This document shows positions 1 through 64,000 of a DNA stretch of 64,000 nt, one piece after another. Source of the DNA: Nitrosomonadales bacterium (lineage in GTDB: Bacteria > Pseudomonadota > Gammaproteobacteria > Burkholderiales > Gallionellaceae). Both the position numbers and the translations under genes were made by a program. Under the pieces are notes generated by a model. The model was given only the letters and a program-made list of their open reading frames with translations. It was not told where the DNA came from and ran no database searches. The stretch covers positions 1,573-65,572 of the forward strand of contig JANYJE010000015.1 in NCBI GenBank assembly GCA_025408405.1, given 5' to 3'. Each line of letters begins with the position of its first letter. Positions within the stretch are counted from its first letter, which is position 1.

Positions 1-115
1 AGCAGCCGGTATAAATTGAAAAAATAGAGGGAGCGCCACAAATCGCCCGCAACGGGAACGACTGGCTGCTGTGTCCGGGGCAAAAAAAGAAGGGCTAGTT
101 TATCCCGCATCAGGA

Positions 116-358
116 CTAATCAGACTTGCCGGACTTGTCATCTTTGCCGGACTGGCCGCGACTATGTGCCTCGCTGCAAAAATATTTACCCCCCACGAGA
201 AAGCTCTCGTTTTTGGGCAGATGCACACCGCACTCGGCGCAACGCACCATATCTTCGGCACCAGGAGGTTCATCCTGGCGGGTCTGCTGCTTGCGCACGG
301 ATTTGAACCACCAGAAAACCACAGCAACTATGGCAATAATAAACAGCAGACGGCTCAT
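116..358 (-). CDS. small membrane-anchored Cys/His zinc-ribbon-like protein (PP0621-like, family name from memory)
   Basis: 80-aa ORF. It has an N-terminal hydrophobic helix (LLFIIAIVAVVFWWF) followed by CAECG...FCSEAH. Confidence 0.5.
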   Translation of the reverse strand: MSRLLFIIAIVAVVFWWFKSVRKQQTRQDEPPGAEDMVRCAECGVHLPKNESFLVGGKYFCSEAHSRGQSGKDDKSGKSD

Positions 359-396
359 GCACGATACTCCGCAAAAAATCCCAAGGCGATTGACAT

Positions 397-474
<78 letters not shown>

Positions 475-517
475 AATTGTAACCACTAAAACTGCCGCGC
501 ATCAGCATTGCCCCAAA

Positions 518-1486
518 TCAGGATTGTCGAGACGCGGCGAATTTGGCCAATTCTAGCAAAGATTGCTTGTACTGCGTATCCGGCAGCACGGCCAGCGCAG
601 CACAGGCTGCGGCAGACTCGCGTTCGGCCTGCTGCCTGGTGTAATCCAGGGCGCCGGTCTGCTGCACCACCTGCAACACCTCGGCAAAACGCCCCAGATC
701 GCCCTGCTCTATCGCCGTACGTACCACTGCCGCCTGTTCGGGCGTGCCGTGCTGCATGGCGTATATCAGCGGCAGGGTGGGCTTGCCCTCTGCCAGATCG
801 TCACCCAGGCTTTTTCCAATTTCCTGTGCATCGCCGGAATAATCCAGCACGTCGTCCACCAGTTGAAATGCCGTACCCAGATGCATGCCGTACAACGCCG
901 CAGCCTGCTCGTGATCCTGATTCGCGCGCGACAGGATCGCGCCCAGACGCATCGCGGCTTCAAACAGCTTGGCAGTCTTGCAATGGATCACGCGCAGATA
1001 ATTTGACGCATCCACACTGGCATCGTGGCAATTCAGCAATTGCAGCACTTCGCCTTCGGCGATGGTATTGGTGGCATCCGCCAGCGTCTGCATCACGCGC
1101 ATGTCCCCCACTTCCACCATCATCTGGAAAGCGCGGGAATACAGGAAGTCGCCCACCAGCACACTGGCCGCATTGCCAAACAAGGCGCTGGCGGTGGCAC
1201 GGCCGCGGCGCAGCTCGGATTCGTCCACCACATCATCGTGCAACAGCGTAGCCGTATGAATAAACTCGACCACCGCAGCCAGCTCATGGTGATGCCTGCC
1301 GCTGTAGCCGAACGCCTGCGCGGACAACACCACCAGCGCCGGGCGCAGGCGCTTGCCACCGCTGTTGACGATGTACTCGCCAACCTGGCTGACCAGGGCC
1401 ACTTCGGAATGCAGGCGCGTGCGGATCACCTGATCCACGACCTCCATATCCGCCGCGATTAATTTCTTGAGATTCTCTTGTGACAC
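518..1486 (-). CDS. ispB: octaprenyl-diphosphate synthase (trans-polyprenyl synthase)
   Basis: 322 aa. It carries both Asp-rich motifs, LLHDDVVDESELRRG and FQLVDDVLDY. Confidence 0.9.
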   Translation of the reverse strand: MSQENLKKLIAADMEVVDQVIRTRLHSEVALVSQVGEYIVNSGGKRLRPALVVLSAQAFGYSGRHHHELAAVVEFIHTATLLHDDVVDESELRRGRATASALFGNAASVLVGDFLYSRAFQMMVEVGDMRVMQTLADATNTIAEGEVLQLLNCHDASVDASNYLRVIHCKTAKLFEAAMRLGAILSRANQDHEQAAALYGMHLGTAFQLVDDVLDYSGDAQEIGKSLGDDLAEGKPTLPLIYAMQHGTPEQAAVVRTAIEQGDLGRFAEVLQVVQQTGALDYTRQQAERESAAACAALAVLPDTQYKQSLLELAKFAASRQS

Positions 1487-1576
1487 TGTTACACCCTGGA
1501 AAAATTAAGTCGCTGCATAGAGCGCCACAGTACTGCGCCCATTTATTCGAGCCGCGCATTGTCGCATAAAAACCGT

Positions 1577-2848
1577 TTATCGCGACTCAGGCGCCCTGCC
1601 AGTTCTCCATAAATACGCGCCTATCATCACTCCGACCACGCTCAGAGCCACGACATAATGCGCCGGCGCCAGCGCGTCCGAGCTCAACAGCATGCTGACT
1701 GCCACAGGCGTCAGCCCGCCGAAAACGGCATACGCCACGTTGTAGGAAAACGACAAGCCGCTGAATCGCACCGCAGACGGGAAGGCCTTGACTGCCACGC
1801 TGGGAACCACACCAATCACCCCAACAAAGAAACCACACAGCGCATACAACTCATTGATGCGCTGCGGCGCTAGCGACATCTGCTGGTAAAACAGTGCAGA
1901 TGTCGCGCCCAGCATTACGCAGCCTATCATCAACACGCGCCCCGGGCCAAAACGATCAGCCAGCGCACCGAACACGATGCAACCCAGACTCAGGCACAGT
2001 GTCGCCATGCTGTTGGCCTGCAGGGTGGTCGCCGCTGCAATGCCGTAGAGTTTTTGCAGCAGCGGTGGCGTCATTAAAATCATCACTATGATCGCCGCAG
2101 ACAGCAGCCAGGTCAGCAGCATGGTCAGCACCACCGCCGGCCGGTGTGCACGCACCACCGTTTTCAACGGCAATTCACTGGCCAATTCCTGCCTGGCCTG
2201 CATCTCCTTGAACACGGGTGTTTCATGCAACCACTGGCGCAGCCACACCGACACCAGCCCGAAAATGCCGCCGATGATAAAAGGGATGCGCCAGCCTTCT
2301 GCCAGCACTTCGGCTGGCGTGTACATTTTATTGATGACTGTCGCCACCAGAGACCCCAGCAGTATGCCGGCGGTCAGCCCCGCCGTCAGCACTCCGCAGG
2401 CGAAGCCGATATGGCGCGCAGGCACATGCTCGGACACAAATACCCAGGCGCCAGGCACCTCACCGCCAATCGCCGCCCCTTGCAGCAGGCGCAAGGCCAG
2501 CAATGACAACGGCGCCCAGATACCGATGACGGCATAGGTAGGCAACAGGCCTATCGCCAGTGTCGGCACGGACATCAGGAATATGCTCAGCATGAACATG
2601 CGCTTGCGCCCCAGCAAGTCGCCGAAATGCGCCATGACGATGCCGCCCAGCGGGCGCGCCAGATAGCCCGCAGCGAATATCCCGAAAGTCTGCAGCTGCC
2701 GCAGCCAGTCGGGCATATCGTGCGGAAAAAACAACTGCCCGATGACGACCGCAAAAAACACGAAAATAATGAAGTCATAGAATTCCAGCGCCCCGCCAAG
2801 TGCAGCCAGCAATAAAGTCCGATAATCCTGGCGCGTCAATCTCCGCAT
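1577..2848 (-). CDS. MFS transporter, metabolite:H+ symporter (ProP-like) type
   Basis: 423 aa and about 12 hydrophobic segments. The MFS loop motif GDLLGRKR is present and the N-terminus reads GGALEFYDF. Confidence 0.8.
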   Translation of the reverse strand: MRRLTRQDYRTLLLAALGGALEFYDFIIFVFFAVVIGQLFFPHDMPDWLRQLQTFGIFAAGYLARPLGGIVMAHFGDLLGRKRMFMLSIFLMSVPTLAIGLLPTYAVIGIWAPLSLLALRLLQGAAIGGEVPGAWVFVSEHVPARHIGFACGVLTAGLTAGILLGSLVATVINKMYTPAEVLAEGWRIPFIIGGIFGLVSVWLRQWLHETPVFKEMQARQELASELPLKTVVRAHRPAVVLTMLLTWLLSAAIIVMILMTPPLLQKLYGIAAATTLQANSMATLCLSLGCIVFGALADRFGPGRVLMIGCVMLGATSALFYQQMSLAPQRINELYALCGFFVGVIGVVPSVAVKAFPSAVRFSGLSFSYNVAYAVFGGLTPVAVSMLLSSDALAPAHYVVALSVVGVMIGAYLWRTGRAPESR

Positions 2849-3036
2849 GTTTCTCTACCCTTAAATTTAGGAGGCCCGCGATTCTAGCCAATGCGATGAT
2901 GCTTAGCCATCTTGCCGAACGTTACAGCGCGGTCAAATGAGCTGCACTTGCGAAAAACAGGCTATTCGTGGATAATCTGCCCCCTTATGCGTGCGTACAC
3001 CCTGCCGCACCAATTTTTGATGCTAGGAAAACCAAG

Positions 3037-3255
3037 ATGAAAACCGATATTCACCCGCAATACACCGAGATCGCCGTGAACTGCAGCTGTGGCAACGCGT
3101 TCAAGACCAAGTCCACCATGGGCAAGCCTCTGCACGTTGAAGTTTGCTCGGCATGCCACCCGTTCTACACCGGCACACAGAAGATTGTAGATACCGCTGG
3201 CCGCATTGAGAAGTTCAACAAGAAATACAGCAAGGGCGCAGCCGCTGCCGCTTAA
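3037..3255 (+). CDS. rpmE: 50S ribosomal protein L31 (Zn-binding form)
   Basis: [12 protein letters not shown]...CSC...[10 protein letters not shown]. An AGGAAA SD lies about 7 nt upstream of the ATG at 3037. The track ORF start at 2968 is an upstream extension. Confidence 0.95.
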
Positions 3256-3274
3256 TGGCTCGTTGCATCTGACC

Positions 3275-3306
3275 AAAAAAGGCAGCAGACGCTGCCTTTT
3301 TTTGTT
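3275..3306 (+). terminator. rho-independent terminator of rpmE
   Basis: AAAAAAGGCAGC-AGAC-GCTGCCTTTTTTT hairpin followed by a T-run, 20 nt after the stop codon. Confidence 0.75.
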
Positions 3307-3469
3307 TGCTCTGAACCCGCTACACTTACCCAAGGCGGAGAAACACGGGCAAAGCTAGTTGACTTGCCTGAACGCTGCTCAATCTTGCTTGCTTCAGCAT
3401 CAAGGTTAAAATGCTAAAAGCGACATCCATGCACCCATCATGTCCATAGTATAAGGCTGCTTCTATCAC

Positions 3470-5104
3470 ATGTTTGCTTACTCCACCCTTGCAGAACCAG
3501 CGATGACGCCTACCAAGACGTTGTTCTTCGCGCTGCTCTGCGCCACCTGGATAGGCACAGGCCTGATCGGCCACGACCCGTGGAAACCCGATGAGGTCTA
3601 CAGTTTCGGCATCGTGTTTCAGATGCTGCAAAGTGGTGACTGGCTGGTTCCTGCACTGGCGGGCGAGCCGTTTATGGACAAGCCGCCGCTGTTCTATATC
3701 ACTGCGGCGGCTTTTGCCAAGCTGCTCTCGCCGCTGCTGCCGCTGCATGATGGCGCGCGCCTGGCCAGCGGCTTCTACAACGCCCTCACCCTGATGTTTA
3801 TTGGCTTTGCCGGGCGCGAACTGTTTGGCAAGGGGCGCGGCTGGGCGGCAGCTGTCATTCTGATAGGCTGCCTCGGCATGCTGGTGCGCACCCACTTCCT
3901 CGTTACCGATCTTGCCCTGCTGACGGGCTGTGCCATGATGCTTTATGGCTACGCGCTCAGCCTGCGCCGCACCCTGCTGCCGGGCCTGTTGATCGGCACC
4001 GGGATAGGCATCGGCTTCCTGTCCAAAGGTTTTATCGCGCCGATACTGTTTATTTCCATCAGCGCCACCCTGCTGTTTTTCCGCGCTTGGCGCACGCGCG
4101 CATTTTTCACCACCCTCGCCATCGCAGTCGTGTGCGCCTTGCCCTGGCTCACCCTCTGGCCTTATCTGCTGTACCAGCGCTCACCGCAGCTGTTTATGGA
4201 GTGGGCGTGGAAGCTGAATATCGGGCACTGGCTCGACTACGCACGCCGCGGCCAATACGATGAAGTTTTCTACTACGTAAAAATCCTGCCCTGGTTTGCC
4301 TGGCCGGCCTTGCCGATGGGTGCGTGGGCGGTGTGGCATGCACGCAAAAAAGTACTGCAACAGCCAGAATTCCAGCTGTTGCTGGCGACCTTCCTGGTGA
4401 TGCTGGCAACCCTGAGCATCGTGCCGAATATCGAGGAAATATTTGCGCTGCCGATGCTGCTGCCGCTATCCCTGCTGGCCACCGCCTCGCTCTCCAGCTT
4501 GCGCCGCGGCGCTGCGAATGCGCTGGACTGGTTCGGCATCATGACTTTTGGTTTTTTTGCCATCCTGCTGTGGTCGGGTTGGCTTAACCTGTATCTGAAC
4601 AGCGACTCGCGCATCACTCACTGGCTGAAAAACTACCAGCCCGAAGTGGAACCCCACTTCCAGCTCCTCCCCTTCAGTCTCGCCGTCGCTGCCACGCTGC
4701 TGTGGATCGTGCTGGTATGGCGCGTGGGCCGCTCCATCCGCCGTTCCGTCATCAACTGGGCCATAGGCGTTACCCTGCTGTGGGTGCTGGTGATGACCCT
4801 GTGGTTGCCGTGGCTGGACAGCAGCAAGAGCTATCGCAGCATGGTCGAGTCGCTGACAGAATCGCTGCCGGAAAAACGCGACTGCATCGCCAGCCGCTAT
4901 CTGGGTGACGGACAGAAAGCCATGCTGCACTACTTCGGAAATATCGTGACACGCGACGGTGGCGAGCGCTCATGCAACTTGCTGCTGACGCAAGGCAACC
5001 TGTCCAGATCCGATCAGGAACAAGGCCATTGGACTACCGTATGGGAAGGCGGCCGCCGTGGCGAGAAAGACGAGCGCTACTACCTGTATCAGCGCCAGTA
5101 CTAA
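3470..5104 (+). CDS. ArnT/PMT-like (GT39/GT83-type) membrane glycosyltransferase
   Basis: 544-aa polytopic protein. The N-terminal region reads GHDPWKPDEVYSFGIVFQML...DKPPLFY, as in undecaprenyl-phosphate-sugar transferases. The start could instead be the ATG at 3503. Confidence 0.65.
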   Translation: MFAYSTLAEPAMTPTKTLFFALLCATWIGTGLIGHDPWKPDEVYSFGIVFQMLQSGDWLVPALAGEPFMDKPPLFYITAAAFAKLLSPLLPLHDGARLASGFYNALTLMFIGFAGRELFGKGRGWAAAVILIGCLGMLVRTHFLVTDLALLTGCAMMLYGYALSLRRTLLPGLLIGTGIGIGFLSKGFIAPILFISISATLLFFRAWRTRAFFTTLAIAVVCALPWLTLWPYLLYQRSPQLFMEWAWKLNIGHWLDYARRGQYDEVFYYVKILPWFAWPALPMGAWAVWHARKKVLQQPEFQLLLATFLVMLATLSIVPNIEEIFALPMLLPLSLLATASLSSLRRGAANALDWFGIMTFGFFAILLWSGWLNLYLNSDSRITHWLKNYQPEVEPHFQLLPFSLAVAATLLWIVLVWRVGRSIRRSVINWAIGVTLLWVLVMTLWLPWLDSSKSYRSMVESLTESLPEKRDCIASRYLGDGQKAMLHYFGNIVTRDGGERSCNLLLTQGNLSRSDQEQGHWTTVWEGGRRGEKDERYYLYQRQY

Positions 5105-5107
5105 ACT

Positions 5108-5500
5108 TTAGTTCTCCAGCAGCTTCCTCAAGTTGTGCAAATCCTGCTCCACCAGCTGCCCGTCTCTGGCGTAGTCTGCATCCGACATCCCGGGCTGGCG
5201 CAACAGGGTAAAAATGACCGTGCTGCCGCCGGCATTGGGCAACACGCGCATGGGCACGCAGATTTCAACACCAGGCGCAGGGGTCACATAATGGTCCAGT
5301 ACGCCGAATATGTTTTTTTCTGCGAAGCGGATATGCATTTCACCCTGCGCCGTTTGCACCAGCCATCCCGCGTCGGTCAGGCTCACCGACTGGCATAGCC
5401 CGCCTGCCCACTGCGGCAGATTCTGCGGATTCACCACATACTCGTAAACCTTGCCCGGAGGACAATCGATGTTGATGCTTAGCGTCTGCACCTGACGCAT
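5108..5500 (-). CDS. SRPBCC (polyketide cyclase/AHSA1-like) superfamily protein
   Basis: 130 aa starting MRQVQTLSINIDCPPGKVYEYVVNPQNLPQW. The start at 5500 is chosen because it lies 4 nt after the aroC stop; the longer track ORF would overlap aroC. Confidence 0.6.
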   Translation of the reverse strand: MRQVQTLSINIDCPPGKVYEYVVNPQNLPQWAGGLCQSVSLTDAGWLVQTAQGEMHIRFAEKNIFGVLDHYVTPAPGVEICVPMRVLPNAGGSTVIFTLLRQPGMSDADYARDGQLVEQDLHNLRKLLEN

Positions 5501-5504
5501 TGCG

Positions 5505-6611
5505 TTATACCGCTTTGCCGGGGATCTTCGGTGTGGGGCACACCACATCCGCATTCTGTGCGCGCTGGCGCAAGGCGTGCTCGATCAACACCAGCGCCAG
5601 CATGGCCTCGGCGATAGGCGTGGCGCGGATGCCAACACACGGGTCGTGACGGCCATGCGTTTCCACCATGGCCGGATTGCCCTGCTTGTCGATGGAGCGA
5701 CGCGGAATGCGGATGCTCGAAGTAGGCTTGATCGCCACATGGGCCACAATCTCCTGCCCGGTGGAAATGCCGCCGAGCACGCCGCCTGCATGGTTGGACA
5801 AGAAGCCCTGCGGCGTCAGCTCATCGCCGTGCTCGCTGCCGCGCTGGGTCACGCAGCCGAAGCCCGCGCCGATCTCCACCCCCTTGACCGCATTGATGCC
5901 CATCATGGCATAGGCGATGTCGGCATCCAGCCGGTCGTACACCGGCTCGCCCCAGCCTACCGGCACGTTCTCCGCCACCACGGTGAGTTTGGCGCCGATG
6001 GAATCGCCCGACTTGCGCAACGCATCCATGTAGTCCTCAAGCTGGCCGATATAGCCCGCATCCGCCACAAAAAAACTGTTGCCATCCTCCGTGAGGTCGC
6101 CCCAGCTCTTGAACGGCACCACGATCTCGCCCAGCTGCGCCATGTAGCCGTGGATCAGCACGCCATAGCGCTCGTGCAGCCACTTCTTGGCGATGGCGCC
6201 GGCCGCCACGCGCACCGCGGTTTCGCGTGCCGAAGAGCGCCCGCCGCCGCGCGGATCACGAATGCCGTATTTCTGCCAGTAGGTGTAGTCGGCATGCCCC
6301 GGGCGAAAGCTCTCTGCGATATCGCCGTAGTCCTTGCTGCGCTGGTCTTCGTTGCGTATCAAAAGCGCGATAGGCGTGCCGGTGGTCTTGCCCTCGTACA
6401 CGCCCGACAGAATTTCCACTGCGTCGGATTCGCGCCGTTGTGTAACGTGGCGCGAGGTGCCAGGCTTGCGCCGATCCAGCTCGTGCTGGATATACTCTGC
6501 GGAAATTTCCATCCCCGGCGGGCAGCCGTCCACCACGCAGCCGATGGCCGGCCCGTGCGACTCACCGAACGAAGTAACGCTGAACAAATTGCCGAATATA
6601 TTTCCAGACAT
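5505..6611 (-). CDS. aroC: chorismate synthase
   Basis: 368 aa. Motifs [14 protein letters not shown] and [11 protein letters not shown] are present. Confidence 0.95.
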
Positions 6612-6680
6612 GGGCAGACTCGCTAAATTGATGATGCAAGTTTAACATATCGCCATTCCAGTCTCCCACGGGCACACGCC

Positions 6681-7682
6681 ATGAAAGCCATCCTGATGAC
6701 CGCAGCAGGTTCAAGCGAAGTGCTGCAATTGCGCGACCTGCCCATCCCCGACTTGCCCTCTGCACATCATCTGCGCGTGAAACTTGCTGCCGCCGGCGTC
6801 AACCCGATTGACACCAAGCTGCGCGCCAAACCCCTCTACTACCCGGACAAACTGCCCGCCATACTGGGCTGCGATGGCGCCGGCAGCGTCGCGGCAACAG
6901 GCGCCGAAGTCACTAGTTTCAAGGTGGGTGACGCCGTATATTTCTGCAACGGCGGCATAGGCGACGAACCCGGCTGCTATGCCGAATACACCAGCGTGCA
7001 CGAGGATTACTGCGCCGCCAAACCCGTGTCGCTCGGCATGGCGGAAAGCGCAGCCCTGCCGCTGGTATGGATTACCGCATGGGAGGCGCTGGTCGAGCGC
7101 GTCAAGCTGCAAGCAGGACAAACCGTCCTGATCCATGCCGGCGCCGGAGGTGTCGGGCATATCGCCGTGCAGCTCGCGCGCCACCTCGGTGCACGCATTG
7201 CAGTGACCGTCAGCGATGAACACAAAAGCGCCATTGCGAAATCTCTGGGCGTGGAAAAAATCATCCACTATCGCCAGCAGGACTTCGTGGCCGAAACACT
7301 GGCATGGACTGGTGACCGGGGAGCTGACGTGGTGTTCGACACCGTGGGCGGCGAAACTTTCATCCGTTCTTTGAGTGCGGCACGCTGCGGCGGTAAAGTC
7401 GTGAGCCTGCTCTCCACCCCGCTGTCTCTGGCCGACATCCAGCTGGCCAGACTGCGCAACCTGTCGCTGTGCTATGAACTGATGCTTGCGCCGCAGGTGA
7501 TGCAGCAGCACGACGAGCGTGTGCGTCAACGCAAGATACTGCAACAGGGTGCGCAACTCGCGGATTCCGGCAAACTCAGGATACTGGTCAGTCAAATGCT
7601 GCCGCTGTCAGAGGCGGCACAGGCACATCGATTGATCGAGCAAGGCGGCGTCTCCGGCAAGATCGTGCTGACGATGGAGTAA
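6681..7682 (+). CDS. MDR-family NAD(P)H quinone oxidoreductase / zinc-type alcohol dehydrogenase-like
   Basis: 333 aa. The fold runs from GVNPID through the Rossmann motif HAGAGGVGHIAVQ to SGKIVL at the C-terminus. Confidence 0.85.
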   Translation: MKAILMTAAGSSEVLQLRDLPIPDLPSAHHLRVKLAAAGVNPIDTKLRAKPLYYPDKLPAILGCDGAGSVAATGAEVTSFKVGDAVYFCNGGIGDEPGCYAEYTSVHEDYCAAKPVSLGMAESAALPLVWITAWEALVERVKLQAGQTVLIHAGAGGVGHIAVQLARHLGARIAVTVSDEHKSAIAKSLGVEKIIHYRQQDFVAETLAWTGDRGADVVFDTVGGETFIRSLSAARCGGKVVSLLSTPLSLADIQLARLRNLSLCYELMLAPQVMQQHDERVRQRKILQQGAQLADSGKLRILVSQMLPLSEAAQAHRLIEQGGVSGKIVLTME

Positions 7683-7704
7683 TGCCAACACTTGCAGAGT
7701 AATC

Positions 7705-8499
7705 ATGTTCATCGACACCCACTGCCACCTCGACGCCAGCGAATTTGGCGACACGCCCGCTGCGCTGGTAGAGGAAGCGCTGGATGCGGGTGTCGCTGGC
7801 ATCGTGGTTCCCGGCGTGGAGCGCGCCAACTTTGCCGCAGTGCAAAACATCTGCGCCCGTCACCCAGGCTGCGCGCCCGCCTATGGCATCCACCCCATGT
7901 ATGTGGAGCGCGCCACAGCAGGCGATCTCGACGTTTTGCGCGAGTATCTGCAACACCCCGATACTGTTGCCGTTGGCGAAATCGGGCTGGATTTTTTCAT
8001 CGCTGGTTACGACCGGGGAAAACAGGAATTTTATTTCGCAGCACAACTCAAGCTCGCACGCGAGATCGACCTGCCCGTGCTGCTGCATATCCGCCGCGCT
8101 CAGGACACCATCCTCAAACACCTGCGCCAGCATAAAGTGCGCGGCGGCATCGCACACGCCTTTAACGGCAGCCCGCAGCAGGCCGAGGAATTCATCAAGC
8201 TGGGCTTCAAGCTGGGCTTCGGCGGCGCCATGACCTATCCCCGCGCCAGCAAACTGCGCGAACTGGCCCGCACCTTGCCGCTGGAGAGCATCGTGCTGGA
8301 AACCGATGCCCCCGACATCCCGCCCGCCTTTCTGCAAAGCGGAGAAGCCAACCGCCCGAGCTATTTGCCGCGCATTGCGCAAACGCTCGCCGATTTGCGT
8401 GGCTTGCCACTGCAAGACATTGCGCGCGTTACTACAGACAATGCACGGTCTGTCTTGCCAAAAATTCCCCCTGCCATGCCTAACTGGAGAATTCAATGA
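7705..8499 (+). CDS. TatD-family metal-dependent hydrolase
   Basis: 264 aa. MFIDTHCHLD, AVGEIGLDF, HIRRA, and ETDAP motifs are present. Confidence 0.85.
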   Translation: MFIDTHCHLDASEFGDTPAALVEEALDAGVAGIVVPGVERANFAAVQNICARHPGCAPAYGIHPMYVERATAGDLDVLREYLQHPDTVAVGEIGLDFFIAGYDRGKQEFYFAAQLKLAREIDLPVLLHIRRAQDTILKHLRQHKVRGGIAHAFNGSPQQAEEFIKLGFKLGFGGAMTYPRASKLRELARTLPLESIVLETDAPDIPPAFLQSGEANRPSYLPRIAQTLADLRGLPLQDIARVTTDNARSVLPKIPPAMPNWRIQ

Positions 8500-8933
8500 A
8501 AGCAACGCTGAGGCCCGGCATCAAATACGAGCACAAATTCGTAGTGCCGCCGTCGAAAACTGTCCCGGCCCTATACCCAGAATCGGAAGAATTTATGGCC
8601 ATGCCAGAAGTCTTTGCTACTGGTTTTCTGGTGGGCTTCCTTGAGTGGGCCTGCATAAAAGCCATCAACCCGCATCTTGATTGGCCCCAAGAACAAACGC
8701 TTGGAACGCACATCGACGTAAGTCACGAGGCCGCCACGCCTGCTGGCCTGGAGGTCACGGCAACGGTCGAACTTATCGGCGTAGAAGGCAGGAAACTCAT
8801 TTTCAGAGTGGAGGCTCACGATGGCATAGATTTAATTTCCAAGGGGCGTCACGAGCGGTTCATAATCCACAAAGAGAAATTCGATGCCAAGGTGGGCGAG
8901 AAAAAAAAGCTCATGCCATTTGATCAGGGCTAG
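8496..8933 (+). CDS. hotdog-fold thioesterase (fluoroacetyl-CoA thioesterase-like subfamily)
   Basis: 145 aa with VFATGFLVGFLEWACIKA...GTHIDVSHEAATP. Its ATGA start overlaps the stop of the TatD-family gene. Confidence 0.65.
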   Translation: MKATLRPGIKYEHKFVVPPSKTVPALYPESEEFMAMPEVFATGFLVGFLEWACIKAINPHLDWPQEQTLGTHIDVSHEAATPAGLEVTATVELIGVEGRKLIFRVEAHDGIDLISKGRHERFIIHKEKFDAKVGEKKKLMPFDQG

Positions 8934-8998
8934 CCCTGGCTCCAGTCTCGATGAGTTTGCACAATTTGTGGCCTGTTTGGTGTTGAAATGGAGTTTCT

Positions 8999-12604
<3,606 letters not shown>

Positions 12605-12738
12605 GGGGCACAGCTAATGCGGAAGCACACAACATACACCGCGGGCAGCGCAATTTTAATGTTGCTTGTATTGTTCTCCGCTGAAACGGGAGTCGCCTCG
12701 CGCAGTAGCAAAGTGTTTTTTCCGGGATAATACACACG

Positions 12739-13464
12739 ATGAAAAATATCCCGCCCCAATTCACCCGCACCCACATCCTGCTTGGCGATGACGGCCTGCA
12801 ACTCCTCGCCGGCAAACACATCTTTGTCGCCGGGCTGGGAGGCGTCGGCTCCTATTGCGCAGAAGCACTGGCGCGCGCAGGCATCGGCCGCCTCACCCTG
12901 CTCGACCACGACCGGGTGGTGGTCAGCAACATCAACCGCCAGTTGCCGGCGCTGCTTTCCACCGTGGGGCAATCCAAGGCCGAACTGATGCGCGCGCGCA
13001 TTGCCGACATCAATCCTGCGTGCCAGGTTGTGATTCTGCAAACTTTTCTCAACATCGATAACGTCAACGAGCTGGTGCCCGCAGACTGCGATTACGTGAT
13101 TGACTGTATCGACTCGCTGTCATGCAAGGTGGCGCTGGTGGCGGAAAGCTGGAAACGCGGCCTGAATGTCGCGTCCAGCATGGGGGCGGGCAACCGGCTC
13201 GACCCGACGCGCATCAAGGTGGTGGATATCGGCAAGACCGAGGTGTGCCCGCTGGCACGGCAGATGCGCATACGCCTGCACCGCCAGGGAATCTACAAAG
13301 GAGTGCTGACTGTGTTTTCCGACGAAGCCGGCAGCGCTCCGTTGCCGCCGCAACCGGTGGGTCACGGCCGCGATCGCGCGGTGAACGGCACCATCAGCTA
13401 CATGCCGCCGCTGTTTGGCTACATGCTGGCGGGCGCGGTGCTCAAACGCCTGCTGGGAAAATAA
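12739..13464 (+). CDS. tcdA: tRNA threonylcarbamoyladenosine dehydratase (ThiF/E1-like)
   Basis: 241 aa with VAGLGGVGSYCAEALARAGIGRLTLLDHDRVVVSNINRQ. Confidence 0.85.
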   Translation: MKNIPPQFTRTHILLGDDGLQLLAGKHIFVAGLGGVGSYCAEALARAGIGRLTLLDHDRVVVSNINRQLPALLSTVGQSKAELMRARIADINPACQVVILQTFLNIDNVNELVPADCDYVIDCIDSLSCKVALVAESWKRGLNVASSMGAGNRLDPTRIKVVDIGKTEVCPLARQMRIRLHRQGIYKGVLTVFSDEAGSAPLPPQPVGHGRDRAVNGTISYMPPLFGYMLAGAVLKRLLGK

Positions 13465-13496
13465 TCAAACACCGCTGCACTGCGCTTAAACCGGCC

Positions 13497-14036
13497 TTAG
13501 TCCTTGCGCAGCGACATGCGTGCGAAGATATTATTTTTCAGGATGAACTGATGCTTCAGGGCGCCGGCCACATGCACCAGGGTCAGCAGCACCAGCGCCT
13601 GGGCCAGCAGGCCATGCACTTGGTGCGAGGCAAAATCATCGAAATCATCAGGCAAGTTGCCAACGTGCTTGAACAGGATCGCGAACAGATCGGCGTTGAG
13701 CGCCAACACCACGCCGGACAGTACTGCCAGCGCGGTCAGCAGGTAGAGCAGGTGATGCACCCCCGTACCCACCTTGTCCATCAGCGGGCTATCAGTCACC
13801 ACCGGCGCAGGCTTGGGGGTGCGCATGCGCACGATCAGGCGCAGCAGGGTCAGCACCAGAATGCCCAGGCCGCCTACGATGTGCAACTTCAGCAGCAACA
13901 CCTTTTCCGGCACGTCATTTTTCATCTCGTCCAACACAAAAGATCCCATCACAAATGTGCCCAAAATAGCGATGGCCAGCAACCAGTGCAGCACAACCAA
14001 GGCGGGATGGTAACGTTTAATTTCGGACATGCTCAT
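13497..14036 (-). CDS. cytochrome b561-family membrane protein
   Basis: Four TM helices with conserved His residues (HWLLA, HIVGG, HHLLY, and LVHVAGALKH). The start is set at MSMSEIKRYH. Confidence 0.8.
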   Translation of the reverse strand: MSMSEIKRYHPALVVLHWLLAIAILGTFVMGSFVLDEMKNDVPEKVLLLKLHIVGGLGILVLTLLRLIVRMRTPKPAPVVTDSPLMDKVGTGVHHLLYLLTALAVLSGVVLALNADLFAILFKHVGNLPDDFDDFASHQVHGLLAQALVLLTLVHVAGALKHQFILKNNIFARMSLRKD

Positions 14037-14116
14037 TCCTATAATATGGCCGTGGAAAATCAGGCGGCTGGAAAGGTAGCGGAAAGCACGCGGCATTGCA
14101 AGCGCGCCACTCGTTA

Positions 14117-14674
14117 TCATGCGTCGCCAGTGCCATGCAGAGGGAAGCGCGCCAACACTTCATAGCGCGCGCCCTGTGCATCGTTAAGCGATTGCACCAG
14201 AGCAAAATCGCGCGCCCGCCACAACAGCGGGGACATGACTGGCAGCGGACTATCGCTCCATTGCGCGTGGCGCAACAAGGTGACATGCGGCTTGTAGCTG
14301 CGCGCCTCAAACCTGAAATGGTGCCGCCGCAAACGCCGCTCCAGTTCGCTCACCAGCCACAGCAGCGCTGGAGGCACCTCCAGGGGCGCTGCAAACACGA
14401 TATGGTTGTGTCCCCAGTAGCGCGCCAGCGCAAATTTCAACCCGAACCTCTCCCCGTTCACCTCCTGCGCTGCCAGCAGCAAGGCTTCAAACCGCTCCTC
14501 GCCGACCTCGCCGAGAAACACCAGCGTGGCATGCAAGCCCGCGCTGCGCATGGCCCGCCCGCCACACAGCCGCTGCAGTGGCGTCTGCCAGGCGACCAGC
14601 GCCTGACGCTCTGCCTCATCCGGCCACAGCGCAAAAAACAGCCTTGCCTGCTGATTTGAAGTTGCATGGTTCAT
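14117..14674 (-). CDS. thpR: RNA 2',3'-cyclic phosphodiesterase (2H phosphoesterase)
   Basis: 185 aa. FFALWP is followed by two HxT motifs (HATLVF and HVTLLR). Confidence 0.8.
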   Translation of the reverse strand: MNHATSNQQARLFFALWPDEAERQALVAWQTPLQRLCGGRAMRSAGLHATLVFLGEVGEERFEALLLAAQEVNGERFGLKFALARYWGHNHIVFAAPLEVPPALLWLVSELERRLRRHHFRFEARSYKPHVTLLRHAQWSDSPLPVMSPLLWRARDFALVQSLNDAQGARYEVLARFPLHGTGDA

Positions 14675-14782
14675 GACATGCAGCTTAATACCGACTGACT
14701 ATTTTGTCCTTATGCGTGTTGGGGTCGAGCATAAGCGCCAGATACGGTAAAATGCGCACCTTGTTGTGACACCGTACCGACC

Positions 14783-17700
14783 ATGAACGCTCGTTTGCGC
14801 GAAATCCCATACAACTACACTTCGTTTTCCGACCGCGAGATTGTCATTCGCCTGTTGGGCGCGGAGGCATGGGACATTGTCAACAGCCTGCGCGACGAGC
14901 GCCGCACCGGGCGTTCGGCACGCATGCTGTATGAGGTGCTGGGCGATATCTGGGTGGTAATGCGCAACCCGTATTTGCAGGATGACCTGCTCGGCAACAA
15001 CAAGCGCCGCGCCGCGCTGGTATCGGCTTTGCGCCATCGCTTGCACGCCATCGAAGCGCGCCGCCAGAGCAATGAATCCGTGCGGCGCCTGCTGCAACTC
15101 AGCCACCTCGCCATAGACGAATTTGCCGCCGACTTCGAGACCACACTGCAGTTGCGCCGGCGTGCCCTGCGGGTGCTGGCCCGCATCACCCGCCGCGACA
15201 ACATCCAGTTTGACGGCCTGGCGCGCGTCTCGCATGTCACCGATGCGACCGACTGGCGCGTGGAATATCCTTTCGTGGTGCTGCACCCGGACACCGAGGC
15301 CGAGGTCGACCAGCTGGTGCGTGCCTGCATCGAGCTCAAGCTCACCATCATCCCGCGCGGCGGCGGCACCGGCTATACCGGCGGCGCCATCCCGCTGGAT
15401 AAGCGCTCTGCCGTAATCAATACGGAAAAACTGGATACGCTGTCCGCCATCGAGCACCTACCATTACCCGGACTGGCGCAGCCCACGGCCACCATCCACT
15501 GCGGCGCGGGCGTAGTGACACGGCGCGTGATGGATGCGGCGGATGCCAACGGGCTGGTGTTCGCGGTAGATCCCACCTCGGCGGATGCCTCGTGCATAGG
15601 CGGCAATGTGTCGATGAACGCGGGCGGCAAGAAGGCCGTGCTGTGGGGCACGGCGCTGGACAATCTGGCATCCTGGCGCATGGTGACGCCGGAGGGTTTG
15701 TGGATGACGGTGGAGCGGCTCGATCACAACCTCGGCAAGATCCACGATGTGGAGATGACCCGCTTCCGCATCAGCCGCTTCGAGATTGACGGCAAGACGC
15801 TGCGCGGCGCGCCGGAAATTCTGCATATTCCCGGAGGAAAGTTCCGCAAGACCGGACTGGGCAAGGATGTCACCGACAAATTCCTGTCCGGGCTGCCCGG
15901 CATCCAGAAGGAAGGCTGCGACGGCATCATCACCTCGGCGCGCTTCATCCTGCATCGCGCGCATACGCACACGCGCACGGTGTGCCTGGAATTTTTTGGC
16001 CAGGTGCGCGAAGCCGTGCCGGCCATCGTGGAGATCAAGGATTACCTCGATGCCCATGCGCAGGCCGTGCTGGCCGGACTGGAACATCTGGACGACCGCT
16101 ACCTCAAGGCCGTGGGCTATGCCACCAAGGCCCGGCGCGGTTCACGTCCGAAGATGGTGTTGCTGGCCGATGTGGTGGGTGACGACGAAAACGCCGTGGC
16201 GCAGGCGGCCTCTGAAATCGTGCGCCTGGCCAACCTGCGCCACGGCGAAGGCTTTATCGCGGTATCCGCCGATGCACGCAAGAAGTTCTGGCTGGACCGC
16301 GCACGCACCGCCGCCATTGCCAAGCACACCAACGCCTTCAAGATCAACGAAGACGTGGTCATTCCTCTGCCGCGCATGGGCGACTATTGCGACGGCATCG
16401 AGCGCATCAACATCGAGCTGTCGTTGGGCAACAAGATCAAACTGCTGGGTGTGCTGGATGAGCTCTTCGCCGGCGAATTGCCGCTGTACTACCAGGACGA
16501 TGCGCAGTTGGGCGATAACGTACTCCTCGGCAATCGCAGGGAAGATGCGCGAAAATTATTAAGTGATGTTAGAAAAACCTGGGAATGGTTGCTGAAAAAT
16601 CTGGACGTACCCAGTGAAAGACTGCTTGGTGTTGATTTCGTGCAACCTACAAATCCAAGCGATGACGGCCTCAAAAAAATTACTAGCGGTTTCACTGTCT
16701 TCCATCATATTCAAAACCATAGTTACAGTGCCTCGTGGAAGCGCGAACTGCGCGAGCCGTTGCGCCATATTTTCAGCGGTAGCACTTACCTGCCCATCCT
16801 CGAGCAGTGCACCGCCATCCACCAACGAGTGCTGAAGAGCCGCGTGTTTGTCGCCCTGCACATGCACGCCGGCGACGGCAATGTGCACACCAACATCCCG
16901 GTCAACTCCGACGATTACGCCATGCTGCAACAGGCTTACGGCGCGGTTGAACGCATCATGGCGCTGGCCAAGGCGCTGGGCGGCGTGATCTCGGGCGAGC
17001 ACGGCATCGGCATTACCAAATTCGATTTCCTCGAAGCCGGTGAAATCGCCGACTTCACCGCCTATAAATTGCAGGTAGACCCGGATGGCCGCTTCAATCG
17101 CGGCAAGCTGCTGGCCGGCAGCAATCTGGAGCGCGCCTACACCCCCAGCTTCAACCTGATGGAACTGGAAAGCCTGATTCTGGAAAAGAGCGAGCTGGGC
17201 GAAATCGCCGATTCGATCAAGGATTGCCTGCGCTGCGGCAAGTGCAAGCCGGTGTGCTCCACTCATGTGCCGCGCGCCAACCTGCTGTATTCGCCGCGCA
17301 ACAAGATACTCGCCACTTCGCTGCTGATCGAAGCCTTCCTGTACGAGGAGCAGACCCGGCGCGGCATTTCCATCGCGCACTTCGACGAGTTCAGCGACGT
17401 CGCCGACCATTGCACGGTGTGCCACAAGTGCCTCAAACCGTGCCCGGTGGATATCGATTTCGGCGATGTGTCTGTGGCCATGCGCAACTTCCTGCGCAAG
17501 CAGGGCAAGAAGAAGTTCAATCCGGGCACCGCCGCTGCCATGTTCTTCCTCAACGCCACCGACCCCACCACCATCAAGCTGGTGCGCCAGGTGATGATCA
17601 AATGGGGCTACCGCGCGCAGCGCTTAGGCCACCAGCTGGCAAAACACTTCGGCCTGCTCGGCAGCCAAACCGCACACCCGCCCGCCACGCTGGGACGCGC

Positions 17701-18631
17701 ACCGCTCAAGGCGCAGGTGATTCACTTCATCAACAAGCCGATGCCGGGCGGCTTGCCGAAGAAGACCTCGCGCGCGCTGCTCGACATCGAAGACAACACG
17801 ATGATTCCCATCATCCGCAACCCGCAAAAAACCACTGAGGATTCCGATGCGGTGTTCTACTTCCCCGGCTGCGGCTCGGAGCGCCTGTTCGGCCAGGTAG
17901 GTCTTGCCACGCAAGCCATGCTGTACGAAACAGGGGCCATCACGGTATTGCCTCCCGGCTATCTGTGCTGCGGCTATCCGCAAAATGCTGCGGGCATGAG
18001 TGACGTCGGCAGCAAGATGATCACCGACAACCGCGTGCTGTTCCACCGCGTGGCCAATACGCTCAACTACCTCGACATCAAGACCGTGGTGGTGTCGTGC
18101 GGCACCTGCATGGACCAGTTGCTGCAATACCAGTTCGACAAGATTTTCCCCGGCTGCCGCCTGCTCGACATCCACGAATATCTGCTGGAGAAAGGCGTGA
18201 AACTTGAGGGCGTAAGCGGCACACGTTATATGTACCACGAGCCCTGCCATGCTCCGATGAAGATTTATTCAGGCATTCAGGTAGCCAACCAGCTGATGGG
18301 CACCGAGGTAACTCTCAATGAGCGCTGCTGCGGTGAATCCGGCACGCTGGCGGTGACGCGCCCGGACATCTCGACCCAGGTGCGCTTCCGCAAGGAAGAG
18401 GAGATGCGCAGCGGTGCCGCTGCACTGCGCGCCGATGGCTATGGCGGCGACATCAAGATACTCACCTCGTGCCCGTCGTGCCTGCAGGGCCTGTCCCGCT
18501 ACAACGATGATGCCGGCACCAGCGCGGATTACCTGGTGGTCGAGATGGCGCGACATTTGCTCGGGACAAACTGGATGAGCGATTACGTCGACCGCGCCAA
18601 CAACGGTGGCATCGAGCGCGTGCTGCTTTAG
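14783..18631 (+). CDS. fusion oxidoreductase: N-terminal DUF3683-like region, FAD-linked (GlcD-like) dehydrogenase, and 4Fe-4S / CCG-domain (GlcF-like) module
   Basis: 1282 aa. The FAD domain reads [13 protein letters not shown]...GEHGIGITK. The Fe-S motifs are [11 protein letters not shown] and [12 protein letters not shown]. Two Cys-rich CCG-like repeats are present (FPGCGSE and HEPCHAP). Confidence 0.85.
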
Positions 18632-18634
18632 GAC

Positions 18635-19072
18635 ATGGGTGCGATGATGAAAAATGCATGCGAGCTGTGCACACAGGATGGGGGCGAAGTAGTGTTTCGC
18701 AACACCTCGCTGCGCGTGGTGATCGCGAATGACAGCGACTATCCGGGATTCTGCCGCATCATCTGGAATGCGCACGTCAAGGAGATGACTGATCTGTCCG
18801 AAGCACAGCGTGCTGAAATGATGGCTGCCGTGTTTGCGGTGGAGAGCGCAGTGCGCAAAATCATGCAGCCGCACAAGATTAACCTGGCCAGTCTCGGCAA
18901 TATGACACCACATCTGCACTGGCACGTGATCCCGCGCTATGCTGACGACCGCCATTTTCCCGCGCCGATCTGGGCCGCAGCGGCACGCCCGGGGCCTGCA
19001 CAGAGTGTGCATTTTTCCGACAACTGGCGTGCGCAATTAAGTACTTTCATATCCACATCGCTACACACCTGA
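18635..19072 (+). CDS. HIT-family nucleotide hydrolase/transferase
   Basis: 145 aa with the histidine-triad motif HLHWHVIPR. It starts 3 nt after the upstream stop codon. Confidence 0.85.
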   Translation: MGAMMKNACELCTQDGGEVVFRNTSLRVVIANDSDYPGFCRIIWNAHVKEMTDLSEAQRAEMMAAVFAVESAVRKIMQPHKINLASLGNMTPHLHWHVIPRYADDRHFPAPIWAAAARPGPAQSVHFSDNWRAQLSTFISTSLHT

Positions 19073-19073
19073 C

Positions 19074-20666
19074 ATGCTGACCCTGCCTCTAGCCCCGACT
19101 GACCACCAGGCTAAACCTGCATTTAAAAACATCTCCACCCTCGCGCAGTGGCTGGCTCAGCTGCAGCTCACCAATTTGCATGCCGCACACCTGGTCTTGC
19201 GCACCCAGCTGGCCGAATTCAACCGCTTTCCCTTGAGTGCCCTGGAGCGCCTGAACACGCTGGAGCGGCTGCGCGAAACTGTGGGCGTGGTGCAGGCAGA
19301 CTACGCCAAGAAACTCATCGCCAAAAAACTGCCGCTCAGCACGGATGAGTTTGCCATTTTCCTGGCGCTCATAGAGTTGTGGCAGCTCATGCTTGACGGC
19401 TACCGGCGTAGCCTGCAAGCCTTTATCGACGACGACAAGCAGCTTGCAAAGCATGGGGCGTTGTTGTGCAACCGTTGCCTGCTGTATGGCAGCCTGCAGA
19501 TATTTGAGTATCTGCGCACCGGCTATGAATTTGACGGCAGCCTCTGGCAAAACCTCCACGAGCTGTATTCTTTCACCGAAGGAAATGGCTTGCAGCATGA
19601 AAAGGTCAAGGACGAAGTGTATGCGCAGGGGCACGCCCTTTCCTGCCATGCGCTGTATGCCAAGATGCTGCTGATCTGCCACGCCCACCCTGCCGAGCTT
19701 ACGCGCGCACAACTGCAACTGCTGGATCGCTGGCTGACACTGTGGGGAGATGTGATCGTTATCGAGCGGCGCTACAACGTAAGCCGCGGCGATGCGCCAC
19801 CGCTGGCGCTGGATCTGGGCGGCAGCAGCGGCCTGCAACCGCTGGAACAAGTCACCACATCAGACAAACTGCGCTTTCTGGCGATGGTGCCGCTCAGCAA
19901 GCTGCTGCGCGTAAAGACCATTTTGCTGCAGCAAGGCCAGTCCCCGCAGCAACTGGAGCTGGGCAGCGATTTCTTTGGCGTCAACTGTGTCGACTTCCTC
20001 AACCTGCTGCACCACTTCTGGTGTGAAGGGCTCAGCGAACGTTTGGTCGAGCGGCGCAATGTGGCAACCACTGCGCAAGTGGGTTTCGGCATCCAGCCAA
20101 TCTATTCCTGCATCTCGGGCAAATCGGTCCAGCCGTCCGGCAAGGAGTCTGGCATCGATACCGTTTCACGCCATCAGTTAGAAACCCTGGGGCGCACACT
20201 CTCGGAGTCCGCACGCCCCGCTTCCGGCCACCCCGAACCCTGGCACATCGAAAATGAAAACATTCTCGGTGCACGCTTGCTGCGCGACGTGCAGGAAGGT
20301 GATCGCATCGGCCTGAATCAGCTGGTAGCAGTGCGCCCTGCCGAAGCCGAGGCCTACATTCTGGGTAGCGTAAAATGGCGCAGTGTGACGCGCAGCGGGC
20401 AGTTGCATGTAGGCGTGCGCTACTTTCCCGGTGTAGCACAGGCAGTTACGCTGAAAGGCGCGTCTTCCCGGCATATCCTTGCCCTGTTGCTACCGGCCAT
20501 TCCGGCACAGAAGATTCCTGCCAGCCTGATCGTTCCGCGCGAGGTATTCCAGGCAGATCACGCATTCGAGCTGATCCACCAGAACAATGAGAAACTGGGA
20601 ATTAAAATGGGATTCAGCGTGGCGACGGGTGCCGATTTTGAGCGCGTAAGCTTTACTGCGGTTTAA
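19074..20666 (+). CDS. hypothetical protein, 530 aa, with a possible degenerate PilZ-like C-terminal barrel
   Basis: Long ORF that starts 1 nt after the HIT gene stop and has normal codon composition. I recognise no confident family motif. The C-terminal strings ERRNVATT and IENENILGARL resemble weakened PilZ motifs. Confidence 0.6.
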   Translation: MLTLPLAPTDHQAKPAFKNISTLAQWLAQLQLTNLHAAHLVLRTQLAEFNRFPLSALERLNTLERLRETVGVVQADYAKKLIAKKLPLSTDEFAIFLALIELWQLMLDGYRRSLQAFIDDDKQLAKHGALLCNRCLLYGSLQIFEYLRTGYEFDGSLWQNLHELYSFTEGNGLQHEKVKDEVYAQGHALSCHALYAKMLLICHAHPAELTRAQLQLLDRWLTLWGDVIVIERRYNVSRGDAPPLALDLGGSSGLQPLEQVTTSDKLRFLAMVPLSKLLRVKTILLQQGQSPQQLELGSDFFGVNCVDFLNLLHHFWCEGLSERLVERRNVATTAQVGFGIQPIYSCISGKSVQPSGKESGIDTVSRHQLETLGRTLSESARPASGHPEPWHIENENILGARLLRDVQEGDRIGLNQLVAVRPAEAEAYILGSVKWRSVTRSGQLHVGVRYFPGVAQAVTLKGASSRHILALLLPAIPAQKIPASLIVPREVFQADHAFELIHQNNEKLGIKMGFSVATGADFERVSFTAV

Positions 20667-20699
20667 ATCGCCCAGCCGGGTAGCAATTACCAGAACGGG

Positions 20700-21995
20700 C
20701 TAGCGCCGACGTTTGGCCGGGAATTCAATACTGAAGGTACTGCCCTGGCCTTCCACGCTGACTATCCCCAGGCGTGCCTGATGGCGATTGGCAATATGCT
20801 TGACGATAGCCAGCCCAAGTCCTGTGCCGCCGGAAGCGCGCGAGCGGCTGCTGTCCACCCGGTAGAAGCGTTCGGTCAGGCGCGAGATGTGTTGCGGTGC
20901 GATGCCGATACCCGCGTCCTTTACGCTGAATAGCGGCTGGCCATTGTCCAGCAACTGCCAGGTCAGGACGATTTCGCCTCCCGGCGGGGTGTAGCGGATG
21001 GCGTTGGAGATCAGGTTGCTAAACGCACTGCGCAGCTCTTCCGCACAGCCCAGCAGTTTGCAGTCACTCAGCACTTCCAGTTTAATCTGATGCTGCCCTC
21101 CGCTTAATGCCAGACCGTCCTCATAGCAGCGCGGCAGCAGCTCGGGCACATCGAGCACCTCTTCCTGCAACACATTGAGCCGGTCTTCAAGCTTGGACAG
21201 GGTCAGCAAGTCTCCCACCAGGTGTTCCATGCGCTGCGTCTGCTCCCCCATCAGATTGAGCGCACGCCGCGCCATTTCATTTTCCAGGTTCGGCATGTCA
21301 TGCAGGGTTTCGACGAAGCCGTTGACTACCGTCAGCGGCGTGCGCAACTCATGCGAAACATTGGCGACAAAATCGCGGCGCATGGTTTCGACACGTTCAA
21401 AACTGGTGATGTCGCGGGTAATCAGCAGCTTCTTGTTGCCGCTATAGCCGACGAGTTTGCATGACAAGATCAGGTCGTCCTGACGCGGGCCGCGCAGAAT
21501 GAGAGGGTCGGAGAAATTGTTGGCTGCGAGGTATTGCACGAACTCCGGCTGGCGCGCCAGATAGGTAATGTGCTGGCCGACATCGCGCACGCCGTCCAGG
21601 CCGAGATGCAGCTCCGCCAGCGGGTTGCACCATTCAATGTGACCGGCACGATCCAGGCTCACCACGCCTTCGGGCAAGGCTGAGGTGGCCTGCTCCATAT
21701 CGTGCAACGCTGCGGCACGTTTGGTGCGTTCCTTGCGATGTTCACGCACCATCTTGTAGATGCGGGAAAAAACCTCATCCCACGGTCCGGAAGCATCGGG
21801 AAGGGTGCGCCCCTCCGGGTCCTGCAGCCAATAATTAAGCGCCAGCAGATGCCGAACGTGATACACCCAGCGGTAAAACAGCAACAATCCAAACGTGATC
21901 GCCGCCGCCAGAGCACCTGCCACCGCCCACAGCAACAGGGACAGCGAAAACAATATCAACAAAAATGTCAGGGCGCGCCGCCACAGTTCAAACAC
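20700..21995 (-). CDS. phoR: phosphate regulon sensor histidine kinase
   Basis: 431 aa. It has two N-terminal TM helices, a PAS region, an H-box (FVANVSHELRTPLT), and N/G boxes (NAIRYT and GGTGLGLAIVKH). phoB lies immediately upstream. Confidence 0.9.
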   Translation of the reverse strand: MFELWRRALTFLLILFSLSLLLWAVAGALAAAITFGLLLFYRWVYHVRHLLALNYWLQDPEGRTLPDASGPWDEVFSRIYKMVREHRKERTKRAAALHDMEQATSALPEGVVSLDRAGHIEWCNPLAELHLGLDGVRDVGQHITYLARQPEFVQYLAANNFSDPLILRGPRQDDLILSCKLVGYSGNKKLLITRDITSFERVETMRRDFVANVSHELRTPLTVVNGFVETLHDMPNLENEMARRALNLMGEQTQRMEHLVGDLLTLSKLEDRLNVLQEEVLDVPELLPRCYEDGLALSGGQHQIKLEVLSDCKLLGCAEELRSAFSNLISNAIRYTPPGGEIVLTWQLLDNGQPLFSVKDAGIGIAPQHISRLTERFYRVDSSRSRASGGTGLGLAIVKHIANRHQARLGIVSVEGQGSTFSIEFPAKRRR

Positions 21996-22102
21996 GGTTG
22001 TGCTTTCAGAAATTATGCCGCGCCATTATACGGGGCGCCGTGTGCACGGCAATTTTAAATTGTTGGCCCGGAAAATAGCTGGCCCGGAAAATCGTTGCGT
22101 GG

Positions 22103-22789
22103 TCAGCTGGTGGAAAAACGGTAGCCGCTGCCGCGCACCGTCTGCACCAGCCGGTCCATGCCGGAAGGCTCCATCGCCTGGCGCAGGCGGCGGATGTGCA
22201 CATCCACGGTGCGCTCTTCGACAAACACGTGGTCTCCCCATACCTGGTCCAGCAGCTGGGCACGGCTGTATACGCGCTCGGCGTGAGTCATGAAAAAGTG
22301 CAGCAGGCGAAATTCTGTCGGCCCCAGATCAAGCGGGCTGCCGTTGGCATTGACGCGGTGGGTGGTGGGTGACAGTTCCAGCCCCTCGGCACGCACGGTC
22401 TCTTCGCTCATCTGCGGCATGCGCCGGCGCAACACCGCGCGAATGCGCGCCATCAGCTCGCGCGGCGAGAAAGGCTTGGTGATGTAATCGTCCGCACCGG
22501 ACTCCAGCCCCATCACCTTGTCGCGCTCATCGGTGCGCGCAGTGAGCATGATGATGGGAATATTGCGCGTGCGCTGATCCGCGCGCAGGCGCCGTGCCAG
22601 CTCCACCCCGGGCACGTCCGGCAACATCCAGTCGAGCAGGATCAAATCCGGCAGCGCGCGATTTATCTCGGCGGTGGCACTCGCCACATCTCTTGCCTGG
22701 ATGGCGCGGAAACCGCACTGCGTCACATTAAATGCCAGCAACTCCTGTATCGCTGGCTCGTCTTCTACTAGCAGAATATTCGCTGTCAT
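22103..22789 (-). CDS. phoB: phosphate regulon response regulator (OmpR/PhoB family)
   Basis: The receiver reads ILLVEDE...LLDWMLPD...LTAR and the winged helix reads VDVHIRRLR...[15 protein letters not shown] lies 9 nt before the ATG at 22789. Confidence 0.9.
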
Positions 22790-22831
22790 CTTTTGCTCCA
22801 TCATTTAGATGACATCATAGTATGAAAGTAT

Positions 22832-22849
22832 TGTGACAGTAGTGTGACA
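22832..22849 (-). promoter_or_regulatory. Pho box (PhoB binding site) upstream of phoB
   Basis: The minus strand reads CTGTCAC-ACTA-CTGTCAC. This is two 7-bp direct repeats spaced by 4 bp, about 43-60 nt upstream of the phoB start, and it matches the CTGTCAT-N4-CTGTCAT consensus. Confidence 0.6.
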
Positions 22850-22864
22850 GTTACGGGTGCGGCG

Positions 22865-24388
22865 TTACGAATGTTCGCGTGGTGCGTGCGGATGCTCGGT
22901 CACATGGCCGGTATGACTGGCGGCATGATGATGCAGATAGGCATGCTCCTGTTCGGGTAGCGCACGCTTGCCTGTCATGTCTGGCAGCAGTGAGCCTGCC
23001 AACATGCCTGTGATGCTCAGCAACAGGCCGACGAGTTGCGGCAGCCATACACCGTCCGCATTAAAAACTTCCATCAGTACCCACGACGACAGGCCCAGGA
23101 TGATGGCGACCAGCGCCCCCTGATTGTTGGCGCGCTTCCAGTACAGGCCAAAGGCCAAGGGCACAAATGCCGCCACCAGAGTGATCTTGTATGCGTTTTC
23201 TACCATCTTGAATATGCTGGCGCCTGAATTGAGCGCAAACAGCAGCACAATCATGCCGAAGCACAGCACCGCGATGCGCATTGCGCGCAGGAATTGATGG
23301 TCGCTCATATTCTTGAACACGAAATGCTTGAGTATGTTTTCTGTAAAGGTCACCGCGGGAGCCAGCAGGGTCGCAGAGGAGCAGCTCATGATCGCCGACA
23401 GCAGCGCGCCGAAGAAAATCACCTGCGCAAATACCGGGGTATGGTTCAGGATCAGGTTGGGCAGCACCAGCTGCGGATCGCTGTGCAGCAATGCGCCGAA
23501 TTCGGCGGGGTCTATCATGATCGCGGCGTATGCCAGGAACATCGGCACGAACGCGAACAGGAAATAGATGCTGCCGCCCAGCACCGAGCCCTGCACCGCT
23601 ATTTTCTCGCTTTTGGCCGAGGTGATGCGCTGGAACACGTCCTGCTGCGGAATGGAGCCCAGCATCATGGTGAGCCACGCGCCCACAAATGGCACCCATT
23701 CCGTATAGCCGCCGTGCGGAAAGAAATCCAGCTTGCCCGCCGCCTGCGCGTGCGCAACCACCGCCCCCACGCCGCCGGTCATGCCGCTGATCAGGTAGCC
23801 GATGAACAGCATGCCGCCCATGATCACCGTCATCTGGATAAAGTCCAGCAGCGCGACCGACCACATGCCGCCGAACATGGTATAGGTCAGCACGATGGCC
23901 GCGCCGACGATCATCCCTGTCTGCTGTGACACCTCGCCCGCCGACACCACGTTGAACACCAGCCCCAGGGCTTTTACCTGCGCCGACACCCAGCCCAGAT
24001 AGGAAATAACGATGCACAGCGTAGTGATCAATTCCACCGTACGGCCATAGCGCAAGCGGTAGTAGTCGCCTATGGTGAGCAGGTTCATGCGGTAGAGCTT
24101 GTTGGCGAAAAACAGGCCGGCCAGAATCAGACACAGGCTGGCGCCGAACGGGTCAGCCACCACGCCGTGCAGCCCATCCTTGACGAAGGTCGCCGATATT
24201 CCCAGCACCGTTTCCGCACCAAACCAGGTGGCGAATACGGTGGCCGTCACGATGTGCAGCGGCAGGCTGCGCCCCGCCACCGCGAAGTCCTTGGCGCTAT
24301 GCACTCGCGTCGAGGCATACAGACCAATCCCGATGGAAGCCAGCAAATAGAGGATAACGAACCAGATCAGCATGGGAACATCTCGCAT
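22865..24388 (-). CDS. sodium:solute symporter (SSS) family transporter with a His-rich C-terminal tail
   Basis: About 13 TM segments and SSS-like loops. The start is uncertain: ATG at 24388 or 24373. The track start at 24424 is a TTG that abuts a terminator hairpin. Confidence 0.8.
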   Translation of the reverse strand: MRDVPMLIWFVILYLLASIGIGLYASTRVHSAKDFAVAGRSLPLHIVTATVFATWFGAETVLGISATFVKDGLHGVVADPFGASLCLILAGLFFANKLYRMNLLTIGDYYRLRYGRTVELITTLCIVISYLGWVSAQVKALGLVFNVVSAGEVSQQTGMIVGAAIVLTYTMFGGMWSVALLDFIQMTVIMGGMLFIGYLISGMTGGVGAVVAHAQAAGKLDFFPHGGYTEWVPFVGAWLTMMLGSIPQQDVFQRITSAKSEKIAVQGSVLGGSIYFLFAFVPMFLAYAAIMIDPAEFGALLHSDPQLVLPNLILNHTPVFAQVIFFGALLSAIMSCSSATLLAPAVTFTENILKHFVFKNMSDHQFLRAMRIAVLCFGMIVLLFALNSGASIFKMVENAYKITLVAAFVPLAFGLYWKRANNQGALVAIILGLSSWVLMEVFNADGVWLPQLVGLLLSITGMLAGSLLPDMTGKRALPEQEHAYLHHHAASHTGHVTEHPHAPREHS

Positions 24389-24420
24389 ATTGAGCAATGG
24401 CGACCATTCTAGCAGCGTTC

Positions 24421-24452
24421 TCAAAAACGAAAAGGCTCCCGCAGGAGCCTTG
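24421..24452 (-). terminator. rho-independent terminator after the sulfotransferase gene
   Basis: The minus strand reads AAGGCTCC-TGCG-GGAGCCTT followed by TTCGTTTTTG. Confidence 0.7.
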
Positions 24453-24473
24453 AGTTTTGTTGCCGCAAAAACG

Positions 24474-25496
24474 CTATGCCGACGCGGCTTGCGCTTGCTG
24501 CCGGTCCTTGATTTCCTTGATGAGGCCAGCCTGTTGATCGCGACGCTTCATATCTTCAGGATCGACCTTGCTCAGCACCTCCTGTTTAAGGCGCTGGTTC
24601 TCGGCATCGAACTGCTTGATCTCTGCGCCAGTAAATGTTTTTGTTTCGCCCACTTTGGTCTGGAAACGTTTGTAACCGAGTGCGTCCAGCACATCGCCGG
24701 CGACCAGTTCGAAGGTACGGATATCTTCTTCGCTCATTTCGCGCAGGAATTTATTGCTGTTGTCCGCCATCACCGGCTTCACCACATTACTCCATAGCTC
24801 GCTGGAACTGGCGGCGCGTTTGGCCTCGTCAGACTCGTTAAATTGCAGCATGGAGTCGTTGTATGTTGCTCCGAGGAAATCGCACAGGCCGCGCATTGCC
24901 TTTTCTGGAGACCCGGTGAGGGTTTCATAACTCAGATTGTAAAAACGCTGCGGATCGATATGCTTGCGGCTCTCCAATGCGATGCGCTGCGTGGCGCCCC
25001 ATTCTTTGGCGATATGGTAGGGATGCTTCTCACCCACCACCGCCTTGCGGAATGACACCGCGACATCGCGCCCGTCGCGGTAGAGATAGATGTAACGCGC
25101 TGCGTCGCCGTAATAGGCCTCGAGTTCATTCAGGTAGTTGATGTTGGCCAGACTCTTGCAACACCAGGTGCCAGCCTTGCCCAGTTCGGCCATGACATCG
25201 TATACCGCACCGAACACCGCCACCACCGAGTGATTGCGGCAACGCGCTGCCACATCCTTGCGCTCAAGCTTCACGCCCTCCCAGGGAACCGGGTTGAGTT
25301 CAACCAGCCTGCAGACATCGTCCACCAGCAGCTTGAAGTTTTTGTCTTTGGAGAGGTCACCGTAGCCTTTCTCCAGCGGCATCATGCGCTGCAGAATATG
25401 CGGCGGGTGCGGAGCGGCAATTTCTGGCAGCTGGTTCAACATCAGACGCAGCAAATTTGAACCCGAGCGTTGCGTACCTATCATGAGTATCGGCAT
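24474..25496 (-). CDS. PAPS-dependent sulfotransferase family protein
   Basis: MPILMIGTQRSGSNLL is a 5'-PSB loop-like motif, and later YLYRDGRDVAVS resembles a 3'-PB region. An AAGGGA SD lies 6 nt before the ATG at 25496; the track start at 25541 is also possible. Confidence 0.75.
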   Translation of the reverse strand: MPILMIGTQRSGSNLLRLMLNQLPEIAAPHPPHILQRMMPLEKGYGDLSKDKNFKLLVDDVCRLVELNPVPWEGVKLERKDVAARCRNHSVVAVFGAVYDVMAELGKAGTWCCKSLANINYLNELEAYYGDAARYIYLYRDGRDVAVSFRKAVVGEKHPYHIAKEWGATQRIALESRKHIDPQRFYNLSYETLTGSPEKAMRGLCDFLGATYNDSMLQFNESDEAKRAASSSELWSNVVKPVMADNSNKFLREMSEEDIRTFELVAGDVLDALGYKRFQTKVGETKTFTGAEIKQFDAENQRLKQEVLSKVDPEDMKRRDQQAGLIKEIKDRQQAQAASA

Positions 25497-25577
25497 ATTT
25501 TTCCCTTGTTTAATAAAGACTTGCGTCTCCAGATTTTTCACTACAGCTAACGCTAGCAGGCAATTCTTAATGCAGCC

Positions 25578-26750
25578 TTAATACAATATCAATCCAATCA
25601 GTCCTGCAGTCGGTATGACCCACACCACATCAATTTTGAATTTCAATTGCGCCAGCAATGCGGCTGCAAAAATAAGCAGCGATACCCAATGATGTTGCGC
25701 CGTCATCCCCACGGTGATGACCGCAGAAATGATCATGCCTATGACCGCGGGGCGTATGCCGCGCAGCACGGCCTTGATCAGCGCAGACTGCTTGATGCGA
25801 TTCAATACATGCGTCGCGATGATCATCAGGATGCCGGCCGGCAAAAAGATGCCAATGGTCGCAGCCAGCGCGCCTAAAAAGCCGGCCACCTTGTAGCCGA
25901 TAAAAACCGTACTCAGGACAATAGGCCCAGGCATGATCTGACTCATGGCGATAGCGTCGACAAATTCCTGTTGCGTCAGCCAGCCATTGCTCTCTACTAC
26001 AGTATGTTGAATGAGGGGAATAAACACATACCCGCCGCCAAACAGGAACAGGCTCATCCCTCCGAAAGTCATTAACAGCTTGAGCTGCATGGTCGCGTTA
26101 ACGCTCCAGAAGGGAACCGTAAGCGCCAATGGTGCAGCAGCAACGCTATGCAACCGACTTTGACTTTTCGCTTCGCCATCAGGTTTACTGCTGCCGGCAG
26201 CTGGCTTCTCCCGGAATATCAGCCAGCCAACCACACCCGAGATGGCGATGATGGACAGCGAAACGGCGAAGCTGCTGTGCCATACCATCAATGCTGCGGC
26301 AATCAGGGATATCAAGGCCTCATAAACTCCTTTTATCGTCTTGCGCCCCATGTTCCATGCAGCAACAAGAATAATTGCCGTAACAGCTGGAATGAACCCC
26401 ATGAACAACTTGCTCACTACCGGGATTTGCCCCCAGGTGAGATAGGCCGCACTCAATGCCAGCATCAGCAAAAAAGATGGCAGGATCACGCCGATAGTGC
26501 AGACCAGCGCACCCGGCGTACCGCGCAAACGATGGCCAACGTAAGCGATCGTGTTCACTGCTACCGGCCCGGGCAACACGGTTGCCAGAGATACACCATC
26601 CAGCATTTCTTCGTGCGTGAGCCATTTCCGGCGCTCTACCACGTTGCTCTCAACCACAGAGATCAAGGCCATAAACCCGCCAAAGGCGGTGCTGCCTATA
26701 CGCAGAAAAAGGGTAAACAACGTCCACAGTGAAACTCGCCCGGTATTCAA
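25578..26750 (-). CDS. chrA: CHR-family (chromate ion transporter ChrA-like) bidomain membrane protein
   Basis: 390 aa made of two homologous halves. Each half carries the GGxxA/ALI...LPGP signature (FGGFMALISV...VLPGPVAVN and FGGGYVFIPL...IMPGPIVLS). Confidence 0.8.
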   Translation of the reverse strand: MNTGRVSLWTLFTLFLRIGSTAFGGFMALISVVESNVVERRKWLTHEEMLDGVSLATVLPGPVAVNTIAYVGHRLRGTPGALVCTIGVILPSFLLMLALSAAYLTWGQIPVVSKLFMGFIPAVTAIILVAAWNMGRKTIKGVYEALISLIAAALMVWHSSFAVSLSIIAISGVVGWLIFREKPAAGSSKPDGEAKSQSRLHSVAAAPLALTVPFWSVNATMQLKLLMTFGGMSLFLFGGGYVFIPLIQHTVVESNGWLTQQEFVDAIAMSQIMPGPIVLSTVFIGYKVAGFLGALAATIGIFLPAGILMIIATHVLNRIKQSALIKAVLRGIRPAVIGMIISAVITVGMTAQHHWVSLLIFAAALLAQLKFKIDVVWVIPTAGLIGLILY

Positions 26751-27128
26751 TATCGTCTCCTACATGCATTAGCAACAAACAAGCCGCTCACCAACACGAC
26801 AGAATGAATTCACTACAATCAACACTTGCCAGAAGCGTGCCGGGTTCGCTGCCAACAGCTCAACCCGTTTATTTACAGATTCAGAGCAACACCAATAAGC
26901 ATTTGGCAACTTCAGCAAAGTGCTGCTGAAACCGGCCATCACCAGAAATTCCGGGGAGCATATCTTTCCTGTGCTCGCGCATATTCGGGCAGGTACGCTG
27001 GCTCGCATGCATCATAAAGCAATCGCCCCAAGCTCTCAATAAATCGTCTGCATCCTGCGTTGCTCGCGCTTGCAGAGGGCATCGGGCGCTACCTTCATCT
27101 GCAATGACAACCATAAGGTTCAGCGCGA

Positions 27129-27166
27129 ATCACAACAACAAAGGCTCCCGCAGGAGCCTTTGTGAT
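27129..27166 (-). terminator. rho-independent terminator after the peroxiredoxin gene
   Basis: The minus strand reads AAAGGCTCC-TGCG-GGAGCCTTT followed by GTTGTTGTG. The hairpin core is identical to the one at 24431-24451. Confidence 0.7.
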
Positions 27167-27180
27167 CGCAACAACGCCGC

Positions 27181-27783
27181 TTACAGTTCTTTGGCGTGAG
27201 CAGCCAGATACTTGGCCACGCCCTCGGTCGAGGCGCCCATGCCTGCCTTGCCTTTGCTCCAGCCGGCCGGACAAACTTCGCCGTACTCTTCGGTGAATTG
27301 CAGCGCGTCTATCATGCGCAGCATTTCGTCGATGTTGCGGCCCAGCGGCAGGTCGTTCACCACCTGGTGACGCACCACGCCGGCGCGGTCGATCAGGAAA
27401 GAGCCACGGTAAGCCACTCCACCCTCGGCCTCCACGTCATAGGCCTTGCAGATTTCGTGCTTGATGTCGGCCACCAGCGGGTAGCCCACCTTGCCGATGC
27501 CACCGTTGTTGACCGGCGTGTTTTTCCAGGCCAGGTGGGTGAACTGCGAGTCGATGGATACACCGATCACTTCCACGTTGCGCTTCTTGAAATCTTCCAG
27601 GCGATGATCAAAGGCGATCAGCTCGGACGGACACACGAAAGTGAAATCCAGGGGATAGAAAAAGATCACGGCATATTTGCCGGACATGTGTTTTTTCAGG
27701 TTGAATGTTTCATTGATATCGTTGTTACCCATTACGGCAACAGCATTGAAATCGGGGGCGGCTTTGCCGACTAGAACTGCCAT
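27181..27783 (-). CDS. typical 2-Cys peroxiredoxin (AhpC/Prx1 subfamily)
   Basis: 200 aa. The peroxidatic Cys sits in FYPLDFTFVCPSE and the resolving Cys in GEVCPAGW. Confidence 0.9.
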   Translation of the reverse strand: MAVLVGKAAPDFNAVAVMGNNDINETFNLKKHMSGKYAVIFFYPLDFTFVCPSELIAFDHRLEDFKKRNVEVIGVSIDSQFTHLAWKNTPVNNGGIGKVGYPLVADIKHEICKAYDVEAEGGVAYRGSFLIDRAGVVRHQVVNDLPLGRNIDEMLRMIDALQFTEEYGEVCPAGWSKGKAGMGASTEGVAKYLAAHAKEL

Positions 27784-27876
27784 GATTTTCTCCTATGGTT
27801 GACTGAAACACTAAGTTTTGTAATTTAGCCATGGGCAGCGCTCGTGTCAACCCGTTTCACCTAAAAACGGCAGTGC

Positions 27877-27990
27877 CAGCCACAGAGAGCAAATGAAGCC
27901 GCCGCTTGCAGTGACTCACCCAATGCAGCAAAAGTAACAAGCTTTGGGTGCCGCGCTTGCTCTGTGTTGTCTGTGGCTGAATGCTTTTTC
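27877..27990. terminator. nested hairpin structure between the chp operon end and the peroxiredoxin gene (probable bidirectional terminator)
   Basis: The outer arms are CAGCCACAGAGAGCAA and TTGCTCTGTG..TGTGGCTG. The inner hairpin is CTCACCCAA-N18-CTTTGGGTG. A T-run (GCTTTTTCC) follows on the + strand, and GGCACTGCCGTTTTT follows on the - strand. Confidence 0.4.
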
Positions 27991-28030
27991 CAGGCTTAAC
28001 GTGGATCTCGCGTAGCGGTCATGACGTGCA

Positions 28031-28474
28031 TCACTGACGCAGCGTGCTGCTAAAAAGGTGTCTTAAATTCAGCACCGGTATCGGCGTGCCGTGAAGCTCA
28101 AAACAGGAAACCGCCCACTCCCGCCAGGCGCTGCTCTCGGCCGGCAATGCGCAAGCCTGCTCGTCGCTCACCGCCAGTTGCCGCGGGGGAGACGCCAGCA
28201 TCAGCGCGCCAAATTGCGGGTATTCGCCGCGCAGCTTTTGGTACCCGACCACGGCAAGAAAGGGTGCGTCATGAGGTGCAGCCCCCAATCTCGCGGCCAT
28301 ATCCATGACCGGCAACAGGCGCTCTTGCCACAACACCACGCGGCGGCAATACTCGGGGGTGCACGGCACGGCAAAGGTTGCGGGCGCATCTACCAGATGC
28401 AGCAACTCGCGCGTCCCCACCGCCGCTCGGCAGGAATCGCCGAAATCCAACAACCAGGCATTCATCCGTGACAT
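28031..28474 (-). CDS. CheW-like domain protein
   Basis: 147 aa with a CheW-like core (FAVPCTPEYCRRVVLWQERLLPVMDMAARLG). It is the last gene of the chp operon. Confidence 0.65.
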   Translation of the reverse strand: MSRMNAWLLDFGDSCRAAVGTRELLHLVDAPATFAVPCTPEYCRRVVLWQERLLPVMDMAARLGAAPHDAPFLAVVGYQKLRGEYPQFGALMLASPPRQLAVSDEQACALPAESSAWREWAVSCFELHGTPIPVLNLRHLFSSTLRQ

Positions 28475-28491
28475 CGCGATTCCCTATTCAA

Positions 28492-28962
28492 CTACGCCTT
28501 GTGTATCCGGTGTTCAACGTAAGCCGCCAGCTGGTTTGCGTTGCTGACACACAACAGCCCCTGCTGATTGGCGAACAGTCCCTGAATCGGCGTATGCGCT
28601 GTCTTCATGGCCAAGGGGATCTCATAGAGTTGCCCCGTGACCTGCTTCATGATGCTCACGTCATCGCACAGCACGCCGATATATCCGGCTTCCACAGCCA
28701 GCAGTGCGCAAGTGCGACGTGAAGAAGGCAGCGTGGCCTGCAATTCAAGCTGCTCGGACAGGCAGTAAACCGGCCAGCGCTGCCGCATGTAACTGATCCA
28801 GCCGACACTCTTTTCCCCGGGATCAGTAGCATCCACATCGGAGGCCGATTCCAGTGTGCGAATTTCACTCTGCGGGAACATTAAATCCAGGCCATTGATT
28901 TTCAGCACGGCGGCAGAGGCATTCATGCCAGCTCCAGCCAGTGCAGGTCGCGTCATGCTCAT
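28492..28962 (-). CDS. CheW-like domain protein (ChpC-like position)
   Basis: 156 aa with a CheW-like fold pattern. Its ATGA start overlaps the chpA stop. Confidence 0.65.
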   Translation of the reverse strand: MSMTRPALAGAGMNASAAVLKINGLDLMFPQSEIRTLESASDVDATDPGEKSVGWISYMRQRWPVYCLSEQLELQATLPSSRRTCALLAVEAGYIGVLCDDVSIMKQVTGQLYEIPLAMKTAHTPIQGLFANQQGLLCVSNANQLAAYVEHRIHKA

Positions 28963-31900
28963 CTGCGAACCAGGCGCTCAACGTGCTCAATCAGCTCGTC
29001 ATCGCTAAACGGCTTGGTGAGATAAACATCCACGCCGGCACCCTTGCCCATCTGGCGATGTTTCTCGGTTGAGCGGGAAGTAATCATAATTACCGGCACA
29101 TTTTTGGTACGCTCCGAATCGCGCACATGCGCTGTCAGCTCGATGCCGTTCATGCGCGGCATTTCCATGTCCACCAGCATCACGCTGGGCACGAAACTCT
29201 GCAGCATGCTCACCGCGTCCAGACCATCTATTGCCGTACGCACCTTGTAACCCGCATCCTGCATCACTTTGGACGCTGCCCGCCGGGCGCTGAGCGAATC
29301 GTCCACTATCAGCGCGGTAAGCGCGCCAGCCTCTTCGCCAGCCCCTGCTAGCGCATGATCGCTGGCTGACCGCAGCTTTCTGTGTTGCATTGGCGTGCGC
29401 AGCAATTCCACCAGGTCGATTACCGGAGCCACGCTGCCGTCACCCAGGATAACCGCACCCACCGTTCCCTGGATTTTCGGCACATAACGCCCGAAGTTTT
29501 TCAGCACCACTTCACGGCCGTTGACCACTTCCTGCACCAGCACGCCCTTGGTTGCACCACTGTCTGTGCGGGTAAGCAACACGGGGAAGCCAAGACGCTC
29601 TTCCTCGCGCCTGTCGCTGGGCAGATCCAGCAAGGTTCCCAGTCTGACCAGGGTATGCACTGTATCGCCCACACGGTAAACCTGCTGGTTTCCAACCTGC
29701 TCAATCTGGTCGACGGTAATGTAGTGGATATCTTCCACGCCATGGCTGGACACCGCGATCAGCTTGTCGCGATGCCGCACCACCAGCGTATGGGCAGACA
29801 GCAAGGTAGCAGGCAGGCGCAGCTCAACCATCAAGCCCGCACCTCGCTCCGAATTCAGCGCCAGTGTTCCCTTCATGTCCAGAACCCGGCTGTACACCAC
29901 ATCCATGCCTACACCGCGTCCCGATACCTGCGTCGTGTCATGCCGCGTGGAAAAACCGTTCACCAGAATCAGGCGTGCAAGCTCGTCGGGCGATGGCTCT
30001 TGCTCCGGCTCAAGCATGCCCTTGCCTTCTGCAATGCGCCTGATCGCGGCGTAGTCGAGCCCCGCGCCATCGTCTTTGCAACTCACCACGATGGTGTTGC
30101 CCTCGCGCGCAAAACTCAGCTCGATAGTGCCCGCCGCCGGTTTACCCGCCGCCGTGCGTGTTGCAGGCGCCTCAATGCCGTGGTCGACGGCATTGCGCAA
30201 CACGTGCATCAGCGGATCCATCAGTTCATTCAGCACATTGCTGTCGATACTGGTGTTGTCGCCCTTGATTTCCAGCGTCACCTGTTTATCCAGCAATCTG
30301 CAGGTTTGCCGCACGCTGCGCTGCAAACGCGATATCACGCTGGAAACAGGAACCAGACGCGTGCGGATCACCGCATGCTGGCTGTCCATATGCAAACGCT
30401 GCTGCACTTCCAGCAACTCCCCCAGCGTGCTCAGCTGCTCATTCACTTGCTTCTGCATTTGCTGCGCGTCGTTAGCGGCTTCGACCAGACGCCGTGTCAC
30501 GGTATGCAGTTCGCTGAAGTGTTCGAACTCCAGCGGATCGAAATCTTCCTTGCCACGCGCGTCCTGTTCCGGCGCCGCCACTCCGCGCACATCAACCAGA
30601 TGCTCCAGCTCGGCCACCAGCTGCTGGAATGACTGCAGCTGCTGCTTGATGCCATCAGCCTGCTGCGAGGTGAGCCGCAAGCGTTCCTGTATCTGCGAAT
30701 TGGAAATCAGCGTTTCGCCTGCCAGGCGCAGCATCTCATCCACCACGGGCGCCGGCACACGCAGCATATTTGCCTGCGGTGCAACAGGCTCCTGCTTATC
30801 CTGCTCCTGCCTGGCCTGCGGCGCTACCGCCTCGCGCTGCACGCCCGTCATGGCAGAAGCCATGACGACGGAGACGCCTTCACGGTCTATGCGGTTGGCA
30901 TAGTCCAGCACCTCCTGCAGCACCTCTTGTGCCTGCGCGGGTGCCGGCCCCACCCCCATCAACGCCTCACTCATCGCCTCCAGACAATCACCGGCATGGG
31001 TGAGGATGTTTGCCAGCGCGCGATCCGGCATGGCATCGGCTTCAGACAGCGCAACCAGAATGTCTTCAACGTTATGGGTCAGATTGGCAATGCCGCGCAC
31101 GCCCACCGTGTTGGCCGCACCCTTGAGGGTGTGGGCGGCGCGCATGGCACGCTCCACATCCTTGCTGTCGCCCTGCCCGCCCGCCAGGCGCTCGATCGCA
31201 ACGGTAAACGCGCTGGTTTGCACGGGTAATTCCTGCAGCAAGCCATCCAGCAATTCCGCATGGATATCGTCGGGAAGCGCCAGCGCAACGTCCGCGGCAC
31301 TGGCGAAAGCCTGGCGTTGCGGTTTCTGTTCTGCGCTCTCAACGATCTCCACATTGGCGAGAGACTGCACCCACATCTGTGCGGCATCCGCTGCAACCGG
31401 TGTATGCCATGCCGCAGCAGTCAGCAAGTCGATCAGGGCGGCACCCGCGACTTCATCTGCGGGCGACGCCAGATAGGCCGAAACACGAGCGGGCAATTGT
31501 TCCAGCAGTGCCAGCAGATCGGGAGCAATCTCTGCAGCATGGGTTTCTGCAGTCATGGCAGGCAGCATGTAAACCAGACGCGCGAATAGCGCACCCAGCG
31601 CCGTCAATTCTATCGATTCGGCCGCCGCAGCAAGCCGCCCCAGCAGTTCCGCATAGTTGTCCAGCGCCACCCGCCTGTCGTCTGCACTAAACCGCGCAGC
31701 GACAACAGCCAGCAGATCTTCGTCGAGCTGCTTGGTCATCTGGGTAAATTCTTTACTCAGCATGGACAGCATTTCACCATCCACTTGCTGCACAGCTGGC
31801 GGCGGCAACGGCCAGTCTGCCGCTGCTGCGTCAGCGGCTATCCGGGGCGGCTCGGCAGCTGTCACGGCGGGAATTTCAAACAGCATGTGGCGCAATATTG

Positions 31901-32306
31901 CCGCGTCATCCGCACTCAATTGCAACGGCCAGTCTGCCAGCGCAAGATGGCGTACCAATGCTTCGCCGGCATTGCTGTCTCCCTGGCTCATTACGTAGCC
32001 CAACAGCAGCTCCGGCAATAGCGAGAGCAAATCAACTTCCACTTGCGTAAGCGCCCGATCTTCGCGATCAATGACCAGCAGATTGGCTTCAATCATGGCG
32101 CAGGCAGAGTGCAAGCCGACCAGTCTGTTGCTGTCCGCAGCCTCGCTTAATTTGCGCATCAGATCTATGTAACGATGCAATATGCGCTCGGCCGCACTCG
32201 CCTCTTCTGTTGCAGGGGAGTCGTCAAGCATCACGCTCCACAGCTCATCCAAGGCCTCGGCTGCCACCAGACTGAATTGCGCCAGGTTTTCCTCAAGCAT
32301 ATGCAC
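28959..32306 (-). CDS. chpA: hybrid CheA-type histidine kinase of the Pil-Chp system (ChpA/PilL)
   Basis: 1115 aa. It has a canonical Hpt (AHTLKGAANTVG) after a long Ala-rich region with Hpt-like repeats. The HATPase reads DDGAGLD and GRGVGMDVV. A CheW-like domain follows, then a C-terminal receiver (LIVDDS...LVDMEMP...ITSRS...LTKPF). Confidence 0.9.
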   Translation of the reverse strand: MHMLEENLAQFSLVAAEALDELWSVMLDDSPATEEASAAERILHRYIDLMRKLSEAADSNRLVGLHSACAMIEANLLVIDREDRALTQVEVDLLSLLPELLLGYVMSQGDSNAGEALVRHLALADWPLQLSADDAAILRHMLFEIPAVTAAEPPRIAADAAAADWPLPPPAVQQVDGEMLSMLSKEFTQMTKQLDEDLLAVVAARFSADDRRVALDNYAELLGRLAAAAESIELTALGALFARLVYMLPAMTAETHAAEIAPDLLALLEQLPARVSAYLASPADEVAGAALIDLLTAAAWHTPVAADAAQMWVQSLANVEIVESAEQKPQRQAFASAADVALALPDDIHAELLDGLLQELPVQTSAFTVAIERLAGGQGDSKDVERAMRAAHTLKGAANTVGVRGIANLTHNVEDILVALSEADAMPDRALANILTHAGDCLEAMSEALMGVGPAPAQAQEVLQEVLDYANRIDREGVSVVMASAMTGVQREAVAPQARQEQDKQEPVAPQANMLRVPAPVVDEMLRLAGETLISNSQIQERLRLTSQQADGIKQQLQSFQQLVAELEHLVDVRGVAAPEQDARGKEDFDPLEFEHFSELHTVTRRLVEAANDAQQMQKQVNEQLSTLGELLEVQQRLHMDSQHAVIRTRLVPVSSVISRLQRSVRQTCRLLDKQVTLEIKGDNTSIDSNVLNELMDPLMHVLRNAVDHGIEAPATRTAAGKPAAGTIELSFAREGNTIVVSCKDDGAGLDYAAIRRIAEGKGMLEPEQEPSPDELARLILVNGFSTRHDTTQVSGRGVGMDVVYSRVLDMKGTLALNSERGAGLMVELRLPATLLSAHTLVVRHRDKLIAVSSHGVEDIHYITVDQIEQVGNQQVYRVGDTVHTLVRLGTLLDLPSDRREEERLGFPVLLTRTDSGATKGVLVQEVVNGREVVLKNFGRYVPKIQGTVGAVILGDGSVAPVIDLVELLRTPMQHRKLRSASDHALAGAGEEAGALTALIVDDSLSARRAASKVMQDAGYKVRTAIDGLDAVSMLQSFVPSVMLVDMEMPRMNGIELTAHVRDSERTKNVPVIMITSRSTEKHRQMGKGAGVDVYLTKPFSDDELIEHVERLVRR

Positions 32307-32331
32307 GATATCCCGGGTTGATCAAAGCGCC

Positions 32332-34137
32332 TCAGACGGGCAACTTGAACACACGCACAGCAGCCAGAAGTTGCTTGGCATAATCCAGCAGATTGGAAGT
32401 CTCTGCGGCCTGTTCATGCAGCTGATCCGTTGCCTGCTGGCTACTTCTCTTGATCTGAACCGCATTATCCAGCAGCACCTGTCCGGCCTTGGCCTGATTT
32501 TCGGAGGTATTGGCAATCTGTTTTACAGAATCCACCAGCTCGGAGGTATTCTGCTGCGTGAGCTGCATCTGCTGCCCGGCTTGCTCGGCAAGGCGGCTGC
32601 CTTCCACAATCTGCGTAATGGCGCTATTCATCGTGCTCACCGCGTCCGCAGTTTCCAGCTGGATATTGCTTACCAGCGCGGAAATCTGTTGTGTGGCCTG
32701 GCGCGCGTTTTCAGCCAGCCGCTGCACCTCGTCCGCCACCACCGCAAACCCGCGTCCCGCTTCACCCGCAGAAGCGGCGTGCATACTGGCGTTCAAGGCC
32801 AGAATGTGGGTACGTTCCGCGATCACGTTAATCAGGTTCACTACGCCTGAAATTTCCTGTGAGCGCTCACCCAGTCGCTTGATCCGCTTTTCCGTTTCGC
32901 GAATAACGTCGCGCGCACTGTTAATCCCGCTCACCGTACTGTTCACGGTATTCAGCGCCTGTTGCGTTGACCTGATCGCGTTATCTGCCACGGCGTTACA
33001 TGCCTGCGCCATATCCGCAATGGAACGCATGGACTGCGCCGCAGACACTAGCGATTCCGCCGTGCGATCCACTTCTTCGCGTTCTTGCTCTGCCGCTGCC
33101 AGCAGCGTATTGGCCTTGGCCTGCACCATCATGGAAGCCTTGGTAACGTCCGCCGAAATATTGTTCACGTCTACCATCACCTTCGCCGTTTCGCTGGTGA
33201 GCAGGTTAAGCGCGTCGGCGACCGCACCGGTAACGTTCTCGTTCACCGGCACGTGGACGGTCAAGTCTTTTCTGGACAGCTGCGCCACCGCTTTCAGCAA
33301 GGTCAGCACCGACTCGTTGAGCTCGTCGCTTTCCTTCTGGATCGCCGCTTGCACCGTTTGGCGCTCGTCCATCATGCGGTCAAACTGGCTTGCCAACTGC
33401 CCCAGCTCGTCGCGGGTTTGCAGTTTTACCCGGGCATTGATATCACCCAAGGCAATCTTGGAGATGGTGCCTTGCAGCCTGCCGAGAGAATTCGAAATGG
33501 CGCGAATAATCGTCCATGCCAGAAAACCGCTGATCAGAGACAGCGCGACGACAAGTGCAATAGACAAGAGTTGCGCGCGCGAACTGGCAGCCGCCACTGC
33601 CGCAGTGTTCTGTTCCTGAAGCTGGAGGTTGTAACTGCGGATATTGTCAATATCTATTTTAATGGGTTCATTCAGCAGGCTGACCGGACCCAGCGCCTGG
33701 CGTACGGCTTCAGTCATTTTCCCGGCCTGCAAGGCTGCAATCAGGGGCTCATTTCCGTCTTTCGCATAGGTGGCGCGGTGCGTCTTCCACAACTCTAACA
33801 GTGCGCGCTGTTTGGCATCCTGCAGGGTGGCCTCATATTTCTTCGACAGCTCCGTAATCTCGGCACGGTGTTTCAGAAATTCCTCAATGCGCGCCGCCGC
33901 ATGCGCCTGGTCACCACTTATCGCCGCATCCAGCAAAATAACGCGGTTACGCGCCATCAGGTAGTTAATTTGGTCGAAGGATTGCACGTTATCGATGGTT
34001 TGCTGCATATCGGCATGCAGGCGCTCAAATGCGCGAGTACTGCTGCTGGTAGCATAGATGATAGTGCCCAGCATCAGCAGGGAAATGGTACTCACCAGAA
34101 AAATCAGGCGGGTTACGATTGGTATGTTCTTAAACAT
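32332..34137 (-). CDS. pilJ: methyl-accepting chemotaxis protein (PilJ-like)
   Basis: 601 aa. It has two TM helices flanking a ~170-aa periplasmic domain, then a HAMP domain. The conserved signalling hairpin reads RTHILALNASMHAASAGEAGRGFAVVADEVQRLAE. Confidence 0.85.
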   Translation of the reverse strand: MFKNIPIVTRLIFLVSTISLLMLGTIIYATSSSTRAFERLHADMQQTIDNVQSFDQINYLMARNRVILLDAAISGDQAHAAARIEEFLKHRAEITELSKKYEATLQDAKQRALLELWKTHRATYAKDGNEPLIAALQAGKMTEAVRQALGPVSLLNEPIKIDIDNIRSYNLQLQEQNTAAVAAASSRAQLLSIALVVALSLISGFLAWTIIRAISNSLGRLQGTISKIALGDINARVKLQTRDELGQLASQFDRMMDERQTVQAAIQKESDELNESVLTLLKAVAQLSRKDLTVHVPVNENVTGAVADALNLLTSETAKVMVDVNNISADVTKASMMVQAKANTLLAAAEQEREEVDRTAESLVSAAQSMRSIADMAQACNAVADNAIRSTQQALNTVNSTVSGINSARDVIRETEKRIKRLGERSQEISGVVNLINVIAERTHILALNASMHAASAGEAGRGFAVVADEVQRLAENARQATQQISALVSNIQLETADAVSTMNSAITQIVEGSRLAEQAGQQMQLTQQNTSELVDSVKQIANTSENQAKAGQVLLDNAVQIKRSSQQATDQLHEQAAETSNLLDYAKQLLAAVRVFKLPV

Positions 34138-34291
34138 TTTTACCCCTCTTTCAATGCACTTCTAAAAATGCGACTTAATTTCGCCATAGTATTAATGCTG
34201 CACAACTCTTCATGAAATCCGGCCGCTTAAGGTCAAGACCCGATTCCGTGCCCACTCCAGGCTGCACCTCGCAGCAAATCTTTTGTCCCTA

Positions 34292-34849
34292 TCATTTCCC
34301 GGAGCGCGCCAGCTCATCGAAAAATGTTTCGTGATCGAACTCCAGCCAGACGGTATTGTCTTTTGCATAACCATTACGCACATGCGCCTGCAGCTCGGCC
34401 GGCAATTGCGGCAAGCCGGGTAGGCGGTTCATGTCGAATAAGGGCTTGGGAAAATCATCGATCAGCAGGCCTACCGCTTTCTCACCCTGGTCAAATACCA
34501 GCACCAACTGCGCTGCTGAACCATCACGCGGCGGCAAATCGAACAGCCTGCGCAAATCAAATATCGGCACCAGATTGCTGCGCAAATTGACCAGGCCCAG
34601 CAGCCATGGAGCCGAGCCCGGCAGATCCCAGATATCAGGCTTGCGCAACACTTCACTCGAGCAACCCGGCTTGATCAGGAAACCCAGGGTAGCAACCCGG
34701 AATCCGTAGCGACCGCGCTTATCCTCTGCAGCTGCAGCCAGCATCATCCCTGCCGGAGGCTCAAACCGCTCAAGTGCCGCACCGGGCAGCAGCCACTCGT
34801 CTACTGCCATACCATCAGGGCCGGACTCGTGTGAACTGATTGCTTCCAT
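34292..34849 (-). CDS. pilI: CheW-like coupling protein (PilI-like)
   Basis: 185 aa with LGLVNLRSNLVPIFDLRRLF. It sits between the pilH and pilJ equivalents. Confidence 0.8.
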   Translation of the reverse strand: MEAISSHESGPDGMAVDEWLLPGAALERFEPPAGMMLAAAAEDKRGRYGFRVATLGFLIKPGCSSEVLRKPDIWDLPGSAPWLLGLVNLRSNLVPIFDLRRLFDLPPRDGSAAQLVLVFDQGEKAVGLLIDDFPKPLFDMNRLPGLPQLPAELQAHVRNGYAKDNTVWLEFDHETFFDELARSGK

Positions 34850-34868
34850 CGCGCTTGACGCCCGCTGT

Positions 34869-35234
34869 TCAGGTCAAGTTTTTCAATTGATCAACAATCT
34901 GATCCGCCGTGTAGGGCTTGGCCACATGCCCCTTGGCACCCTGCAGCTCACCCCACACCTTGTCCGCCTTCTGCGCCTTGCTGGTCACGAACACCACCGG
35001 AATTTCCTTGGTTGCGCCATCCAGTGACAACAGTCTGCATGCTTCATATCCATCCATGTCGGGCATGACCACATCCAGGAAAATAACTGAAGGCTTTTCG
35101 GATTTAGCCTTTTCAACCGCCTCCTTGCCGCTGCTCGCGGTCACCACCATGCAACCCGCATCACTTAAGATATTTTTGATATTAGCCAGATCCGCCGCGG
35201 AATCATCAACCACCAGAGCCTTCTTTGCTGCCAT
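34869..35234 (-). CDS. pilH: single-domain CheY-like response regulator (PilH-like)
   Basis: 121 aa with the receiver motifs VVDDS...FLDVVMPDMDG...VTSK...AKPY. Confidence 0.8.
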   Translation of the reverse strand: MAAKKALVVDDSAADLANIKNILSDAGCMVVTASSGKEAVEKAKSEKPSVIFLDVVMPDMDGYEACRLLSLDGATKEIPVVFVTSKAQKADKVWGELQGAKGHVAKPYTADQIVDQLKNLT

Positions 35235-35326
35235 GATAAATCTCCTTAAAATTTAGGTAATGCAATTGTCATGCAAAATTACGATTGATTTATTAATTCT
35301 TATGTGAACTCCATATGCTGCAACGG

Positions 35327-36145
35327 CTATACCTTATACACCTCCAGAACCTGCCTGAACTTTTCGTAATCAACCGGTTTGGTCAGATAGCTGTCGCACC
35401 CTGCCAATGACCCGCGCACGCGATCGAAAGGCGAAGATTTGCTGGTCAGCATCACCACGGGAGTCTGTTTGGCCTCTGGATTTTTTTTGATCACTTTGCA
35501 CACCTGATAACCATCCACACCGGGCAGAACCACATCCAGAAATATGATGTCGTAATAATTTTTTGCAACCAGCTCCAAGCCGGCCTCTCCGGTTTCAGCC
35601 GAGTCCACATAGATGTGATGATTGTACGACTTCAGTTCCAGCTCGAGCTGTTTGCGCACGGTAGGGCTATCGTCAACCACCAGAGCGCGGCGATATTGTG
35701 TACTGCCCATCGCCTGTGCGGGACTGACTGGCTCCGCCTTGTTTTTACCGGCAAATATTTTATTCTTGGGATCCTGGATTTGTAATTCGACCGCAATGTT
35801 ATCCAACAGGGCCAGGACCTTGGTCGGATTAAAGGGGCGAAAAAAATAATTTTCCGTGGAATACACCAGTGCCACATTGGTAATCAGCAACGGCACGGGC
35901 TCCTGATCTTTCCAGGCCATCGCCCGCCAGCTTGCCATCGCGCCCGCATCCTCCGCGTTAATAATGACCACATCGATATCGCTCAGGTCGGCGCCTTCAT
36001 TCAATTCGTAACTACCCTGCGGACGGTAAGTAGTCAGCTTCAGAATGGACTTGATAAGCCGCAATTCCTGATCATGGAGACCCAGAGTGCCAACCGAATA
36101 AACTTTGCCCTGTATCACAACCTTCCCCTCATGTTTATTGGTCAC
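35327..36145 (-). CDS. PilG-like response regulator with an N-terminal pseudo-receiver extension (paralogue 2)
   Basis: 272 aa. The C-terminal canonical receiver reads LVVDDSPTV...IIFLDVVLPGVDG...MLTSKSS...LTKPV. The N-terminal ~140 aa have a receiver-like beta/alpha pattern but no acidic pocket. Confidence 0.75.
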   Translation of the reverse strand: MTNKHEGKVVIQGKVYSVGTLGLHDQELRLIKSILKLTTYRPQGSYELNEGADLSDIDVVIINAEDAGAMASWRAMAWKDQEPVPLLITNVALVYSTENYFFRPFNPTKVLALLDNIAVELQIQDPKNKIFAGKNKAEPVSPAQAMGSTQYRRALVVDDSPTVRKQLELELKSYNHHIYVDSAETGEAGLELVAKNYYDIIFLDVVLPGVDGYQVCKVIKKNPEAKQTPVVMLTSKSSPFDRVRGSLAGCDSYLTKPVDYEKFRQVLEVYKV

Positions 36146-36543
36146 GCAACCAGCGCAGCAACTCCATAAATGAAACCATGCCCTGTTTCAGATTTTATTG
36201 CGTCGCTCTGTTGCGGAGCTGAACTGGCTCACCCAAGTCACGCAATTGCATAACTTTGGGTGAGCCATCGCTCAATTGGGTGCTTGCATATCGCTTTATT
36301 ATTTTTTTAACGATAAAGCAACCCACTCGTTATAGACATCAGGAAACCGCTCCAACCGCCCGCTAACATAGCATTTTTTTTCTGCCGCCAACAGATTTTG
36401 AAAGATTTATTATCGTTTGCCACCTTAAGGTTTATGACTATTGGCAATGACCTCACGCCACCCAGACTATTGCCCGGACCGACTAATGGCTGCCACCAGT
36501 AGCACGATATTCATTTAAACACATGTGGTTATGCGCTGCAGCC

Positions 36544-37374
36544 CTATACTTTATACTCTTCCAGAACTTGCATAAATTTTTCATAATCAACGGGTTTGGT
36601 CAGATAGCTATTACACCCTGCCAATGAGCCGCGCACGCGATCGAAGGGAGATGACTTGCTGGTTAGCATTACAACGGGTATCTGCTTGGCCGCAGGATTC
36701 TTTTTGATATTCTTGCACACTTGGTAGCCATCCGTGCCGGGCAGCACCACGTCCAGAAAAATGATGTCGTATGAGTTTTTTTCGAGCAGTTCCAGGCCTG
36801 CCTCTCCGGTTTCAGCAGTATCCACGTAGATATTGGACGCCTTCAGCTCCAGCTCGAGTTGCTTGAGTACGGTAGGACTATCGTCAACCACCAGGGCGCG
36901 ACGCAAGTTTGGCCGGCCCATTGCCGAGACGGTACTGCCCGGGGCGACACGGTCTGGCTCAGATTTATTTTTACCGGAAAATATTTGCTGCTCGGGATTC
37001 TGGATTTGCATTTCAACGACCAGGCGGTCCAGCAGCGCCAGCAACTTGATCGGACTCAAAGGGCGCAACAAGTGATAATTCCCGGTGGCAGACACCGGCG
37101 CCGATTTGCTAACCAGCACCGGCACCGGAGGCCCATCCCTGCCGGCCATAGTGCGCCAGCTTGCCATCGCGTCTGCATCATCCGCGTTGACAATGATCAC
37201 ATCGCTACTCCCCTGGTCTGCACCCGCATTCAATTCGTACCCGCCCTGGGGACGGTTGGCAGTCAGTTTCAACATGTTTTTGACCAGCCGCAATTCCTGC
37301 ACAGGCAGACCTAACATACCAACCAAATTGATTTTGCCCTGCTTCACAATCGCTCCTTGATGTTTTTTACGCAA
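36544..37374 (-). CDS. PilG-like response regulator with an N-terminal pseudo-receiver extension (paralogue 1)
   Basis: 276 aa. The receiver is nearly identical to that of 35327-36145, while the N-terminal domain is clearly more diverged. Confidence 0.75.
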   Translation of the reverse strand: MRKKHQGAIVKQGKINLVGMLGLPVQELRLVKNMLKLTANRPQGGYELNAGADQGSSDVIIVNADDADAMASWRTMAGRDGPPVPVLVSKSAPVSATGNYHLLRPLSPIKLLALLDRLVVEMQIQNPEQQIFSGKNKSEPDRVAPGSTVSAMGRPNLRRALVVDDSPTVLKQLELELKASNIYVDTAETGEAGLELLEKNSYDIIFLDVVLPGTDGYQVCKNIKKNPAAKQIPVVMLTSKSSPFDRVRGSLAGCNSYLTKPVDYEKFMQVLEEYKV

Positions 37375-37694
37375 CTAGCGCATCAATTTCATTAGATTGA
37401 AACTTAATGATGAGTACATTTTTTAAAGAGGGAACTGCAGGAAACCGAGAGGAGGGGCCAACGGCTTATCTAGCAATCCCGCCGCCATAGAATTTGTAGA
37501 TTCCTTAGACCGGTAACTTTGCGCCCCGGCCTTTCGGTCGGTTTGCCTTTATCAGATTTGATGCCATTTCAGCGCAGTCTGGCGGACTGACTGAAAATTT
37601 AGAGTCGATATCCTATACCTGAGTTTGCGTTTGTCAACAAAAAAACGCGGCAAGCACTTTGAAGAAGCCAGTGATTTCGTGATAAAGTCCACCC

Positions 37695-37865
37695 TGCTTC
37701 AAGGTGCCGAAGGCGCAAATGCCCTTCGGTTAAACGGGAAACAGGTGAAGAGCCTGTGCTGCCCCCGCAACGGTAAGCAAGTGTGGACGTGTCATTCAGC
37801 CACTGTGAGCAATCATGGGAAGGCGATGCGTTTAGTCTTGTGAGCCCGGATACCGGCCTTGAATC
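37695..37865 (+). promoter_or_regulatory. cobalamin (B12) riboswitch aptamer
   Basis: Conserved core strings are present: GGTGCC...AAACGGGAAACAGGTGAAGAGCCTGTGCTGCCCCCGCAACGGTAAG, CAGCCACTG...GGGAAGGC, and the B12-box-like AGCCCGGATACCGGCC. P1 can form between CTTCAAGG (37696-37703) and CCTTGAA (37857-37863). The element lies upstream of btuB. Confidence 0.85.
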
Positions 37866-38033
37866 AGGAACCTGGAACCACAGGTTTCACAGGTCAGGAA
37901 ATGCTGCGGGTGGCGCATGGATGGCAGGTGTTTGGCCGGTTCCCGGGCGCTCCTCCTCCCTAATAAGCCTGTCGCATTTCCTGTGTTTGCACGTTCCAAC
38001 GGGGCACCTTGGAACTCACTCAGGAAAATCTTA

Positions 38034-39848
38034 ATGCAACAGCAGAAACTTCTCGCCGCCATTTTGTGTGCGGTTACTCCCCTGGCTTATGCCGCAAATA
38101 ACGATGCACTCGATGAAATCGTGGTGACCGCCACGCGCATAGCGCAGCCGCTAGAACAGACGCTTTCCAGCACCAGCATTATCACCCGGGAGGACATCCA
38201 AAACTCTCAGGCTGCCGACGTGGCGACCGTTTTGCGTGGCGTAGCGGGCGTGGAACTTTCACAAAGTGGCGGCATGGGAAAAACCACTTCAATTTATTTG
38301 CGCGGCAGTGAGCCCACGCAGGTGCTGGTGTTGCTGGACGGCGTGCGCATCAATTCCGCCACCAACGGTACCACCTCTATTCAAGATTTAATGCTGGATC
38401 AAATCGAGCGCATCGAGGTCGTGCGCGGCAACGTCAGCAGCGTGTACGGCTCGGAAGCGATAGGTGGCGTGGTGCAGATTTTCACCAAGAAGGGACGCGG
38501 CGCGCCGCGTTTTAACGCCAGCGCCGGCGTGGGTAGTCTGGGCACGCAACGCGCGGCGGCGGGTTTTGGCGGGGCGGTGGATAACACCGATTTCAATCTG
38601 CAAGTCTCCTCATTCAAGACAGATGGCGTATCGGCGCTCAACCCGGCGCTAAAACCCAACGCCAATCCCAGTGCCGATGGCTATCGCAACAACAGCGTAT
38701 CAGCCAACGTCAGCCATGCCTTTAACACCGATCACAGCATGTCTGCCAGCATCTTCAACAGCCTGGGGGACAATCAGTACGACAACGCATTTGGCCTGGT
38801 AACGGATGTGAACAGCAATACGCAAAAACTCAACAAGGTTGCGATCGCTGCTGACGATCATTTCACCGACAGCTGGCTGAGCCACTTGCAATATGCCCAG
38901 GGTGTAGATGAGTATCATGATTATTTAAATGGCTTACCGAAAACCACCTCTTTATTCCGCACCACCAATCAACAGCTGACCTGGCAAAACACGCTGCAAC
39001 TGAGCAACACCGGACAGTTGTTGCTGGGCGCTGAGAATCTGGTGCAAAACGTGGATAGCGATGTGGCTTATGCAGTCACGCAAAGAACGGTAAACAGCCT
39101 GTTCGCGGGCTACACCGGCAACTACGGATCGCATCAGGTGCAGACCAATCTGCGCCAGGACCAGAACTCGCAATACGACACTGCCAACACCGGGCTGCTC
39201 GGTTACGGTTACGCGTTTGACGCAGCCTGGCGAGCTACCGCGAGTTACAGCACGGCATTCAGAGCGCCCACCTTTAATGCTTTATATTACCCTGGCTCCG
39301 GCAATGTAAATTTAAAACCGGAACAGGCACGCAATACCGAAGTGGGTCTACATTACGGCATGAAAAACCTGCATGTGGATGCTGTGTATTTTGATAATCG
39401 AACCCAGGATTTGATCGTTTGGGCTCCCCCTACTTACCTCCCTGCAAATATCAGCCAGGCACGCATTGATGGCGTGGAATTAAGTTATGCCGGGCAATTT
39501 GACGACACCGGAGTGAAAGCTACACTGACCTCGCAACATGCGCGTGACGAAAACACTGGCAAAACATTGGATCGCCGCGCCAAATTCCACAGCAGTCTGG
39601 CGCTAACGCAAAAATTCGGCACCTGGCAAGTGGGCGGCGAATGGCTGAACAGCGACGAGCGTATGGACGGCACCAACACACTGGGGGGTTACAACGTACT
39701 CAATCTGACGGCGGCTTATGCGCTCAACAAGGAGTTGAAACTGGCTTTGCGCGCGGACAATCTGACCGACCAGAATGATGCCACAACGTATGGCTACAAC
39801 CCGCTGGGGCGTACCTTGTTTGTCAGCCTGAGTTACCAGCAGCAATAA
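38034..39848 (+). CDS. btuB: TonB-dependent outer-membrane vitamin B12/corrinoid receptor
   Basis: It has a signal peptide (AVTPLAYA), a TonB box (DEIVVTATR), a plug, a 22-strand-type barrel and a C-terminal aromatic-rich end. An AGGAAA SD precedes the ATG at 38034. The track start at 37917 would lie inside the riboswitch expression platform. Confidence 0.9.
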   Translation: MQQQKLLAAILCAVTPLAYAANNDALDEIVVTATRIAQPLEQTLSSTSIITREDIQNSQAADVATVLRGVAGVELSQSGGMGKTTSIYLRGSEPTQVLVLLDGVRINSATNGTTSIQDLMLDQIERIEVVRGNVSSVYGSEAIGGVVQIFTKKGRGAPRFNASAGVGSLGTQRAAAGFGGAVDNTDFNLQVSSFKTDGVSALNPALKPNANPSADGYRNNSVSANVSHAFNTDHSMSASIFNSLGDNQYDNAFGLVTDVNSNTQKLNKVAIAADDHFTDSWLSHLQYAQGVDEYHDYLNGLPKTTSLFRTTNQQLTWQNTLQLSNTGQLLLGAENLVQNVDSDVAYAVTQRTVNSLFAGYTGNYGSHQVQTNLRQDQNSQYDTANTGLLGYGYAFDAAWRATASYSTAFRAPTFNALYYPGSGNVNLKPEQARNTEVGLHYGMKNLHVDAVYFDNRTQDLIVWAPPTYLPANISQARIDGVELSYAGQFDDTGVKATLTSQHARDENTGKTLDRRAKFHSSLALTQKFGTWQVGGEWLNSDERMDGTNTLGGYNVLNLTAAYALNKELKLALRADNLTDQNDATTYGYNPLGRTLFVSLSYQQQ

Positions 39849-39930
39849 GACTAGCGCGGGGACTGCTTGCTGCCCCCGCTTTTCTGCTAAAGTTCCTGTC
39901 TGTTCACACTGCTCTCGAAAGGAGTAACAC

Positions 39931-40509
39931 ATGCAACTTCCACTCAAACCAATCGGCATCTTTGCCGTCCTGGCGCTGCTCATGGCGGGAACACGCTACA
40001 ACCATTTCGGTTCCTCCGTTGCCTTGCCCGATGCCACTTTGGCGGCATTTTTACTGGCCGGATTTTATCTGGCGCGCTGGCGCTGGCCCGCGCTGCTGGC
40101 ATTTGCCTTTTTGCTGCTGGAGGCAGGAGCTATCGATTACTACGCCACCGCCGTCAAAGGGGTGTCCGACTGGTGCGTCACCCCCGCTTACTGGTTTCTG
40201 ATTCCGACCTACGCGGTGATGATGCTGGCGGGGCGCTGGTTCGCCGCGCGCGAGCAAAAAAGCTGGGGTAGCCTGGTCGTGTTCGGCGTAGCTTCATTCA
40301 TCTCCACCAGCATCGCTTTCCTGATCTCCAACGCCAGCTTCTACCTGTTTTCCGGGCGCTTCCCAGATATGGGCGTGGGCGAATATGCCGCACGCGTGGC
40401 ACAGTATTACCCACCGTATGTCAGCAGCGCCCTGATCTATCTGGCCATTGCCGCCTGCGTGCATATCATGCTGACCAGACTGGAACCCCCCACTTCAACC
40501 CAGCACTAA
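39931..40509 (+). CDS. small 6-TM membrane protein, candidate BtuM-like solitary S-component (corrinoid uptake)
   Basis: 192 aa and about 6 hydrophobic helices. It lies between btuB and cobO, and its stop abuts the cobO ATG. Cys82 sits in the string VSDWCVTP. The family call is from memory and context only. Confidence 0.45.
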   Translation: MQLPLKPIGIFAVLALLMAGTRYNHFGSSVALPDATLAAFLLAGFYLARWRWPALLAFAFLLLEAGAIDYYATAVKGVSDWCVTPAYWFLIPTYAVMMLAGRWFAAREQKSWGSLVVFGVASFISTSIAFLISNASFYLFSGRFPDMGVGEYAARVAQYYPPYVSSALIYLAIAACVHIMLTRLEPPTSTQH

Positions 40510-41109
40510 ATGGCGGATAGTCCTGAGCTGCATCAGGCGCGCATGGCGCGCAAAAAAACCGTGGTCGATGCAGGCATTGCCCGGGCTAGCATCGAGCGCG
40601 GTGTCGTCATCGTCAATACCGGCAATGGCAAAGGCAAGAGTACAGCCGGCTTCGGCATGATCGCGCGCGCGCTCGGTCACGGCATGCGGGTGGGCGTGGT
40701 GCAATTCATCAAGGGCAGCTCCGCTACAGGCGAGGAGGCCTTCTTCCGCCGCTTCGACAAGGTCAGCTATCACGTCATGGGCGAGGGCCTTACCTGGGAG
40801 ACTCAGGACAAGGAACGCGACATTGCTGGAGCAAAAGCCGCATGGCACAAGGCGTGCGAGCTGTTGCGCGACCCGGCTGTTGCGGTCGTCTTGCTGGACG
40901 AACTCAACATTGCGCTCAAGCTGCACTATGTAGCGACAGATGAAGTCATCGCCGCCTTGCGCGCCCGCCCGTTGCAACAGCACGTGGTCATCACCGGGCG
41001 CGGCGCACCCGCAGCGCTGATCGAATACGCCGACACGGTCACCGAAATGAAGCTCGTCAAGCATGCCTATCACGCAGGCGGGAAGGCGCAAAACGGTGTC
41101 GAGTGGTGA
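40510..41109 (+). CDS. cobO: cob(I)yrinic acid a,c-diamide (corrinoid) adenosyltransferase (CobO/BtuR/CobA)
   Basis: 199 aa with the P-loop GNGKGKSTAG and the strings DELN and GRGAP. Confidence 0.9.
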   Translation: MADSPELHQARMARKKTVVDAGIARASIERGVVIVNTGNGKGKSTAGFGMIARALGHGMRVGVVQFIKGSSATGEEAFFRRFDKVSYHVMGEGLTWETQDKERDIAGAKAAWHKACELLRDPAVAVVLLDELNIALKLHYVATDEVIAALRARPLQQHVVITGRGAPAALIEYADTVTEMKLVKHAYHAGGKAQNGVEW

Positions 41110-42395
41110 GCTCGCGCCAGTGCCGCGCATTGCTAATTAGCGCCGCCGCCTCCAATCAGGGAAAAACCACCGTCACCGCGGCGCTCGCACGTTACTTCTC
41201 CCAGCAAGGCCTGCGTGTACGCGTGTTCAAGAGCGGCCCTGATTTCATTGACCCGATGCTCTTGCAGCAGGCCTCAGGACATGCGGTGTACCAGCTGGAT
41301 TTATGGATGGGCAGCGTCGAGCATGTCCGTGCGCTGTTATATCAGGCCGCTGGCGAAGCGGATCTGATTCTGGTGGAAGGCGTGATGGGCCTGTTTGATG
41401 GCCAGCCATGCAGTGCCGATATAAGCCAGACCTTTGGCATTCCGGTATTGGCGGTGATCGATGCTTCCGCGATGGCGCAAACTTTTGGCGCCATCGCGCA
41501 CGGCTTGCAGTCTTATCGCGACAAGCTGCCCTTTGCCGGCGTCATCGCCAATCGCGTGGGCAGTGCGCGTCACGCCGCCATGCTGCTGCCGGACAACAGC
41601 AACATGCGTCTTTACGCAACCCTGCCCGGCAATGCCGCTTACAGCCTGCCGAGCCGGCATTTGGGACTGTTGCAGGCAAGTGAAGTGGCGGACATTGAAA
41701 CACGGCTGGATGCTGCCGCCACGGCCTTGCAGTGGCTACACCAGGATGTTCCCGTGGTCGAATTCGCCGCCCCCGCAACGGCACTGCCGCTTGCCCGAAA
41801 ACTGGCGGGCGTGCGCATTGCCGTTGCGCGCGATGCCGCATTTTCTTTTTTATACCAGGCCAACCTGGATTGCCTGCGCGAGCTGGGAGCGGAGCTGGTT
41901 TTCTTTTCGCCCTTGCACGATGCCGCCTTGCCGCAGGGTACGGATAGCGTTTACCTGCCTGGCGGCTACCCGGAATTGCACCTGTCGACCCTGCAAAACA
42001 ACGCTTCGATGCGCGCCGCGTTGTATGCACATTATCACGCCGACAAACCCATGCTGGCGGAGTGCGGAGGCATGTTGTATCTGCTCGACAGCTTGACCGA
42101 CCAGCATGGCGCACGCGGCGAGATGCTGGGGATATTGCCGGGCCATGCCACGATGCAGCAGACCCTTGCGGCCCTGGCGCTGCAAGGCGTGGAATTGGCG
42201 CAAGGCGAGTTGCGCGGGCACAGCTTTCATTATTCAACCTCGGATTTTTCACTCGCGCCCGTTGCACACGGCACCTGCCCGAATGGCGGAGCTCTGGGTG
42301 AAGGCGTGTATCAGCCCAGGCGCCTCAGCGCCAGTTACATTCATTTTTACTTCCCATCCAACCCGGCTGCTTGCGCGCAATTGTTTTTACCTTGA
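41103..42395 (+). CDS. cbiA: cobyrinate a,c-diamide synthase (CbiA/CobB)
   Basis: 430 aa. It has an N-terminal ATPase (AAASNQGKTTVTAAL) and a C-terminal GATase with AECGGMLYL. The start is a GTG that overlaps the cobO stop. Confidence 0.9.
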   Translation: MVSSRQCRALLISAAASNQGKTTVTAALARYFSQQGLRVRVFKSGPDFIDPMLLQQASGHAVYQLDLWMGSVEHVRALLYQAAGEADLILVEGVMGLFDGQPCSADISQTFGIPVLAVIDASAMAQTFGAIAHGLQSYRDKLPFAGVIANRVGSARHAAMLLPDNSNMRLYATLPGNAAYSLPSRHLGLLQASEVADIETRLDAAATALQWLHQDVPVVEFAAPATALPLARKLAGVRIAVARDAAFSFLYQANLDCLRELGAELVFFSPLHDAALPQGTDSVYLPGGYPELHLSTLQNNASMRAALYAHYHADKPMLAECGGMLYLLDSLTDQHGARGEMLGILPGHATMQQTLAALALQGVELAQGELRGHSFHYSTSDFSLAPVAHGTCPNGGALGEGVYQPRRLSASYIHFYFPSNPAACAQLFLP

Positions 42396-42401
42396 GCGTC
42401 C

Positions 42402-43058
42402 ATGATGAACGAAGCTGAATCTTTTTCAGAGCAGGAGCGTGCAACGCTGTATCGCGTAGTGCAGGCACGCCGCGACATGCGTCATTTCCTGCCCGCAACC
42501 ACGATACCGGCCGACGTGCTGCACCGCATGCTGGCTGCGGCGCACAGCGCACCCTCGGTGGGCCTGATGCAGCCCTGGCGTTTTATCCGCATAGCCGATA
42601 CCAATTTGCGCCACCAAATCGCCGCGCTGGTGGAAAGCGAGCGTTTGGCTACGGCGCAAGCACTGGGCGAGCGCGACGATGAATTCATGCGCATCAAAGT
42701 CGAGGGTCTGCGCGAGTGCGCCGAGTTGCTGGCGGTAGTGCTGGCGCCCGACGACGGCACTGTGTTCGGGCGCCGCACCATGCCGCAGGAAATGGCGCTG
42801 TGCTCCGCCGCCTGTGCAATCCAGAACCTGTGGCTGGCGGCGCGCGCGGAGAATCTCGGCATGGGCTGGGTGTCGCTGTTCGACCCGGTCAAGCTCGGCC
42901 AACTCCTCGGCTGCCCGATTGAAGCCAAGCCGATCGCGCTGCTTTGCCTGGGGCCGGTAAAGGAATTTTATGCACGCCCCATGCTGGAACAACTCAATTG
43001 GCGCCAGGGCAGGCAGCTGGTGCTGATGCGTGATCAGTGGAGCGAGGGCACATGTTGA
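42402..43058 (+). CDS. bluB: 5,6-dimethylbenzimidazole synthase (O2-dependent)
   Basis: 218-aa nitroreductase fold with RRDMRHF...[12 protein letters not shown]. Confidence 0.9.
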
Positions 43059-43960
43059 ACACGGCCCTGCTGATGCTGTGCGCGCTGTTGCTGGATCGCT
43101 TGCTGGGCGAGCCGCACAGCTGGCATCCGCTGGTCGGTTTCGGGCGTTACGCCGCCTGGCTGGAGCGACACCTGAATGCCGGTGGGGGGCGCAGGCTGCG
43201 CGGTGTACTGGCCTGGCTGCTGACCATCGCCCCCGTCACAGCCCTGGCGATTTTTCTCTGGCAGCAGCCTGTGTTGCGTCCCTGGATCAGCGTGCTGGTT
43301 TTATATTTCGCCCTTGGCCAGCAAAGCCTGTGCGAGCATGCAAACCGTATCCAGACAGCCTTGCAGGCGGATGACCTGAACGCGGCACGGCTGCGTGTGG
43401 GAGAGATCGTCAGCCGCGATACGGCAGCGATGCAGACAGAAGACGTGGCGCGCGCCGGAGTCGAGTCGGTGCTGGAGAACGGCTGCGATGCGGTGTTCGG
43501 CGCGCTGTTCTGGTTTGCGCTGCTGGGCGCGCCCGGTGCGCTGCTGTACCGGCTGGCCAACACACTGGATGCGATGTGGGGTTATCGTACGCCGCGCTTC
43601 TTATATTTCGGTTGGGCCGCTGCGCGGCTCGACGACGCGCTGAATTACCTTCCGGCGCGCCTGACAGCACTTACTTATGCGCTGCTTGGGCATACGCGCC
43701 CAGCCTTGCAATGCTGGCAGCAGCAGGCGCCGCTGTGGGACAGCCCCAACGCGGGCCCGGTAATGGCCAGCGGCGCGGGTAGCCTGTGCGTGCAACTCGG
43801 AGGAGCCGCGCAATATCACGGAACCATCGAACAGAGACCGACGCTAGGTAGCGGCAATGTTCCGCAAGCGGCCGACATAGGCCGTGCATTGCAGCTGGTG
43901 CAGCGCGGCGTGTGGCTGTGGCTGGCTGCACTGATGATACTGGGGGCATGTCTTGCTTGA
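43052..43960 (+). CDS. cbiB: adenosylcobinamide-phosphate synthase (CbiB; CobD in the P. denitrificans nomenclature)
   Basis: Membrane protein with [19 protein letters not shown]...MWGYR...PNAG. The start is set at MLNTALL. Confidence 0.9.
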
Positions 43961-44933
43961 ACACGGCGGAAAACTGAATGCGGCTGCCGCGGCTTACGGC
44001 ATAGCGCCGGCCGGGTGGCTGGACCTGTCCACCGGCATCAACCCCATTCCCTTTGCGCCGCCGCCGATTCCCGTGACAGCGTGGGCGCACCTGCCGCAGG
44101 AGCACGACGGCCTGGAACAGGCGGCTGCAACCTACTACGGCACCCGGGATATTTTACCCGTCGCCGGCTCGCAAGCGGCGATACAAGCACTGCCGCACCT
44201 GCGCAATCATTCCAAAGTCGGCGTGCTGCATCCCGGTTATGCCGAGCACGCACACGCCTGGCGCAACGCCGGACACGAGGTGGCGGACGTGAATGTCGAT
44301 GCAATTGACAACCACCTGAACAACATCTCCGTGCTGGTGCTGATGCAACCGAACAACCCGAACGGCGTTGTTTTTTCTCATGCGCAATTAAACGCATGGC
44401 ACGCACAACTGGCCCAGCGCGGCGGCTGGCTGATTGTGGATGAAGCATTTATCGAAGCGAGCATACAAGCAAGTGCGATCCAGACGCGCATGCCGCAAGG
44501 ATTGATTGTGCTGCGCTCACTCGGAAAATTTTTTGGCCTGGCGGGAGCGCGCGTGGGCTTTGTCAGCGCGCATCCGGCCCTGCTTGAGTCCATGCGCGAG
44601 CTGCTCGGGCCGTGGTGCATCAGCGGAGCTTCGCGCCTTGTGGCACAGGCAGCACTGCTCGACAACACATGGCAACTCGCCGCGCGCGCGCGCCTGCTGC
44701 AGGATGGCGTGCGTCTGGCACAAGTGTTGCACGATGCAGGGTTCTCGCCTGCCGGCGGCTGCGGCCTGTTCCAGTGGGTGATCAGCGATCAGGCCGAACG
44801 CATCCATCAACGCCTCGCCCGGCAGGCCATCCTTACCCGATTATTCGCACAGCCGCGCAGCCTGCGTTTCGGCCTGCCTGCAACGGCAGCAGATTGGCAA
44901 CGCTTGCGCGCTGCTCTGGAGCACACGGCATGA
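43953..44933 (+). CDS. cobD: L-threonine-O-3-phosphate decarboxylase (PLP aminotransferase fold)
   Basis: 326 aa with HGG near the N-terminus, PNNPNG, and [14 protein letters not shown] (the PLP Lys). Confidence 0.85.
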
Positions 44934-46396
44934 GCGCCCGCACCCTGATGATCCAGGGCACCACCTCGGACGCGGGCAAGAGCACCGTAGTGGCGGGGCT
45001 GTGCCGCGTGTTGCGGCGGCGCGGCGTGCATGTGGTGCCGTTCAAGCCGCAGAACATGGCGCTGAACAGTGCGGTGACCGCAGACAGCGGCGAGATCGGG
45101 CGCGCGCAGGCGGTGCAGGCGCACGCGGCAGGGCTGCTGCCCAGCACCGACATGAATCCGGTGCTACTGAAACCGAACAGCGATACCGGCGCGCAGGTGA
45201 TTATTCACGGTCGCGCCGTCGCCAACATGGAAGCCTCTGCCTATCACGATTACAAGCAGGTGGCGATGACGGCGGTGCTGGCTTCGCATCGGCGGCTCTC
45301 AGACCAATTTGCAGTGATCATGGTGGAAGGAGCGGGTTCTCCCGCCGAAATCAATTTGCGTGCGAACGACATCGCCAATATGGGCTTTGCCGAGGCAGTG
45401 GATTGCCCGGTGATCCTGGTTGCGGACATCGATCGCGGCGGCGTGTTCGCGCATCTGGTCGGCACCCTGGAGCTGCTCTCCGCGAGCGAACAGGCGCGGG
45501 TACAGGGCTTTATCATCAACCGTTTTCGCGGCGACATCGCGCTGCTGCAAGGCGGCCTGGACTGGCTGGAAGAGTACACCGGCAAGCCGGTGCTGGGCGT
45601 ATTGCCCTACCTGCACGGCCTGCACCTTGAGGCGGAAGATGCGCTCCCTGCTGCGCGCAGCGCGGAAGCGGGAGCGGGCAAGCTGCGCATCGTGGTTCCC
45701 GCCCTGCCCCACATCAGCAACCACACCGACTTCGATCCCCTGCGTCTGCATCCGCAGGTCGAACTGATTTTTGTTGCTCCGCACGAGCTGCCTCCCCCAG
45801 CCGATCTGGCCATCCTGCCCGGCAGCAAGAATGTGCGCGCCGACTTGCTACGCCTGTGCGAACAGGGCTGGGGCGCCTATCTGGAAAAACACCTGCGCTA
45901 TGGCGGAAAACTGCTGGGCATCTGCGGCGGCCTGCAAATGCTGGGCACGCAGATACACGACCCGCACGGCATCGAAGGCGAGCCGGGCTCAAGCACGGGT
46001 TTCGGCTTGCTGGATTTGCACACCACCCTGGAACAGGACAAACAATTGCACAACGTCAGCGGACACATGCTGCCCGGCGATGTTGCCGTGACGGGTTACG
46101 AAATCCATGCCGGAGTGAGCTACGGGCTTGCGTTGCAACAGCCTTTCGCACGGCTAGCCGATGGGCGCCTGGACGGTGCCATCTCGCACGACAATCAAAT
46201 CATCGCCACCTATTTGCACGGCGTATTTGACTCGACTGCAGCCTGTGCCGCGTTGCTGCAGTGGGCGGGATTGCAGTCCGTGCAGCCGGTCGATTACCAC
46301 GCATTGCGCGAACAGAATTTTGAGCGTCTGGCGGACACGCTCGAAGCCCATCTGGACATGCCGCGCATCATGCAACTGCTGGGAGATGCTCCATGA
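44930..46396 (+). CDS. cobQ: cobyric acid synthase (CobQ/CbiP)
   Basis: [19 protein letters not shown] is followed by a C-terminal GATase with [10 protein letters not shown]. Its ATGA start overlaps the cobD stop. The longer track ORF (from 44612) is an out-of-context extension. Confidence 0.95.
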
Positions 46397-46905
46397 AACA
46401 ATTAATCCTGGGCGGTGCGCGTTCCGGCAAGAGCCGCCTCGCCGAACAACACGCCAGCGCCACCCGCTTGCCGGTGGTATATATCGCCACGGCGCAAGCC
46501 CAGGATGCGGAGATGCAGGAGCGCATCCTGCATCATCAGGCTCACCGTCCGCAACATTGGACTGTGCTCGAAGAGCCTCTGGCCCTGGCGCAAGCCCTGC
46601 GGGCTCATGCGGAGGAAGGACGTTGCGTGCTGGTGGATTGTCTGACGCTGTGGCTGAGCAATCTTTTGTGCCTGCCAGACGACTCACGCCTGCACCAGGA
46701 AACAGCGGCCTTGCTGGAGATACTGCCCAGCCTGCCCGGCGCGATTATTCTGGTGAGCAATGAAACCGGCATGGGGATAGTGCCGCTGGGTGAATTGACG
46801 CGGCGCTATTGCGACGAGGCAGGGCGCTTGCATCAGGCCGTCGCCGCGCATTGCGACAAAGTGATCTTAACCGTGGCGGGGTTGCCGCTGCAATTGAAAG
46901 GGTAG
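46393..46905 (+). CDS. cobU: bifunctional adenosylcobinamide kinase / adenosylcobinamide-phosphate guanylyltransferase
   Basis: 170 aa with the P-loop GGARSGKS and the strings VDCLTLW and VSNE. Confidence 0.9.
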
Positions 46906-46907
46906 TG

Positions 46908-47963
46908 ATGAACGATTTTTCCTGGTTGCAACAAAAGATAAAAGCACTGCACGAAGATTCACGCAGCCAAGCTGTCACACGGCAGCTGCAACTGACCAAA
47001 CCACCCGGTGCGCTGGGACAGCTGGAAGGCCTGGCGCTACAGCTCGCCGCCATGCAGGGTGTTGCGCGGCCGCAAGTCGAAAAGATTTGGGTTGCGGTGT
47101 TTGCCGGCGACCACGGCGTGGCGGCAGAGGGCGTATCCGCCTTTCCGCAAGCGGTGACTGCGGAGATGGTGAAGAATTTTGCGCGCGGCGGAGCCGCTAT
47201 TTGTGTGGCCGCACGCGCAATCAGCGCACAGCTTGAAATCATCAACCTCGGCACGGCATTCGATACTGGCGAACTCAGCGGCGTGCTGCAATACAAGCTG
47301 GGCAAAGGCACGGCCAATTTTGCAGAAGCCGCCGCGATGACCACGGAACAACTGGCGTCCGCCTTGCAAGCCGGACGCGACAGTGCGCAACGCGCCCACA
47401 CACAGGGCACGCAAGTATTTATCGGCGGCGAGATGGGTATCGCCAACACTACCTCGGCGGCAGCCTTGGCCTGTGCATTGTTGCAACTGGCGCCGCAGCA
47501 ACTTGCCGGCCCCGGCACCGGTCTCGATGCAGCAGGCGTGGCGCACAAGGCACAGGTGGTGGCGCGCGCGTTGAGCTTGCACGCGGCACACCTGAGCGAT
47601 CCGCTGGAAGTGTTGCGGCGCCTGGGCGGTTTTGAAATTGCCGCACTTACTGGCGCCTTCATTGCCTGTGCACAACGCGGCATTCCGGTTTTAGTCGACG
47701 GCTATATCACCACTGCCGCGGCACTCAGCGCCGTGCGCATACAACCCGATGTGGCAAATTGGCTGATGTATGCGCATCGCTCGGGGGAGCCGGGGCATAT
47801 CCTGATGCTCGATGCATTGCGAGCGGAGCCGTTGTTGCAATTGGGCATGCGTCTGGGCGAAGGCAGTGGTGCTGCGGTCGCTGTGCCATTGCTGCGCATG
47901 GCGTGTGCATTACACAACGAGATGGCGACGTTTGCGGAGGCCAGTGTTTCGGAAAAGATCTAA
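46908..47963 (+). CDS. cobT: nicotinate-nucleotide--dimethylbenzimidazole phosphoribosyltransferase
   Basis: Strings [26 protein letters not shown], and GEGSGAA are present. The start is set at MNDFSWL (46908), 2 nt after the cobU stop. Confidence 0.9.
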
Positions 47964-48009
47964 TCCTTGGGAACGGAACGTTTGCGCATGCCGGCCCCCC
48001 TGGCATGCT

Positions 48010-48546
48010 TCAGCCAAGCCGTATTCCAATTACCGCCCCGAACTCAATCTGCCACCCCAGGGTGTCGCCCAACGCAACATCGCCAAGCAAAGCCAGCACG
48101 GCGCGGATACTCCCCCCATGCATCACCAGCCCGATCTGCCGCTGTGGCAACAGCACCACATCGCTCAGCGCTTCCTGCACGCGCCGCATCATCTGCTGGG
48201 CCGACTCGCCGTTGGGGGGCGTGTAATTCATGCTGTCTACGCTCCAGGCATCTATTTCATGGCGTGCGATAGCGTCCCAGCTTTTCCCCTCCCAATCCCC
48301 AAAGTGCATTTCCAGCAGGCGCGGATCGATATGCACTGCGCAGCGCTGCACCTGCGCCAGATGCTCCGCCAGACGCCGGGTGCGCAACAGCGGTGAGGTG
48401 ATAAGCAGCTCCACGGGCGGCAGCCAGTCCGACACTGCGGCGGCCTCGGCGGCAAAGCTGGTGGTCACTTCGATATCTAGCTGGCCGTAGCAGGTGCCGG
48501 GCGTGATCTCTGGCTGGGTGTGGCGGATGAGGTAAAGCGTTTTCAC
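48010..48546 (-). CDS. cobC: alpha-ribazole-5'-phosphate phosphatase (histidine phosphatase family)
   Basis: It begins VKTLYLIRHTQPE, which contains the RHG-type catalytic His motif. The GTG start overlaps the cobS stop (GTGA). Confidence 0.8.
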   Translation of the reverse strand: MKTLYLIRHTQPEITPGTCYGQLDIEVTTSFAAEAAAVSDWLPPVELLITSPLLRTRRLAEHLAQVQRCAVHIDPRLLEMHFGDWEGKSWDAIARHEIDAWSVDSMNYTPPNGESAQQMMRRVQEALSDVVLLPQRQIGLVMHGGSIRAVLALLGDVALGDTLGWQIEFGAVIGIRLG

Positions 48547-49325
48547 TTGGGCAGTGCTGCGAGCAGACCGAGGTAGAAAGCAATTTCGGTGAGTTGTTGC
48601 ACGGCACCCAAACAGTCGCCCGTATAACCGCCCAGGGTTGTTTGCAAACGCCAGGCGAGATAGGTGCGCATCAACAAGGCGGCAACCAGCGCGCTGCCCA
48701 ATGCCCACAGGCTCACCCCTGTGCATGCCAGCATGCCTGCGGCGCCTGCGCCAAACACAAGGGCTACGGCAAAGCTGGCATGGCTCATGGCTTGTGCTGC
48801 GGGTTTGGCGCGGGCGCTGTCGTCAATGCGCACGTAGCGCTGGGTGTAGATCAGGCTGGCGGCCAGAAGGCGGCTGATCACGTGTGCGGCGATCAGGGTC
48901 GCCAGCGCCAAGACCCATGAGTCACTGCCGAGTTGTTGCAGAGCGGCAAATTTAAGCAACAGCGCCAGCACTATGGCGATGACGCCATAGGCACCGACAC
49001 GCGAGTCTTTCATGATCGCCAGGATTTTTTCACGGCTGCTGCCGCCGCCGAAGCCATCGGCAAAATCGGACAGGCCGTCTTCGTGAAATGCACCGGTAAT
49101 GAGAATACTGGCGCTCATGCTCAAGAGCAGCGCGATGTTCTGCGGCAGAATTTGCGCCAGTCCCCACCATATCAATGCCGCCAAGCCGCCCACCACGAAA
49201 CCGACGGCAGGGAAATAACGTGCCGCCTGATCCAGCTGTATGGCGGAATGCCCCACCCACCTCGGCACGGGGAGGCGAGTGAAGAATTGCACGGCAGTGA
49301 GGAATAAACGCAATTGTTGCAGCAT
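48543..49325 (-). CDS. cobS: adenosylcobinamide-GDP ribazoletransferase (cobalamin 5'-phosphate synthase)
   Basis: 260-aa polytopic protein with FFTRLPVP...GAFHEDGLSDFADG. Confidence 0.9.
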   Translation of the reverse strand: MLQQLRLFLTAVQFFTRLPVPRWVGHSAIQLDQAARYFPAVGFVVGGLAALIWWGLAQILPQNIALLLSMSASILITGAFHEDGLSDFADGFGGGSSREKILAIMKDSRVGAYGVIAIVLALLLKFAALQQLGSDSWVLALATLIAAHVISRLLAASLIYTQRYVRIDDSARAKPAAQAMSHASFAVALVFGAGAAGMLACTGVSLWALGSALVAALLMRTYLAWRLQTTLGGYTGDCLGAVQQLTEIAFYLGLLAALPK

Positions 49326-49508
49326 GATGGGCTTGTTTTACGGTGTGGAGCAGACTAGCAGCGGGCACAGCACATGTCTAGCTTTTGAGAAGCCCTGAAA
49401 ATACACGGAGTGGATACTTTCCAGAGCCAAGCCTGAATCGCCAAATCACTTTCAGAATATTTTGTTACCATTTGACTAATCAGGGTTTTTAAATTTATAG
49501 TGTGCGCC

Positions 49509-49709
49509 ATGCAAGCCGAACTCGACGCCCTGGAACAAAAACTTAATCAATTGGTGCAGTTGAGCCTGCGCTTGCGCGCCGAAAATCACAAGCTGCGCCA
49601 GGATCTGGTGACTGCATTGAGCCACAAGCGCCAATGCGACGACAAAATCAACATTGCGCAATCCCGCCTTGAACATTTACTGACCATCCTTCCTGAAGAT
49701 ACTGCATGA
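49509..49709 (+). CDS. small coiled-coil protein upstream of zapA (TIGR02449/ZapB-like, name from memory)
   Basis: About 66 aa with heptad-rich sequence (LDALEQKLNQLVQLSLRLRAENHKLRQDL). Its stop overlaps the zapA start. Confidence 0.55.
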   Translation: MQAELDALEQKLNQLVQLSLRLRAENHKLRQDLVTALSHKRQCDDKINIAQSRLEHLLTILPEDTA

Positions 49710-50020
49710 GCGGCGATAAAATCAAAACGCTGGATGTCACCATCCTTGATCGCGAATTTCGTGTCGCCTGTCCCGATGATGAGCGCGCCGAACTACTGGA
49801 TGCAGTGGCTTATCTCGACCGGCACATGCGCGAGATTCGTGACACTGGCAAGATTACTTCGGTTGAGCGCATTGCCATCATGGCGGCGCTCAACATCGCC
49901 CACGAGCTATTAACCACGCGCCTTGGCAGTGGTTTTGACATGTCCGATTTTAAGCGTAGAATGAGTTCCATGCAGGCAACCGTCGACACAGTTTTAGCGG
50001 ATCAGGATGAGTTGTTTTAA
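49706..50020 (+). CDS. zapA: cell division protein ZapA
   Basis: 104 aa with ILDREFRVACPDDERAELLDAVAYLDRHMREIR...ERIAIMAALNIAHE. Confidence 0.85.
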   Translation: MSGDKIKTLDVTILDREFRVACPDDERAELLDAVAYLDRHMREIRDTGKITSVERIAIMAALNIAHELLTTRLGSGFDMSDFKRRMSSMQATVDTVLADQDELF

Positions 50021-50079
50021 TAAGACAACCAGCCCATCCACCAAGCCGTCAAAGTACGATGACTGAGTCATTAGTTATA

Positions 50080-50272
50080 AGTAATAGGTTTGCACCCTGC
50101 AGTGCTCGTCAGGCTCATAATTCTTTGAACCAATAAGCTTTGCTTAGGTCGCGCCCCTTAATGTTGCTGTTGTGCGCATCCCTTGCGGATGTACCTGATG
50201 CGACCGGGAACCGGCCCTCTTGAACCCAGGTTCAAGATATTGAGTCAACGGCACAGGCGGGGGGCTTTATTC
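50080..50272 (+). ncRNA. ssrS: 6S RNA (ssrS) candidate
   Basis: It occupies the conserved position immediately downstream of zapA. The string CUCUUGAACCCAGGUUCAAGA matches the E. coli 6S string CCUUGAACCAAGGGUUCAAGG. The 5' GCACCCUGCAGUGCUCGUCAGGCUCA can pair with the 3' UGAGUCAACGGCACAGGCGGGG around a central bubble. The ends are approximate. Confidence 0.6.
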
Positions 50273-50301
50273 GGGGCACAACATCATGGTTGCCCCATCA
50301 A

Positions 50302-50329
50302 TAATGCGACTTTGTCGCATTATTTTTTT
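50302..50329 (+). terminator. rho-independent terminator downstream of the 6S candidate
   Basis: AATGCGAC-TTT-GTCGCATT followed by ATTTTTTTG. It ends 12 nt before the ATG of the EVE-domain gene. Confidence 0.75.
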
Positions 50330-50340
50330 GTCTGGAAAAC

Positions 50341-50805
<465 letters not shown>

Positions 50806-50843
50806 TGGAATGGCGCGCAGCCTATCTGGCGCTCGCCGCAATA

Positions 50844-50922
50844 CGCAGGATGGGTGAAGGCCGCAAGGTCGCAATCCATCATCTGAACACGATGGGCTAC
50901 GCTACGCTCCACCCATCCTGCG
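50844..50922. repeat. REP-like palindromic intergenic element
   Basis: Perfect 13-bp arms, CGCAGGATGGGTG and CACCCATCCTGCG, flank an imperfectly palindromic interior. Translated, it gives the familiar GWVERS / MGYATLHPS pseudo-peptides of a widespread proteobacterial REP class (from memory). Confidence 0.55.
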
Positions 50923-50943
50923 ACTCTCGAAACATCCGCATAC

Positions 50944-51747
50944 ATGTTCAGCCCTGACTGGCTATTCGCCTATCTCGCGCTCGGCGCGGTCGCCGGTTTC
51001 CTGGCCGGATTGTTCGGCGTCGGCGGCGGCCTGGTACTGGTTCCCATACTGCTACTGATGTTCGATGCACAGCACTTCTCCGCCGCGCACGCGATGCACA
51101 TGGCGCTCGGCACGGCCATGGCGACCATCCTGTTCACTTCCATTGCCAGCATGCGCAAACACCACCAGCACGGCGCGGTTAACTGGCAGGTCGTGCGCCA
51201 CATCACCCCCGGCATCCTGCTCGGCACTGCCATCGGCGCACTGACAGCCTCCGCCATCCCGGTCAAGGGGCTCGCTATCTTCTTCGCCCTGTTCGTCTAT
51301 TTTGCCGCCGCGCAGATCCTGCTCGACAAGCGCCCGCACCCCTCGCGCCAGCTACCCGGCTTCGCTGGCATGAGCTTCGCCGGCACATTGACCGGCTGGC
51401 TCAGCAGCCTGGTCTCCATCGGCGGCGGCACCATCGTGGTACCCTTCCTCGTCTGGTGCAACGTGCCGATCCGCCACGCCATCGGCACTGCCGCCGCCAT
51501 CGGCTTCCCGATTGCGGTCGGCGGCACCATAGGCTACATCACCGTTGGATGGAGTACCCAAGGATTGCCGGACTCGCACCTGGGCTACGTCTATCTACCC
51601 GCCCTGCTCTGGGTCGCCTTTGCCACGGTGCTCACCGCCCCGCTCGGCGCAAAGGCTGCGCATCGCATGAAGGTGGAACTGCTGCGCAAACTGTTCGCCG
51701 TGCTGCTGATCGTGCTGGCGACGAAATTGTTGTTGAAGGTTTTGTAG
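50944..51747 (+). CDS. TauE/SafE-family anion (sulfite/sulfonate) exporter-like membrane protein
   Basis: 267 aa and 7-8 TM helices. The GVGGG(L/T) motif is duplicated (LFGVGGGLVLVP and SIGGGTIVVP). Confidence 0.8.
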   Translation: MFSPDWLFAYLALGAVAGFLAGLFGVGGGLVLVPILLLMFDAQHFSAAHAMHMALGTAMATILFTSIASMRKHHQHGAVNWQVVRHITPGILLGTAIGALTASAIPVKGLAIFFALFVYFAAAQILLDKRPHPSRQLPGFAGMSFAGTLTGWLSSLVSIGGGTIVVPFLVWCNVPIRHAIGTAAAIGFPIAVGGTIGYITVGWSTQGLPDSHLGYVYLPALLWVAFATVLTAPLGAKAAHRMKVELLRKLFAVLLIVLATKLLLKVL

Positions 51748-52017
51748 CGCGAAACCGCCAATGTCTAAAGCCGTTCGTGGTGAGCTTGTCGAACCATGAA
51801 TGGAGGTGCGCACAGTTGCCGGGGGTTGCCCGGCGGCAAGTTACTTTTCTTGGCAAGACAAGAAAAGTGACTGATGAAACTACTAGCCATTCGACTAAGC
51901 CCGCAAGCGGGCAAGTCGCTGGTTATAGCTGACGGTCTACCACCGGCGAAGTTGATTTATTTTTGAATATTCATACTTCGACAAACCCAGCATGAACTGC
52001 CTTTGTCGTCAGGCGAG

Positions 52018-52989
52018 CTACGCGCAATCAGCCTGGGCAAACTGCTCTCTGAAACTCGCCAGAAAGCGCTCCAGCTCGCTTACTGGCAAGCGGTTGACGC
52101 CTGCAGCTCCCTTGCGCCCGCCACCCGTTGCAAACTGCAGGCACAGCATATCTGCACCCTGCGGGTTGGAAACCGGCGCACGCACGCTGACCGTGTAATC
52201 CCCGTACTGGTTGACAGTAAATACGGCATGAGCACGTGCAGTGTTTTCACTGGCAAGCCTGTTGGCGAAGACACCGCTCACCCGCCGCGCCCAAGCCGCA
52301 TCCGGCATCACAAAGGCAGCACAGTGTGCATCTGCCTGCTGCGGGAGCAACGCTTCTGCCAGAGCCGTGTCCTCGCGCAACCCAGTTGCAAGTTTCACAA
52401 AAGCTGGCGACTCGGCGACAAACGCAAACGGATCGAAGTAGGGGCTTATTGCGCCGTACAGTTGTGCCGGGTGAAAATGCAGATCTGCCAGGCTGTCACC
52501 GTAGCCGTTGTAATTGAGGCACTCGCCCAGATGTGCCAGCGTTTGAATTTGCGCTTCATCCAGCCCTTCCGAGACAGCGAGTGCGCGTGCACTTTTCTCC
52601 AGATTGTCCCCAAAGGCGGCGGTGATTGCCCATCGGCGATATTGTCCTTGCAGGTGGCGATCCACCAGGATACTGGTGCACACTGCAGCGGACAGGTCGA
52701 TATGCGCGACCAGATTGCGATGCTGCGGCACCTCGCCGGCATGATGATGATCGAAGTATGCAACAATTGCCCCCGCCTCCAGCAAGCGCAGGAGCCCGGT
52801 GCGATTACTGTCCAGTGAAATATCCAGCACGGTTACGCGGTCACCCGCGCCTGCCTGCACCTGATCCAGCAGCTTGATGTCGCGCTTGACCCCGGTAACC
52901 AGTTCCGACGCCAGCGGTTCAGCCAGCCGTAATTGATGCAGAGCGCACAGGCCGTCTGCATCACCATTGAACACATCAATTTGGCGCAT
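52018..52989 (-). CDS. DHH-family phosphoesterase-like protein
   Basis: 323 aa with motif strings FNGDADG, VLDISLD, FDHHH, and ATGGGRKGAAG, the last being a GGGH-like variant. Its start lies 3 nt downstream of the cysC stop. Confidence 0.65.
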   Translation of the reverse strand: MRQIDVFNGDADGLCALHQLRLAEPLASELVTGVKRDIKLLDQVQAGAGDRVTVLDISLDSNRTGLLRLLEAGAIVAYFDHHHAGEVPQHRNLVAHIDLSAAVCTSILVDRHLQGQYRRWAITAAFGDNLEKSARALAVSEGLDEAQIQTLAHLGECLNYNGYGDSLADLHFHPAQLYGAISPYFDPFAFVAESPAFVKLATGLREDTALAEALLPQQADAHCAAFVMPDAAWARRVSGVFANRLASENTARAHAVFTVNQYGDYTVSVRAPVSNPQGADMLCLQFATGGGRKGAAGVNRLPVSELERFLASFREQFAQADCA

Positions 52990-52992
52990 GGT

Positions 52993-53661
52993 TTATTCCT
53001 GGCGAAAGCGCGGAGTGACAACGCGCATTATTTCCGACACGCTTTCCAGCACCGACATTCTGCTGGTGTCGACGAGTAGCGAGGGATTCTCGGGTGATTC
53101 ATAAGGTGCCGATATACCGGTGAAATCGCTGATAGCTCCCGCACGCGCTTTTTTATACAGGCCTTTGGGGTCACGCTCCTCACACACCTCTATGGCTGTT
53201 GCAAGATGCGTTTCTATAAAACGATCGGCCCCGACAATTTCGCGCGCCATGGCCCGATCAACACGATAGGGGGAAATGAAAGCCGTCACAACCAGGATAC
53301 CCGCATCATTGAACAGCTTGCATACCTCTGCAATGCGCCGTATGTTTTCAGTCCTGTCTTCCGGCGCAAAACTGAGATCGCGACTCAAACCAAAACGTAT
53401 GTTGTCGCCATCCAGCGTATAAGCCACATGGCCCATCCAGATCAACTGCTTCTCAAGTTCATAGGCTATGGTTGATTTGCCCGAGCCGCTTAATCCGGTG
53501 AGCCAAATGGTTGACGCCTCATGCCCAAGCAGTTGCGCCCTCTCTGCCGGAGTAACCTTGGTTTCGGTCCAGGTTATATTGCCACTCACGACTTCGCCAT
53601 GCTTGCGTCTGCGGTCGACAACAAGCCTGTTGGTTCTTCTCTCAACAATACTATCCACCAT
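52993..53661 (-). CDS. cysC: adenylyl-sulfate (APS) kinase
   Basis: TIWLTGLSGSGKSTIA, LDGDNIR, and FISPY motifs are present. It has a short N-terminal extension relative to E. coli CysC. Confidence 0.9.
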   Translation of the reverse strand: MVDSIVERRTNRLVVDRRRKHGEVVSGNITWTETKVTPAERAQLLGHEASTIWLTGLSGSGKSTIAYELEKQLIWMGHVAYTLDGDNIRFGLSRDLSFAPEDRTENIRRIAEVCKLFNDAGILVVTAFISPYRVDRAMAREIVGADRFIETHLATAIEVCEERDPKGLYKKARAGAISDFTGISAPYESPENPSLLVDTSRMSVLESVSEIMRVVTPRFRQE

Positions 53662-53854
53662 GCTGCCTCCACTCTGCCAAGCGTTGCAACTCTAAAACTG
53701 AGCAAAAATTCCCAATTAAAAACTTCGTCTACCAAGCCGCATAGAAACCCGAATCCTGAACCATACTACCCCAGAAATTTCATCCCTGGAAAAAGTATAT
53801 TGGAATTTATCTGCGTTCGAACAGCTATTTGACGGAAAAATAATGCACGCAAAT

Positions 53855-54558
53855 CTAGACGCCGAGGTAAGCACGCTGCACTGCATCGCTGCCTAGCAGC
53901 TTGGCCGCGCTGTCCGACAAGGTAATCAATCCGTTCTCCAGCACATAGCCACGGCTTGCGATTTCCAGAGCCAGTCTGGCGTTCTGCTCGACCAGCAGGA
54001 TGGAAATGCCCTGTGCTGCGATTGCGCGGATGGTCTCGAAAATCTTGTCCACCATCAACGGCGCCAATCCCATGCTGGGTTCATCCAGCATCAGCAATTT
54101 GGGCCTGCTCATCATGGCACGCCCCATCGCCACCATCTGCTGTTTGCCGCCGGAGAGGGTGCCCGCCAGTTGCGCGCGGCGTTCTGCCAAGCGTGGGAAC
54201 AGGGTATAGAGCTGTGCCAGCTCCTGCGCAATGGCGGCTTTATCATCGCGGCAATATGCACCCATCTGCAGATTCTCCTCCACGCTCATGCGCGCAAAGA
54301 CACCGCGCCCTTCCGGAACAAGCACCAGGCCATCGCGCACACGCTGATGCGTTGCGCAGTGGTGCAGCGAGCGCTCGGCATAGTGCACCTTGCCGGAGCT
54401 GGGCAGCAGCCCAGCCAGGGCTTTCAGCGCAGTGGTCTTGCCCGCGCCGTTGCTGCCAATCAGCGCCACCAGCTCGCCCTGCGCCACGTCGATATCCACG
54501 CCCTTCAGCGCCTGGATGCCGCCGTAAGACACTTTCAGGTTGCGTACTTCGAGCAGGT

Positions 54559-54562
<4 letters not shown>
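53855..54562 (-). CDS. livF: branched-chain amino acid ABC transporter ATP-binding protein
   Basis: 235 aa with Walker A (GSNGAGKTT), the signature LSGGKQQM, and Walker B (LLMLDEPS). Confidence 0.9.
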
Positions 54563-55321
<759 letters not shown>

Positions 55322-55338
<17 letters not shown>

Positions 55339-56443
55339 ACACCGTATCCTGTTCCTGTTGTGCTGCGCCATCCTGCGCCTCCAGCTCGCGCTGGCGCTGG
55401 CTGGAAGGCCACAGGCCGGCGGGGCGCCACAGCATGACCACGATCAATGCCACCCCGAACAGCAGCATGCGCAGGCTTTCCGGATCGATCAGCGTGTTGC
55501 CGAACAATGCCTGCTGCGCGGGACCGGCACCGTTGCGCAGCGCTTCCGGCAGCACGACCAGCAGCACCCCGCCCAGCACCACGCCGCCGATGTTGCCCAT
55601 GCCGCCCAGCACCACCATGCACAGGATCATGATCGACTCCATCAGGCTGAAACTTTCCGGGCTGACAAAGCCCTGAAATCCCGCGAACAAACCGCCCGCC
55701 ACGCCGCCGAAAGTCGCCCCCATGGCAAATGCCAGCAGCTTGATGTTGCGCGTGTTGATGCCCATTGCAGCGGCGGCCACCTCGTCTTCGCGAATCGCCA
55801 TCCAGGCGCGGCCGATGCGCGAATCCTGCAGGCGCAGGGAAACGAAAACCACCAGCAGGGTGAGCGCCAGAAACAGGTAGTAGTACAGGTGCACGGAGGG
55901 CAGGGTCAGACCGAACAACTCATGGCTGCGCCCGAATGAAAATTCCGCAATGCGGATAGCATCGATCTGGCTGATGCCCTGCGGGCCGTTGGTGATGTTG
56001 ATCGGCGCATTCAGGTTGTTGAGGAAGATGCGGATGATTTCACCGAAGCCCAGCGTGACGATGGCCAGGTAGTCGCCGCGCAGCTTGAGTGTGGGCGCAC
56101 CCAGCAAGGCACCGAACACGCACGCCAGCAGAGCGCCGATGGGCAACACGATCCAGAACGGCAGATGCAAACCGAATTGCGGCGAACTCAGCAGCGCATA
56201 GGTGTAAGCACCCACCGCGAAGAAAGCAACATAGCCGAGATCAAGCAGGCCGGCATAGCCCACCACAATATTCAGCCCCAGTGCCAGCATGATGTAGAGC
56301 AGTGCAAAATCGACGATGCGCACCCAGCCGCGCCCGAGTAGCGCATCGGTGGCAAACGGCAACACCAGCAGCAACAGCGCCAGTGCGGCAAAAGCCAGCC
56401 AGGCGTTGCGTTTGTTCGGGCGCATTATTTCCCGAATGTTCAT
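55322..56443 (-). CDS. livM: branched-chain amino acid ABC transporter permease
   Basis: 373-aa polytopic protein with LNIVVGYAGLLDLGYVAFFAVGAY. Confidence 0.9.
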
Positions 56444-56448
56444 TATCT

Positions 56449-56635
56449 AAAAATCCTGTAGAAGCGTTGCGAGCAGGCCGAAGTACAAGGAGCCGCGCAG
56501 TAAGTGACGAGACATACCGTAAGGGTAGGCGAGGAGTGAACGACAACGCAGTTGCGGTGAAGACTTACCTTCAGGTTAGTCATAGCCAACACGAGACGCC
56601 GCAATTTGGTCGCGCAGTGCTTATACTGGATTTTT
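56449..56635. mobile_element. MITE-like non-coding insertion between livH and livM
   Basis: A ~187-bp non-coding block sits where livH and livM normally abut. Its ends are inverted repeats, AAAAATCCTGTAG (56449-56461) and ATACTGGATTTTT (56623-35), matching at 11 of 13 positions. The right arm contains the livH stop codon. Confidence 0.4.
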
Positions 56636-57558
56636 CAGGCACGTTCCGCAACGCGTTCTCCCAGTAATCCCGACGGACGGAATATCAATACCGCGATCAA
56701 TACGATGAAGGCAAACACATCCTGGTAGTTGCTGCCGAACACGCCGCCCGTCAGTTCGCCGCTATAGCCCGCCCCCAGACTCTCGATCAGGCCCAGCATC
56801 ACGCCGCCCAGCATGGCCCCGCGCAAATTACCGATACCGCCGAGAACCGCAGCGGTAAAGGCCTTCAGCCCGAGCATAAAACCCATGTAATAGTGCACGA
56901 TGCCGTAATTGGCGCTGACCATGATGCCCGCCAGCGCCGCCAGTGCCGAGCCCAGCATAAAGGTGGTGGAAATCACGCCATTGATATTCACCCCCATCAG
57001 CGCTGCCGCAGCAGGATTTTCTGCGACCGCGCGCATCGCCCGCCCCAGCCGCGTGCGATGCACCAGCAGCAGCAGGGCCAGCATGACCAGCACGGCAACC
57101 AGCACGATGGCAATCTGCACTTCGTTGATCACCGCGCCGCCCAGACTGTGCGCTACGTTCGGCAGCAGTTGCGGGAAGGCATGGTACTCGCGCCCCCAGA
57201 TGATCATCGCCAGCGTCTGCAGCACGATGGAAACTCCGATTGCGGTGATCAGCGGCGCCAGACGCGGCGCATGCCGCAAGGGGCGATAGGCGATGCGCTC
57301 GATGCCATATCCCAGCGCCATGCACACGCTTACCGCAGCCAGCAGGCTGAGCAACAACACCAGCACGGGCGACAGCGCGCTAGCCAGGAGCGCCTTGATC
57401 ACCACCAGCGCCACCATCGCCCCCACCATCACCACTTCGCCATGCGCAAAGTTGATCAGCCCGAGGATGCCGTACACCATGGTGTAGCCGAGCGCGACCA
57501 GCGCATACACGCTGCCCTGTACCAGGCCGTTGATGATTTGCTGCAACAGAATTTCCAC
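56635..57558 (-). CDS. livH: branched-chain amino acid ABC transporter permease
   Basis: VEILLQQIINGLVQGSVYALVALGYTMVYGILGLINFAHGE aligns with the LivH N-terminus. The GTG start at 57558 is chosen because the upstream track start lies inside a terminator hairpin. Confidence 0.9.
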   Translation of the reverse strand: MEILLQQIINGLVQGSVYALVALGYTMVYGILGLINFAHGEVVMVGAMVALVVIKALLASALSPVLVLLLSLLAAVSVCMALGYGIERIAYRPLRHAPRLAPLITAIGVSIVLQTLAMIIWGREYHAFPQLLPNVAHSLGGAVINEVQIAIVLVAVLVMLALLLLVHRTRLGRAMRAVAENPAAAALMGVNINGVISTTFMLGSALAALAGIMVSANYGIVHYYMGFMLGLKAFTAAVLGGIGNLRGAMLGGVMLGLIESLGAGYSGELTGGVFGSNYQDVFAFIVLIAVLIFRPSGLLGERVAERA

Positions 57559-57569
57559 GCACACCCTAC

Positions 57570-57597
57570 AAAGAAAAAGCGACACAAAGTGTGTCGC
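57570..57597 (-). terminator. intra-operon intrinsic terminator/attenuator between livK and livH
   Basis: The minus strand reads GCGACACA-CTT-TGTGTCGC followed by TTTTTCTTTG, 22 nt after the livK stop. Confidence 0.65.
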
Positions 57598-57618
57598 CCT
57601 GGTTTTTCTGCACCTGCA

Positions 57619-58797
57619 TCAATGCTGCGCAGCGGGTGCGCCACCCACCGTTTCGATGGCATGCCACTTGCCCTGCTGCACCTGATACAAGGTGATCGCG
57701 CCGCCCTTGAGGTCGCCCTTGTCATCGAAGGTGATTTTCGCGGTCACTCCGTCATGGCTGATCCTGGCCAGTTCCGGCAGATATTTTGCCGACTCCGCCG
57801 AGCCCGCCTTCTGCATTGCGTCTATCATCACATTCACGGCGTCGTAGCAATACGGCGCATACAACTGGATCGGCTGCTTGAATTTCGCCTCGTAGCGCTG
57901 CGCAAAGTCGCGCCCGCCTGGCATCTGATCCAGCGGCACCCCTGGCAGGGAAGCGTACATCCCCTCTGCCGCAGCGCCCGCCAACTCAATCAGCTTGGGC
58001 GTGTAACCGCCGTCACCCATCATGAACTTTGCATTCAGTCCGAGCGCCTTGAGCTGCTTGACCAGAGGCACGCCCTGCGGGTCCATGCCGCCATAAAACA
58101 GCAGGTCCGGTTTTTTTCCCTTGATCGAAGTCAGCACCGCAGTGAAGTCCACTGCCTTGTCCGTGGTGTATTCGTGCGCCACGATTTGCGCGCCGCGCGC
58201 CTGGGCGGCCTTGATGAATTCGTCTGCCACCCCCTGGCCGTATGCGGTACGGTCATCGATCACCGCAATGCTTTTTGCCTGCAGTTTTTTTACCGCGAAC
58301 TCACCCAGTACCCGCCCCTGCTGGCCATCGTTGGCCATCACGCGAAAAGCTGTTTTGTAGCCCTGCGCGGTGTAAGCCACGGCAGTGGCGGAAGGAGAAA
58401 TTTGCGCGATGCCATTGTCGTTATAGATTCTGGCTGCAGGGATGCTCGTTCCCGAATTCAGGTGGCCGATCACCCCGTTCACCTTCGCGTCCACCAGCTT
58501 CTGCGCCACGATGGTGGCCGTCTTGGGGTCGGTCTGATCGTCTTCGCTGAGCAACTCGAAGCGCGCACGGCGTCCGCCTATCGTCACGCCTTTGGCATTG
58601 GCGTCTTCTATCGCCATGCGCGTGCCGTTCTCGTTGTCCTTGCCGATATGCGCCTGCGGCCCGGTAAGCGGCGCAGCCGCACCTATCTTCACCACCAGCT
58701 CGTCGCCGGCAGCATGAGGGGCTTCAGATTTACTGCAGGCAAGCAGAGTGGATGCCAGCAAAGCGGATAACAACAGCGTGCTTGAATTACGTAACAT
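57619..58797 (-). CDS. livK: branched-chain amino acid ABC transporter periplasmic substrate-binding protein
   Basis: It has a signal peptide with a lipobox-like LLAC and a type I PBP fold (KIGAAAPLTGPQAHIGKDNENG...VIGHLNSG). The start is set at MLRNSS. Confidence 0.85.
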   Translation of the reverse strand: MLRNSSTLLLSALLASTLLACSKSEAPHAAGDELVVKIGAAAPLTGPQAHIGKDNENGTRMAIEDANAKGVTIGGRRARFELLSEDDQTDPKTATIVAQKLVDAKVNGVIGHLNSGTSIPAARIYNDNGIAQISPSATAVAYTAQGYKTAFRVMANDGQQGRVLGEFAVKKLQAKSIAVIDDRTAYGQGVADEFIKAAQARGAQIVAHEYTTDKAVDFTAVLTSIKGKKPDLLFYGGMDPQGVPLVKQLKALGLNAKFMMGDGGYTPKLIELAGAAAEGMYASLPGVPLDQMPGGRDFAQRYEAKFKQPIQLYAPYCYDAVNVMIDAMQKAGSAESAKYLPELARISHDGVTAKITFDDKGDLKGGAITLYQVQQGKWHAIETVGGAPAAQH

Positions 58798-58879
58798 GAT
58801 GGATAGTGCCCGCAAAATAAGGCTGGGATTATGCGGAGCCCCTGCCCACCTTGTCAATTTTCATGCAGCGCTTGCGTAT

Positions 58880-58910
58880 AAAAAAAGGCCGGCTTGCGCC
58901 GACCTTTTTC
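58880..58910 (-). terminator. rho-independent terminator after the cytochrome c gene
   Basis: The minus strand reads AAAAAGGTCGGC-GCAA-GCCGGCCTTTTTTT, with one mismatch in the stem. Confidence 0.6.
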
Positions 58911-58928
58911 AGAGGCACACCAGTCCTG

Positions 58929-59384
58929 TTACTTGGCCAGGCCGAGTTCGAATTTAATGATCGCCTTGATTTCCTCATCGGGTACAGCTGGCGAGTTAGC
59001 CGGCATAGGCATGGTGCCCCAATTCCCGGCACCGCCCTTGGATACCTTCATAAACAGGCCGGTTTCCAACGGATAATCTTTGCCTGCAAAATTATAGGTG
59101 CTAACGCCTTTGTACTTTTTGGAAACGTCCATCCAGGCCGGCCCGACTACCTTGTGGTCGATTGCATGGCAAGCCGAGCAATTGTTCTTTTTAGCCAGCA
59201 AGGGCATGCCATCTTTGTCTATAACGCCCAACTCCACCTTGCCCGGCGCAGCAGCAGGTGCAGCCGCAGCAGGCGTGGCCGGTGCTGCCGGAGCAGCTGA
59301 AGTTGCCGGAGCTTTGGTCTCACTCTTGCCGCATGCTGAAAGAATAAACGCAGCCATGGTTAATACCACTAATCGTTTAATCAT
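58929..59384 (-). CDS. class I c-type cytochrome lipoprotein (c551/c552-like) with an Ala/Pro-rich linker
   Basis: The signal peptide carries a lipobox (FILSAC). An (A/P)-rich tether follows (APATSAAPAAPATPAAAAPAAAP). The haem motif is CSACH and the distal Met lies in WGTMPMP. Confidence 0.8.
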   Translation of the reverse strand: MIKRLVVLTMAAFILSACGKSETKAPATSAAPAAPATPAAAAPAAAPGKVELGVIDKDGMPLLAKKNNCSACHAIDHKVVGPAWMDVSKKYKGVSTYNFAGKDYPLETGLFMKVSKGGAGNWGTMPMPANSPAVPDEEIKAIIKFELGLAK

Positions 59385-59561
59385 GAGATTGGTTCCTGTA
59401 TTTACAATTGCTGGTTTCATGTTTTTTCCCATTTGTTTAGGTATTAGTACATTGAGCAACGTTTAGCTTCGACTCAGTCGTGCATTCTATACAACCATAC
59501 ACAGTTTACAAGAGCATCCGCGCGGCGCTTTAGGCATGTGCAGCTTGGCAAAACAGCCGCT

Positions 59562-61415
59562 TCATTTTCTTTCCAGCTGCGACACGTCGCGCACCGCGCC
59601 CTTGTCCGCGCTGGTGGTCATCGCCGCATAAGCGCGCAAGGCAGCCGACACTACACGTTCGCGATTTACGGGCTTCCATGCCAGCGCCCCCTTCTCTTCC
59701 ATCAGCAGGCGGCGGTGCGCCAGCTCGCTGTCGGCAATCGCCAGACGAATCGTGCGCTTGGGGATGTCGATCTCGATCGGATCGTTTTCTTGCACCAGGC
59801 CTATCGCGCCGCCTTCGGCCGCCTCGGGTGAGGCGTGGCCTATCGACAGACCCGAGGTGCCGCCGGAGAAGCGCCCGTCGGTCAGCAGCGCGCAGACCTT
59901 GCCCATGCCCTTGGATTTCAGATAGGTGGTCGGGTACAGCATCTCCTGCATGCCTGGCCCGCCCTTGGGGCCTTCGTAGCGGATCACCACCACGTCGCCC
60001 GCCACGATCTTGTCGGCAAGTATGGCCTCGACTGCGCTGTCCTGGCTCTCAAAGATGCGCGCCCGCCCGTGGAATTTCAGGATGCTGGCATCCACACCGG
60101 CGGTCTTTACGATACAGCCGTTCTCGGCGATGTTGCCGTACAGCACGGCCAGCCCCCCGTCCTGCGAATAGGCGTGTTGCTTGTCGCGGATGCAGCCGTT
60201 GGCGCGGTCGTCATCCAGCGTGGGGTAACGCATGGATTGCGAAAATGCGATGGTCGTCGCGATCCCTCCGGGGGCTGCACGGAAAAATGTTTTTACCGCT
60301 TCGTCGCTGCTGCGCTTGATGTCGTATTTTTCCAGCGCCGCACCCAGGGTCTTGCTGTGCACGGTAGGCAAATCGCAATGCAACAGTCCCGCACGATCCA
60401 GCTCGCCCAGGATGCCCATCACACCGCCCGCGCGATGCACATCTTCCATGTGGTATTGCTGCGAGCTCGGCGCCACCTTGGACAGGTGCGGCACATGGCG
60501 CGACAGGCGGTCGATATCCTGCATGGTGAAATCCACCCCGCCTTCGCGCGCGGCGGCGAGCAGATGCAGCACGGTGTTGGTAGAGCCGCCCATGGCGATG
60601 TCCAGATTCATCGCGTTCTCGAACGCCTTGAAGGTGGCGATGCTGCGCGGCAGCACGCTGGCATCGTCCCCTTCGTAATAGCGCCGCGCCAGATTCACCA
60701 CCAGGCGCCCTGCCTCCAGAAACAGCTCCTTGCGATCGGCGTGCGTCGCCAGGAGTGAGCCATTGCCCGGCAGCGACAGGCCCAATGCCTCGGTGAGGCA
60801 GTTCATCGAGTTGGCGGTAAACATGCCGGAGCAGGAACCGCAGGTGGGGCAGGCGGAACGTTCCAGCTCGTTCACCTCGGCGTCGCTGACGCTGCTGTCG
60901 GCGGCGGACACCATCGCATCCACCAGATCCAGCATGATGGTCTTGCCGCCCCAGTTGACCTTGCCCGCTTCCATCGGCCCGCCCGACACAAACACCACCG
61001 GAATATTCAGGCGCATCGCGGCGAGCAGCATGCCCGGGGTGATCTTGTCGCAGTTGGAAATGCACACCAGCGCATCGGCGCAGTGCGCATTCACCATGTA
61101 TTCCACGCTGTCCGCGATCAGCTCGCGTGAAGGCAACGAATACAGCATGCCGCCGTGCCCCATGGCGATACCGTCATCCACCGCGATGGTATTGAACTCC
61201 TTGGCCACCCCGCCCGCCCGCTCGATCTCGCGCGCCACCAGCTGCCCCATGTCTTTCAGGTGCACATGCCCCGGCACGAACTGGGTGAAGGAATTGGCAA
61301 TGGCGATGATGGGCTTGTCGAAGTCGCCGTCTTTCATCCCGGTGGCACGCCACAAGGCGCGAGCACCGGCCATGTTGCGACCGTGGGTGGTAGTGCGTGA
61401 ACGATAGGCTGGCAT
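59562..61415 (-). CDS. ilvD: dihydroxy-acid dehydratase
   Basis: 617 aa with [33 protein letters not shown], and TDGRFSGG. Confidence 0.95.
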
Positions 61416-61724
61416 GATGCTGCTTCCAAAATATTAGTGAAGCGGTAATTCTAAACTATGGTGGCGGGGAACGTCTTGGCTTTGGGATTGGAATGGCGAA
61501 GGTATTGCAGACTATTGCTACGCACATGAGTATCGCGTAAGGTTCAGCAAGATTCGGTTTTTAAAGTTTTTTTGCAGTGGTGCTTGTATCCGGAAAATCA
61601 GGGGGTGCCATAATTTCACCTCAAATAAAAACAAGGCATTGCGTGAAGGATGCCAGATTGCACACCTCGAAGGTGCCTTTCCCGGCATTTTTTAGGGTGT
61701 CTACTTTACGTTGGGCCTTTGGAG

Positions 61725-62264
61725 ATGAATGTGGATCTTTCTACACTGAAGGACTGGTTGGTTCCGGTCTCAACTTTTGTAACTCTGATAACAGCCTCGG
61801 TGGGCGGCTGGATGTCCTTGCGAGAGTATCGACTCAAAGTTCAAGCCGAAACGCGCCTTGCCAAGAGCACGGAACTTGAAGCCGATGTGAAGTTGCTCAA
61901 GTTATTTACAGAAATCATGAGCATCGCCCACGCGCGTGGCCAAACACAGCTTTCCGAAAAGTTGATTGAAAAGCTTCTGTCACCCGAAACCATGAAAGAA
62001 CTTGGGGTGACCATAGCCAATCTGCGCCCAGTGCTTGAGAGTGCGGTAATTTCACACCCTGTAGGTATCGCAGCCCAGGATGCAGCCATTGCGGCTATTT
62101 GGGCATTGGGCATCAAACATGAGATCTTGCAGCCAGTCGCGATTCAGGCGCTTACTTCACTGACCGGATTCAAGGAAAAAGTTGCGCGACCTTATCTTGA
62201 GGACTTGAAATCAAAATACAGTGGTAAAGAGCTCGCCAATGCAGAACATGAGAAGCAGGCCTAA
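61725..62264 (+). CDS. hypothetical protein (cassette-borne orphan with an N-terminal TM helix)
   Basis: About 179 aa from the ATG at 61725; a GTG at 61731 is also possible. One hydrophobic helix (LVPVSTFVTLITASVGGWM) is followed by a helical soluble part. Its TAA stop lies inside GCCTAAC of the following attC-like site. I recognise no family. Confidence 0.5.
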   Translation: MNVDLSTLKDWLVPVSTFVTLITASVGGWMSLREYRLKVQAETRLAKSTELEADVKLLKLFTEIMSIAHARGQTQLSEKLIEKLLSPETMKELGVTIANLRPVLESAVISHPVGIAAQDAAIAAIWALGIKHEILQPVAIQALTSLTGFKEKVARPYLEDLKSKYSGKELANAEHEKQA

Positions 62265-62331
62265 CCCTTCGGTCAAGCGGGACGCTCCGCCGGCAAGCCG
62301 GCTGCGCGCCCCTTACCTCCAACGTTGAGGC
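62259..62331 (+). repeat. attC-like recombination site A
   Basis: GCCTAAC...(imperfect palindrome)...AACGTTGAGGC. The ends fit the RYYYAAC / GTTRRRY-like core pattern, and the stop codon of the upstream ORF is embedded in the left core. Confidence 0.5.
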
Positions 62332-62485
62332 TGTAGAAAAACTCAAAATGAAAAAATTGTGTTTGTCATGATTACAAAGCGACCTCTCGGAAAGCTCTGT
62401 ATCGAACGATCTCACATCAGGGAGGGGTTTGATGCCCCCGGAAAATCACACCTTCCGACCCATCATTTGGTTTTTCTACAGCCTC
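62327..62485. repeat. 159-bp repeat module 'X1' bounded by perfect 16-bp inverted repeats
   Basis: GAGGCTGTAGAAAAAC (62327-42) and GTTTTTCTACAGCCTC (62470-85) are perfect inverted repeats. The module is flanked by GTT on both sides. Its ~120-bp core is repeated at ~63376-63495, and a degenerate copy lies at ~61590-61716. Confidence 0.55.
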
Positions 62486-62507
62486 GTTATGCATAGGATA
62501 AGAATCC

Positions 62508-62594
62508 GTGGCGATTTTTGACATCTTCTCAAAGCGGCAGAAAAAACTACGGGGCGAGATACCGGATGTCCACAATTCCATCAACCCGGACTAG
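62508..62594 (+). pseudogene. 5' remnant of a cassette gene (28 codons)
   Basis: From a GTG it reads VAIFDIFSKRQKKLRGEIPDV, then an out-of-context HNSINPD and a stop. The N-terminal string resembles the start of a longer conserved family (possibly AbiJ-N-terminal-domain-like, from memory). An AGGA lies upstream. Confidence 0.3.
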
Positions 62595-62619
62595 CTTACA
62601 GCGGGCTTCGCCCGCCTCT

Positions 62620-62735
62620 AGCCAACCCGGAGACCTCAGGGTCAGATACCTTACATTTGACATGTCAAATGTAAGGCCCTCGCTTTTCCCTACGCCGACA
62701 AGCCGGCTTCGCGCTCCTCAACTCAAACGTTGGAC
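62620..62735 (+). repeat. attC-like site B containing a 28-bp perfect palindrome
   Basis: AGCCAAC...CCTTACATTTGACATGTCAAATGTAAGG (62649-62676)...GACAAGCCGGCTTCGCGCTCCTCAACTCAAACGTTGGAC. The 3' half aligns with the 3' half of site A. Confidence 0.4.
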
Positions 62736-62738
62736 GTC

Positions 62739-62993
62739 TCAATAATGAAAGCGCAACTGGGCAATCATCAATGCATCATTCTCGACGCGATACACCATGC
62801 GATGCTCATCTGTGATTCGGCGTGACCAAAACCCCGAGAGCGCATGCTGCAACGGTTCGGGCTTGCCCACTCCGGTGAAAGGCTCACGCTGTGTCTCCCG
62901 TATTAGCTTGTTGATTCGATCAACCATGCGCTTGTCTTGCTTCTGCCAATACAGGTAGTCTTCCCATGCCTCGTCAGCGAAAATCAGTTTCAC
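62739..62993 (-). CDS. yoeB: YoeB toxin (type II TA, ribosome-dependent mRNA interferase)
   Basis: 84 aa. It is near-collinear with E. coli YoeB: MKLIFADEAWEDYLYWQ...GKPEPLQHALSGFWSRRITDEHRMVYRV...RFHY. Confidence 0.9.
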   Translation of the reverse strand: MKLIFADEAWEDYLYWQKQDKRMVDRINKLIRETQREPFTGVGKPEPLQHALSGFWSRRITDEHRMVYRVENDALMIAQLRFHY

Positions 62994-63241
62994 TTGGACA
63001 GCTTCCGCTCAACGCCTTTGCCAGAGTTCAGTTGTGCGGCAGCCGCGAGAAGGCGCTTCGCGTTGGCGGGTGTGCGCAACAGGTAGGCAGTCTCCTCCAG
63101 CGCCTTGTAGTCTTCGAGGGAGAGCATCACGACGGACTGTTCTCCGTTGCGAGTAATAATCAAAGCTTCGTGGTCGTCACAAACGCGATCCATGGCGCTG
63201 GCGAGATTCGCGCGAACGGTGGTATAGCTAATTGCATCCAT
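62990..63241 (-). CDS. yefM: YefM antitoxin (Phd/YefM family)
   Basis: 83 aa with MDAISYTTVRANLASAMDRVCDDHEALIITRNG...SLEDYKALEETAYLL. An AAGGAG SD is present and its stop overlaps the yoeB start. Confidence 0.9.
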   Translation of the reverse strand: MDAISYTTVRANLASAMDRVCDDHEALIITRNGEQSVVMLSLEDYKALEETAYLLRTPANAKRLLAAAAQLNSGKGVERKLSK

Positions 63242-63250
63242 AGCGGGGCT

Positions 63251-63280
63251 CCTTGTATATGTACGTGTTACTGTACGCCG
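63251..63280 (-). promoter_or_regulatory. candidate yefM-yoeB operator/promoter with GTAC-core repeats
   Basis: The + strand reads CCTTGTATATGTACGTGTTACTGTACGCCG, immediately upstream of yefM. It contains two TGTAC cores about 12 bp apart, as in the E. coli yefM operator (from memory). Confidence 0.4.
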
Positions 63281-63311
63281 CAAATAGCAAGCTGTCCAGT
63301 GCAACGGCGCC

Positions 63312-63502
63312 GCCCAACCCTGCATTCGAGCGCTCAGAACCTCAGGGTCACGTACCTCAGCTCAAATGGTGTCTGCTATGAATACAAAACGACCTCTCAA
63401 AACGAGCTGTATTCGACGATCTCACTTCGGGGAGGGGTTGCGTGACCCCGTAAAAATGCACCTGCCAACCCCTTGTCTAGTTTTTCTACAGCGTCGTTAG
63501 GC
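63312..63502 (+). repeat. attC-like site C plus repeat module 'X2'
   Basis: GCCCAAC (63312-18)...ACCTCAGGGTCA... followed by the X core (63376-63495), ending ...GTTTTTCTACAGCGTC-GTTAGGC (63496-63502). X2 lacks the left 16-bp arm seen in X1. Confidence 0.4.
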
Positions 63503-63541
63503 GTCTTGATCCCCAGGCCTTCCTGTAGCGCGTATGGTCGC

Positions 63542-63569
63542 TTGACAAGCGTACGCAATGGCGTACTAT
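63542..63569 (+). promoter_or_regulatory. sigma70-like promoter with an embedded GCGTAC direct repeat (candidate antitoxin operator)
   Basis: TTGACA-N16-TACTAT. The spacer contains GCGTAC-GCAATG-GCGTAC. An AAGGAG SD lies 6 nt before the ATG at 63595. Confidence 0.5.
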
Positions 63570-63594
63570 TTAGGCTTCTTTGAAGGAGCATGAA

Positions 63595-63837
63595 ATGAAC
63601 ACACTTACCGCCAGCGAAGCTCGCGCAAATCTGTACCGGCTCATTGATCAAACAGTAGAGTCTCATGAGCCAATCATCATTTCCGGAAAACGCAGCAGTG
63701 CCGTGCTGCTTTCCGCAGAAGACTGGAGCGCAATTCAAGAAACATTGTACCTGCTAGCCGTGCCCGGCATGCGCGAGTCCATCAAGACTGGCATGGCCGA
63801 ACCCCTCGCAAAAAGCTCAAAGGCGCCTAAGTGGTGA
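63595..63837 (+). CDS. Phd/YefM-family antitoxin
   Basis: 80 aa with MNTLTASEARANLYRLIDQTVESHEPIIISGKRSSAVLLSAEDWSAIQETLYLL. Confidence 0.85.
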   Translation: MNTLTASEARANLYRLIDQTVESHEPIIISGKRSSAVLLSAEDWSAIQETLYLLAVPGMRESIKTGMAEPLAKSSKAPKW

Positions 63838-64000
63838 GTTGGGAAGTTGTTTATGCAAAGCAAGCAATGAAGGACGCAAAGAAGCTTGCTGCAAGTGGCC
63901 TTAAATCAAAGGCACAAGAACTGCTTGCGGTTCTTGCCAGCGACCCATTTCAAAATCCACCACCCTTCGAAAAGTTGGTCGGTGATCTTGCTGGCGCATA
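63834..64000 (+). CDS. Txe/YoeB-family toxin, 5' part (runs off the window end)
   Basis: The GTG start overlaps the antitoxin stop (GTGA). The translation is VSWEVVYAKQAMKDAKKLAASGLKSKAQELLAVLASDPFQNPPPFEKLVGDLAGA, typical of the N-terminus of this family. Confidence 0.7.
   Translation, partial: MSWEVVYAKQAMKDAKKLAASGLKSKAQELLAVLASDPFQNPPPFEKLVGDLAGA

Follow-up and report, generated by a model that had tools for sequence, protein, structure and literature searches.

Integron relics with a damaged or missing integrase have been described beside the ilvD gene of Xanthomonas, where chromosomal integrons carry an intI gene that is inactivated or deleted (PMC12444791; Gillings et al., 2005, as summarised there). 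The same work uses the concept of the CALIN, a cluster of attC sites lacking integron-integrases (PMC12444791). Integron recombination sites are also targets for other elements, as evident from the IS1111-attC group of insertion sequences (ISPa21, ISKpn4, ISPst6), for which one end of the attC site serves as target (PMC11187229, PMC11616780). Members of this group are recognised by a DEDD transposase, subterminal repeats of 11-13 bp, extensions of 7 nt and 3 nt, and a seekRNA region (PMC11187229).

Here we describe a locus at the end of a 64-kb window (the whole stretch of DNA that was analysed, 64,000 nucleotides) that is very probably what is left of a chromosomal integron after deletion of its integrase gene. 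It belongs to a known kind of object, the integrase-deleted chromosomal integron, and is an ordinary relic of that kind apart from a repeated element that we call X. Three independent tests agree in supporting the reading of the locus as an integrase-less, integron-type array, a remnant and not a set of generic REPs, namely the score of one site against an attC covariance model, homology breakpoints that fall exactly at cassette ends, and an attI-like sequence where one was predicted. The original prediction had likewise read the locus as a cassette array without an integrase, and that part stands, but the anatomy that it gave for two of the three attC sites and for the long repeats does not.

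A cassette array begins next to ilvD

The GC content, 0.59-0.65 across ilvD, drops to 0.47-0.55 past position 61500, which bears out the shift toward AT-rich sequence noted earlier. The ilvD gene itself has at least 600 relatives by tblastn in betaproteobacterial genomes, with a top identity of 84%. All short core-site motifs on which the original prediction was built are present at the positions given: GTTGGGC at 61710, GCCTAAC at 62259-62265, GTTGAGG at 62324, GTTATGC at 62486, AGCCAAC at 62620, GTTGGAC at 62729, GCCCAAC at 63312 and GTTAGGC at 63496. The locus is composed of the following features.

59562-61415, minus strand: ilvD (dihydroxy-acid dehydratase, 617 aa), a core gene with its 5′ end toward the array
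61672-61712, plus strand: attI-like remnant, ending at the crossover G(61710)/TT that opens cassette 1
61711-62324, plus strand: cassette 1, composed of ORF1 and an attC, bounded by homology breakpoints
61725-62264, plus strand: ORF1, a cassette-borne protein of 179 aa with no family match in Pfam or NCBIfam
62259-62332, plus strand: attC site A, the sole structurally intact attC in view by covariance model R1 and by folding
62327-62485, plus strand: X1, a 159-bp non-coding copy of X with perfect 16-bp terminal inverted repeats GAGGCTGTAGAAAAAC
62487-62729, plus strand: cassette remnant 2, with a 28-codon truncated ORF (62508-62594) and degenerate site B
62620-62735, plus strand: site B, degenerate, attC-like in its 3′ half only (62690-62735)
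62739-63241, minus strand: inverted yefM-yoeB pair (yefM 62990-63241, yoeB 62739-62993; PF02604, PF06769, TIGR02116, NF008499)
63312-63502, plus strand: site C, a destroyed attC consisting of R″ GCCCAAC (63312-63318), a short spacer, X2 and R′ GTTAGGC (63496-63502)
63327-63495, plus strand: X2, 76% identical to X1 over 139 nt, with a degenerate left repeat and a right junction that fits the family
63595-64000, plus strand: second yefM (63595-63837) and a partial Txe/YoeB toxin gene (from 63834) that runs off the window

On the evidence of its sequence bounds, cassette 1 is a real mobile gene cassette, because homologous units delimited by G/TT and by attC occur in different contexts. BLAST homology to the Nitrosomonas loci L081-L084 covers exactly 61710-62265 (87.6%), beginning at the G of GTTRGGC and ending at RYYYAAC, and lies in a different genomic neighbourhood; in these Nitrosomonas MAGs the ORF1 unit comes after a succinyl-CoA-ligase-like gene. 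In locus L085, homology to the cassette spans 61728-62327, and the ORF1 homologue (P0002) resides in approximately the sixth cassette of a complete, intI-linked integron. ORF1 has 144 homologues, among which P0001 is 99% identical. As originally noted, its TAA stop codon (62262-62264) is embedded in GCCTAAC.

One intact attC site and two wrecks

A hand-written attC descriptor proved too unspecific (0.86 matches per shuffle) and missed site A, and therefore a covariance model was used instead. This home-made model, R1, was trained exclusively on attCs from other loci: seven from the L085 array, which adjoins a TIGR02249 integrase gene (480.9 bits), and one each from L096 and L099. Because RNAalifold applied to a MAFFT alignment of full-length attCs recovered the R box alone, trimmed arms were employed. 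R1 yields 28.6-46.3 bits on intI-adjacent attCs of L093 and L095 that were not used in training, 26.9 bits on the attC of aac(6′)-Ib from a clinical integron, and no full-length matches in 1.27 Mb of control loci. Its calibration was shortened and its sensitivity is partial, as evident by the fact that the attC of L082 and the blaGES attC were missed.

R1 matches site A over its full length with 30.9 bits (E = 4.3e-5), and this is the sole match with E < 1 in the 64 kb. At 73 nt, site A is a canonical attC with inverse R″ and R′ cores, and it lies where a cassette ORF has its 3′ end. The top strand folds into an R box and an L stem separated by an unpaired spacer; C, C and A bulge from the 5′ arm of the L stem and correspond to extrahelical G, G and T on the bottom strand. 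Site A is the only site that still looks competent as a recombination substrate.

Sites B and C had been proposed as attCs together with site A, but R1 gives nothing above 8.8 bits for either, even with a search space of 2.6 kb, and both are better regarded as wrecks. The alignment originally claimed between the 3′ halves of sites A and B does hold (84% over 43 nt, repeat family D2), and site B further includes a perfect 14-bp palindrome at 62649-62676. In site C, R″ and R′ are present, X2 occupies the place where the L box should be, and the fold is no better than those of shuffled sequences (z = +0.48).

A repeated hairpin element at the attC crossover point

The 139-nt repeat family D1 (62354-62492 versus 63364-63502, 76% identity), which had been recognised in part by the original prediction, belongs to what its sequence indicates is a separate non-coding inverted-repeat element of ~160 bp with 16-bp terminal inverted repeats. 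X1 (fold z = -4.46) is positioned at the crossover point of site A, between GTT triplets at 62324-62326 and 62486-62488. Homologous copies with identical junctions are found in L091, L096, L098, L099, L100 and L107. In 8 of 8 left junctions cGTT is followed directly by GA(G/A)GCTGTAGAAAAA, and in 8 of 8 right junctions ...CTACA..TC is followed directly by GTT. The ends are conserved, and the interiors are diverged or unrelated (X6, X11). Copies at attC sites are uniformly oriented and lie at the crossover G/TT, between two GTT triplets.

Filled and empty versions of the same site are provided by the window and L085 for the ORF1 attC, and by L096 and L100. Removal of X together with one GTT leaves a canonical R′ that complements R″, yielding GCCTAAC/GTTATGC in the window and GACTAAC/GTTAGGC in L099. 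Previously taken for attC bodies, the structured repeats of 62327-62485 and 63327-63495 are best read instead as copies of X inserted at the GTT of R′. Similarly, the proposed pair GCCTAAC...GTTGAGG was correctly placed, but GTTGAGG is simply GTT plus the first four bases of X.

It is unlikely that site A with X1, and site C, are genuine long composite attCs in which X forms a hairpin branch, which is essentially what the original prediction held. In its favour, GCCTAAC pairs with GTTATGC and GCCCAAC with GTTAGGC as outer boxes, and the hairpin formed by X could project from a three-way junction. Two further points are that the terminal stem of X has an extension which stays paired through changes on both sides, and that X is present at one place and in one orientation in many different attCs. 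However, the same types of attC exist free of X (L085 a8 and L100 2275-2340), X occurs as a tandem in L100 (X8-GTT-X9), one copy lies outside any attC in the phage-like contig L107, and site C has neither an L box, nor a model score, nor a fold that stands out from shuffled sequences.

A frame of ~45 aa within X is open in 5 of 8 copies, and peptide searches with it retrieved translations of other X copies. We rejected X as a gene because substitutions are spread evenly over the codon positions (0.31/0.34/0.33) and because two copies carry stops or a frameshift. We also rejected the reading of X as a canonical cassette that carries an attC of its own, since R1 is silent both inside X and across the X-GTT-X junction of L100; in a circular form AAC/GTT would fall in a triloop, which likewise counts against a cassette. 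When viral contigs were scanned with the left end of X, 36 matches came up, one of which has a fitting right end; the others are at chance level. There was no blastn match to X in plasmids, no Rfam match for the copies in L091, L096, L098, L099 and L100, and nothing relevant in a string search of the literature for the X termini.

From these data, X is possibly a new, and apparently undescribed, small element that targets attC sites. We are more tentative about the further suggestion, which we consider somewhat doubtful, that X copies constitute a family of attC parasites in the form of ~160-bp non-coding hairpins with termini GAGGCTGTAGAAAAA(C) and site- and orientation-specific insertion at the cGTT crossover triplet. 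We infer two routes by which X might move: the integron integrase may mobilise it by way of a non-canonical substrate, or this may be the work of some other site-specific enzyme, IS110/IS1111-like or HUH-like. Insertion of X separates R′ from the L box and may thereby disable or re-wire cassette recombination. In environmental arrays, elements of this type could also lead programs that search for attC to call sites wrongly or overlook them.

An attI-like remnant without an integrase

The segment at 61672-61712 aligns with the attI sequences of four intI-linked loci (L085, L092, L093 and L095), each taken from just 5′ of the first cassette. In a fixed-register comparison it gives 20 matches in 30 positions and ranks first among the 1619 GTT sites of the window, with 16/30 for the runner-up. 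One block, GTCTACTTTACGTT, is identical to the attI of L095 at 13 of 14 positions. The likeness is short, consisting of these 20 of 30 positions and a shared imperfect palindrome, and is unreported by blastn alone. By similarity, therefore, the 5′ side of cassette 1 appears to retain an attI site.

The original prediction had placed both intI and attI on the left of the array. The attI-like sequence is found at the predicted place, but intI, which normally lies about 160 bp to the left of attI, is missing. Searches by tblastn with an IntI1 sequence and with the IntI of L085 revealed no intI gene or fragment in the 64 kb (best E = 9.7), in agreement with the earlier statement that no tyrosine-recombinase ORF is present; both probes do find intI in L085, L092-L095 and L045. 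The adjacent TIGR02249-type integrase gene that marks a complete integron is accordingly absent from the window. In integrons, the Pc promoter is normally located within or near intI. A consensus scan found no sigma-70-like site between 61416 and 61725.

This absence of any intI gene or pseudogene fragment in the window could also be expected of an ordinary CALIN, whose cassettes arrived beside ilvD by secondary-site recombination and never had an attI or intI, in which case the attI likeness would be due to chance. Integron integrases do insert cassettes at GTT-type secondary sites, and ORF1-type cassettes lie alone beside core genes in L082 and L087. Against this stands the first rank, among 1619 sites, of precisely those 30 nt that precede the first cassette, including the block GTCTACTTTACGTT. 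Moreover, the solitary Nitrosomonas cassette is preceded by an attI-like leader that also ranks first (1 of 627). We therefore consider an origin by secondary-site recombination quite unlikely, and favour the loss of an integrase gene from a resident integron.

A complete, active integron with its integrase outside the window is very unlikely. The window appears to end inside the array, with the second toxin-antitoxin pair running off its edge, but the plus-strand order of ORF followed by R″...R′, together with the attI-like site, puts the platform at the left end, where 255 bp of unrelated sequence separate attI from ilvD. Two of the three attC sites are also destroyed.

Finally, generic genome-wide REP/BIME palindromes beside an unrelated toxin-antitoxin islet, with no integron involved, can be dismissed as hardly credible: palindromes such as that at 62649-62676 and toxin-antitoxin modules are both known outside integrons, but the array repeats all lie in the last 2.4 kb of the window, and the other 61 kb contain no further copies (patterns with up to three mismatches, and BLAST), no Rfam family matches 61300-64000 at E ≤ 1, and the attC model match, cassette-exact breakpoints and attI homology all point to an integron.

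Toxin-antitoxin cargo and the history of the array

Both YefM/YoeB pairs recognised in the original prediction are confirmed, as is the truncated ORF of cassette remnant 2. In the inverted pair, YoeB (84 aa) matches PF06769 with E = 4.8e-40 and YefM (83 aa) matches PF02604 with E = 8.3e-25; the second YefM gives E = 2.4e-19 and its partial Txe/YoeB toxin matches TIGR02116 with E = 2.7e-09. In both pairs the antitoxin and toxin genes share a 4-nt overlap, as is characteristic of the YefM/YoeB type II arrangement. The consensus scan reported only two sigma-70-like promoters, and both are at these pairs: 63298-63270 (minus strand) for the inverted pair, in keeping with the promoter proposed for it, and 63542-63569 (plus strand) for the second. 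Toxin-antitoxin cassettes in sedentary integron arrays have a stabilising role against deletion. By analogy, the two pairs with their own promoters probably stabilise this region as well.

The sequence of events that we envisage begins with a rightward cassette array directly after attI; this array now starts about 295 bp from the ilvD start codon. The integrase gene would then have been lost, sparing the inner ~40 bp of attI. Cassette 1 is still an intact mobile unit of a widespread cassette family, and the units after it have decayed into the truncated ORF with half an attC, the inverted yefM-yoeB pair and the second yefM-yoeB pair. Two attC sites were struck by X, and X1 is intact; the central part of the attC that bears X2 would have been deleted after X arrived. 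Because there is no integrase in cis, the array is likely to be static today unless an IntI encoded in another part of the genome acts on it.

The locus offers a further example of how a chromosomal integron may die, with the integrase lost, attI kept, attC sites eroding and toxin-antitoxin cassettes persisting. An attI scar of this kind can help to tell a decayed platform from a stray cluster of attC sites. In two unrelated genomes that lack intI, an attI-like leader stands right before the same ORF1 cassette, which hints that such relics are common.

Comparison with known integron relics and attC-targeting elements

The relics described in Xanthomonas share with this locus an array beside ilvD, a lost or decayed integrase, cassettes of unknown function together with toxin-antitoxin modules, and attC sites placed after ORFs. 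However, intI lies downstream of ilvD in Xanthomonas, whereas in the present, betaproteobacterial host the 5′ end of ilvD points toward the array. Furthermore, intI is wholly absent from the window, which goes beyond the pseudogene of the Xanthomonas type. No attC adjoins ilvD in any of 80 related species, and therefore the shared neighbour is probably a coincidence.

The locus resembles a CALIN in having attC cassettes and no integrase nearby. It differs in retaining a recognisable attI remnant, which the definition of a CALIN does not require, and within the 64-kb window it has a single scoring attC, where a CALIN comprises two or more such sites.

Element X resembles IS1111-attC elements in that it occupies a fixed position at the R′ end, in a single orientation, its inverted repeats lie close to the termini, and it shows an apparent short duplication which might be part of the element itself. 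It is unlike them in its length of ~160 bp, its lack of a DEDD transposase, and its 16-bp terminal repeats with at most 3-4 nt outside, features that set it apart from the group as published. X may nevertheless derive from an insertion sequence of this type by deletion. ISPa21 was not found in the one GES-5 plasmid inspected, and no autonomous partner of X was found. Like MITEs, X is a small multi-copy element that does not code for protein, has terminal inverted repeats and conserved ends, and is flanked by a short direct repeat, but its strict cGTT target and orientation specificity would be unusual for MITEs of the DDE type. If X is indeed a dedicated attC-targeting element, it would represent a third class of integron parasite beside the IS1111-attC elements and the group IIC-attC introns.

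An integrase-less integron remnant adjoins ilvD

The original prediction placed an integron-type cassette array without an integrase beside ilvD, and this main interpretation is right: the region carries an attC site (site A) and an attI-like scar, and the window lacks intI. An integrase-less integron remnant is a known kind of object. As judged from sequence comparisons, the corrected anatomy comprises an attI scar, a single attC that is putatively live, a further two that are dead, and two insertions of X, a ~160-bp non-coding element. The features are as follows.

61672-61712, attI-like sequence
61725-62264, ORF1, protein gene of cassette 1 (179 aa; no Pfam or NCBIfam family)
62259-62332, site A, putative live attC
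62327-62485, X1, first copy of X
62327-62342 and 62470-62485, perfect 16-bp inverted repeat
62620-62735, site B, putative dead attC
62649-62676, perfect 28-bp palindrome inside degenerate site B
63312-63502, site C, putative dead attC
63327-63495, X2, second copy of X

Each motif reported in the prediction was found at its position, and the ORF1 stop codon (TAA, 62262-62264) indeed falls within the attC core GCCTAAC (62259-62265). The sequence does become AT-richer after ilvD (GC about 0.6-0.65 in ilvD, 0.47-0.55 past 61500), and sites A and B resemble each other in their 3′ halves, as proposed (84% over 43 nt). The two YefM/YoeB-type toxin-antitoxin pairs are also present, as an inverted yefM-yoeB and a second yefM with a partial Txe/YoeB toxin, and each pair is preceded by a promoter-like site. 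A second repeat family (62354-62492 versus 63364-63502) extends over 139 nt with 76% identity. No extra copies of either repeat family or of the 16-bp inverted repeat occur in the remaining 61 kb of the window; therefore, as far as the window shows, the repeats are local, which counts against the alternative that they are generic, genome-wide REPs. No Rfam family matches the repeat and cassette region.

The reported absence of a tyrosine-recombinase ORF was examined by tblastn with two probes: a class 1 IntI sequence and the integrase (TIGR02249, 480.9 bits) of a complete integron at locus L085. Neither probe revealed intI in the 64-kb window (best match E 9.7), and both do detect intI in other loci.

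An attI-like scar precedes the first cassette

In L085, the first cassette is directly preceded by GACGCTTTGTAAAGCGTCTTTTAGGGGGTCTACTTCGC followed by GTT. This attI motif is shared by loci L092, L093 and L095, whose IntI proteins are 72-86% identical to that of L085. To the left of the array, where attI was expected, the window carries GGTGCCTTTCCCGGCATTTTTTAGGGTGTCTACTTTAC followed by GTT. For each GTT on both strands of the window, the preceding 30 nt were compared in fixed register with two attI references; the site at 61710 ranked first among 1619 (20/30 matches; next best 16). Upstream of about 61670, the window ceases to resemble the stretch between attI and intI in complete integrons, indicating that the integron platform was cut off about 40 bp before the crossover point. 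The attI-like end and the ilvD start codon are about 255 bp apart, with unrelated sequence between them. In L092, the attI of an otherwise intact platform contains an IS110-family (DEDD) transposase element (2300-3700), which interrupts the motif between ...GCCTACT and AATGAC.

ORF1 has 144 relatives in a database search. Nitrosomonas MAGs encode a cluster-mate of P0001, a 99%-identical homologue, at a locus that matches the window with 87.6% DNA identity. The genomic neighborhood is different there, the gene being preceded by a succinyl-CoA-ligase-like gene. The BLAST match between the two loci (61710-62265) begins precisely at the G of GTTGGGC and ends at the C of GCCTAAC, and past the end of homology the Nitrosomonas locus continues with a different attC of 60 nt. 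Another homologue, 82% identical, is one cassette in the L085 array of canonical attC sites adjoining the integrase. Cassette 1 is a genuine, mobile integron cassette.

A solitary ORF1 cassette behind a core gene in Nitrosomonas MAG QPHG01000003 (locus L082) likewise has an attI-like leader (9955-9990; rank 1 of 627 GTT sites) and no intI. This locus appears to be another integron scar, independent of that in the window, in which ORF1 again forms the first cassette. Immediately past its ORF1 attC is a 176-aa IS200-like/REP-associated tyrosine transposase gene (10600-11260), bounded by inverted GTAG-containing palindromes.

One of the three repeats is an intact attC site

To evaluate the repeats as attC sites, we used a home-made covariance model, R1, trained on conserved arms of nine attC sites that all lie outside the window (seven from the intI-linked L085 array, one from L096 and one from L099). 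With filters off, R1 yields a single significant match in the window, which covers site A at full length (30.9 bits, E about 4e-5). As controls, R1 gives 28.6-46.3 bits for attCs next to intI in L093 and L095 that were not used in training, and 26.9 bits for the aac(6')-Ib attC from a clinical integron. No full-length matches were obtained in 1.27 Mb of ilvD neighborhoods from 80 species. Site A is predicted to fold in the textbook attC layout: R'' pairs with R', the spacer stays unpaired, and the 5′ arm of the L stem has three bulged bases.

The proposal that all of the repeats are attC sites thus holds for site A and not for sites B and C, which R1 does not score even when the search is restricted to 2.6 kb. 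All that remains of site B is an attC 3′ half, whereas site C retains complementary outer cores and lacks the L box. The palindrome in site B consists of CCTTACATTTGACA abutting TGTCAAATGTAAGG. A block to its left, ACCTCAGGGTCA..TACCT, has a second occurrence within site C (63339-63357), and CGTACCTCAGCT is found again in L099.

Element X interrupts attC sites at a fixed position

The long repeats of the window are a separate element, X, rather than parts of attC sites. Pattern and peptide searches of metagenomic, Logan and IMG/VR contigs recovered further copies in L091, L096/L097, L098, L099, L100 and L107. All eight left junctions read cGTT followed by GA(G/A)GCTGTAGAAAAA, and all eight right junctions read CTACA..TC followed by GTT and then A(T/G/A)(G/A)C. 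X has conserved 16-bp terminal inverted repeats (GAGGCTGTAGAAAAAC; terminal sequence GAGGCTGTAGAAAAA), and its conservation resides there: the inward extension of the repeat varies among subfamilies with complementarity kept, the interior is strongly diverged in L098, and the copy in L107, on a phage-like contig and outside any attC, has an unrelated interior. X1 is intact; in X2 the left repeat is degenerate, and the attC that hosts X2 lacks its central part. No copy matches an Rfam family, and a literature string search with the terminal sequences found no paper.

In 8/9 independent contexts, a canonical attC 3′ half adjoins X on the left, and R1 matches the X-carrying attCs of L099, L100 and L096. 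Removing X plus one GTT recreates an R' that complements R'' (GACTAAC...GTTAGGC in L099; GCCTAAC...GTTATGC in the window). Related filled and empty sites are represented by the ORF1 attC, which carries X in the window versus L085, and by L096 versus L100 (2275-2340). L100 also holds a tandem X-GTT-X. Every attC-linked copy has the same orientation relative to its cassette, an outcome with a probability of about 0.008 for eight independent insertions if orientation were random. These junctions suggest that X is a non-autonomous element whose target is the crossover triplet (cGTT) in the R' box of attC sites. In L098, an attC neighboring the X-bearing one contains a group II intron (1480-1793, minus strand; Rfam RF02005, 79 bits), and therefore one short array holds two different attC-targeting elements.

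How might X move? If X were a DDE-type MITE that duplicates 3 bp, the inverted repeats would be accounted for, but the strictness of target and orientation would be harder to explain, and the geometry is better suited to site-specific systems such as IS110/IS1111-like elements or HUH single-strand systems. Movement by the canonical IntI cassette mechanism is unlikely because X lacks an attC: R1 has no match within X or across the natural X-X junction. A role for X as a coding gene was rejected: a frame of ~45 codons is open in 5/8 copies, but substitutions are even over codon positions (0.31/0.34/0.33), and the frame is thus not under coding selection.

Other RNA features of the window

398-474, minus strand, tRNA-Pro(CGG) gene
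37469-37557, minus strand, c-di-GMP-I riboswitch (74 bits)
37685-37875, plus strand, cobalamin riboswitch (123 bits)
50091-50267, plus strand, 6S RNA gene (64 bits)

The two riboswitches, on opposite strands with about 130 bp between them, suggest divergent regulated operons. The 6S RNA and tRNA genes are ordinary housekeeping RNAs.

Comparison with known systems

The Xanthomonas intI gene is located downstream of ilvD (PMC12444791). By contrast, the array in the window faces the 5′ end of ilvD, and its host is a betaproteobacterium. None of the 80 related species searched with R1 has an attC near ilvD, and we treat the shared neighbor as a coincidence. The same is probably true of a zetaproteobacterial Mariprofundaceae MAG (L045), in which an integron-integrase C-terminal fragment (2-295) lies 3.5 kb upstream of ilvD (3842-5689) on the same strand.

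Among IS1111 elements, the IS1111-attC members target one end of attC sites (PMC11187229). X differs from IS1111 elements in that it carries neither their 7/3-nt terminal extensions nor their transposase, and is possibly a novel attC-targeting element.

Follow-up and report, generated by a model that had tools for sequence, protein, structure and literature searches.

What is the 159-bp repeat that sits exactly at the crossover point of an attC site, and by which route did it get there? Integron cassette arrays are the main gene-capture system that spreads resistance and other accessory genes. The array examined here has no integrase gene and lies between ilvD (59565-61415, minus strand) and lgt, which is located beyond the end of the window, that is, the whole 64,000-nt stretch of DNA analysed (C15:1573-65572, where C15 is one of the 98 contigs of a 2.5-Mb assembly that is 93% complete). 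It comprises an orphan ORF and two YefM/YoeB toxin-antitoxin cassettes. An earlier sequence-only reading had drawn attention to the repeat, hereafter X1, and had offered three explanations for it and its relatives (X): an unusually long species-specific attC family, an ORF-less cassette, or a MITE that targets attC sites. Comparison of the sequences favours the third. X is in all likelihood a gene-less MITE, most likely moved in trans by an IS1182-family DDE transposase acting on the same ends, and it belongs to a lineage specialised on attC.

X1 occupies positions 62327-62485 of the + strand; X2 and the attC parts next to X1 and X2, described below, lie on the same strand. It was delimited by a repeat finder, BLAST, and a family profile built from 56 non-redundant members, of which it matched positions 1-159 (E=1.3e-34). 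The length of 159 bp and the perfect 16-bp terminal inverted repeats reported previously were confirmed, the arms being complementary at 16/16 positions according to the repeat finder. The left arm, GAGGCTGTAGAAAAAC (62327-62342), is identical at 15/16 positions to the left ends of two insertion sequence (IS) copies in the same genome (C66:16648-16663 and C77:3006-3021). The motif of the right arm, GTTTTTCTACAGCCTC (62470-62485), likewise terminates IS copies and IS remnants. The sequence also bears out the GTT triplets on either side of X1 (62324-62326 and 62486-62488).

The attC upstream of X1, site A (62259-62326), consists of the R'' core GCCTAAC (62259-62265), which contains the stop codon of the upstream cassette gene, followed by L boxes and a spacer up to the GTT at 62324-62326, which forms the left repeat of the target duplication. 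The right GTT copy and the remainder of the original R' core, GTTATGC, follow X1 at 62486-62492. The earlier prediction that removal of X1 plus one GTT would restore a plausible R' core proved correct: the deletion yields ...CCTCCAACGTTATGC (also written ...CCAACGTTATGC), and the restored site folds into an attC-like hairpin with R'' paired to R', an unpaired spacer, and a bulged stem, as in attC sites. According to the repeat finder, site A is related to the attC at 62690-62732.

To find elements with the same termini, we searched the genome with the 16-mer end and then paired the 'solo' ends. Two complete IS were recovered. One spans 1817 bp at C66:14847-16663, has the ends GAAGCTGTAGAAAAAC...CTTTTTCTACAACCTC and is flanked as ctacGTT-IS-GTTaggc. 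The other spans 1761 bp at C77:1261-3021, has the ends GACGCTGTAGAAAAAC...CTTTTTCTACAACTTC and is flanked as aaacGTT-IS-GTTatgc. Their common end pattern is GA[AC]GCTGTAGAAAAAC...CTTTTTCTACAAC[CT]TC. In both, an uninterrupted transposase gene (about 506-523 residues) runs in the opposite direction to the cassettes. The 523-residue protein scored 285.7 bits against the NCBIfam model NF033551 ('IS1182 family transposase'), which is above the curated cut-off of 270, and it also matched PF13751 (DDE_Tnp_1_6), PF05598 (DUF772), and PF01609 (DDE_Tnp_1). The remaining solo ends were IS remnants, each adjoining an attC at its GTT: C67:11117-11185 is a left end of 69 nt, and C15:66150-66213 and C22:13466-13531 are right ends. 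A more distant IS1182 element of 1631 bp (C68:61076-62706) has ends, GAGGCTGTGTAAAAAC and GAGGCTGTGTGAAAAC, that agree with those of X at 14/16 and 13/16 positions. It carries GCCG on both sides and does not lie within an attC. Thus, ends of this kind are a property of the transposon family rather than recombination sites or a feature of integrons. In genome G017, the left end of a related IS agrees with X at 24 of the first 27 bases of X.

X shares its ends, its GTT flanks, and its orientation with the full-length IS1182 elements, which supports the MITE reading. The same terminal repeats, flanks, and orientation recur in IS1182-family IS of dozens of other genomes. X is small, lacks a transposase gene, carries terminal inverted repeats and a GTT duplication, ends like an IS, and is present in multiple copies at different sites. 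From the shared ends, we infer that X is probably mobilised in trans by the IS transposase.

BLAST and profile searches revealed additional copies of X both in this genome and in its relatives. One full-length copy, 96% identical to X1 by BLAST, is located 163 bp past the end of the window (C15:65735-65893), and another, 98.7% identical by BLAST, is found at C66:19519-19677. The genome thus holds three full-length copies that are 96-99% identical to each other, plus a 5'-truncated one, X2. Each full-length copy sits in the context ...ACGTT-X-GTTA.., with a different attC upstream and a different cassette downstream, and the flanks are unrelated right up to the ends of the arms. The proposal of a degenerate third copy at 61590-61716 could not be upheld, as this segment gave no match in BLAST and, even at E<=100 without filters, none to the profile.

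X2 (63363-63495), which had been described as a relative of X1 at roughly three-quarters identity by eye, is a genuine one, with 76% identity over 139 nt in the repeat finder and 75.8% over 132 nt in BLAST. It is a diverged copy that retains the right arm, GTTTTTCTACAGCGTC (63480-63495). Its profile match (E=1e-26) covers only positions 27-159, which means that the left arm and some 10 adjoining nucleotides are absent. Of the attC upstream of X2, only the left half is present (63312-63362), with the R'' core GCCCAAC at 63312-63318 followed by the fragment ACCTCAGGGTCACGTACCT of a REP-like repeat, which adjoins the truncated X2. On the 3' side, X2 is followed directly by the R' core GTTAGGC (63496-63502). 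This arrangement suggests a joint loss of the 3' half of the upstream attC and of the left end of X2.

The sequence-only reading had also pointed out that a + strand gene starts just downstream of each copy. This is true, and it carries no extra meaning, since X copies precede such starts because they occupy the 5' boundaries of cassettes. A near-consensus promoter, TTGACA-16-TACTAT, is located at 63542-63569 upstream of the forward yefM-yoeB genes. It lies inside their cassette and is therefore a cassette promoter independent of X2.

We then followed the lineage through other genomes. In a scan of one genome per species, the transposase had at least 535 relatives, and more than 7,900 were found in environmental data at E<=1e-50. 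Among the best 80 of the at least 535 relatives, with loci at 69-85% amino-acid identity, both ends were present in 70. The hosts of these 80 loci include Gallionellaceae, Thiobacillus, Rhodocyclaceae, Sulfuricaulis, Halothiobacillus, Noviherbaspirillum sp. ST 5-3, and Dechloromonas sp. ARDL1. Read in the orientation of the transposase, the flanks were AAC-IS-AAC in 67 of the 70 two-ended IS, '..GCCTAAC' preceding and 'AACGT..' following the element, which on the other strand reads ...ACGTT-IS-GTTAGGC. The 67 elements therefore occupy one site in one orientation, which is R' and never R''. In the plasmid collection, no high-identity relative of the lineage was detected, the best match having at most 44% identity and being found in Pseudoalteromonas.

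Full-length homologues of X itself occupy the same position elsewhere: with 66-71% identity in four genomes of the same genus or family, and also in four other families of the order (f12, f33, f40, and f60), where they were found in seven genomes. Nearly all of these homologues are attC-borne in the form GTT-X-GTTAG; in one exception the left flank does not resemble attC, and in the other, a duplicated copy, the left end is altered.

A metagenome scan for two ends spaced 110-140 nt returned at least 120 contigs. Among the metagenome matches listed, 159 of 184 strand matches had GTT/GTT or AAC/AAC flanks, and most others were one base off. This tally is unbiased, and the GTT positions in the logos of 111 elements were set by the search pattern. 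Outside the triplet, position -4 was C in 105 and position +4 was A in 106 of the 111 GTT-oriented elements among the matches listed, and positions +5 to +7 read (G/T)(G/A)(C/T), matching the R' consensus. The right flank of these 111 MITEs accordingly has the consensus GTTA(G/T)(G/A)(C/T). In a lenient detection test, an R''-like core was found 50-120 nt upstream of 69% of the sites versus 30% of shuffled flanks, and the restored sites folded better than shuffles, with a mean z of -2.6. Over genomes and metagenomes together, the X family has at least 70 members of 155-160 bp, apart from one of 147 bp. The metagenomes (loci L131-L204) also contained at least four unrelated families of MITEs, 164-168 bp in length, whose 16-bp ends and GTT flanks are those of X. 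Several different passengers thus seem to be moved by one and the same transposase lineage.

The duplication of the GTT was examined at sites without X. When the joined flanks were used as a query in 10 congeneric genomes, homologous attC sites appeared as uninterrupted ...CCCCTCAATTTTACGTTAGGC with a single GTT; for comparison, the X3 site reads ...CCCCTCAATTTTACGTT[X]GTTAGCC. The matches in these 10 genomes were many homologous attC sites, and no empty site of the identical cassette junction was among them. At other loci, we observed four tandem junctions of the type right end-GTT-left end, and the regenerated GTT is therefore used again.

GTT triplets on both sides are also left by integrase-mediated cassette insertion, so that the flanks of X alone cannot tell the two mechanisms apart. 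X could accordingly be an ORF-less cassette, with the integrase cutting between the G and the TT and the folded inverted-repeat stem serving as an unusual attC. The boundaries at GTT are those that cassette insertion gives, although a GTT-duplicating element is expected to show them as well. X is also confined to cassette arrays, and single-stranded X folds strongly (-29.8 kcal/mol, z = -4.7). A cassette has an attC of its own at the 3' side, however, and in the family alignment X contains neither L''/L' boxes nor an RYYYAAC R'' core capable of pairing with the GTTAGGC that lies downstream. Without an R''-L''-L'-R' arrangement of its own, its sole conserved pairing is the terminal repeat stem, and the flanks of its copies differ right up to the arm ends. 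The same ends, moreover, bound 1.8-kb elements with a DDE transposase at the same site, for which transposition accounts without an integrase, and the C68 element carries ends identical at 14/16 positions outside any attC.

The state of the integrase in this genome points in the same direction. The only integron integrase gene above the family cut-off (C66:22491-23207) stops after ...EWAWQ, at about 235 of about 320 residues, and lacks the C-terminal catalytic part. Yet the copies of X are 96-99% identical, which indicates recent movement without the resident integrase. An intact integrase gene may have been missed because the assembly is 93% complete and split into 98 contigs, and this argument is therefore supportive rather than decisive. 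Taken with the structural evidence, it makes the ORF-less cassette a very improbable explanation. Two side observations concern the integrase genes. A small palindrome with attC-like cores, GAAGCCCAAC-N13-GTTGGGCTTC, is located 3' of the truncated gene. At C22:13393-13531, a fragment of a second integrase gene (box II motif HVLRHSFA.HLL) directly adjoins a 66-nt right-end remnant of the attC-targeting IS, followed by GTTGGGC; this remnant begins at the same internal position (TTGACCTTGATA) as the remnant at C15:66150.

We attach next to no probability to the remaining proposal, in which the attC sites of a species-specific family would be unusually long and include X. It draws on the position of X between an attC stem and an R' core, and on that of X2, which seems enclosed by an R'' core on one side and GTTAGGC on the other. 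However, the sites that X interrupts are ordinary attC sites of 60-90 nt with different sequences, and they are complete without it. Most attC sites of the same families, in the genus and elsewhere, do not contain X, and these uninterrupted homologues refute the proposal. X also occurs in several bacterial families in which the attC sequences are unrelated.

Although X is thus best regarded as a MITE, its interior deserves separate consideration. The alignment of 56 non-redundant members, which come from several families, revealed a core of ~100 nt with blocks that are >=90% conserved next to columns that vary freely. The most conserved block, with the consensus CGACCTCTCAAAACGCGCTGTATTCGACGATC, corresponds to positions 62380-62412. 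The family consensus reads ...ATGA.CAAAAATCGACCTCTCAAAACGCGCTGTATTCGACGATC...GGGAAGGGTCAAG.GACCCCCGAAAA...TCGACCCCTCAAGG-right arm, and the motif TCGACC(T/C)CTCAA occurs twice in it. X resembles the IS at the ends only, over the 16 bp of either arm and, on the left, over as much as ~50 nt; therefore, it is not a simple deletion derivative of the sampled IS copies. An origin by internal deletion from the IS was rejected, as BLAST and the X profile, run against 72 IS copies, matched only the ends, and the consensus IS ends differ from the X core. A similarity of X to the start region of the transposase gene, noticed by eye, was not borne out by BLAST, by the profile, or by the IS-end consensus.

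The earlier statement that X1 has no credible ORF holds in substance and needs a correction in detail. A frame of 40-45 codons does run through the core and the right arm (MNKNRPLKTRCIRRS...VFLQPR*). It is open in ~60% of the members and broken in ~40%, and its codon-position entropy is flat (0.93/1.07/1.02). Thus, with the frame broken so often and no codon periodicity, it is not coding. No Rfam family, group II intron models included, matched positions 58000-64000 at E<=1, and a scan for sigma-70 promoters and intrinsic terminators detected none within X1 or X2. The RNAalifold consensus of the family alignment contains only the terminal stem, in which 94.5% of cells are paired across the 56 members and which extends weakly beyond 16 bp. 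The small GC-rich hairpin GGGAGGGG-loop-CCCCC (62420-62439, 7 bp in the consensus fold), which the sequence-only reading had suggested as a small RNA or a protein-binding module, is retained in the family with 85-88% of cells paired, few compensatory changes, and little covariation.

These data bear on the possibility that X is a MITE with a core kept for a function, be it a small RNA, an outward promoter, or a platform for binding the transposase or a host protein. Apart from the conserved blocks, the duplicated motif, and the non-IS origin of the core, this idea finds support in orientation: among the metagenome matches listed, the core of the GTT-oriented elements faces the downstream cassette in the forward direction in 54 cases and in the reverse direction in 2. 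Outward promoters are also known from group IIC-attC introns (PMC3001079). The promoter and Rfam scans, the consensus fold, and the lack of a coding signal argue against it, and the conservation may also reflect recent horizontal spread together with cassettes. We therefore consider a functional core unlikely. Candidate explanations for the conservation are subterminal binding sites for the transposase or host factors, an exapted function, or plain recent spread.

How might an attC-targeting MITE enter and persist in such an array? In the model that we propose, the IS1182-type transposase would cut R' at its GTT with a stagger of 3 bp. Recognition would involve a short sequence (~C-GTT-AGGC) and probably also the nature of attC as an inverted repeat or hairpin, by analogy with IS1272. 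The first bases of X, GAGGC, would then recreate a near-normal R' (GTT-G-AGGC) for the upstream attC. Read from the sequence, the attC end after insertion, GTT-GAGGC, can pair with the R'' core GCCTAAC if one G bulges. The upstream cassette is thus expected to stay excisable, with X becoming the 5' part of the downstream cassette. An integrase could subsequently move X and the downstream cassette as one unit, which would spread X between genomes. An extension of the model, which we regard as doubtful, is that X exploits both mobility systems to deliver its non-IS core of ~100 nt as functional cargo to the 5' ends of cassettes. Such cargo could act as a regulatory RNA, as an unconventional promoter, or as a module that binds protein and thereby modulates recombination at attC.

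The attC parasites known before are only IS1111-type elements and group IIC introns. Elements of the IS1111-attC group (ISPa21, ISPst6, ISKpn4, and relatives, of the IS110/IS1111 family) insert into attC in a site- and orientation-specific manner (Tetu & Holmes 2008, Post & Hall 2009, as cited in PMC12444791), and their DEDD transposase is guided by an element-encoded seekRNA (PMC11187229). The X lineage likewise parasitises cassette arrays at attC with a fixed site and orientation. It differs from the IS1111-attC group, with its DEDD transposase, seekRNA, and subterminal repeats, by a DDE partner of the IS1182 family, 16-bp terminal repeats, a GTT duplication, and abundant MITEs; we know of no target duplication by IS1111-attC elements. 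With group IIC-attC introns, it has the attC specialisation and the fixed orientation in common. The introns are retroelements with a ribozyme and a reverse transcriptase that can influence the expression of downstream cassettes (PMC3001079), whereas X measures only 159 bp and contains neither component.

Within its own transposase family, a close parallel is IS1272/TnSha1 of staphylococci, which inserts in or at the foot of a hairpin stem, shows no primary-sequence specificity, and partially deletes the target hairpin without a duplication (PMC4923244, PMC5678879). The IS1182-family transposase, the inverted-repeat or hairpin target, and the 16-bp terminal repeats are shared. Unlike IS1272, the X lineage uses one triplet in the R' core of attC, leaves the target intact, and duplicates the GTT. 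Elements of the IS1202 family related to ISAjo2 target dif/pdif sites 5 bp from the XerC arm, generate a 5-bp duplication, and encode a TnsB-like transposase (PMC10132070). They too are DDE IS whose target is the recombination site of a tyrosine recombinase, entered in one fixed orientation and with a short duplication, but they represent a different IS family, use a different site, and duplicate 5 bp instead of 3 bp. Like classical bacterial MITEs, X is small, non-coding, and present in many copies, has a target duplication, and carries terminal inverted repeats that also bound an autonomous IS. In contrast to them, it is restricted to a single functional site, which belongs to another mobile-DNA system. 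To our knowledge, classical MITEs show at most a short sequence preference.

Full-text literature searches that combined IS1182, MITE, or DDE transposase with attC yielded no description of the lineage. Site-specific IS and MITEs as such are known kinds of element. The lineage represents a second, mechanistically different lineage of attC parasites with many MITEs, and it appears to be common in environmental Beta- and Gammaproteobacteria. The annotation of arrays would be affected, because such an element can pass for an ORF-less cassette or a long attC site, and cassette counts by automated tools will then be wrong. The lineage also offers a natural example of a structured recombination site being recognised in one orientation by a DDE transposase, and this target recognition is open to experiment. 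It may furthermore affect cassette excision, cassette expression, and array stability, the last because the repeats are substrates for homologous recombination and truncated copies lie beside half attC sites, as at X2.

Several minor observations concern the surroundings of X1 and the wider transposase family. The cassette downstream of X1 (62508-62594) holds just a 28-codon remnant (VAIFDIFSKRQKKLRGEIPDV...), which we take to resemble the N-terminus of a longer family with an AbiJ-N-terminal-domain-like character. It is followed by an attC that contains a REP-like palindrome. This dispersed repeat (62633-62680) has a perfect 28-bp palindrome, CCTTACATTTGACATGTCAAATGTAAGG, usually framed by GGGTCAG...CTGACCC, and occurs in about a dozen copies in the genome, also on C22, C35, C39, C44, C61, C85, and C86, mostly outside cassette arrays. 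Finally, Pseudoalteromonas sp. NC201 (NZ_CP022523.1:106722-109301; L255) encodes a distant relative of the transposase with 44% identity and a missing N-terminus, and this locus ends in ...TTATTCTACAGGCTC|GTTAGAGG. Its sequence suggests that attC-type targeting extends to more distant branches of IS1182, with the gene in this case lying in the opposite direction relative to the GTTAG side.
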